DNA from: an uncultured archaeon
Lineage (GTDB): Archaea > Asgardarchaeota > Lokiarchaeia > Sigyniarchaeales > SOKP01
Length of the DNA stretch: 26,406 bases
Direction: 5' to 3'
Assembly: GCA_964525635.1 (NCBI GenBank)
Contig: CAZGJX010000055.1
Span: 1 to 26,406 of the forward strand
This document shows, piece after piece, positions 1 through 26,406 of this stretch. Position 1 is the stretch's first letter; each line of letters opens with the position of its first letter. The notes beneath the pieces are model-generated. The model saw nothing but the letters and a program-made list of their open reading frames with translations, searched no databases and was not told where the DNA came from. The position numbers and the translations under genes were made by a program.

Positions 1-97
1 GAGGAATCACAATCTTTTTATAAAATGCTTGGTCTATATTTAATTGGGAAAAAGAAGAAAACGGATCATTCAGTAAATAGTTTCTATATAATGACAT
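1..97 (-). CDS. 5' part of a gene running off the left edge (MSLYRNYLLNDPFSSFSQLNIDQAFYKKIVIP...), product unknown
   Basis: Manual translation: ATG at 97-95 and an open frame to position 1. An AT-rich intergenic region lies upstream. Not in the ORF track. Confidence 0.55.
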   Translation of the reverse strand, partial: MSLYRNYLLNDPFSSFSQLNIDQAFYKKIVIP

Positions 98-151
98 ATA
101 TAATATTATCTTCTTTTTCCTTTAATAATTTATTAAAAGAAACCATGAAAT

Positions 152-172
152 AACCGATTATTTCTGTCGGTT
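152..172. promoter_or_regulatory. Inverted repeat AACCGA-N9-TCGGTT, candidate operator
   Basis: Perfect 6-bp arms that are GC-richer than the surroundings, 55-75 nt upstream of the ATG at 97. Confidence 0.35.
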
Positions 173-327
173 GTGATTAAGTACTGATATTTAATAAATA
201 TTCTTTAAGAATTAATATAGGAATAGCTAAAAGGAAAATAATTTTTAAAAAACAGAATTAAACAAGATAATTAGCCAATAATAATAAATATATTAAAATG
301 GAAGTAATTTTAAAACTTTTTATTAAA

Positions 328-1047
328 TTATTTTATTTCATTTAAAAATTTCTCAATTTCATTTTTTGAAGCGATTGTAAATTGTTTATTTTCAGACCTA
401 ATATAAGCAAGTCGTATATTTTCTTTTGTTGATTCTTCATCATTTGCTTCCTTCACTGCATTTAAAGTTAAATGAATTAAATCATTAAATTGTAGGTCTT
501 CATTATAATGAGTTCTTAGATACTCTCTAGCAGTAGCCTCTCCGTTTCCCAATGCATATGCTTTAAATGAACGATAAATACCGCTTGGTGATGTTGTATA
601 AATTTGAGGTCCTGTTGAATCAATTCCTATAAAAAATAAAGCACACCCCCAAGGTCTTATCCCGCCATATTGAGTATATTGTTGCATAACATCAGCAATT
701 GTCTTTACTAACATATTAAGACGTACTGGCTCATCATATGTTAATCTAAAAGATTGAGCTTGTACTCGTGCATAATCTACTAAAACACGAGAATCCGCAT
801 GAAGACCTGATATTGCTACACCAATATGGCTATCAACTTGGAAGATTTTATCTATTTCATCTGCATTCATTAATTTTGAAGGTATTTTTATCTGAGCAGC
901 TAAACACACATCTTGCTTTGACTTTATAGCAACTGCTAATGTTCCTCGTCTAACTGCTTCTAATGCATATTCAACTTGGTATAAGCGACCCTCTGGGCTA
1001 AAAACCGTCAATGCCCTATCATATTTTACCTGTCCGCCACCAAACAT
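328..1047 (-). CDS. psmA: 20S proteasome alpha subunit
   Basis: N-terminal signature YDRALTVFSPEGRLYQVEYA, plus KIFQVDSHIGVAISGL, YTQYGGIRPWG and SPSG; 239 aa. Confidence 0.97.
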   Translation of the reverse strand: MFGGGQVKYDRALTVFSPEGRLYQVEYALEAVRRGTLAVAIKSKQDVCLAAQIKIPSKLMNADEIDKIFQVDSHIGVAISGLHADSRVLVDYARVQAQSFRLTYDEPVRLNMLVKTIADVMQQYTQYGGIRPWGCALFFIGIDSTGPQIYTTSPSGIYRSFKAYALGNGEATAREYLRTHYNEDLQFNDLIHLTLNAVKEANDEESTKENIRLAYIRSENKQFTIASKNEIEKFLNEIK

Positions 1048-1317
1048 AGTTTATTCAATTATTTATAATTGTATAATAGTTAAATATAATTTGATTATTA
1101 TAATCTAATATTATTTACAAATTTAATGTATAATTTTAACTTATTGTTTATATATTAATTATTTTGAAAAAATTATTATTGAACTTGGAGACCTTATATA
1201 TGGCTTTTATGAAAGGTTAAAACTTTTTTTTTCAAAATAAATAAGAAAGTTTTATAAAACTATAATGTTATTTGAAGATGAATTAAATACCTTACTTATA
1301 AGTAAATAAATAAGACT

Positions 1318-2208
1318 ATGAATGAAAAATCATTATTACATTCTTTAATAGAAAATCCACATGAAATTGCTAATCTAAGTTATTCTGAAATATCAAAGAT
1401 TTTACAGAAAACAAAGGATATTTTAGAGAGAGAAAATCTATTATTAGAAATAAATGTATCAGATCCTGACAATGAAGTTTATGTGATTGGTGATATTCAT
1501 GGAAATTTACAATCTTTATTAAAAATCTATGATTTAATTAAAGAAAACAAACCACACTACATAATATTTCTAGGAGACCTTGTTGATCGTGGTCCACATC
1601 AATTAGAATGTTTAATTACCATACTTTGTTTGAAAATCATAGAGCCATATCGTTTTTATATTCTAAGGGGAAATCATGAAACTCTTGAAATGAATAAAGC
1701 TTATGGTTTTTTTTATGAATTTATTCAGAAATTTCAGGATGTTGAAAAAATAACTGAAATTTTATCAGTTTATGATCTACTTCCAATATGTTCAAAAATT
1801 AATGATAAAATACTATGCTTACATGGTGGTATCCCTTTAGAAATAAATGTCATAAATGAGTTTAAGGATGTAAAAACTATAAATAAAAATGACTCTATAG
1901 GGATTTCATTATATCAAATTATGTGGAACGATCCAAAAGAAGAAATTGAGGGATTCAAGCAAAGTTTTAGAGGACCAGGTATTTTTTTTTTTGGAGAAGA
2001 CGTTTTTAATAATTTTCTAACTAAAAATAAACTTAAATATGTAATACGCTCTCACGAAAGTTTTCCTGAAGGATATAAATGGTTTTTTAATAATCGTTTA
2101 TTATCGATATTCTCTTCTGAAAATTATAGAGGTAAGGATTTTCCTAGTCCTGCATCTTATGCAATTATTAAAAATAATAAAGTAATCGCAAAAATTTTAA
2201 ATACTTAG
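1318..2208 (+). CDS. PPP-family Ser/Thr protein phosphatase (PP1/PP2A-like metallophosphoesterase)
   Basis: Full motif set: GDIHG, GDLVDRG, RGNHE, HGG, WNDP, RG, IRSHE, and SIFSSENY (corresponding to eukaryotic SAPNY). Confidence 0.95.
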   Translation: MNEKSLLHSLIENPHEIANLSYSEISKILQKTKDILERENLLLEINVSDPDNEVYVIGDIHGNLQSLLKIYDLIKENKPHYIIFLGDLVDRGPHQLECLITILCLKIIEPYRFYILRGNHETLEMNKAYGFFYEFIQKFQDVEKITEILSVYDLLPICSKINDKILCLHGGIPLEINVINEFKDVKTINKNDSIGISLYQIMWNDPKEEIEGFKQSFRGPGIFFFGEDVFNNFLTKNKLKYVIRSHESFPEGYKWFFNNRLLSIFSSENYRGKDFPSPASYAIIKNNKVIAKILNT

Positions 2209-2448
2209 AATATAATTATTTGGAAACATGCTTAAGTAATGTTTATTTTAATCTAATTAATAATATTAAACCCTTTCTATTATTATTTTTTTTAACTGAA
2301 ATATTAATGAAAATACTTACATTATTTAAATCCTTAATAATCAAAAAATAACATCCTTGATATAGAAAATGAAATTAAAAATGCCAATTATAGAGTACTT
2401 ACAATATAATAATAACAGATTTACTCGATTATTTGGTAAATAAAATTT

Positions 2449-2994
2449 TCAAATCTTATTAAACTCCTTTAAAATGGAAAGAGTTAGGTCTGTAAAAATA
2501 TCTTCAACATATCTTCCATCTTTTGCACTAGTTTCATAATAAGAAATAGATTCCAACTCACTTTTTAATGATTCTCCGTCTTGTTTTCCAATCTCTCTAT
2601 GGTTCTCATCTGCCAGATCTAATTTATTTCCTACAATTACACTTGACTTCCTACCAATTACCTTTTCTACTTCATCTTGCCAATTAGGCATACTCGCAAA
2701 TGAACTCCTTCTTGTTAAATCATACACGTAAATTATACCTGTCGCGCCTCTGTAGAACGGGGGACGCACGAAGCTGAAGTGCTTCTGCCCAGCTAAATCC
2801 CAGAGCTGTAGTTTAATCTCATAATTAGGATAATTAGGTAATACTACACTTTTAGTAGAGAAATTCGATCCAATTGTCATTATATAGTTATCTTTAAAAG
2901 AATCCTCACAATATCTTAGAACTAGTGATGTCTTACCAACGCCGCCATCTCCCACAATACAAATTTTGTAAATAAAAGATTTTTTATCTGACAT
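2449..2994 (-). CDS. Rab-like small GTPase (Ras superfamily), no prenylation motif
   Basis: G1 GDGGVGKT, G2 TIG, G3 WDLAGQ, G4 NKLD, G5 ETSAK. RabF-like segments KLQLW, FYRGA and VYDLT. Ends KEFNKI with no C-terminal Cys. Confidence 0.95.
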   Translation of the reverse strand: MSDKKSFIYKICIVGDGGVGKTSLVLRYCEDSFKDNYIMTIGSNFSTKSVVLPNYPNYEIKLQLWDLAGQKHFSFVRPPFYRGATGIIYVYDLTRRSSFASMPNWQDEVEKVIGRKSSVIVGNKLDLADENHREIGKQDGESLKSELESISYYETSAKDGRYVEDIFTDLTLSILKEFNKI

Positions 2995-3465
2995 TATAAA
3001 TTCAGCTATTATAATAGTGCAAAATTCATTTTAATTATAATATATATTATCCAAATTAAAGTTTAATGAAATAATATTGCAAATATATAATGATAAAGAT
3101 ATTATTATTATTTAACTATGAACATAAAATAAAATTTTTAAATAAAAATAAATTGAAAATATTTTTTATATGCTTTTTCTTTTATCTTTTGGTTATCTTA
3201 AATGAATTAATTTAATAACAGGAATTAATGAAATAAAAGTAAAAATTAAGTTTAGATAGAATTATCGAATTTTTTAATTCCAAGAAGATTATTGAATTAT
3301 GATTATAAAAATATAAGAAGATTGAGCTAAATAAATATATCAAAGTTGAGTAAATGGTTATAAAATTTATTTTCATCTATTTTTACTTTTAATCATCTCT
3401 CTCTCCCTCTAAGAACTTAATATTCCTTTAAAAAGAAGAATATTACGTAATTAATCCACATATAT

Positions 3466-3485
3466 CTATCAAACCGTTTAGATAG
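3466..3485. promoter_or_regulatory. Imperfect inverted repeat CTATC-AAAC-C-GTTT-A-GATAG upstream of the RadA-like gene
   Basis: Seen directly, about 60-80 nt upstream of the likely ATG at 3547. Confidence 0.3.
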
Positions 3486-3546
3486 GGGATTTCAGAAAAT
3501 TGTCGGCGTAATGCATTTTTATTTTTATTTTATATTAAATCATATA

Positions 3547-4302
3547 ATGGTGTTTAACTCAGGATTTGTGGTACATAAGAATAATGGTAATTATACTTCA
3601 ATTTCTACAGGAGATATTACATTAGATACTCTATTGAATGGGGGATATTCTACAAATCTAATTCATTTATTATATGGTGATGTAAGAAAAACAACAAACG
3701 TATTAATGACTACTTCTGTTATCGTTCAAGAAGCTTTTTTATATGGAGGATTAGGAGATGGGATTAGAGTTGCTTTTGTTGATGGAAACAATCGGTTTAA
3801 TCCTTATAATATAAGCAAATTTGCAATTTCAAAAAAAATGTCTCCTAGAAAAGTTTTAGAGAATATAATTATTGCTCGTGCATTTACTTGGGATCAAATG
3901 GTTGAAATTTTGGAAAATCAACTTACTAAACTTGAAGATGTAAAAGTTGTTTTGATTTCTGGCATTACTAATCTACTTCAAAGTTATGAAAAGCATACGT
4001 TTGAGGATTTATTGAGAATAGTGAGTGGGATTAAAAAGATCCTTTCAAAAACTAATCCATTAATTGTAATAACTGCACCACTTCACAAAAATTCATTTTT
4101 CAGACCAAAAGGAGGAAAAATTCTTTCACACTTTGGAAATGTTTTAGTGTTGATAAATGATGAAGAACGTTATGTGGAATATAAACTCATACAACATCCA
4201 TTTCTTCCAGAAAATCGTGTTCTAAAATGGAAACCTCGTAAACCTAAGAGAAATCTAGCAAATCTCTCCAAAAATACCTCTTTAGACAACTGGATAGTAT
4301 AG
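3547..4302 (+). CDS. PolB2-associated RadA/RecA-fold protein with degenerate Walker motifs and a C-terminal PIP-like motif
   Basis: RadA-like segments ISTGDITLDTLLNGG, AFVDGNNRFNP and LENIIIARAFT. Walker A is reduced to YGDVRKTT and Walker B reads VVLISG (no Asp). C-terminus is NTSLDNWIV. ATG 3547 is preferred over 3511 because the extra 12 codons are low-complexity AT-rich sequence. Confidence 0.85.
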   Translation: MVFNSGFVVHKNNGNYTSISTGDITLDTLLNGGYSTNLIHLLYGDVRKTTNVLMTTSVIVQEAFLYGGLGDGIRVAFVDGNNRFNPYNISKFAISKKMSPRKVLENIIIARAFTWDQMVEILENQLTKLEDVKVVLISGITNLLQSYEKHTFEDLLRIVSGIKKILSKTNPLIVITAPLHKNSFFRPKGGKILSHFGNVLVLINDEERYVEYKLIQHPFLPENRVLKWKPRKPKRNLANLSKNTSLDNWIV

Positions 4303-4306
4303 GATT

Positions 4307-6712
4307 TTATTGATTACTAAAACTCATTAAATCTTTTTGTATAGATTTTTGATTAAAAACCACTTTCGAGAACTCTTCAAGATCAGGAAATTCAAAAGGA
4401 AAGATATTTTTAAAGGATCTTTTTAATAGTTCGACATATTTTTTTTTATCATATTGATGTTTTTTTTCATCATACAAATCTGAAAGAATTACTTTTTTTT
4501 CTGGAAAATTAGGATCTGCTTCTGCATTAAGAATGATATACCTTACGTTTTTTCCTGCTGAAGCTACTATTCCTGATCGTTCCAATTGCTTTGCTGCAAC
4601 TGCCTGATATGAATTTACTTTATACTCAGAGGGTTTTCGCGAGATTTTTTGTTTTATTGTAAGCTCATCTTTTGATACTTTCCCTGAAAGAATTCTATTT
4701 ACATATTCAAAAAGCTTTTCTTTTGCTGTAGGAATTTTTTTCTTGAATTCTGTAACAGAAGTAACATCTTGAAAGAGATTTAGAAAGGCATATTGCGCAT
4801 CTTTAATTATCTTTGGTATATCTCTACGTCTTACTTCAATTCCCCGTACTTTAAGTTCACCGTTGTTTTTAATTCCCCAATAATGGCTGAGTGCTGGTAT
4901 ACTTGGTTCGGCTCGAGAAGGAAGAAATGTAATTATATTATATCTTCCTTCCCAATTCATAGGGATATGTGTATGTTTAGTTATTTCATTTGCAATTTTC
5001 ATTGTTACCTTTTCAAATTCTTTTGGAGTGCGATTCTTTTTATCTTTTAGCCAAATTGAATCAACAATGCCATGAATAATTTGACATCCGTATTTTTCTG
5101 CAATCTCCGCAGCACGAAGTAAAAATTCTCGTGCAAATGCACAGACGGTTTGATGAGCCTCAATCTTTCCAAATCGAGCATTTTTAAATCCTAAATATCC
5201 AAAACTTACAACAAGTACCCATTTTAGGGCAATGTCCGTGAATTTATACCTCATATCATTATGTGTTTTGTTGTATTCTTTATATTTAAGGCGTTTCTCT
5301 AATGGTAATTTTATTGATTTAGAGATTATTCCTTGCCTTTTTGTACATATATGAAAATTCAATCCGGGTACTTTTATTCCTGTGCCATCATCCTTACAAC
5401 ATTGACAGTTAATAGTTTCAGAAGATATGTTATAATTTGCCATTAACGAGGGATACATAGAAGAAAAATCAAGTTCAACTACTTGATCAAATACTCCAAT
5501 AATTGGCTCAAAAATATGCCCTCCTCGATCACTATAAAGTAATTCCATACAACTTCTAAAATTTTCAGGACTCTTTTTAAAAGGTGGAATAAGATGATTA
5601 AGCTTATAAGCATTATAAAATTGGATTGATTGTAATGCTCCTCCTATTGTAACTCGAGACAATCTTTGTATTGGAACACGTGAAATACGTGCAACTTCTA
5701 TAACACCAGGAATATTACCTTCGCTGAAGTGTAAACTTGTATAAGAGGTAGTATCTAAATGAAACCTTCCTGTAAAATATACTTGTGTTTTTGAGCGCCG
5801 AAAAATTATCCCATATGACATATAATGCTCAGAATTACCTGATAGATTGAAGATACAATTTTTAAGTGGTATTTTATCTCTTGAAAAATACACATCCTTT
5901 GATACTTGATTTACTGATGCTCGTGCTGCTAAATATGGAAAAACAAATTCATCCCCATTTTGAGTAAGAATAATATCAGGATTAAGTTTTTCTATTACAA
6001 GACTTACCTTCTTTAATGTTTCAGCTTCATCTCCTTCATCAATAAGAAATGTTCTTTTCTTATATCCATCTGCCCGTGGTACGTTATTTTTATCATTATC
6101 AACCAGACTTACCTCAATATATTCAAGGATATCGTTATAATAAGGTCTAATTCCTTTGTATCGTATTTTAAGATTGAGCCAAACAGCTTTTAAAGGGGGA
6201 AGATTGTAGTATAACTTTTCATTGTTATCCTTTAATTCGAATGATATCAGTTTTAATATATTTTCTTTTTTTTTTTTATTTTCCTCAATCTTAACCTTAA
6301 AACTACAAAAAGACATTGGAAATAAATCGTTAACATATAAAAACATTTGAGAAATTGGAAGATCTGTGTTGTACAGCGTAAATAAATCAATTTTATTTAT
6401 TTCTGCTATTGTTTTTTTAAATAATGAAGGCTTAACTACTGAAACTCCAAATATTTTTGTTTTAAAACTATCTTCAAGTTTCACATATTTTTCACATATT
6501 CTTACTTTTTTCACATGAGGATGATTCTCAATAATAAGCTTTAATCTTTCAAGATCATTCTCTCTACCTTTTTTTGGAACAGCGAAAAACTCTGGATGGA
6601 AATTTTGAAGAATTTTTATATTTTTACCTTTATATTTTACCCAAAGAATGACTCCTTCATCATAAGTTGAAATATCTAGAAACCATCCATCAAATTGATT
6701 TTGAGAATGCAA
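4307..6712 (-). CDS. polB2: Family B DNA polymerase, PolB2 (Dpo2) group
   Basis: Motif A LDFSSMYPS; motif B variant KWVLVVSFGYLG; motif C variant HGIVDS (for YGDTDS); RGIEVRRRD; degenerate ExoII NGDEFVFPYL; C-terminal QKDLMSF. The TTG start directly abuts the upstream stop. Confidence 0.92.
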   Translation of the reverse strand: MHSQNQFDGWFLDISTYDEGVILWVKYKGKNIKILQNFHPEFFAVPKKGRENDLERLKLIIENHPHVKKVRICEKYVKLEDSFKTKIFGVSVVKPSLFKKTIAEINKIDLFTLYNTDLPISQMFLYVNDLFPMSFCSFKVKIEENKKKKENILKLISFELKDNNEKLYYNLPPLKAVWLNLKIRYKGIRPYYNDILEYIEVSLVDNDKNNVPRADGYKKRTFLIDEGDEAETLKKVSLVIEKLNPDIILTQNGDEFVFPYLAARASVNQVSKDVYFSRDKIPLKNCIFNLSGNSEHYMSYGIIFRRSKTQVYFTGRFHLDTTSYTSLHFSEGNIPGVIEVARISRVPIQRLSRVTIGGALQSIQFYNAYKLNHLIPPFKKSPENFRSCMELLYSDRGGHIFEPIIGVFDQVVELDFSSMYPSLMANYNISSETINCQCCKDDGTGIKVPGLNFHICTKRQGIISKSIKLPLEKRLKYKEYNKTHNDMRYKFTDIALKWVLVVSFGYLGFKNARFGKIEAHQTVCAFAREFLLRAAEIAEKYGCQIIHGIVDSIWLKDKKNRTPKEFEKVTMKIANEITKHTHIPMNWEGRYNIITFLPSRAEPSIPALSHYWGIKNNGELKVRGIEVRRRDIPKIIKDAQYAFLNLFQDVTSVTEFKKKIPTAKEKLFEYVNRILSGKVSKDELTIKQKISRKPSEYKVNSYQAVAAKQLERSGIVASAGKNVRYIILNAEADPNFPEKKVILSDLYDEKKHQYDKKKYVELLKRSFKNIFPFEFPDLEEFSKVVFNQKSIQKDLMSFSNQ

Positions 6713-6985
6713 TTATTTACCTTTTTTAATTATTTCTTCCAATTCTTTTACTTTTTTTTCCAAATTTAATATTTTTTTTTCTTGTTCAAGAGCAAAAGAT
6801 ATGAAAATGACTTCTGAAAGCATTGGGCGGGCACTTGCACTGCCAGCATCTGCATGAATTCGAGCAAAATTCATTATATTATTAAAGATTAGCTGGTCTT
6901 CAGGGCGAAGGGCTCGTTTAAAATCTTTCCAACTCTCAATTTCATGTTCTAAAGCAGGTCTAAAAGAGGGTACAGTTCTTCCCAT
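6713..6985 (-). CDS. Small helical PolB2-associated protein (arCOG07300-type), 90 aa
   Basis: MGRTVPSFR...WKDFKRALRPEDQ...AR.HA pattern recalled for the protein encoded next to archaeal PolB2. Coiled-coil-like C-terminus. Its TAA abuts the polB2 TTG. ATG 6985 is preferred over GTG 6991. Confidence 0.85.
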   Translation of the reverse strand: MGRTVPSFRPALEHEIESWKDFKRALRPEDQLIFNNIMNFARIHADAGSASARPMLSEVIFISFALEQEKKILNLEKKVKELEEIIKKGK

Positions 6986-7209
6986 ATTCACATCTAGTGA
7001 TTTAATCTTTAGAACAATAAAAAAAAAAATACTTTGATAATTTTCTGATTTGAATAGAATATTTGATCTATTGGATTTTTAGGAGTACAATCTCTATATT
7101 TCTCTTTTTTAATATTCTTATAAGTTTTATTATTAATATAATAAACAATATATATCAATAAATTAACACACTCTACCATAATATAAAAGTAGTTTACAAT
7201 TCTTAATAT

Positions 7210-7374
7210 ATGTCTAAAGCTGAGATATCATATTATGATTGGAAATTGAAATTCAAAAAAGATGTTAAAGAAAATAATAGTTATCATAATAATAATGAAT
7301 CTATTAATTCATTAGGTATTCCAGATAAAGAATTTAAAGAATATTTAAAAAATTGGAAGAAAAATAATTTATAA
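7210..7374 (+). CDS. Small hypothetical protein, 54 aa (MSKAEISYYDWKLKFKKDVKENNSYHNNNESINSLGIPDKEFKEYLKNWKKNNL)
   Basis: Manual translation from ATG 7210 to TAA 7372-7374. Charged, protein-like composition. Fills the gap and ends 22 nt before the convergent kinase stop. Confidence 0.55.
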   Translation: MSKAEISYYDWKLKFKKDVKENNSYHNNNESINSLGIPDKEFKEYLKNWKKNNL

Positions 7375-7396
7375 TTATCTTATTATTGAAAACAAT

Positions 7397-9253
7397 TTAA
7401 CTTGAAGGTAATATTATAATAAAAGTGCTTCCTTTATTTCTTCCTTCTGATATTACTTGAATTTCCCCATTATGCATTTCTATTATTTTCTTTGATATAT
7501 ATAAACCTAAACCAGATCCTTTAATATCAAGATATTCTAATCCTTCACCATATCGTTCAATTTTTCCAAATTGTGTAAATAATTTATCTATTTCTTCATG
7601 AGTTAAACCTACTCCTGTATCCTTAAAATAGATTTCTATAAAATTGTTAGATATTTTAGTATGTATTGATATTTTCCCTCTAGGTGGAGTATTTTTAATA
7701 GCGTTAGATAAAAGATTTATTACTACTTGTTCAATTCTAATTATATCAATTTCTAACTCTATTGTATTTGAAATATTGATTTCAAGATTTAATTCCCGCT
7801 CTCTAATAAGATATTCCAACTCCTTTGATATATTCATAATTAATTTATATATATTGTATTTGGTTTTTTCCAACTTGATCTTATCATAATCTATACGACT
7901 AATATCGAGTAAATCATCAATTAATTGCTCTAATCTTTTTTCATTAGAACTAATCATATTTAATAATTCTGAAGGTTCTTTTCCTATTTTCTTTCCATAG
8001 GCTTCTAAGAGATATTCCGTAGCACCACTTATTGCCATAATAGGAGTTTTTAACTCATGAGAAACTCTTGAAATAAGATCTTTTCTTATTTTATCCGTTT
8101 TTTTTAACCTATTAACTTCCTCTTTTACTAATTTTTCTGATTCTTTCCGTTCATTTATATCTCTAATAAACATAGCAACTTTATTATCTGAAAAAGGGAG
8201 TAATCTTCCTTCAAAAAAACGTATTTCATTATTGATAGATATTTGATATTCAATTACTTGTTGCTCTTTTGTTTTTAATGTTTTCATTATTGCCTCTTGA
8301 GCAATTTTTCCAAGATCTTTAGGTAAGATTTCATTTAATTTTTTATTTAAAAATTTCTCTGGCAAAAGGAAAAGACTATCTTCTTCACCTTTGTAATCCA
8401 AAATAGTTGTATCTTCCGCAACTAAGAAAAATAAATCTGGAATAGCTTCAAATATTTTTTTGAATTTGTGTTCAGATTCTTTTAAGTCATTTTCAGTTTT
8501 TCTCTGATGGGTTTTATCAAAAATTTGCATAATGGTTTTTGATCTTCCCTTTACTTCTTCTATTCTCCTTGAATTCATCTCAATAATCCGAGTATTACCA
8601 TCTCTATTTGCAATTGTGAATTCATATTTATTATCGATATTTTCTCCTTCCTTTTGGCGTAGATAGATATTAATTTTTTTTTTTTTTTTCTTCTCTGTCT
8701 CAATAAATTGACGGAAATCTTCATTAATTAGATTCTCTAATGGTTCTCCTAAAATATCACTGACTTTTTTATTTGCATAAACTATTTTAAATTGATCATC
8801 ATAAATTAAAATTCCCACCTGTGAATCTTCTGCAATTGTTTGAAATAAGAATTCATTTTCTTTTAGTTTTACATCCTCTAAGGTTTTTTTTGTGATATCT
8901 TGAACTTGAACTAATAAATAAGTGATTCCTTCAGATTTAAAATTAAATGGTGTTATTTTAAAATCAAAATATTTATTTTCCCTTTTTTTATATACTATTT
9001 GACTTTTTTCTTGGAATTTATTAATATCAACTAATATATTCAGTTGGACTTTTTTTCCCTTTTTAAGATTAACGATAATTTTTTCCGGAATATTGTAATG
9101 TTTTAATAAATTTAAAGATCTTATTTCATATACATTTGAAACTTGAAATAATTCTAAAAAAGAATCATTTGCATAAATTAATCCTCCTTCATAAGTAAAA
9201 ATTGCGATTCCTATCGGAGAACTTTCATAAATACATTCTAATAAGTCTTTAAT
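7397..9253 (-). CDS. Cytoplasmic sensor histidine kinase with 3 PAS domains (HisKA + HATPase), ~618 aa, probable ATT start
   Basis: H-box SHELKTP, N-box NLLSNAIK, DTGVG, GSGLGL, GSTF. The frame stays open upstream of the tracked GTG (8818) to 9262 and encodes another PAS domain (IYESSPIGIAIFTYEGGLIYANDSF...VQDIT). Start position is uncertain. Confidence 0.88.
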   Translation of the reverse strand: MKDLLECIYESSPIGIAIFTYEGGLIYANDSFLELFQVSNVYEIRSLNLLKHYNIPEKIIVNLKKGKKVQLNILVDINKFQEKSQIVYKKRENKYFDFKITPFNFKSEGITYLLVQVQDITKKTLEDVKLKENEFLFQTIAEDSQVGILIYDDQFKIVYANKKVSDILGEPLENLINEDFRQFIETEKKKKKKINIYLRQKEGENIDNKYEFTIANRDGNTRIIEMNSRRIEEVKGRSKTIMQIFDKTHQRKTENDLKESEHKFKKIFEAIPDLFFLVAEDTTILDYKGEEDSLFLLPEKFLNKKLNEILPKDLGKIAQEAIMKTLKTKEQQVIEYQISINNEIRFFEGRLLPFSDNKVAMFIRDINERKESEKLVKEEVNRLKKTDKIRKDLISRVSHELKTPIMAISGATEYLLEAYGKKIGKEPSELLNMISSNEKRLEQLIDDLLDISRIDYDKIKLEKTKYNIYKLIMNISKELEYLIRERELNLEINISNTIELEIDIIRIEQVVINLLSNAIKNTPPRGKISIHTKISNNFIEIYFKDTGVGLTHEEIDKLFTQFGKIERYGEGLEYLDIKGSGLGLYISKKIIEMHNGEIQVISEGRNKGSTFIIILPSS

Positions 9254-9484
9254 CTTAATCCCTCAATATAATTAATAATTTTACTGTCGTATTTATCTCA
9301 GAGAAAAAATATTATTGTTTTTGTATATATTTTGAGTATCTTCCAGCCTTTTTAAAATTAAAATTATCCAATTATTCGCTTCTGAGAGTGAAAATAAGAA
9401 AAGAATAATTTCTTATTAACTAAAAATTTTTTTTTAATAATATTATTTAAATTCTTTTTTTTATCTTTATTCATTTAAAATTTT

Positions 9485-12400
9485 TTAAATGACTTCAGAT
9501 AAAAATTGAAAATAAAATAAAGCAAGTGTAATAATCAACATAATAATGAAAAATATAGTTGAATAAAAACGCCATTTGATAGAGATTTCTTCTTTCTTCT
9601 CTTTATAATAGATATATGGGAGAAAAATAGCACCAAATATAGTAAAGGATAAAAATATAGCTATTAAATAAAATTTAAATTCAAAATAATATAAAATAAT
9701 TCCAAGAACTGAAATCCAAGCACTACTTAGATACATAATTCTATATTTTAAAAGTTTATCTGGTTCCATATCTGACACTTGTTTTGATATATTATAATAT
9801 ATAAGAGAGATTGTTATGCCAACGCTTATTATTACTGAATATAACCAATAAAGTTTTACATATATAAATAAAACAATAAAAATAGAAATTCCAAAAGAAA
9901 CTGAAAAGAAAGTCCAGATATAAATCCAATATCGTTTTAAAAAGTGGATAATCCCCTTAAAAAACATTAAAATCTTATTTATAATCAAAATAATAATCTT
10001 TTTTAAATTATCAATAAACTTGTTGAAAAAATTCTTTATTTGTTCCATAAGAAAAATAAATGGATATAATAATATGGAAAAAATAAGAAATGAGAGGCTA
10101 GAAATTAATGGAAAATAATTATAGTAAAAACTAATTTGGAAAATAATCGTACCAAATAATGTAAATATTAAAAGCCAGATAAGAAATGAGAATTTCTTAG
10201 ATTTTTCTGTAAAAACTTTAAAATATATTGCATATAAAAATAAGAGAATAACTAGAGAAATATTAATATTGAAATAGTTATTAAATAAAAAGAAGTTTGG
10301 ACTTAAAAAAGCTTCAGATAATACAAAGAAATCTAAACATAAAAGATTTATAAAAATGAATTGCATATACCGATTTAGTTTATATATTAATTTACTCTGA
10401 TGATCTTGTAATATATCAATAAAATATAGAAGAATTATGAAGATTAATAATGAAAGAATTATTAAATTCAAATCTAAAATAAGATCTTGACTAAAATAAA
10501 ATAATGGAAAACTAATTATATCAAAAGTTAAAAATGTATAAATATAAGATCTAATTCTATTTTTATTATTTTTAAAAACTTTCCAGATTGTTAAAAGATG
10601 GAATAGATATATAAGTTCAAGTCCTCCTAATAAGAACACTATTGGGATTCTAATTAATATTAATTGGAGATTATGAGTTGGGAATGAAATAAAAATCAAG
10701 AAATTTGAAGAAATCATAATAGAACTCCATGAGATGATTTTAATATATTTTGTGACTTCTTCCATGAATTTTAATATACTTTTATCTAATAGACATATCA
10801 GAAATATTATATTACTTAAAACAAATATTTGAATCGATATTTCTATGAAATTAATTAACTCTTGAAATAAGATTAATAAGAAGAAGTAAAAACAGACCCC
10901 AATTATAATCTTTCTCTGTTTATATTTAATATTAATTTTAGATAATTTATCTCTTGAGATATATTTATTTTGAGGATGTTCTGCAGTTCTAAAATTTAAA
11001 TATAAATAATTAGTTATGAATTGCATAATAATAAATAGAAGAGAATACAATTTTAGATGAACTAGTGAAAATTGGGAATAATCATTTAATGCAATGAAAC
11101 TTGAGAAAGATAAAATTAACATTAGAATAGTTAACTGTAAAAAACCATATTTCTTGCCAACTATTTGAAGTAAATATACATCAATCAATAATAAAATGAC
11201 ATATAAAATCAATGTTATTGAAAGACTAATGTATAAATCAAAAATACTGATTACGAATGAAAATATTAGGAAATTTAAATAAAAGTAAATTACATTACCT
11301 AAAAAGGAGAGAAATTTTTTGTAAAAAATGGGTAATTTCTGTTGTATTTTAAATATATTGATAAAGTATATTGAGAGAAACAATAATCCTACATTTAAAA
11401 ATATTATAAGATTAATTGATAATAAATCTAAATCTCCATAAATTAGAACTAAATTGATTAAATTTAGAGTAAGAGAAATTTGAAATATAAGAAAGACTAT
11501 AGATTTAATGAAATTTAGTATTTTTTCCTGATATATATTTAATATTATACTATAAAATAAAAGGATTGCTGAAAACCAGAAAATAAAAAGATTATAGAAG
11601 TTAATTTGATTTATATGCAATTCAGGTATCAGATTAATGGTAGTTTGAGATATAAAAGAAGACATCATTCCTATAATTAGGAAATATGTTAAATATGTTA
11701 AAACTGTTTGAAATTTGAATAATATATTTATTTTATTTTTCATTAATCGTTGGCTTAGCATTAAAGCGAATATATTTAGTCCTAAAGATATTAGGAGAAA
11801 AATAAAGATTTGAGTTAATATTGCAATAGAAGAAAAATCCAATAACAATAGAAAAATCAATATAGCTATTGAATTATTAAGTAATATTAATGATAATATA
11901 CTAATTTTTTTATTTAGCTCTCCTGTAAAATGTTTAAAAAAGTATATATTAAGGATAAGCTCTAGCGTTAATATACCATTGAAAATAATCATAATCAATA
12001 ATGTAAGATAAGGTAATGTAAAACTGGTACTAATAAAAACATTCCATATTAGACTCAAAATAGATGATGGAATAAGAATGTAAAATAATCCTCCAATGTT
12101 TTCTAAAATCCAATTTATTCCTTTTATATTTAAAATCTCTTTATTTTTCCTTAAATAATAAAATATAAATAAATTCAATATAGAATACACAAAAATGAAC
12201 CCAAATATTTGGTAGAATAAAGAATTAAAACAAAAAACTGAAATTAAGAGAGAAAAATAAAAATTATTAAGACTGAAACATAAAAGATTTATTATTTTTA
12301 TTTTTCTATTGTTTTCAAAAGGTTTTATAAATTCATCTCTGATATTAAATACAACTTGGAGAATGATAAGATAAGACATTAAATAGATAAAAATTGTAAA

Positions 12401-15400
12401 GATGTTGAAGAATTTAACGAAGTCATAAATCTCGAGAATTTCAAGAATTAAAAATGATAAAGGAATGGGATTTAAATATATTAATAGGTATTTTGAATGA
12501 TATAAAATTTTATGAATAAATAAAATTGTAATTGAAGAAGAAATTGCTAATAATAAGAATAGATAATATGGAATTACCAAATATAAAATAGTAAAAATTG
12601 AAAATGATAGACTTATCCCAAATAATAACCATAGTATTTCAATAGGTATTCTTCTAAAGATTAAATAAAAATAGTTAAAAAGAAATAGAAATCCAAAACA
12701 AAAAGTCATAGCTAATGAGATCGATAGAACCTCCATATTTGGTATTAAATTTAATGAAAAATGAATTAAAGATGAGGAATTAACAATAAAATTCAATGAA
12801 ATAAAAGTACGAATTAGGGGTTGATTAATCTTCTTTAGATATCTTGAAGTATATAATCCTCCAGAAATTATAATAGCTGATAAATTAAAAGATATCACTT
12901 GATTTAAAATGATTTCTGATAATATAAAATAAATTGTTAAAAAAAGTCCAATAAAAATCATAGAATATGAAATAATTAATATCAAAATATATGTTCTAAC
13001 GTTTGGAAAAATTGAATAGACAATCAAAAAAATACCACAAACAATGATATCAATCGAAATTATTAGTTCGATAGTGAAATTCATTGAAGCTAAGAAAAAT
13101 ATTAAAAAGCTTACATTTAATACAATTAATATTAACCAAATAAAAGATAAGATCCTCCATAATTTTAATCTCCAAAAGATTGGTGTTAATAAAAAGAATG
13201 AAGAAAGCCCAAAGAATAGATTTGAAAGTAGCATATTATCAATAAATAAGTTTTGACTTATCCAAAATGTTAATGCTAATGATTCACCCCATACTATAAG
13301 CAAAATTTCAGTAAAGTACTTTTTAATTTTTGAAAATAAAATAGGAAGATAAAATAAAGAACAGATTATAAATGTTATAATAATAGACCCATTTATATCA
13401 AATAAATTAAAGAAATCTAATGCTTGAGTGAATATATCTATACCTAAGACATTATTATAAATTATATAAAAATTAATAATTGGTACAAATAACAATATTC
13501 GCCATCCAACTCTCCAGATGGCCCATGATATCTTCCATTTATAAATTCCAACTGAAATGAAAAATAAAAAGATTATCGCATCAAGAATTATTATTATTAA
13601 TATAGGATCTCCAAAATAAAATCCAAAATAAGAGATCAGTAATGTGTAAATGAATCCTGGGATGAAAAGAGTTATAGTAGTTAAAGATATATAAAATATC
13701 AGTTTCCTTAATGATTTGGAAAGTTTATTAAATAAGAATATGACTCCAAAAGATGTGAATATTGATGTTAAAGCGAATGTTAAAATAATGTTATATAATT
13801 GATAACTTGAGTCAGTAAATAAAAAAGAATATGAAATCCAACTGGAAATATTAAATAATAAAAGGATAATACAAGGCTTAATGAACCATTTATACCTTTT
13901 ATCTTCCCTTAAATAATAATCAAAGGTAACTATAAATAGGAAAACTAAAATGGATATTGTTATATTATATATGAGTAGTATTCTTGTAAAATTAAATATA
14001 AAAATAAATAAAATGCTTGAAATTAAAGAATAAAATAGATACTTTTCAATTAGGTTTATTTTCTTGTAATTTATACCCACTGAAAAAATCAATACTAAAC
14101 TGAAATTCATTAAAAAAATAATTAAAATAATACAAATAGGATATCCCATCACTACTTCTAATAACGATGTTGCTTCAAAAAAATTAAGAATTTTGATAAA
14201 TCCAACGAAACTAAGAATAACATATATTAAAAATCTAATTATTAGATTCTCTTTCCTTTCTAATGATATTATGGTATATAAAATGAATAATACAAGAATG
14301 GAATAGTCAGCATTTAGAAACAAAATACTAAAACTAATCAATAAAGTCTTTATAACTAAAATATAAAATTTCTTAAGATACTCCTTTTGATTTTTTTCAT
14401 TATTATTGATATAATAACATAAATTGATTAATATTAAACTAAAGATAAATAGGATATTTGTCATTAAATCACTAATATAGATAAACCAGTATAATTCCGT
14501 AAAGATAATATTGGTTATAATTAAATATAATAGAGGTGAAATCTTTTTTGATAAAATATTAAAAATTTTTTTTTTTGTATATCCCTGATTAAATATAATA
14601 ATTAATGGATGGAATATATTCAAAAATAACATAAACAATAGACAAAAATTCAATATTTCTAACTCTACCACTGGAATAGGAACTATATTGCTAAGTAGAA
14701 ATATAGATGCTAAAATAAATGAAGATGAAATGATGATCCCACTGGATTGAATAGATTTAAACGAGTTTCCTATTTTTTGAACTTTTTGAAAAGACTCAGG
14801 TTTTTGAATTGAATTGTAATAATAACCAAGATTTCCTATCAATTTAATATTATAGGAATTAATCATGAAAAGAGATAAAATTGAACAATTGATTATTAAA
14901 AAATCCCTTAAATATGTATCTGACCATTCTATTAATACAAGGTTTTCATATAGGATATATCCAATTGAAAAGCTAAGTAAAAACCAACTAATAATTAGGA
15001 TTAATTTAATATATGATAGTATAATTGATTCCAATCTTATTTTTTCACTTGAAAATTCCGCAAGTTTAAGAAACAGGAATAATAAAATAAGAGACAGAAT
15101 GATAATATAAATAAAATTGACATAAATATCTATTGCTTGTAATTCTAACCATATAAAAGTAGGGATAGATATAAATAAAAAACATAATAGAAAAATATCA
15201 CACAGAATTAACTTTTGAATAAATTTCTTGTTAAAAATACCTTTTTTATAAGAAAGGATAAAAAGACCATATAAATAAAAAAGAGTACTAATTATTGGGA
15301 AAATTATTTTAATGAAATGCCCAGGAATTAAAATAAATAGATAATAAAAAATAGTCGTTCCTGCTAATATAATACCTATGACAATATCTAATTTCAAAAT

Positions 15401-17887
15401 GATTTTAGCAGTTTTTTCTAAATTATTTTTTTTTCCTAAAAGATAAAACATGAAAAGAATTGTTAATAAGAGATATAAACTCAAATTAACTATATGTATA
15501 ACATCTACATAAATGTATGATTTAGCTAATTCAAATGAAATTATAGAAGGAATAAATATACAAGAAATTGATAAAATGATATTATTGCCTACTAAAACCT
15601 TTTTAAAGATATTCCTTTTAACATTATTTTTTAAGAGATATATAATACATAAATTAAAAGAAATACTAAAAAGAATTAAAGGTAAAATAAAGATATAAGT
15701 AGTGTCTAAAGTAAATAAGAACGAATAATAAAATATAAGAGAAGAGAGATAAAATAAACTAATTGAATTAACAAAAATCGTATATTTCTTAATAATTGAT
15801 TGATAATACCAGTTTAGAATATTGATTATTATTGCTGAAGTTGCAATTGACAAAAATAATGATAAAAAAACGTTGAATAAGAATTGAAAATAGGAAATAA
15901 GAAAAATAATTATTGAAATTTCAATAGATATTAAAAATAAGTTTATTTTAGTAAGTTTATCATATTTTTTGACTTTTAATTTATCTAATTGTAGCCCAAA
16001 TTTTAATTGAAATTGAATGGAAATTGATAAAATCAATAGACTAAATATAAATATTAAGATTAACAAATCTATTTTGTATAAATTAATAGAATCTAACCAG
16101 ATATTTGAAATAAAGATAAAATATACATATATTAAAGGAAATAAAAGCCATATAGAGTAATAAATATGAATTAAGACGTTCGTAATAATCTTAAATTCAT
16201 AATTAATATAAATAAAAACTATATATATGAAAATAAAAATAATACCGGAAAGTAAAATAAATGAAATAAGATGTATCAAATCAAGAGTATTGAATATAAA
16301 TGTATTAATTAGTAATACAATCAGTAAATCTAGTAATAAAAAATTAAAAATAATTGTTAATTTGAATGTGCTTATATATTTTTGCTTAAAAAATTTTGAA
16401 TAAAGCCTATAAAATGAAATCAATAAAGAAAAGGAAAAAAATATACAGAAAATTAGAATTCTAGAAATTAGTAAAATATCAGAATCTAAAATTAACAAAA
16501 AATCTTCAGTAGTTATGAGAGGATAAACCGAATATGATATTGAGAAGAAAATAAATACAGAAAGAAAATTCTGCCAAAGAATTACTTTTTCTTCAGTAAA
16601 GAGATTAATTCTTTTAAATAATTCTAAAGCAAAATATATTAATATTGTAAAAAAAGCCATTTGAATAATTAAAGTAATTGTTTCCCAATATATTGGAAAA
16701 AAAATAAAAGAAATATATCCTATTGAGATAATGGTTAAAATAAAATAAAGAAACTCAATATTCTTCTTTTGTATATAGTTATAATTATGTTCTAAATAAA
16801 TTATAAAGTAAAAAATAGGTATTAAAATAAAATTAAGATAATTTAAATCAATTAGATAAAACAATAATATAAATATAATCAGTAAAATGAATGAAATGAT
16901 TCCATTATAGTTTTGATATTTTAATATCTTCTTATTATCTATATTTTCTCCATTTGGTGTTTTATTTAATATCAATGAGTCTAATTTCATTTCATAGGAC
17001 AAATAAGAGATAATCCTTGCCTTTAAGTATAAGAAAAAGATAGCTAAAATGATTGATACATAAGATACTATTTCTAAATAATTATTAAATCCCTTCAGTG
17101 AAATTAAATAAATATTTAAAGAAGGTAGAAGAATGATAATACTGAAAATATAACTCTCTAATGAGATAAAAGTTTTTTTATTAAACTTTAAGATTATTTG
17201 TTTTAAATTTAATTGATTATCTTCTATTTGAGTATATTCAGCAAATAATTTTCTTTCTTTTTTTGTATAAAATACAGTAATAATATAAAAAAAACAACTG
17301 AAAAATAATACTAATCCAATTGTAAGATAAATAACGTTAGCAGTAAAAATAAAAACAATGATATTTGAAAAGCAATTGATAATAAAGAGATATTTATAAG
17401 TGTCTTTGATTGATAATTGAGGATAAATATCCAAAAAAGTATCTTTCTCTGAACTATAAAATAAGATTGGTGTGTATTTTAAATAAAAAAACACAACAGG
17501 TATTGCAAAACAAATATAGATAAGAGGGATTAATTGAAATTTTAAATCTAATGGATTTAATAATGTAAAGAATATTGAACTAACGAAATAGACAATATAA
17601 ATTAAAAAGATTACAGAGATTTTTATTATTAGATTTTTTTTTTCATTACCAAAAAATGGATTTTTTCTATACTTATCATAAAGTTTAAAGAATACAAATT
17701 GAGAAGTAATGAAGGAAACAAATGAAAAGGATAATATATAATAAAAATCTTCAAGAAAATTTGAAAGTATAAAATACGTAACTACCAATGACAATGATGG
17801 TATAATTAAAAAATATACACAAAACCACCATATTTTCCATATTATTTCTGTAGCTTTCTCTATTTTCTTATTTGAATTTCGTTCCAT
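9485..17887 (-). CDS. Giant polytopic membrane protein of unknown function (~2800 aa)
   Basis: Uninterrupted 8.4-kb ORF in very AT-rich DNA. Continuous alternation of hydrophobic ~20-mers and short K/N-rich loops. ATG 17887 follows a purine-rich AGAAGGCGA; the alternative start is TTG 17908. Confidence 0.9.
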   Translation of the reverse strand: MERNSNKKIEKATEIIWKIWWFCVYFLIIPSLSLVVTYFILSNFLEDFYYILSFSFVSFITSQFVFFKLYDKYRKNPFFGNEKKNLIIKISVIFLIYIVYFVSSIFFTLLNPLDLKFQLIPLIYICFAIPVVFFYLKYTPILFYSSEKDTFLDIYPQLSIKDTYKYLFIINCFSNIIVFIFTANVIYLTIGLVLFFSCFFYIITVFYTKKERKLFAEYTQIEDNQLNLKQIILKFNKKTFISLESYIFSIIILLPSLNIYLISLKGFNNYLEIVSYVSIILAIFFLYLKARIISYLSYEMKLDSLILNKTPNGENIDNKKILKYQNYNGIISFILLIIFILLFYLIDLNYLNFILIPIFYFIIYLEHNYNYIQKKNIEFLYFILTIISIGYISFIFFPIYWETITLIIQMAFFTILIYFALELFKRINLFTEEKVILWQNFLSVFIFFSISYSVYPLITTEDFLLILDSDILLISRILIFCIFFSFSLLISFYRLYSKFFKQKYISTFKLTIIFNFLLLDLLIVLLINTFIFNTLDLIHLISFILLSGIIFIFIYIVFIYINYEFKIITNVLIHIYYSIWLLFPLIYVYFIFISNIWLDSINLYKIDLLILIFIFSLLILSISIQFQLKFGLQLDKLKVKKYDKLTKINLFLISIEISIIIFLISYFQFLFNVFLSLFLSIATSAIIINILNWYYQSIIKKYTIFVNSISLFYLSSLIFYYSFLFTLDTTYIFILPLILFSISFNLCIIYLLKNNVKRNIFKKVLVGNNIILSISCIFIPSIISFELAKSYIYVDVIHIVNLSLYLLLTILFMFYLLGKKNNLEKTAKIILKLDIVIGIILAGTTIFYYLFILIPGHFIKIIFPIISTLFYLYGLFILSYKKGIFNKKFIQKLILCDIFLLCFLFISIPTFIWLELQAIDIYVNFIYIIILSLILLFLFLKLAEFSSEKIRLESIILSYIKLILIISWFLLSFSIGYILYENLVLIEWSDTYLRDFLIINCSILSLFMINSYNIKLIGNLGYYYNSIQKPESFQKVQKIGNSFKSIQSSGIIISSSFILASIFLLSNIVPIPVVELEILNFCLLFMLFLNIFHPLIIIFNQGYTKKKIFNILSKKISPLLYLIITNIIFTELYWFIYISDLMTNILFIFSLILINLCYYINNNEKNQKEYLKKFYILVIKTLLISFSILFLNADYSILVLFILYTIISLERKENLIIRFLIYVILSFVGFIKILNFFEATSLLEVVMGYPICIILIIFLMNFSLVLIFSVGINYKKINLIEKYLFYSLISSILFIFIFNFTRILLIYNITISILVFLFIVTFDYYLREDKRYKWFIKPCIILLLFNISSWISYSFLFTDSSYQLYNIILTFALTSIFTSFGVIFLFNKLSKSLRKLIFYISLTTITLFIPGFIYTLLISYFGFYFGDPILIIIILDAIIFLFFISVGIYKWKISWAIWRVGWRILLFVPIINFYIIYNNVLGIDIFTQALDFFNLFDINGSIIITFIICSLFYLPILFSKIKKYFTEILLIVWGESLALTFWISQNLFIDNMLLSNLFFGLSSFFLLTPIFWRLKLWRILSFIWLILIVLNVSFLIFFLASMNFTIELIISIDIIVCGIFLIVYSIFPNVRTYILILIISYSMIFIGLFLTIYFILSEIILNQVISFNLSAIIISGGLYTSRYLKKINQPLIRTFISLNFIVNSSSLIHFSLNLIPNMEVLSISLAMTFCFGFLFLFNYFYLIFRRIPIEILWLLFGISLSFSIFTILYLVIPYYLFLLLAISSSITILFIHKILYHSKYLLIYLNPIPLSFLILEILEIYDFVKFFNIFTIFIYLMSYLIILQVVFNIRDEFIKPFENNRKIKIINLLCFSLNNFYFSLLISVFCFNSLFYQIFGFIFVYSILNLFIFYYLRKNKEILNIKGINWILENIGGLFYILIPSSILSLIWNVFISTSFTLPYLTLLIMIIFNGILTLELILNIYFFKHFTGELNKKISILSLILLNNSIAILIFLLLLDFSSIAILTQIFIFLLISLGLNIFALMLSQRLMKNKINILFKFQTVLTYLTYFLIIGMMSSFISQTTINLIPELHINQINFYNLFIFWFSAILLFYSIILNIYQEKILNFIKSIVFLIFQISLTLNLINLVLIYGDLDLLSINLIIFLNVGLLFLSIYFINIFKIQQKLPIFYKKFLSFLGNVIYFYLNFLIFSFVISIFDLYISLSITLILYVILLLIDVYLLQIVGKKYGFLQLTILMLILSFSSFIALNDYSQFSLVHLKLYSLLFIIMQFITNYLYLNFRTAEHPQNKYISRDKLSKINIKYKQRKIIIGVCFYFFLLILFQELINFIEISIQIFVLSNIIFLICLLDKSILKFMEEVTKYIKIISWSSIMISSNFLIFISFPTHNLQLILIRIPIVFLLGGLELIYLFHLLTIWKVFKNNKNRIRSYIYTFLTFDIISFPLFYFSQDLILDLNLIILSLLIFIILLYFIDILQDHQSKLIYKLNRYMQFIFINLLCLDFFVLSEAFLSPNFFLFNNYFNINISLVILLFLYAIYFKVFTEKSKKFSFLIWLLIFTLFGTIIFQISFYYNYFPLISSLSFLIFSILLYPFIFLMEQIKNFFNKFIDNLKKIIILIINKILMFFKGIIHFLKRYWIYIWTFFSVSFGISIFIVLFIYVKLYWLYSVIISVGITISLIYYNISKQVSDMEPDKLLKYRIMYLSSAWISVLGIILYYFEFKFYLIAIFLSFTIFGAIFLPYIYYKEKKEEISIKWRFYSTIFFIIMLIITLALFYFQFLSEVI

Positions 17888-18030
17888 TGAATCGCCTTCT
17901 ACAATCAATAAATTGATCTATTATTCATATGTAAAATCACTTTTTTAAATCTATCTAATTTTAAAGTAATATAAATTATATTGAATTATAAATTCTTGAA
18001 ACTGTTATTTAATGATTTCTATAAACCTTA
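17656..18030. repeat. Copy 1 of a ~375-bp diverged duplication (upstream region plus first ~77 codons of the giant gene)
   Basis: Aligns with 18189-18563 at an offset of ~533 nt, e.g. gaattataaattcttga and ttatttaatgatttctataaa occur in both. Confidence 0.9.
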
Positions 18031-18174
18031 AAAATATATATATATAATCATTCATCAATAGATTATCTCCTGTAAATTTGACAATAGATGATTATGACTA
18101 TATTATATTTAAAAGAAGTACAATATCTTCATTAATATGGGAGATTTTATTCCATAATTGGATTAGATATCTTT

Positions 18175-18420
18175 TTAAATTATGATGTATGAATTTTTTT
18201 TATACTTATGATAAAGTATAAAGAGTAAAAATTTAGATATAATGAAGGAAACAAATGATAGGGATAATATATAATAAAAATCAAGAAGAAGATCTGAGAG
18301 GATAAAAAATGTAACTACCATTATTAATAGTGGTATAATTAAAAAATATGCAGAAAACCACCATATTTTCCATCTTTTTTCTGTAACATTCTCTATTTTC
18401 TCATCTGAATTATAAACCAT
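18175..18420 (-). CDS. 81-aa two-TM paralog (or remnant) of the giant protein's N-terminus
   Basis: WKIWWFSAYFLIIP...DFYYILSLSFVSFI versus WKIWWFCVYFLIIP...DFYYILSFSFVSFI. ATG 18420 is homologous to ATG 17887. Confidence 0.65.
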   Translation of the reverse strand: MVYNSDEKIENVTEKRWKIWWFSAYFLIIPLLIMVVTFFILSDLLLDFYYILSLSFVSFIISKFLLFILYHKYKKNSYIII

Positions 18421-18563
18421 TGAAATCTCTTCTATATACAATAAATTAATCAATTTACTATATGCAATAGCATTTTTTTAAATTAAATAAGTATTCAAGT
18501 AAAAAAAAAGTAATGAATTATAAATTCTTGAGACTATTATTTAATGATTTCTATAAATCCTTA
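18189..18563. repeat. Copy 2 of the ~375-bp duplication
   Basis: Aligns with 17656-18030 in both coding and upstream parts. Confidence 0.9.
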
Positions 18564-18591
18564 ATTTGGATGTTATAAGAAGAATAATAAA

Positions 18592-19764
18592 CTATATAAC
18601 TTTTTCAATTCTCTCAAGAGCTTCATTTATTCTATCAATAGGCTGGGTAAGTGCAATTCTAATAAAGCCTTCTCCATAAGCACCAAAGCCAATTCCTGGT
18701 GTAACCACGACCCCAACATCAATTAATTTTTTAGTAAAAATCATACTATCTTTCTTATCATCGGGAATCTCAGTCCATATGTAAAAAGTTGCTTGTGGTT
18801 TTTCCGTTTTCCAACCAATATTATTTAATCCTTTTACAAGTACATCTCGTCTTTTTTCATAGATATCAATACTTTCTTTAACTATTTCTGGTTTATTTTC
18901 CGATTTATACTCATTCAATCCTTTTATAACTGCTTTTTGAATAAATATTTGGCATCCAGAATCAATTTGAGATTTTACTTTTCGAAGACCTTCGATAATA
19001 TATTCATTTCCAGCAGCCCAACCACATCGAAAGCCTGTCATACAAAAGATTTTTGAAGCACTATTAATCTCTATATGATCTCTACTTATCTGTAAAAGAG
19101 AAGGAGCAATATAATCATCAAAAGTAAATTCTGAATAGGGATTATCATACACAATTAGAAAGTTAAAATCTTCAGCAAAATCAACAACTTTTTTAAGAAA
19201 TTCTCTTGGAGCAATAGCTCCTGTTGGATTATTAGGATAGTTTAAATACATTAATTTTGCTTTTTTTAAAATTTTTGTATCAATAGATTCTAAATCTGGA
19301 AGAAAATTATTTTCTTTTTTTAATGGCATTAAATATGGATCACCATCACAAAATTTTGTTGCTCCATTTTCATAAACGGGATAACCTGGATTAGGACAAA
19401 GAACAATATCTTTAGGATTAATGAAAGCTCTAGCTATATTAGCAACTCCCTCTTTTCCACCAAGTACATTTGTGACTTCAGTATCTGCATTAAAATCTAA
19501 TCCAAATCTCACATTATACCATCTGGCAACTCCTTCTCTAAAAAAATCTTCTCCCATACTAGTTGGATAATTTTGATATTCTGGTATTTTTACAGCTTCT
19601 ATCATTTCATTAATGATTATTTCTGGGGTTGTTAGGTCAGGATCTCCTATTCCTAATGGGATTAAATCAATTCCCTCTTTTTTTTTTTTTATTTTTAAAT
19701 CTTCAATTTCCGCAAAAATATATTTTGGCAATCTCCCTATTCTATCAGCATAATTTATATGAAT
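18592..19764 (-). CDS. dapL: Class I/II PLP aminotransferase, LL-diaminopimelate aminotransferase-like; probable ATT start
   Basis: LGIGDPD, GGKEG, PGYPVY, YLNYPNNPTG, DNPYSE, PLP-Lys in SASKIFCMTGFRCG, PGIGFG...GFIRIAL. The family-typical YADRIGRLPKYIFAEI begins upstream of the tracked TTG at 19731. Substrate specificity is inferred. Confidence 0.75.
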   Translation of the reverse strand: MHINYADRIGRLPKYIFAEIEDLKIKKKKEGIDLIPLGIGDPDLTTPEIIINEMIEAVKIPEYQNYPTSMGEDFFREGVARWYNVRFGLDFNADTEVTNVLGGKEGVANIARAFINPKDIVLCPNPGYPVYENGATKFCDGDPYLMPLKKENNFLPDLESIDTKILKKAKLMYLNYPNNPTGAIAPREFLKKVVDFAEDFNFLIVYDNPYSEFTFDDYIAPSLLQISRDHIEINSASKIFCMTGFRCGWAAGNEYIIEGLRKVKSQIDSGCQIFIQKAVIKGLNEYKSENKPEIVKESIDIYEKRRDVLVKGLNNIGWKTEKPQATFYIWTEIPDDKKDSMIFTKKLIDVGVVVTPGIGFGAYGEGFIRIALTQPIDRINEALERIEKVI

Positions 19765-19887
19765 CTTTAGACACCCAATTATTATAGTTATTTGAAAAAA
19801 TAATATGTAAAAATAAGTAAAAAGATATAAAATTTATTATCCTAAATTATTATCTTTAAAATTAATTATAGGATTCAGATTCTATTT

Positions 19888-21222
19888 TTACTCTGATTTT
19901 CTTTTTTCTATTTCATATTCTTTAGGATCAATTAAAACAAAAGGAATTATACTAATATTTGAAGCAATTGCCATAAACAGAAAAATTATTGCAAAAGTGG
20001 TATATACATTAAATCCTTGTAATACTCCGAGTAATAAAGATGTAATAAATAATCCTAATTGTGTTCCTCCATTAGTAAAAGAATTACATGTAGCAAAATA
20101 GGTACTATCAACTTCGGGATAATGTGTAGATATCTGACCTATAACAGCAGAAAAGGCACTTTTTCTCCACCCATTTGTTGAACCTACGATACAAGCAAAG
20201 ATTAAGAGGATAATATATGGTATATGTACATTTTCAATATATTGCACAGGAATTAAAAAGAGTATAAATGAAATTGTTGTAATAAGAAGAGAAGAATATA
20301 CTCCTTTTTTTCTTGATTTTAAATCAGCAATACGTCCTCCTATAATTGCTCCAATAACAACACCAATTCCAATAATAACTGATATAAATGCATTAACTTC
20401 ATATAATTGTCTAGAATTTTGTAATGCATTTAATTGAATCTCACCACCAATCAGATCGAGACCTAAATCAGGCTGTAGTATGATAATATACAATGAAATA
20501 AGAGTAAATATAACCCCATCAACAATAGAAATAAAGATTGCAAAGATGAATACTTTCCAATTCTTACTCTTACCAAATATTATTTTTATATTTTTTTTTA
20601 TATTGATTTTTTCTATAAGTCTACCTTCTTTGATGATAAGTATTAAAAATGAACTTAAAATTAAAATAATTCCATAAAGAATAAAGATAGCCTGAATATC
20701 AATAAATTGTAATATTGTTACTATCAATGGCCCTCCTGCAATTGTTCCAACAGAACGCAAACTCCAGCAAATACCCTGAACTCTCCCTAATTTATTTTTA
20801 GGGCAAATATCTAAAATTAATCCATCAATTGCAGTATCTGCCATAGCGATCCCAAGAATTAGAATTACTCCTACTATAGTAAATAGGAGTAAAGCATTAT
20901 TAGGTACTATAAAAAATTGTATGAAAATCCAAATCAATCCAGAGACACATATTGGTAAAATTACCCAAGGTTTTCTTCTACCTAGCTTTTTGAAAGATTT
21001 TTTATCACTTATCATACCATAAATGAATTTAATAACAAATGGAGCTAAAACAATTGTGAACATAAGAGATAATTCACTTCCCTTTATCCCTCCCACATAA
21101 TCAAATAGGAATATAGGGATAATTACGGCATATAAACTCTGAGCTATGCCTTGAAAAAAGTAATTAACAGAAAAAATAGCTGTATATAAAGACTTAAAGT
21201 TTGAATTTACTTCCATCATCAT
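19888..21222 (-). CDS. MFS transporter, AmpG/acetyl-CoA transporter (PAT)-like
   Basis: About 12 hydrophobic segments; YFFQGI, PFVIKFIYGMISD, GRRKPW, DTAIDG, GGRIAD. Confidence 0.88.
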   Translation of the reverse strand: MMMEVNSNFKSLYTAIFSVNYFFQGIAQSLYAVIIPIFLFDYVGGIKGSELSLMFTIVLAPFVIKFIYGMISDKKSFKKLGRRKPWVILPICVSGLIWIFIQFFIVPNNALLLFTIVGVILILGIAMADTAIDGLILDICPKNKLGRVQGICWSLRSVGTIAGGPLIVTILQFIDIQAIFILYGIILILSSFLILIIKEGRLIEKINIKKNIKIIFGKSKNWKVFIFAIFISIVDGVIFTLISLYIIILQPDLGLDLIGGEIQLNALQNSRQLYEVNAFISVIIGIGVVIGAIIGGRIADLKSRKKGVYSSLLITTISFILFLIPVQYIENVHIPYIILLIFACIVGSTNGWRKSAFSAVIGQISTHYPEVDSTYFATCNSFTNGGTQLGLFITSLLLGVLQGFNVYTTFAIIFLFMAIASNISIIPFVLIDPKEYEIEKRKSE

Positions 21223-21371
21223 TCTCAGAATATTTATTTATAAAATAAAATTTATCTATATATATTATTGGATAGCGATAAAATTCAATTATATAGAATT
21301 AATTAACTATTATTCTATTACTTTATAAATATTTTATTTTCATATATTTAAAATTATATGGATTTATTTAG

Positions 21372-21410
21372 TACAATTTGTCAAATTGTAAAAATCTGAA
21401 AAAACCAGAT
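21372..21410. promoter_or_regulatory. Perfect 9-1-9 palindrome TACAATTTG-T-CAAATTGTA plus adjacent ATCTG-N7-CAGAT
   Basis: Seen directly in the divergent MFS/M42 intergenic region. Confidence 0.55.
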
Positions 21411-21490
21411 CATCTTATGATTAACTATTTATTATCACATTTGATATTTTTAAGTATATTTCAATAATATTATAAAATTTATAAAAAGCA

Positions 21491-22594
21491 ATGGACAATA
21501 ACGAAATTTTAAGGATAATAAAAATATTATCTTCAAAAAGAGCTCCTTCAGGACTAGAAAATGAACGCGGTGAAATATTTAAAAACGAAATTGAAAAAAT
21601 CCTAACAAATAAAAAAATATTGGTTGAGAAAGATAACCTTGGGAACTATTTTGTTAAACTAAAAGGAATATCATCAAAAAATAAAATTGCGATATTAGCA
21701 CATTTAGATGAAATCGGGGGAACAATTAGAAGAATAAAAAAAAATGGAAAAATGGAATTCTCCAAGAGAGGTGGTTATGAAGGAAGATGGTTGATTTCCA
21801 AAAAGGTGCAGATATTAAATAGTAAAGGTACATGGATCAATGGAGTTATATGTGGACGTTCAGCTCATAGTACTCCAGAAAAATTAAGAAATAAGGAAAA
21901 AATAGATCCTTTGGATTTAGAAATATACTGTGGAGCAAACAACCTTGATGATATAAAAAATAAACATCAATTGCATGTTGGAGCACCTTTTGTTTTCTCT
22001 GGAGATTTTGATTTACTAAATCCTGATATTGATGATAATATCATTGCTGGGTATTCTATGGATAATTTGACTGCTTTAACATGTTTAATTATTTTAACTC
22101 AAAAGCTAATTAATAAATTAATGAATGAAGAAGGAAAACTAAGAATTTATTCTGATGTCAACATTGTTGCTACTACTAGAGAAGAAATAGGCACTGAAGG
22201 CGCATATTTCTTTATAAAAAATAATCCTGTTAATAAAGTAATTGGAATTGATATAGGTTTAGTTGAAGATGCAACCAAAACCATTCATTCTGATCTTAAT
22301 CTTGATGGAGGGCCAGTAATTGTATGGCAAGAAGCAAGAGGTTATGGAATTCTTGATTATAATCTCTGTAAAAAATTAGTCCAAACTGCAGAAAAAAAGG
22401 ATCTAAAATATCAAAATGGTGTTTTCGAATACTATGGTTCGGATGCAGGAAAAACACAGAAATGGCTGGGTATTCCTTCAGCATTAGTAGGTATTCCTAC
22501 TAAATTTAGTCATAACGTTCCAGAAATAAGCAGCTTAAGTGGCATCGAGAATACTGCTGAGTTGATTTTCCAGTACTTAAAGAGTCTCAAATAA
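21491..22594 (+). CDS. M42-family (TET-like) metallo-aminopeptidase
   Basis: APSGLE; metal and catalytic motifs AHLDEIG, MDN, REEIG, IGID, GSDAG, SHN. Confidence 0.92.
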   Translation: MDNNEILRIIKILSSKRAPSGLENERGEIFKNEIEKILTNKKILVEKDNLGNYFVKLKGISSKNKIAILAHLDEIGGTIRRIKKNGKMEFSKRGGYEGRWLISKKVQILNSKGTWINGVICGRSAHSTPEKLRNKEKIDPLDLEIYCGANNLDDIKNKHQLHVGAPFVFSGDFDLLNPDIDDNIIAGYSMDNLTALTCLIILTQKLINKLMNEEGKLRIYSDVNIVATTREEIGTEGAYFFIKNNPVNKVIGIDIGLVEDATKTIHSDLNLDGGPVIVWQEARGYGILDYNLCKKLVQTAEKKDLKYQNGVFEYYGSDAGKTQKWLGIPSALVGIPTKFSHNVPEISSLSGIENTAELIFQYLKSLK

Positions 22595-22623
22595 TCTTTA
22601 AAATAAGTTTTATAAAGTTCTTA

Positions 22624-23640
22624 TTATTGGTTTATCAAGTTGTTTATAACTAATTCAGAAATATCACCCGCATATTCACCTATTCTCCTTATACTTTCAA
22701 TAATATAACTGATGGTAATCGATGATTCAACATGATATTGTTCAGGATTAATTGTTATTCCTTCACAGGCAATTACTAATTTCTTTACTAACTCAATATT
22801 CTCATTTGCCATACGTATATCTTTATTCATACGAGCATCTAAAGTTTTATTTAAAAGATCAATAGAAATTCTGCTTGCTGCTGATATTTTTTCTATTAAC
22901 TCTTTACTGATAACATTTTGCTCAATCACAAAAAGAATATTTCTAGAAATATTAACTGCGTGGTCTGCTATTCTTTCCAGAAATCGACTCATTAATTGAT
23001 AATGGTTTGCATCCTCTAAGGTAATTCCCATTTTCTGTGATAAGATTATATCTCTTAAAACAATATTTGATTGTCTTCCAATCAACCAATGCAATCTATC
23101 TATATCATTATCTCTTTTAATAACTTCTTCAGCTAATTCTTTATCCTTTGTTTTTAAAGCTTTAATAGCATCTTCAATCATACTATCTGCAAGAATAAAC
23201 ATTCTTTTTATTGTTTTATCAAATGGCATTTCCTTTGGATTCAATAAATCTTTAATAAGAATATATGTATTTGTTTCTTCAATAATTTCTGGTCCGATTG
23301 CTATTTGTGTAAAATCAATTATACAATCTCTAATAAATGGCTCAAATTTTTTACTGGATTTTATAACAACCTTAGAAAATCCCATAATATATATACCTAT
23401 CAATACTCGAAATAAGAAATTATAATCATTATAATCATCTACAATGATTTCTTTGGTTTTCATAATTTCCTCAGAGTTGATTTTTGGCGTAATAAGTAAA
23501 TTCCCATCAGGCTGTGCTATAATTCCGATGGTATCATTTTTTTGAATATTATTTTTCTTTATCCAAGGCTTCGGAAGACTAATAATGTAAGACGATCCCC
23601 CCGTCTGTTGCACCTTACGTGTCTCAATATTATATGTCAA
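22624..23640 (-). CDS. phoU: Archaeal phosphate uptake regulator (AbrB-type DNA-binding domain + PhoU domains), ~338 aa
   Basis: ETRKVQQTGGSSYIISLPKPW (AbrB/SpoVT), RDNDIDRL, LERIADHA, IRRIGEY. TTG at 23640 is preceded by AGGTGA at 10-nt spacing; the longer tracked N-terminus (to 23799) looks like intergenic DNA. Confidence 0.92.
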   Translation of the reverse strand: MTYNIETRKVQQTGGSSYIISLPKPWIKKNNIQKNDTIGIIAQPDGNLLITPKINSEEIMKTKEIIVDDYNDYNFLFRVLIGIYIMGFSKVVIKSSKKFEPFIRDCIIDFTQIAIGPEIIEETNTYILIKDLLNPKEMPFDKTIKRMFILADSMIEDAIKALKTKDKELAEEVIKRDNDIDRLHWLIGRQSNIVLRDIILSQKMGITLEDANHYQLMSRFLERIADHAVNISRNILFVIEQNVISKELIEKISAASRISIDLLNKTLDARMNKDIRMANENIELVKKLVIACEGITINPEQYHVESSITISYIIESIRRIGEYAGDISELVINNLINQ

Positions 23641-23726
23641 TTCTTTTCTTTCACCTATCGCATATTTCAAGCTTTTATGTGAAACATTATAATAATTATT
23701 AAGAAAATATAGAATAACAATTTGAT

Positions 23727-23758
23727 CTATATAGTTTATATAAAATGTATATACATTT
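23727..23758. promoter_or_regulatory. Phased TATATA-core palindromes upstream of phoU, including perfect 16-bp AAATGTATATACATTT
   Basis: CTATATAG (23727-34), TTTATATAAA (23735-44) and AAATGTATATACATTT (23743-58), with centres about 10 bp apart. Confidence 0.4.
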
Positions 23759-23798
23759 AAAGATAAGGTTAAAAAAAGGGATTTTTTTCTCACTATCA

Positions 23799-24128
23799 TT
23801 AAGAGGTAACTTCGAGGTTACATATACGAAATCTACGATCATATATTACCGCATCAATATATAAATCATAAAGAAAATGATTTATGATAAGTCCTTCGGC
23901 TTCTAATTGGATATATCCCTCATAGATACACTTATACAATTGGATTTTAGTGAATCCTCCCTTAGAGGTAAAATGCTTGAAAGTTATTCTTTTTACGGGG
24001 TAATCGAATCGTATAGAGATTTTTTCCTCTCCAATTACTAGCTTATCTGGATTTTTAATCATCTCTCGAAAATCATCATGTGTAAAATGTAGTAGCCCTA
24101 CTGATTCCATATCTAATTTTAGCCTCAT
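23799..24128 (-). CDS. Hypothetical protein, 109 aa
   Basis: ATG start preceded by purine-rich GGTAAAAAGAAA. Globular composition with FDYP, GGFT and HFLYDL motifs. Confidence 0.7.
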   Translation of the reverse strand: MRLKLDMESVGLLHFTHDDFREMIKNPDKLVIGEEKISIRFDYPVKRITFKHFTSKGGFTKIQLYKCIYEGYIQLEAEGLIINHFLYDLYIDAVIYDRRFRICNLEVTS

Positions 24129-24172
24129 TTTCTTTTTACCATTAATCTAGTATTTATATTCATAAAAAAATG

Positions 24173-24661
24173 TTATGGAGCATAAAATTGTATAATTTGA
24201 TCTATGGTTAATTCAGGAAACCATTTTTTAAAATCTCTTTCTCCATTATCACCAAAATTATCAAATCCAAATTCTATTTCATAAATATCTGTTATGTCCC
24301 AACCTTCTCTAAGCAGTTCAATTGTTCTTTCTCTTCTGTAGGAATAAAGAAAATTGGTTTTCCCGCCAAATTTTTCCTTCCATATTTTTCCAATTGAAAA
24401 AAGAGATAATCCAGTCTGTCTATTAATTTCCTTATCTGTCACCTCTTCTATTATCCATTTTTCCCATTGAGTTCTTTCGATACCATAATACGTCTGCTCT
24501 CTACTATATCTTAAGCTAGATACCCATATGCTGTTGAGTACTGGGGAAAATAACCAGAAGTTAAAGTCTAAGTGTAAGCCCTCTTTCCACCAACGAAAAA
24601 GCCAACTTTTATTATTTTGGTTATCCTTTATGAGAGTTTCATAAATTTCTTTATCGCTATA
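24173..24661 (-). pseudogene. Probable C-terminal remnant of a larger protein with repeated HTH-like segments
   Basis: The frame is open for 162 codons from the TGA at 24662-64, 73 codons beyond the tracked GTG, with no ATG/GTG/TTG in the extension. Segments YSDKEIYETL, VTDKEINRQTGLS and GWDITDIYEIEFG resemble each other. Confidence 0.5.
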
Positions 24662-24687
24662 TCATAGACATGATATTAGAGGAAGGT

Positions 24688-24821
24688 CACCATATATTAT
24701 TAAAGCTACAAAAAAACTTAAATCATTTCTCCAAGAAATCAATGATATCTTAAATCAATTTGTCTCACATATTTCATAAAATTATTATAGCATTAAAGAG
24801 CTAAATTTAGTTAATTTTATA
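24688..24821 (+). repeat. Direct repeat, copy 1 (134 bp)
   Basis: Ungapped alignment to 26231-26364, 111/134 identical by manual count. Confidence 0.92.
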
Positions 24822-24934
24822 ATACATGTTCTTCTTATTAATTCCTTTATCTATAAAAACTTCAAAGACAAATTTGTATATATAATTAAATATTAGGTCT
24901 TATATGTTAAAGCACTAAATTAATAATACGTAAT

Positions 24935-26128
24935 TTAATTGGGGACTTTTTCATTCCCACTAATTTTTCCTGATCTGTTAAGCATCAATAAAATTATTCC
25001 AAAAGTTAAAAATATGATTGATGCAATAATCCAATGAATTTCTTTAAACCAAGTAGGAATCAACCAAGACGCTAACCCAATAACAATCCAAGCCGTTATT
25101 AAAAGAGATATTAGTAGATATTTTTGCGGCGATGAATATTCTTTATCTAATTCCTTTACTCCAACGCTAATGATTAAGGGAAACAAGTAAAACAACATAC
25201 GCATCCATCCGGACACAAAAATTAGAAAAGCAAAAACGGCTCCGGATAAGACCAGAAATTCAAGCCTTACTTTCCAATCGCTTTTTAAAAGGTGTTTACA
25301 CGCGCTTAAAAGAATAATTCCAAAAGGATAACCCAAATTGAGAAGAATTACTGCAATAAACGCTACAATTGTGAGATAAATCGGTGAAGTAGGTATTGAT
25401 TGATATTGAAAAATAAATTCGATTGCTTCTAAGCTGAATACTCTTTTCTGTACAAACAAGACGTAATAGATTATTGGAACACTGCTTGAGATTAAACCAT
25501 ATATTATTATTTCCTTTTTCTTTTTGAATACATATTCTATGACAATAACGGGTATTAATATGATTGATACTTCTTTAATAAAAATCCCTATCCACATAAG
25601 AGGGATAAGATAATAATATTTCTCAGAATATAGAAAATAAAAAAAGCCCACAAAAACAGCAAGAATTAACGGATCTACTAATCCCATGTTCTGTAAATGC
25701 ATGGTATACCCATAACTACCAATCCAAATTAGCGAACCAATTAACCTTGTTGTTCTTTTTAGATCTAAAGTTGTTAATAGTAAATATAAAAACAATACTG
25801 AGAGATTTAGACCCAATAATGTCAAGAAAAGAAATCCAAAATAATGAAATTCGTTGGGTAGAAGAGATACTAAAAAAGGGACGAGAATTCGATTAGAAAA
25901 GGTACCTGAGACGGTTTTTCCTAACGCCATATCCGCATATACTTTAGCATCGGGAGAAGAAGGCCATCCATAATTATAGTAGGGAAAATATAATATGATT
26001 AGAGCATAAAGCAATTGAAATAATACCAATATTGCTAAGTCTAATTTGAGATTTTCCTTAGAATTAATAGAGTCAAATGTTCTCTTGATTTTAATTGATA
26101 CTTTATCCAGCATCTTAATATAATGCAT
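24935..26128 (-). CDS. Polytopic membrane protein, GT-C-fold glycosyltransferase-like
   Basis: First loop PDAKVYADMA...FSNRILVP, then LVDP and GIFIKE, with about 11-12 hydrophobic segments, as in ArnT/PMT-like GT-C proteins. Confidence 0.6.
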   Translation of the reverse strand: MHYIKMLDKVSIKIKRTFDSINSKENLKLDLAILVLFQLLYALIILYFPYYNYGWPSSPDAKVYADMALGKTVSGTFSNRILVPFLVSLLPNEFHYFGFLFLTLLGLNLSVLFLYLLLTTLDLKRTTRLIGSLIWIGSYGYTMHLQNMGLVDPLILAVFVGFFYFLYSEKYYYLIPLMWIGIFIKEVSIILIPVIVIEYVFKKKKEIIIYGLISSSVPIIYYVLFVQKRVFSLEAIEFIFQYQSIPTSPIYLTIVAFIAVILLNLGYPFGIILLSACKHLLKSDWKVRLEFLVLSGAVFAFLIFVSGWMRMLFYLFPLIISVGVKELDKEYSSPQKYLLISLLITAWIVIGLASWLIPTWFKEIHWIIASIIFLTFGIILLMLNRSGKISGNEKVPN

Positions 26129-26230
26129 CTCTGTCTAATATAATTATAGAATATTGTTTTTATGGTATTTATAATTATGCAAAAATTATAAAAAAATTTG
26201 AAAATTCAATTACCAGTATTCAACCAAAAA

Positions 26231-26364
26231 CACCATATATTATTAAGGCTACAAAAAAACTTAAATTATTTCTTCAAGAAATCAAAGATGTTTTATTACA
26301 TTTTATTTCAGACATATCATGAAATTATTATAACGTTAAAAAGCTAAATTTGACTAATTTTACA
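26231..26364 (+). repeat. Direct repeat, copy 2 (134 bp)
   Basis: Ungapped alignment to 24688-24821 at an offset of 1543. Confidence 0.92.
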
Positions 26365-26406
26365 AAAGAAGGATCATTTATAAGATCTATCCACGAGAAA
26401 AGATAA

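Follow-up and report, generated by a model that had tools for sequence, protein, structure and literature searches.

The genes for the polymerase PolB2, for the small protein arCOG07300 and for the RadA-like protein iRadA were linked with each other by Makarova et al. (2014; PMC4104785), and Timinskas, Timinskas and Venclovas (2025; PMC11791011) modelled their products for 40 species as a PolB2:iRadA:PPB2x3 'mutasome' with clamp-binding motifs, PPB2 being the arCOG07300 protein. This modelling backs a 1:1:3 (PolB2:iRadA:PPB2) heteropentamer; the genes of the trio are co-oriented in most cases, clamp-binding tails on both PolB2 and iRadA are infrequent, and the accompanying tables hold Lokiarchaeota and Heimdallarchaeota operons as well as a Lokiarchaeota PCNA:iRadA model. 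The only family member with genetic and biochemical data is Sulfolobus islandicus Dpo2, which is described as the sole damage-induced polymerase of that species (PMC7390963) and as a translesion extender needed for mutagenesis (PMC8764526); its induction requires Orc1-2 (PMC6061795).

Here we compare with these systems a locus found in a 26,406-nt stretch of DNA from an uncultured archaeon (GCA_964525635.1 CAZGJX010000055.1:1-26406; 'the window' in the following), the genome of which has a size of 4.45 Mb and a G/C content of 27%. The locus is a Lokiarchaeal (Asgard) copy of the published PolB2 mutasome, i.e. a rediscovery; all that is new about it locally is the flipped orientation of two genes in this genus. 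As an explanation of the locus as a whole, a Lokiarchaeal (Promethearchaeota) PolB2 mutasome for damage tolerance is very likely in our view. A preliminary description of the window had referred to the documented association of PolB2, arCOG07300 and RadA-like genes, which is the one reported by Makarova et al. 2014, and had called the system uncharacterised in Asgard archaea; the latter holds for experiments but not otherwise, as Asgard operons are already in the tables of PMC11791011.

Organization of the locus

The locus consists of three genes:

3547-4302, forward strand: iRadA, ATPase-dead RadA paralog, 251 aa plus stop codon (Pfam Rad51; profile against 1pzn)
4307-6712, reverse strand: PolB2, exonuclease-dead family-B polymerase, 801 aa, TTG start (Pfam, PDB, Foldseek, motif alignments)
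6713-6985, reverse strand: PPB2 (arCOG07300), 90 aa, MGRT arm with R3 and R9, ATG at 6985 (published motif definition)

The preliminary description had proposed a trio of a dead RadA paralog, a PolB2 without exonuclease and a small protein, and we find every feature named for it at the place given. It also had the RadA paralog adjoin PolB2, which is correct as to adjacency but leaves out the strand: iRadA is encoded on the other strand and meets PolB2 tail to tail, the stop codons being 4 nt apart; it is thus outside the PPB2-PolB2 operon, in a transcription unit of its own. PPB2 and PolB2 are neighbours in 43 of the 47 fetched relatives, i.e. in all those whose locus extends to the PPB2 position, and in 24 relatives iRadA is found within 4 kb of the pair, there upstream and on the same strand (other genera). 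Of 101 genomes sampled from the phylum, 40 have a match to the PPB2 profile. The trio is more than a chance juxtaposition. The PolB2-type gene is present in a single copy in the genome, as is the PCNA gene, and a search for the IMS domain across the whole genome found no Y-family polymerase.

PPB2 begins with MGRTVPSFRP and agrees with the published definition in its size (~90 aa), its position beside polB2 and its MGRT with Arg3 and Arg9; this N-terminus (MGRTVPSFRPALE) is near-invariant in 25 orthologs, with M1, G2, R3, T4, F8 and R9 invariant. The protein has no Pfam or NCBIfam match. Size and position of the 90-aa helical protein of the preliminary description could be verified, its helical nature being taken from the literature. 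The translational coupling (TAA TTG) proposed there is likewise in place: the junction on the reverse strand reads AAA TAA TTG CAT, so that the PPB2 stop (TAA, 6715-6713) directly abuts the PolB2 start (TTG, 6712-6710). Among 38 full-length orthologs, PolB2 starts with TTG in 22, GTG in 13 and ATG in 3 cases, usually 1-3 nt past the PPB2 stop.

An ATPase-dead RadA paralog

Within iRadA we assigned the following features, all on the forward strand:

3547-3567, forward strand: remnant of a RadA-type polymerisation motif, M-V-F-N-S-G-F (alignment to the two RadA proteins of the genome)
3676-3696, forward strand: degenerate Walker A, GDVRKTT (aligned to GEFGSGKT of Pfu RadA and GEYRTGKT of the genome's own RadA)
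3946-3963, forward strand: degenerate Walker B, VVLISG (against LIVVDS of the genome's own RadA)
4273-4296, forward strand: C-terminal PIP-like motif, N-T-S-L-D-N-W-I (ortholog tails; tail disordered in the model)

The protein matches Pfam Rad51 (3.8e-17) and, by profile, Pfu RadA (1pzn, 6.6e-17); the alignment to Pfu RadA begins at residue 103 of the latter, the N-terminal HhH domain being absent in iRadA, and profile positions 1-146 align to human RAD51 residues 84-230. We placed the start at 3547 because ortholog N-termini read M-x-F-x-S-G; a longer ORF from 3511 would overlap the iRadA promoter. In the AF2 model, the RecA-like residues 17-228 are for the most part modelled with confidence, and the two ends come out disordered. 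Walker A is one residue short and has no GK[TS], a Thr occupying the position of its Lys (GD-VRKTT against GEYRTGKT). In Walker B the Asp has given way to Ser138, a Ser that 19 family members share without exception, and the loop that follows this motif in RadA is absent. These alignments match the earlier reading of a RecA-fold protein with broken Walker A and B. At the C-terminus, a motif of the form [QNS]xx[LIMV]xx[FYW][FYWLIM] lies within 14 residues of the end in 20 of 20 orthologs. Three extra iRadA copies, two of them broken, are present elsewhere in the genome, which was seen in this genome alone.

The N-terminus of iRadA aligns without gaps, and at the same spacing from the core, to G-F-[EK]-S-A of the two RadAs of the genome; among the orthologs G6 never varies, and the conservation of F3 and S5 is 90% or more. 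This raises the question of recombination-coupled synthesis, in which the N-terminal segment would serve as a 'plug' that docks on an open RadA filament end or on another iRadA, bringing PolB2 to D-loops or filament ends. The gapless, family-conserved alignment of M-x-F-x-S-G to RadA G-F-x-S-A would fit such docking, as would the disorder of the segment in the model, docking motifs usually being disordered. By eye and without alignment, Y-R-[ST]-[GS] can be seen at about the same place in iRadAs that are more distant within the order. A parallel is offered by Pol V, where RecA is taken from the filament tip. Moreover, PolB2 is predicted to fill iRadA's own socket (PMC11791011), which would leave the plug free; in the same study, however, PolB2 does not model with RadA, and the motif could also be a vestige or pack inside the mutasome. 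We regard a complex devoted mainly to recombination-coupled synthesis as clearly unlikely, while noting that it is compatible with a translesion role.

A family-B polymerase with lost exonuclease residues

In PolB2, the following features were assigned on the reverse strand:

6167-6181, reverse strand: Exo I remnant, WLNLK (D-x-E to N-x-K; hhalign, probability 97.3%)
5942-5959, reverse strand: Exo II remnant, NGDEFV, catalytic Asp replaced by Val257 (aligned under NGDSFD/NGDNFD)
5447-5473, reverse strand: motif A, LDFSSMYPS, with catalytic D415 (invariant in 34 orthologs)
5057-5074, reverse strand: motif C, HGIVDS (DTD to IVD), residues 547-552 (aligned to Pfu YIDTDG)
4319-4339, reverse strand: C-terminal PIP-like motif, Q-K-D-L-M-S-F (Qxx[LIMV]xx[FYW] in orthologs; Q792 invariant)

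PolB2 matches Pfam DNA_pol_B (1.1e-26) and DNA_pol_B_exo1 (6.2e-10) as well as sequences in the PDB (best 2.8e-39), and its AF2 model matches archaeal family-B polymerases including KOD/9N (Foldseek E ~3e-32), in keeping with the family-B fold of N-terminal, exonuclease-like, palm, fingers and thumb regions. With a pLDDT of 68.6 the AF2 model of the monomer is moderately good, and residues 289-402 score below 50 though highly conserved. Identity to the other PolB of the genome is ~29%; in the motif-C segment, 38 of 61 residues are identical to the Lokiarchaeota PolB2 of Timinskas et al. 2025, which has the same HGIVDS.

For the exonuclease motifs, profile-profile alignment against 30 Asgard PolBs with intact DIE and NGDxFD motifs placed W-L-N180-L-K182 under L-D-I-E-V; relatives mostly have D-I-K at this position. 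Between Exo II and the LPME-type anchor there are ~35 residues fewer than in Pfu; the Exo III segment is seemingly missing, the exact point of the deletion being an estimate from the alignment; the sole Y-x-x-x-D in this stretch is Y275..D279, the Asp of which is non-conserved. In motif C the first Asp is replaced by Ile and the second, D551, is retained, with H547-S552 invariant in 34 orthologs. The preliminary description had PolB2 keep the motif A Asp and the second motif C Asp and lose the acidic residues of the exonuclease; both points withstand comparison, with D415 and D551 invariant, the Exo I and Exo II carboxylates replaced and no conserved YxxxD for Exo III. In motif B the Asn is gone and Tyr is changed to Phe (KWVLVVSFGY against KLLANSFYG), so that catalysis could be weaker than in Dpo2. 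The C-terminal Qxx[LIMV]xx[FYW] lies within 20 residues of the C-terminus in 38 of 38 orthologs.

With the first motif-C Asp gone, motif B degraded and all Exo motifs lost, PolB2 might also be catalytically dead and the complex structural or regulatory, e.g. in origin-independent initiation or at forks that have stalled; Makarova et al. 2014 (PMC4104785) first raised this for 'inactivated' PolB2. However, S. islandicus Dpo2, which has a substitution of this type too (IID), is an active translesion extender (PMC8764526, PMC11791011), and retained catalysis would fit the fact that Asp of motif A, the second Asp of motif C, Lys of motif B and Tyr of the KxY region do not vary among the 34 orthologs. 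A dead polymerase thus appears very improbable to us.

Inversion of PPB2-PolB2 and a shared promoter box

In the relatives the gene order is proteasome-alpha(-), Ras(-), iRadA(+), PPB2(+), PolB2(+), small ORF(+), HisK(-), from which the window differs solely by PolB2(-), PPB2(-). This flipped layout is present in four genomes of the genus (the window genome and three others). Eight loci were fetched from the family's other genera; none is flipped, and five have iRadA, PPB2 and PolB2 on the same strand. An inversion in situ in this Lokiarchaeal genus has turned round the PPB2-PolB2 unit together with its promoter. Each of the two units is preceded by a conserved box and a TATA-like tract:

3492-3510, forward strand: conserved box TCAGAAAATTGTCGGCGTA upstream of iRadA (fixed spacing; PWM 41.0 bits)
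3516-3536, forward strand: T/A-rich TATA-like tract, putative iRadA promoter element (fixed spacing after the box)
7030-7048, reverse strand: conserved box TCAGAAAATTATCAAAGTA upstream of PPB2 (PWM 34.9 bits)
7016-7029, reverse strand: T-rich TATA-like tract, putative PPB2-PolB2 promoter element

The box shared by both units throughout the family, derived from an alignment of 51 promoters, reads T[CT]AGAAAATT-N6-GTA and is followed by a T-rich tract. The iRadA box is located 55-56 nt before the ATG in the window and in 18 fetched relatives, three same-genus genomes also have it at this place, and a TTTTATTTT-type tract follows at constant spacing in all relatives; the PPB2 box is located 63-104 nt before the ATG in 31 relatives. 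When the genome was scanned with the PWM, the iRadA box came out as the top site and the PPB2 box as the second (control maximum 20.1 bits), and only these two sites score high genome-wide; the iRadA paralogs elsewhere in the genome have no box. The box holds GAAAAT, the complement of ATTTTC, and thereby matches the Sulfolobus ANTTTC element; since this hexamer is common at 27% G/C and orientation and flanks are unlike those of ANTTTC, damage control by the box stays a conjecture.

That iRadA has become independent of PPB2-PolB2 after the inversion, or is decaying, its adjacency being a relic, is hardly credible: the tail-to-tail arrangement on opposite strands could point that way, and the three further copies, two broken, suggest relaxed constraint on the family, but the iRadA of the window is intact (72-79% identical to same-genus orthologs) and retains its PIP-like tail as well as the family box at the same spacing, which its paralogs lack, and the wider family already has separate boxes and variable spacing between iRadA and PPB2-PolB2, so that the inversion broke no operon.

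Relation to known systems

With the published PolB2 mutasome the locus shares the DxD to IxD change in motif C, the dead exonuclease, the MGRT arm with R3/R9, an iRadA likewise without N-terminal domain and Walker residues, and C-termini of the clamp-binding type. It differs in that PPB2-PolB2 is inverted and iRadA convergent, in the conserved PIP-like tails on both PolB2 and iRadA, in the separate promoters of the two units with their common box, and in the polymerisation-motif remnant of iRadA, a point that PMC11791011 does not discuss. The Dpo2 operon of S. islandicus has the same PolB2-type motif C (IID/IVD) and PPB2 and iRadA neighbours, whereas the exonuclease domain of the Sulfolobus enzyme is more decayed, its motif C is located much nearer the N-terminus (IID at 401-403, compared with IVD at 549-551 here), the Sulfolobales PolB2 enzymes are shorter than and distant from the Lokiarchaeal PolB2, and the promoter element ANTTTC is arranged differently from the box. 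Sulfolobus also has the Y-family polymerase Dpo4, a counterpart of which was not found in this genome.

Parallels to ImuABC and Pol zeta had been drawn in the preliminary description; they stand as analogies, the ImuA-ImuB-DnaE2 comparison failing at the polymerase family. E. coli Pol V (UmuD'2C-RecA) and ImuA-ImuB-DnaE2 share the logic of an error-prone polymerase with a RecA-fold partner held via a filament-type motif, a small accessory subunit and clamp binding. Yet their polymerases belong to families Y and C compared with B here, the RecA in Pol V is an active recombinase, and UmuD', ImuA and ImuB are unrelated to PPB2; the likeness is one of analogy and not of membership. For ImuA-ImuB-DnaE2, membership was rejected on account of the family-B polymerase and of the search of the genome for a Y-family (IMS) domain, which found none. 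Pol zeta (Rev3-Rev7x2-Pol31-Pol32) is likewise a multisubunit family-B extender with a dead exonuclease that uses PCNA, but its subunits Rev7 (HORMA) and Pol31/Pol32 are not found here, the neighbours being PPB2 and iRadA. Membership was rejected for this reason, Pfam showing just DNA_pol_B and exo1 in PolB2; the Pfam search detected no Cys-rich C-terminal domain.

Predicted complex and proposed function

For complex prediction we used PolB2 1-410 and three PPB2 chains as input with iRadA as partner, iRadA alone being scored. In the calibration, 58 of 80 solved complexes passed, as did 2 of 110 mismatched pairs; passes at 0.60 or below comprised 7 of the 80 solved complexes and both passing mismatches, and such a pass is oftener wrong than right unless the interaction is likely beforehand. 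The median score over 3 runs was 0.47 for PolB2/PPB2x3 with iRadA, the best control reaching 0.00; the run differed from the calibration in using custom alignments and five chains, and there is no solved structure of a similar complex. Between the runs, 60% or more of the contacts agree, the pLDDT of the partner is 76, and no interface is reported. The prediction gives a slight hint that iRadA may join PolB2 and PPB2. The three-subunit damage-tolerance complex of the preliminary description fits the published model in its function, not in its stoichiometry, which is predicted to be 1:1:3.

In the mutasome that we favour, PolB2 would act as a low-fidelity, exonuclease-dead enzyme extending primer ends past lesions or mismatches, which would give rise to damage-induced mutations in analogy to Sulfolobus Dpo2; its activity is extrapolated from the Sulfolobales enzymes. 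PPB2, by family definition a protein of three helices, is predicted to form a trimer, one MGRT arm of which would enter the PolB2-iRadA cleft beside the DNA. iRadA would contribute a nucleotide-blind RadA core that PolB2 is predicted to hold by mimicking the RadA polymerisation motif, and the PIP-like tails of PolB2 and iRadA could tether the complex to homotrimeric PCNA. The two transcription units (iRadA and PPB2-PolB2), with the same box before each, would be co-regulated, presumably by a damage signal, and translational coupling of PolB2 to PPB2 via the weak TTG start would fit an excess of PPB2 over PolB2. As iRadA and PolB2 converge with their stops only 4 nt apart, their transcripts could interfere with each other.

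A more elaborate form, which we see as rather unlikely though worth stating, is a three-way adaptor under a dedicated two-promoter box: the tails would occupy two PCNA subunits while the iRadA plug would enter a RadA filament end or extra iRadAs, coupling error-prone extension to recombination intermediates. For the organism itself, in whose genome no Y-family polymerase was found, the PolB2 mutasome could thus be the only specialised lesion-tolerance polymerase.

Composition of the locus and its known counterparts

The locus lies in AT-rich DNA (18–32% GC in 1-kb windows) of a genome assembled to 4.45 Mb in 245 contigs, and ORF calling gave the following three genes, a slash separating alternative starts:

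3511/3547–4302, + strand: iRadA, a RadA paralog with dead Walker A and B motifs
4307–6712, − strand: PolB2, a proofreading-dead family-B polymerase of the Dpo2 group
6713–6991/6985, − strand: PPB2, the small arCOG07300 protein

Genes for a proteasome alpha subunit, a metallophosphatase, a Ras-family GTPase and a PAS-HisKA kinase surround the trio (Pfam). The PolB2 relatives that we fetched are 65–79% identical and nearly all come from MAGs of Promethearchaeota/Promethearchaeia, a phylum within the Asgard group, in keeping with the Asgard attribution of the locus. The window also holds a giant 2807-aa ORF (9485–17908, − strand) within a stretch of 18–23% GC.

The linkage of PolB2, arCOG07300 and an inactive RadA was described by Makarova et al. 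2014 (PMC4104785), who predicted a damage-response complex; the gene association invoked in the preliminary description is thus documented. Timinskas, Timinskas & Venclovas 2025 (PMC11791011) named the parts, modelled 40 heteropentamers of PolB2:iRadA:PPB2x3 by AlphaFold, in which PolB2 grips iRadA by mimicking the oligomerisation motif of RadA, reported clamp-binding motifs in iRadA or PolB2, and compared the mutasome with Pol V and Pol zeta. Lokiarchaeota and Heimdallarchaeota operons appear in their supplementary tables, together with a Lokiarchaeota PCNA:iRadA model and a Loki PolB2 with the sequence HGIVDSMWL; of the 61 residues around this motif, 38 are identical in the PolB2 of the window. 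Experimental support comes solely from Sulfolobales, where Dpo2 is damage-induced (PMC7390963), acts as a translesion extender (PMC8764526) and depends on Orc1-2 for its induction (PMC6061795), which agrees with the role in the damage response ascribed to it beforehand. The reading of the trio as a three-subunit damage-tolerance complex accordingly fits the literature, its novelty does not stand as the idea is already published, and the statement that the system is uncharacterised in Asgard archaea is valid for experiments alone, which are confined to Sulfolobales, in view of the in silico work on Lokiarchaeota and Heimdallarchaeota members (PMC11791011). A literature search found no experimental work on the PolB2 holoenzyme later than the 2025 modelling paper. 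Taken together, the locus is an ordinary member of the published PolB2 mutasome system; the original observation is confirmed and its interpretation right in substance, and what is new here is a genus-specific inversion together with some testable features of the clade.

PolB2 and PPB2

PolB2 matches the DNA_pol_B (1.1e-26) and exonuclease (6.2e-10) domains of Pfam, and its best NCBIfam model reaches 8.2e-96, yet remains under that model's cut-off. In alignment with PolB structures from Pyrococcus, the Asp of motif A (LDFSSMYPS) and the Lys of motif B are retained, the latter motif having Val at the aligned Asn and Phe at the aligned Tyr, and motif C (HGIVDS, under YIDTDG) has Ile for the first Asp and retains the second. 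All of these residues are invariant in 34 orthologs. For the exonuclease we aligned a clade profile to the corresponding regions of 30 Asgard PolBs, disregarding the forced end of the global hhalign alignment: the D-I-E of Exo I is replaced by N180-L-K182 (D-I-K in most relatives) and the NGDxFD of Exo II by NGDEFV, and the stretch in which Pfu has its Exo III is ~35 residues shorter, with no conserved YxxxD there. Both the retention of the two catalytic Asp residues and the loss of acidic exonuclease residues, as first read from the sequence, are hence borne out. The AF2 model, of moderate quality (pLDDT 68.6), matches archaeal family-B polymerases. Its residues 289–402 are highly conserved and modelled with very low confidence, which may reflect a region that folds on its partners or a shallow alignment; as pLDDT is <50 there, placing Exo III from the monomer was abandoned. 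The genome encodes a second family-B polymerase (C122:6266–10255, + strand, locus L054) with an open frame of 1330 aa, intact Exo I (DIE) and Exo II (NGDNFD), and directly after the YG of motif C an insertion of ~380 aa, the size and position of an intein.

PPB2 comprises 90 aa from the ATG at 6985 and has no match in Pfam or NCBIfam. Its N-terminus, MGRTVPSFRPALE, shows little or no variation among 25 orthologs and corresponds exactly to the defining feature of PPB2 (arCOG07300; PMC11791011), an MGRT arm with Arg3 and Arg9. Of 101 genomes sampled from the phylum Promethearchaeota, 40 were matched by a PPB2 profile. The TAA stop of PPB2 is immediately followed by the TTG start of PolB2, as had been noticed before, and this junction is typical of the clade: the PolB2 start is non-ATG in 35/38 orthologs, as a rule 1–3 nt past the PPB2 stop.

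iRadA and its extra copies

Compared with Pfu RadA and the genome's own RadA proteins (contigs C18 and C2), iRadA (Pfam Rad51, 3.8e-17) has a Walker A motif that is one residue short and without GK[TS], a Walker B motif in which Asp is replaced by a Ser invariant across the family, no HhH N-terminal domain, and a deletion of the loop following Walker B; the RecA-fold neighbour is indeed broken in both motifs. The AF2 model is mostly confident for residues 17–228, with both termini disordered. The C-terminal extension of 25 residues carries a basic patch and ends in N-T-S-L-D-N-W-I-V. At the other end, a conserved M-x-F-x-S-G can be aligned, gap-free, with the polymerisation motif of the genome's RadA proteins (G-F-x-S-A), a resemblance that points to possible docking onto RadA or further copies of iRadA. 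Such an N-terminal motif, conserved in this clade, is not discussed for the mutasome by Timinskas et al. 2025.

Three extra iRadA-type copies (loci L104–L106) occur on other contigs of the genome:

C21:17369–18121, + strand: extra iRadA-type copy
C24:37620–38213, + strand: extra iRadA-type copy
C25:1799–2293, − strand: extra iRadA-type copy

They are ~50% identical to the iRadA of the window and share ~76–81% DNA identity among themselves, a homology that ends ~80 nt before the gene. A single copy is intact, encoding 250 aa with a PIP-like tail of its own (ending NERIDKWL); of the remaining two, one is truncated and the other is interrupted by in-frame stops. All three lack the promoter box described below and a PolB2/PPB2 neighbour. 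A second copy was found in none of 20 related genomes searched, so that the extras are peculiar to this one among the 21. A viral or mobile origin was considered and dropped, as a search of viral contigs gave no relative. In other families of the order (L097, L100, L101 and L102) the iRadA open frames span 345–383 aa instead of ~250 and end in PIP-like motifs of the L-D-x-[FY]-[LF] type; at L097 the frame is closely followed, on the same strand, by a PPB2 match, perhaps the iRadA-PPB2 fusion known from the literature.

Clamp-binding tails and complex prediction

Putative PIP-like tails are conserved on PolB2 and iRadA alike: the C-termini of all 38 PolB2 orthologs carry Qxx[LIMV]xx[FYW] and those of all 20 iRadA orthologs a motif of the N/S-x-x-L/I-D-x-W-F type, whereas clamp motifs on the two proteins together were only infrequent in the published survey (PMC11791011). 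The genome has one PCNA gene (contig C135) and three Orc1/Cdc6 genes. A search for Y-family (IMS, PF00817) polymerases that was positive in 10/14 control genomes found none in this assembly, which is estimated to be 100% complete; PolB2 may be the organism's sole polymerase specialised in lesion tolerance.

We predicted the complex of PolB2 residues 1–410, three PPB2 and iRadA (the scored partner) from clade alignments. The median score of three runs was 0.47, compared with 0.00 for the best of three controls, and was graded as weak support, the output giving no interface list from which to place the binding site on PolB2; the runs agreed in at least 60% of contacts, with a partner pLDDT of 76. 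In the calibration, from which this job differs by its own alignments and five chains, 58/80 solved complexes and 2/110 mismatched pairs reached the mark, and scores ≤0.60 comprised only 7/80 solved complexes but both passing mismatches. As no like complex has been solved, the pass does not stem from structure memory. Since conserved linkage and published models already speak strongly for a PolB2/PPB2/iRadA complex, we take the score as no more than mild corroboration of it.

Inversion of PPB2-PolB2 and the promoter box

Of the 47 relatives fetched, all whose locus extends to the PPB2 position have that gene immediately upstream of PolB2, and iRadA, where it occurs within 4 kb, lies upstream of PPB2-PolB2 on the same strand. 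The reference order is proteasome-alpha(−), Ras(−), iRadA(+), PPB2(+), PolB2(+), small ORF(+), HisK(−), and the window follows it save that PolB2 and PPB2 are flipped. An assembly artefact is ruled out by the identical layout in three further genomes of the same genus; as the flip is also absent from the fetched loci of the family's other genera, it is a real, genus-level inversion. Around the flipped segment (~4303–7200) a search for inverted repeats gave only AT-rich, low-identity pairs, none at the breakpoints. A 54-aa ORF (7210–7374, + strand, without a Pfam match) is conserved close to PolB2 in >30 relatives, where it is often duplicated in tandem, and has been divergent to PPB2 since the inversion.

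Comparison of upstream regions revealed a box, T[CT]AGAAAATT-N6-GTA followed by a T-rich tract, before both units (3492–3510, + strand, for iRadA; 7030–7048, − strand, for PPB2). In 51 promoters it stands at a fixed 55–56 nt before the iRadA start and 63–104 nt before that of PPB2. The longer iRadA start (ATG at 3511; 3511–3546, + strand) and a 56-aa ORF (7009–7179, − strand), both judged spurious, overlap these promoter elements and are probably untranslated. The inversion was tolerated because the flipped unit carried its own promoter along.

In a PWM scan of the whole genome, only the two mutasome sites were clearly above the control (41.0 and 34.9 versus 20.1 bits). The two marginal sites that precede a CTP-synthase-like gene and a small ORF (23.4 and 22.7 bits) are unconvincing, and a loose regular expression used to look for a wider regulon showed no enrichment (10 genome matches versus 17 in the reversed-sequence control). 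The CTP-synthase-like gene itself (C17:44553–46300, + strand) appears to be split over two frames of 103 and 474 aa, possibly by a frameshift or sequencing error. Most of the genera searched within the family have the box; by PWM it was undetected in other families of the order, and at the iRadA paralogs, PCNA and three Orc1/Cdc6 loci of the genome. It includes the complement of ATTTTC, fitting the Sulfolobus ANTTTC element. Equivalence to the Orc1-2 element is not claimed, since the fit is limited to the hexamer, which lies on the opposite strand between different flanks.

Implications

No known organisms are closer to eukaryotes than the Asgard archaea, whose damage-tolerance machinery therefore bears on the origin of Pol zeta-like, PCNA-bound, multisubunit B-family translesion polymerases. 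Being an ordinary member of a published system, the locus leaves the picture of that origin unchanged. What it offers is a natural inversion that shows iRadA and PPB2-PolB2 to be independent units, a compact regulon of two promoters whose box is sharply defined and can be used for finding the Asgard damage regulator, and a clade that conserves both putative clamp-binding tails as well as a RadA-type docking motif, giving specific mutants to try in a heterologous host or a cultured Lokiarchaeon.

Follow-up and report, generated by a model that had tools for sequence, protein, structure and literature searches.

A family of giant, predicted all-transmembrane proteins confined to one order of Lokiarchaeia

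Introduction

The mechanosensitive channels Piezo1 and Piezo2 contain 38 transmembrane helices per chain, with nine four-helix units in each blade. Arc3A, a bacterial protein of the DUF2339 family (PF10101; e.g., Pseudomonas aeruginosa PA5114), has been described as "massive polytopic", with 35 predicted helices and no evident catalytic residues, and the authors of that study link its function to this helix field (eLife 2022, PMC8926400). Arc3A works with a partner, Arc3B (PF13163), which is found in Gram-negative lineages only and so is not strictly defining. Giant proteins of Omnitrophota (10,000-147,000 aa) are predicted to contain up to 147 helices (bioRxiv 10.1101/2023.11.21.568195; 10.64898/2026.06.07.730766). 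The first-pass annotation of the locus studied here had placed Piezo among the most transmembrane-rich characterised chains, a statement that needs qualifying given the predictions for the Omnitrophota giants.

Here we analysed a 26,406-nucleotide stretch of DNA from an uncultured archaeon of the Lokiarchaeia (contig CAZGJX010000055.1; hereafter, the window) that encodes a giant, helix-rich protein. Like Piezo, the protein is a very large chain dominated by transmembrane helices, contains modular small-helix units (here, one recognisable four-helix duplication), and joins a more conserved module to variable helical arrays. Unlike Piezo, it has more than twice as many predicted helices, its arms flank the conserved module on both sides, and it has neither an extracellular cap nor a long intracellular beam domain; sequence searches revealed no similarity to Piezo, nor did the fold matches listed include one. 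It shares with Arc3A an unusual number and density of helices without evident catalytic residues. However, it contains approximately 87 helices compared to 35 in Arc3A, PF10101 matches neither this protein nor its family, and no Arc3B-type partner (PF13163) adjoins the gene. The Omnitrophota giants are likewise predicted prokaryotic proteins with very many transmembrane helices, but they are mostly extramembrane, with many soluble domains and approximately one helix per 1,000 aa, whereas the protein described here lacks a soluble domain and has a helix every 32 aa.

Results

The gene occupies positions 9485..17908 on the minus strand of the window and is predicted to encode approximately 87 transmembrane helices, with the N-terminus inside. 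Translation could start at a TTG codon (position 17908), yielding 2,807 aa, or at an ATG codon (position 17887), yielding 2,800 aa; the stop codon lies at 9485-9487. The database copy of the protein (P0002) is 2,800 aa long, and the ATG start is the one chosen in the first-pass annotation, whose giant open reading frame (9485-17887) is real and forms a single intact frame. We found no open reading frame of at least 100 aa in the other five frames across the 8.4 kb of the gene. Given that the G+C content of the DNA is 20.3%, an open frame of 8.4 kb cannot be chance. Isoleucine, leucine, and phenylalanine together comprise 49% of residues, and the protein contains 74 charge-free stretches of at least 15 aa.

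We modelled aa 1190-2807 with AlphaFold2 in two pieces of 771 and 847 aa, the first covering aa 1190-1960. The models contain 52 consecutive helices (26 in each), with a pLDDT of 83.4 and 80.7 and a pTM of 0.59 and 0.46, respectively. Across the 51 loops that join these helices, lysine and arginine total 65 in odd-numbered loops and 4 in even-numbered loops. Since basic residues alternate in this way, all 52 modelled helices are predicted to span the membrane. A semi-Markov in/transmembrane/out topology model, trained on the 52 modelled helices and their loops, placed approximately 87 helices along the full chain. Because shuffling at constant composition still gave 77-89 helices under the same rule, the helix count alone is weak evidence. 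The fit to the in/out grammar is far above that of the shuffled chains, both on the N-terminal 1,199 aa, on which the model was not trained (z = 13.7), and overall (z = 23).

Loops predicted to lie inside are basic, while those predicted to lie outside are very short and uncharged. No extramembrane piece is longer than 41 aa, predicted outside loops extend to 22 aa, and the last helices are joined by loops of 4-17 aa. Helix cores account for 69% of residues, corresponding to one helix per 32 aa. Our models show a polytopic alpha-helical membrane protein with approximately 87 predicted helices in strict alternation, its N-terminus inside and no soluble domain. An initial estimate by eye of 70-80 transmembrane segments was correct in that helices are very many and slightly low in its count; modelling did not return far fewer helices than that estimate. 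The 41-aa maximum also confirms the initial impression that no large soluble domain is present.

The protein consists of three parts: a conserved hub of approximately 26 helices that is free of indels, two hairpin arms, and C-terminal cytoplasmic elements. The hub (aa 1200-1900; 12209..14311, minus strand) is the most conserved part and holds 24 of the 26 helices modelled for aa 1190-1960. The N arm (aa 1-1199; 14312..17908, minus strand) contains approximately 35 predicted helices, with a conserved block at aa ~330-700 and indel hot spots at aa 600-900 and 1000-1100; its first ~310 aa are absent in some relatives. The C arm (aa 1901-2807; 9488..12208, minus strand) contains 28 helices, including the last two helices of the hub model, and its conserved block spans aa ~2150-2807. 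Among 76 relatives, no indel of 25 aa or more falls within hub aa 1200-1800. Elsewhere indels of this size are quantised: 121 of 265 are 57-72 aa long, with further peaks near 125, 185, and 250 aa. The arms vary between species in steps of approximately 62 aa, the length of one hairpin, or multiples thereof. In both arms, conservation is higher in the distal blocks than close to the hub, a pattern that a passive ribbon does not explain.

Self-alignment of the protein revealed two copies of a repeat within the N arm, the first of approximately four helices (aa 741-858; 15335..15688, minus strand) and the second (aa 869-987; 14948..15304, minus strand) offset from it by approximately 129 aa. Their Smith-Waterman score is 111, compared to 67 +/- 10 for block shuffles (maximum 94, n = 200). 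A composition-corrected BLASTP self-comparison of the protein found no internal repeat. When the N block, hub, and C arm were compared with each other by hhalign, the probability was approximately 1%, which indicates that there is no deep duplication between blocks. As a probe of ring closure or fold-back, we also predicted the complex of the N block (aa 330-700) with the C block (aa 2200-2807), which scored 0.12 against a mark of 0.32, a value that favours neither contact nor its absence.

The family alignment contains 15 invariant columns and more than 160 columns with at least 85% identity. Fourteen of the 15 invariant positions are in the hub (W1465, P1476, N1479, P1522, W1540, P1576, W1584, W1591, F1601, S1632, P1635, Y1648, S1704, and P1814), and helix positions with at least 85% identity comprise 13.6% of the hub compared to 3-6% of the arms. 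A total of 109 positions reach at least 90% conservation; helices hold 84 of them, inside loops 24, and outside loops a single one. This outside position is Tyr1314, a non-acidic residue, whereas GT-C glycosyltransferases carry a conserved extracytoplasmic loop with acidic catalytic residues; a Pfam or NCBIfam match to that group was likewise not found. On the predicted topology, conservation lies within the membrane and on the cytoplasmic face, with the outer face essentially unconstrained.

Within the membrane, conservation in the hub falls on W, P, G, S, T, N, and Y, while the conserved charges of the hub are all in cytoplasmic loops; neither an intramembrane charge nor a selectivity-like motif is conserved in the hub across the family alignment. 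Hub helices are less hydrophobic (mean Kyte-Doolittle 0.5-1.3) and proline-broken, with many conserved polar residues mid-membrane, and aa 1460-1530 form a low-confidence stretch in the AlphaFold2 model. The hub features just listed would also suit a transporter core, a lipid groove, or a channel. In the C arm, E2210 and H2369 are polar intramembrane positions conserved in 85-88% of the family and replaced by Y and F in this clade.

Three spots singled out at first reading are present where stated, and none is an arbitrary choice. The Trp-rich motif YKWKISWAIWRVGWR (aa 1456-1470; 13499..13543, minus strand) lies at a predicted cytoplasmic loop/helix junction in the hub, within the most conserved part of the family, and its residues Y1456, W1458, S1461, W1465, and G1468 are 90-100% conserved. 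No other extramembrane element is as long as the predicted cytoplasmic amphipathic helix (aa 2621-2661; 9926..10048, minus strand), whose helical hydrophobic moment is also the highest in the protein (0.72, compared to a 99th percentile of 0.53); it is modelled as the extension of a transmembrane helix, forming one 60-residue helix (aa 2600-2659). Near the C-terminus, the cytoplasmic loop motif EKKEEISIKWRFY (aa 2770-2782; 9563..9601, minus strand) contains the previously highlighted KEEISIKWRFY; within the loop motif, E2770, S2776, and KWRF (K2778, W2779, R2780, and F2781; aa 2778-2781) are 90-97% conserved.

Searches of the whole protein against Pfam and NCBIfam returned no match at E<=1, catalytic families included. 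Profiles of the hub and C arm had no match among PDB sequences, the best being a PRA1 protein at E 0.85. Among the matches listed by Foldseek for both structure models, only solenoids were found, at E>0.05. These weak neighbours are alpha-solenoids (e.g., TPR, HEAT, and CRM1), the kind of match that antiparallel helices in an extended array would be expected to give. A wide VIA-align search with both models returned Z<=10 on three-helix pieces, which is below the level of helical noise. In the ESM Atlas, searches by shape gave TM<=0.26, apart from one of 0.67 on a short row, while searches by features gave a best score of 0.87 for the hub, to an unnamed entry, and none for the C arm. The protein can therefore still be called uncharacterised: neither a full-length match to a characterised family in Pfam, NCBIfam, or the PDB nor a known fold above noise was found. 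We also found no description of the family, of Asgard giant membrane proteins, or of the MK-D1 accessions in the literature.

The gene is genuine, mostly single-copy, and confined to one order of Lokiarchaeia. We found 86 homologues of the full-length type, and 76 relatives of at least 2,400 aa align colinearly, end to end. The hub profile matched in approximately 117 of 400 Asgard genomes, all within the order that holds MK-D1 and mostly with one match per genome. Several 96-99% complete genomes from the same taxonomic family yielded no copy, which suggests that the gene is unneeded for the basic cell plan. Among 1.84 billion representative sequences, the hub profile matched 56 proteins only, all of them Asgard giants or fragments, with no short stand-alone form of the hub. 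Precomputed Pfam domains were absent from every family member.

The orthologue in Promethearchaeum syntrophicum MK-D1 is DSAG12_00898 (QEE15075.1; 3,940 aa), in which aa 2037-2449 align with hub aa 1362-1771 at 31.5% identity (E 6e-34). DSAG12_00898 is transcribed (RPKM 152, compared to 203-317 for its neighbours), so the family has both homologues and expression in a cultured relative, the lack of which had been named as grounds for doubting it. Other relatives include a 4,296-aa protein of Ca. Harpocratesius repetitus (MCF2139232.1) and open reading frames of 4,908 and ~3,150 aa in a closed genome of 6,035,313 bp from the same family. These orthologues, annotated only as hypothetical, share with the protein described here a homologous hub, an all-helix build, and the K/R-inside pattern, at approximately 33-35 aa per helix compared to 32. 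They differ in their much longer arms, with approximately 119-145 predicted helices compared to 87. Their arms have no BLAST alignment to this protein, and an intermediate, P0117, links both ends. By its homologous hub and its colinear, full-length, predicted all-transmembrane build, the protein belongs to the family of DSAG12_00898.

Discussion

We reasoned that variable hairpin arms, a hub with no conserved intramembrane charge, and an unconstrained outer face favour a structural role, and on these features the data lean toward it and against a classical ion-coupled transporter or outer-face enzyme. We tentatively propose, at rather less than even odds, that the protein is a structural element within the membrane instead of either of these. 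A long ribbon or hairpin array within the bilayer would organise, stiffen, or shape a patch of membrane, and the conserved cytoplasmic face (basic loops, amphipathic helix, and C-terminal motif) would rest against the inner leaflet or serve as a docking site for cytoplasmic partners. The ribbon shape is suggested by the neighbours found in fold searches with models whose pTM is 0.59 and 0.46. The first-pass annotation had offered a membrane-shaping scaffold, a mechanosensor, or a mega-transporter; our data choose none of the three and lean to the scaffold. A bolder version, which we consider a long shot, is a new membrane architecture: a transmembrane alpha-helical hairpin solenoid, adjustable from ~80 to ~145 helices, that could serve as an in-membrane skeleton or fence and shape or partition the Lokiarchaeia membrane (e.g., along or at the base of protrusions) via its conserved hub and cytoplasmic docking face.

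Could the reading frame be an artefact of high AT content, or a gene in decay, without a functional product? The extreme composition (20.3% G+C; 49% I+L+F) invites this suspicion, as do the ~80 "helices" that the counting rule also gives on shuffled chains and the replacement in this copy of some family-conserved polar residues by hydrophobic ones (e.g., W1472 to L, unique to this copy). However, the frame is free of stops over 8.4 kb where the other five are not open for 100 aa, orthologues are intact in more than 100 genomes at 31-57% identity with invariant columns, the loop grammar is non-random, and MK-D1 transcribes its orthologue; we regard an artefact as extremely improbable, refuted as far as sequence can show. 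Another possibility is a gated pathway formed by the hub, singly or in an oligomer, with the hairpin arms acting as membrane levers that sense tension or curvature, as in Piezo. The layout of a hub with arms built from modular four-helix and two-helix units would suit such a device, and so would the polar mid-membrane residues of the hub (N1479, N1675, N1745, S1356, T1381, and S1740), its proline-kinked, less hydrophobic helices with a low-confidence region, and the conserved cytoplasmic amphipathic helix ahead of the last helices. Against this, no Piezo Pfam domain was found at E<=1 over the whole protein, and no Piezo chain was among the matches listed (50 per search) in four Foldseek and VIA-align searches, which used the long models (771 and 847 aa) whole. 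In addition, the arms lie on both sides of the hub, in contrast to a C-terminal pore module, and the hub lacks a conserved intramembrane charge or selectivity-like motif. Loops of at most 41 aa leave no room for an extramembrane cap. The Piezo cap exceeds 200 aa and lies between the last two helices, where the protein described here has loops of 4-17 aa, its outside loops reaching 22 aa at most. We consider a Piezo-like channel or mechanosensor possible but unlikely.

The helix field might instead bind or sequester lipids or lipid breakdown products and so buffer membrane damage, in the manner of Arc3A. Arc3A is the nearest described analogue in kind, with 35 predicted helices, no catalytic residues, and a function tied to helix density, and the nearest named ESM Atlas feature match for the hub is a DUF2339 cluster, at a chance-level score of 0.79. 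This role is improbable, given that the phospholipase A toxins countered by Arc3A are not known to act on archaeal ether lipids, that PF10101 has no match at E<=10 in this genome, and that no Arc3B-like gene lies beside the gene or elsewhere in the window. Across 201 Asgard genomes PF10101 exceeded its 33.6-bit cut-off in none, with three sub-threshold matches in other genes, and the hub profile compared with one DUF2339-like Asgard open reading frame (25 bits to PF10101) gave an hhalign probability of 0.3%, a comparison of the hub with that single sequence only. Strong conservation of the hub, with its many invariant Pro, Trp, Asn, and Ser residues, might alternatively mark the catalytic core of an enzyme or secondary transporter, for instance a glycosyl or lipid transferase of the GT-C type or several transporter domains fused together, to which the arms would be accessory membrane anchors. 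We judge such a core quite improbable: it has no Pfam, NCBIfam, or PDB sequence match and no fold match above helical noise (best Z 10 over three helices), and neither an inverted nor a tandem repeat relates the blocks (hhalign ~1%). With only 1 of 109 conserved positions outside, the outer face is essentially unconstrained, which speaks against the kind of active-site loop that GT-C enzymes carry outside the cytoplasm; the hub also contains no conserved intramembrane acidic or basic residue.

If the predicted topology is right, the family contains transmembrane helix arrays denser than any others known and larger than those known in any other chain embedded purely in the membrane (approximately 87 helices in this protein and, by estimate, 119-145 in its relatives with cultured strains or closed genomes, compared to 38 in Piezo). 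This raises the questions of how such a chain inserts and folds and what a protein with approximately 70% of its residues in the bilayer can do. Its members occur only in a single Asgard order, the one to which the cultured MK-D1 and, probably, L. ossiferum belong; the unusual membrane morphology of these strains is central to models of eukaryogenesis. Whether scaffold, channel, or lipid handler, the protein would define a new protein family and could account for some of the membrane biology of the archaea known to be closest to eukaryotes. Since MK-D1 transcribes the gene, the protein can be sought directly by membrane proteomics and cryo-electron tomography.

We found no conserved gene neighbour across six loci that would hint at a partner. 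A flotillin gene adjoins the MK-D1 copy only, an adjacency that is not conserved, and the neighbours of the gene described here encode a PAS histidine kinase and an aminotransferase.

The giant gene and its family

The giant open reading frame lies on the minus strand at positions 9485-17908 and comprises 2,807 codons from a TTG start. An ATG at codon 8 (17887) yields the 2,800-aa product carried by public gene calls, and the interval proposed in the first-pass annotation, 9485-17887, is exactly this ATG-start version. Over the 8.4 kb of the gene, no open reading frame of at least 100 aa was found in the remaining five frames. The gene has a G+C content of 20.3%, versus 26.9% in the rest of the window, because of its amino-acid make-up (19.6% I, 16.9% L, and 12.5% F, with 53% T at second codon positions) and not because of a foreign origin. 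Its neighbors are ordinary Asgard genes, encoding a proteasome alpha subunit, a Ras-family GTPase, a RadA-like protein, PolB, a PAS histidine kinase, an aminotransferase, an MFS transporter, an M42 peptidase, and a PhoU-domain protein.

A word-indexed search returned 86 homologues of 1,600-3,750 aa. Every one derives from an Asgard metagenome-assembled genome and is annotated as hypothetical, and none carries a precomputed Pfam domain. The 76 relatives of at least 2,400 aa align colinearly across the full length of the query. We also searched 1.84 billion representatives exhaustively with an HMM of the central part of the protein (aa 1200-1900, referred to here as the hub). Only 56 proteins matched, all of them giants or contig-end fragments and, where the source is named, from Asgard archaea; in this library the hub was never found on its own as a short protein. 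Among 400 genomes of the phylum, 117 contained a match, most of them a single one, and all 117 belong to the order of the window, Sigyniarchaeales. By family, matches occurred in 101 of 134 genomes of the window's own family and in 1/1, 12/14, and 2/4 genomes of three others, with none in the other families searched. Some close homologues carry the submitter labels Hodarchaeota or Thorarchaeota in their NCBI records, at odds with this genome-based distribution. Since several genomes of the window's family with 96-99% completeness gave no match, the gene is probably dispensable, though widespread. Our data show the giant gene to be genuine, conserved, and subject to constraint; that it is an artefact is extremely improbable.

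The genome of the window contains one full copy and, just upstream on the minus strand, a short, degenerate partial duplicate of its 5' end (open frame 18175-18453; similarity 18031-18438). The frame of this duplicate, with 92 codons (81 from its own ATG), covers the same N-terminal cytoplasmic segment and initial two helices as the giant gene and retains WKIWWF and DFYYIL. It shows 51% similarity to the giant protein over aa 2-134 of the latter, and the similar stretch beyond the short frame contains six stops.

Membrane topology

AlphaFold2 models built on family alignments were all-helical for aa 1190-1960 (pLDDT 83.4, pTM 0.59) and aa 1961-2807 (pLDDT 80.7, pTM 0.46). Each contains 26 helices of membrane-spanning length, and the sole beta element is a small hairpin at aa ~1497-1505. 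As a check on topology independent of hydrophobicity, we counted K and R in the 51 loops between the 52 modelled helices: the 26 odd loops hold 65 and the 25 even loops hold 4, so that the positive-inside rule is followed 51 times in succession. From this nearly perfect alternation we conclude that each of the 52 modelled helices spans the membrane, alternating strictly between up and down.

A semi-Markov inside/helix/outside model trained on the 52-helix part (aa 1190-2807) placed 35 more helices in aa 1-1199, for a total of 87 with the N-terminus inside. Shuffled chains yield 77-89 helices, indicating that the count is driven by composition; the fit to the grammar exceeds shuffles by 13.7 SD on the untrained N-terminal part and by 23 SD overall. 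Our modelling thus supports approximately 87 predicted alternating helices. In the semi-Markov model, helix cores comprise 69% of residues, median loop length is 12 aa inside and 5 aa outside, and K and R total 170 inside versus 3 outside. The longest extramembrane element spans only 41 aa (aa 2621-2661); in the AlphaFold2 model it prolongs a transmembrane helix into the cytoplasm.

An indel-free hub with arms of variable length

We compared the query with its 76 relatives and found that indels of at least 25 aa are quantised, with 121 of 265 measuring 57-72 aa, the length of one helical hairpin; these figures count cells, not events, as related sequences share indels. Lesser peaks lie near 113-136, 177-190, and 249-256 aa. 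This is the pattern expected if indels must preserve topology and therefore comprise an even number of helices. None of these indels falls within aa 1200-1800, and hot spots lie at aa 600-900, 1000-1100, and 1800-2200. These data demonstrate a hub flanked by an N arm (aa 1-1199) and a C arm (aa 1901-2807), the arms being hairpin-quantised. Estimates from the same semi-Markov model, which are rough, range in relatives from ~79 helices up to ~119-145 for Promethearchaeum syntrophicum MK-D1, Ca. Harpocratesius, and a 4,908-aa frame of a closed 6.04-Mb genome.

The only internal repeat above shuffles lies inside the N arm (minus strand, 14948-15688), where two copies of ~128 aa, or four helices (aa 741-858 and 869-987), are offset by ~129 aa, again four helices; the Smith-Waterman score was 111 versus 67 +/- 10 in block shuffles. 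No profile-level similarity was found among aa 330-700, the hub, and the C arm, and therefore the giant protein does not consist of a single repeated unit.

Conservation

Conservation is highest at aa ~1200-1900, and aa ~330-700 and ~2150-2807 form additional blocks. Among the invariant positions are W1465, P1476, N1479, P1522, W1540, P1576, W1584, W1591, F1601, S1632, P1635, Y1648, S1704, P1814, and Y2208. Three landmarks singled out in the first-pass annotation proved well chosen: the Trp-rich motif (aa 1456-1470) and the C-terminal KWRF rank with the most strongly conserved elements of the family, and the long amphipathic stretch (aa 2621-2661) has the highest helical hydrophobic moment of the whole protein and is kept in the family consensus.

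Conservation reaches at least 90% at 109 positions. Of these, 46 lie mid-helix, 38 close to helix ends, and 24 in inside loops, leaving a single one for the outside loops, which make up 9.6% of the chain. Constraint thus acts within the bilayer and on the side facing the cytoplasm. Within the hub, the conserved intramembrane residues are Trp, Pro, Gly, Ser, Thr, Asn, and Tyr, and all conserved charges (R1218, E1288, K1340, R1401, and K1529) lie in cytoplasmic loops. The arms contain few conserved polar or charged intramembrane positions and none that is universal; family E2210 and H2369 are Y and F in the clade of the query. W1472, 98% conserved, is L in the query alone. In the query and its closest relatives, several family-conserved polar or aromatic intramembrane residues are replaced by F, L, Y, or I, including G1738 by F; these replacements could reflect AT mutational pressure (the region is ~20-27% G+C) or relaxed constraint.

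Comparison with known families

The giant protein had no match in Pfam or NCBIfam at E<=1. PDB sequences gave no match to the hub and only a PRA1 protein for the C arm (E 0.85). Against the PDB, Foldseek had no match with E below 0.05, and TPR, HEAT, and exportin solenoids made up its weak rows; VIA-align gave Z<=10 on three-helix pieces, under the level expected for helical models; and the ESM Atlas had no usable match, a row pointing to DUF2339 being at chance level. By every test applied, the family lies outside every described family or fold. The defining features of Piezo that we tested were lacking, as the Piezo domain is absent and there is no room for a cap. Membership in DUF2339/Arc3A was not supported either: PF10101 had no match in the window's genome at E<=10 and exceeded its cut-off in none of 201 Asgard genomes, and the hub profile is unlike the DUF2339-like Asgard frame with which it was compared. 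This 972-aa polytopic frame, in a genome of the same genus (L006:196-4003), scores 25 bits to DUF2339 versus a cut-off of 33.6 and runs into the beginning of a Peptidase_M48 gene; an hhalign comparison with the hub profile gave no sign of a relationship to the giant family (probability 0.3%), and no counterpart was found in the window's genome at E<=10.

The nearest analogue in kind is Arc3A, which has 35 helices, lacks catalytic residues, and has a function tied to helix density (PMC8926400). Omnitrophota giants are predicted to contain as many as 147 helices, but their chains of 10,000-147,000 aa consist mostly of soluble domains. The giant protein therefore holds a record for helix density and for helices that are purely membrane-embedded, but not for the absolute number of helices.

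Possible functions

The conservation pattern fits helix packing combined with a cytoplasm-facing interface, and we tentatively favor a structural scaffold embedded in the membrane, somewhat short of an even chance. Such a scaffold would have its length tuned by gain or loss of hairpins and would display a conserved cytoplasmic face. A channel or lipid groove is conceivable because helices of the hub are less hydrophobic and kinked by proline, and its model includes a stretch of low confidence (aa 1460-1530); we consider a Piezo-like channel or sensor unlikely, and an Arc3A-like lipid-handling protein more doubtful. The same conservation pattern speaks against a binding or catalytic site on the extracellular side and against a classical ion-coupled transporter, and an enzyme or transporter core is, of these readings, the one we deem least probable. 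What probability remains falls to something not yet imagined.

Expression and gene context of orthologues

By exact sequence, the MK-D1 orthologue is DSAG12_00898 (QEE15075.1, 3,940 aa), and our literature search found no paper naming this locus or its accessions. Its reported RPKM of 152, versus 203-317 for six neighbors (Imachi et al. 2020, Supplementary Table 3, PMC7015854), indicates that the family is transcribed in culture. We found no conserved gene neighborhood, the surroundings differing at every locus examined. In MK-D1, the gene immediately upstream of the orthologue, in the same orientation, is a flotillin-type SPFH/Band 7 gene (DSAG12_00897, L009:2207-3442); no flotillin was found beside the gene in the window or at the orthologous loci L003-L005, L010, and L011 (Ca. 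Harpocratesius). In the window, a PhoU-domain gene with a fused MazE-like domain (22624-23799, minus strand) is located upstream of the giant gene at a distance of 4.7 kb, and in Ca. Harpocratesius the orthologue is immediately followed by another PhoU-domain gene (L011:3022-4089), which may be residual synteny or coincidence.
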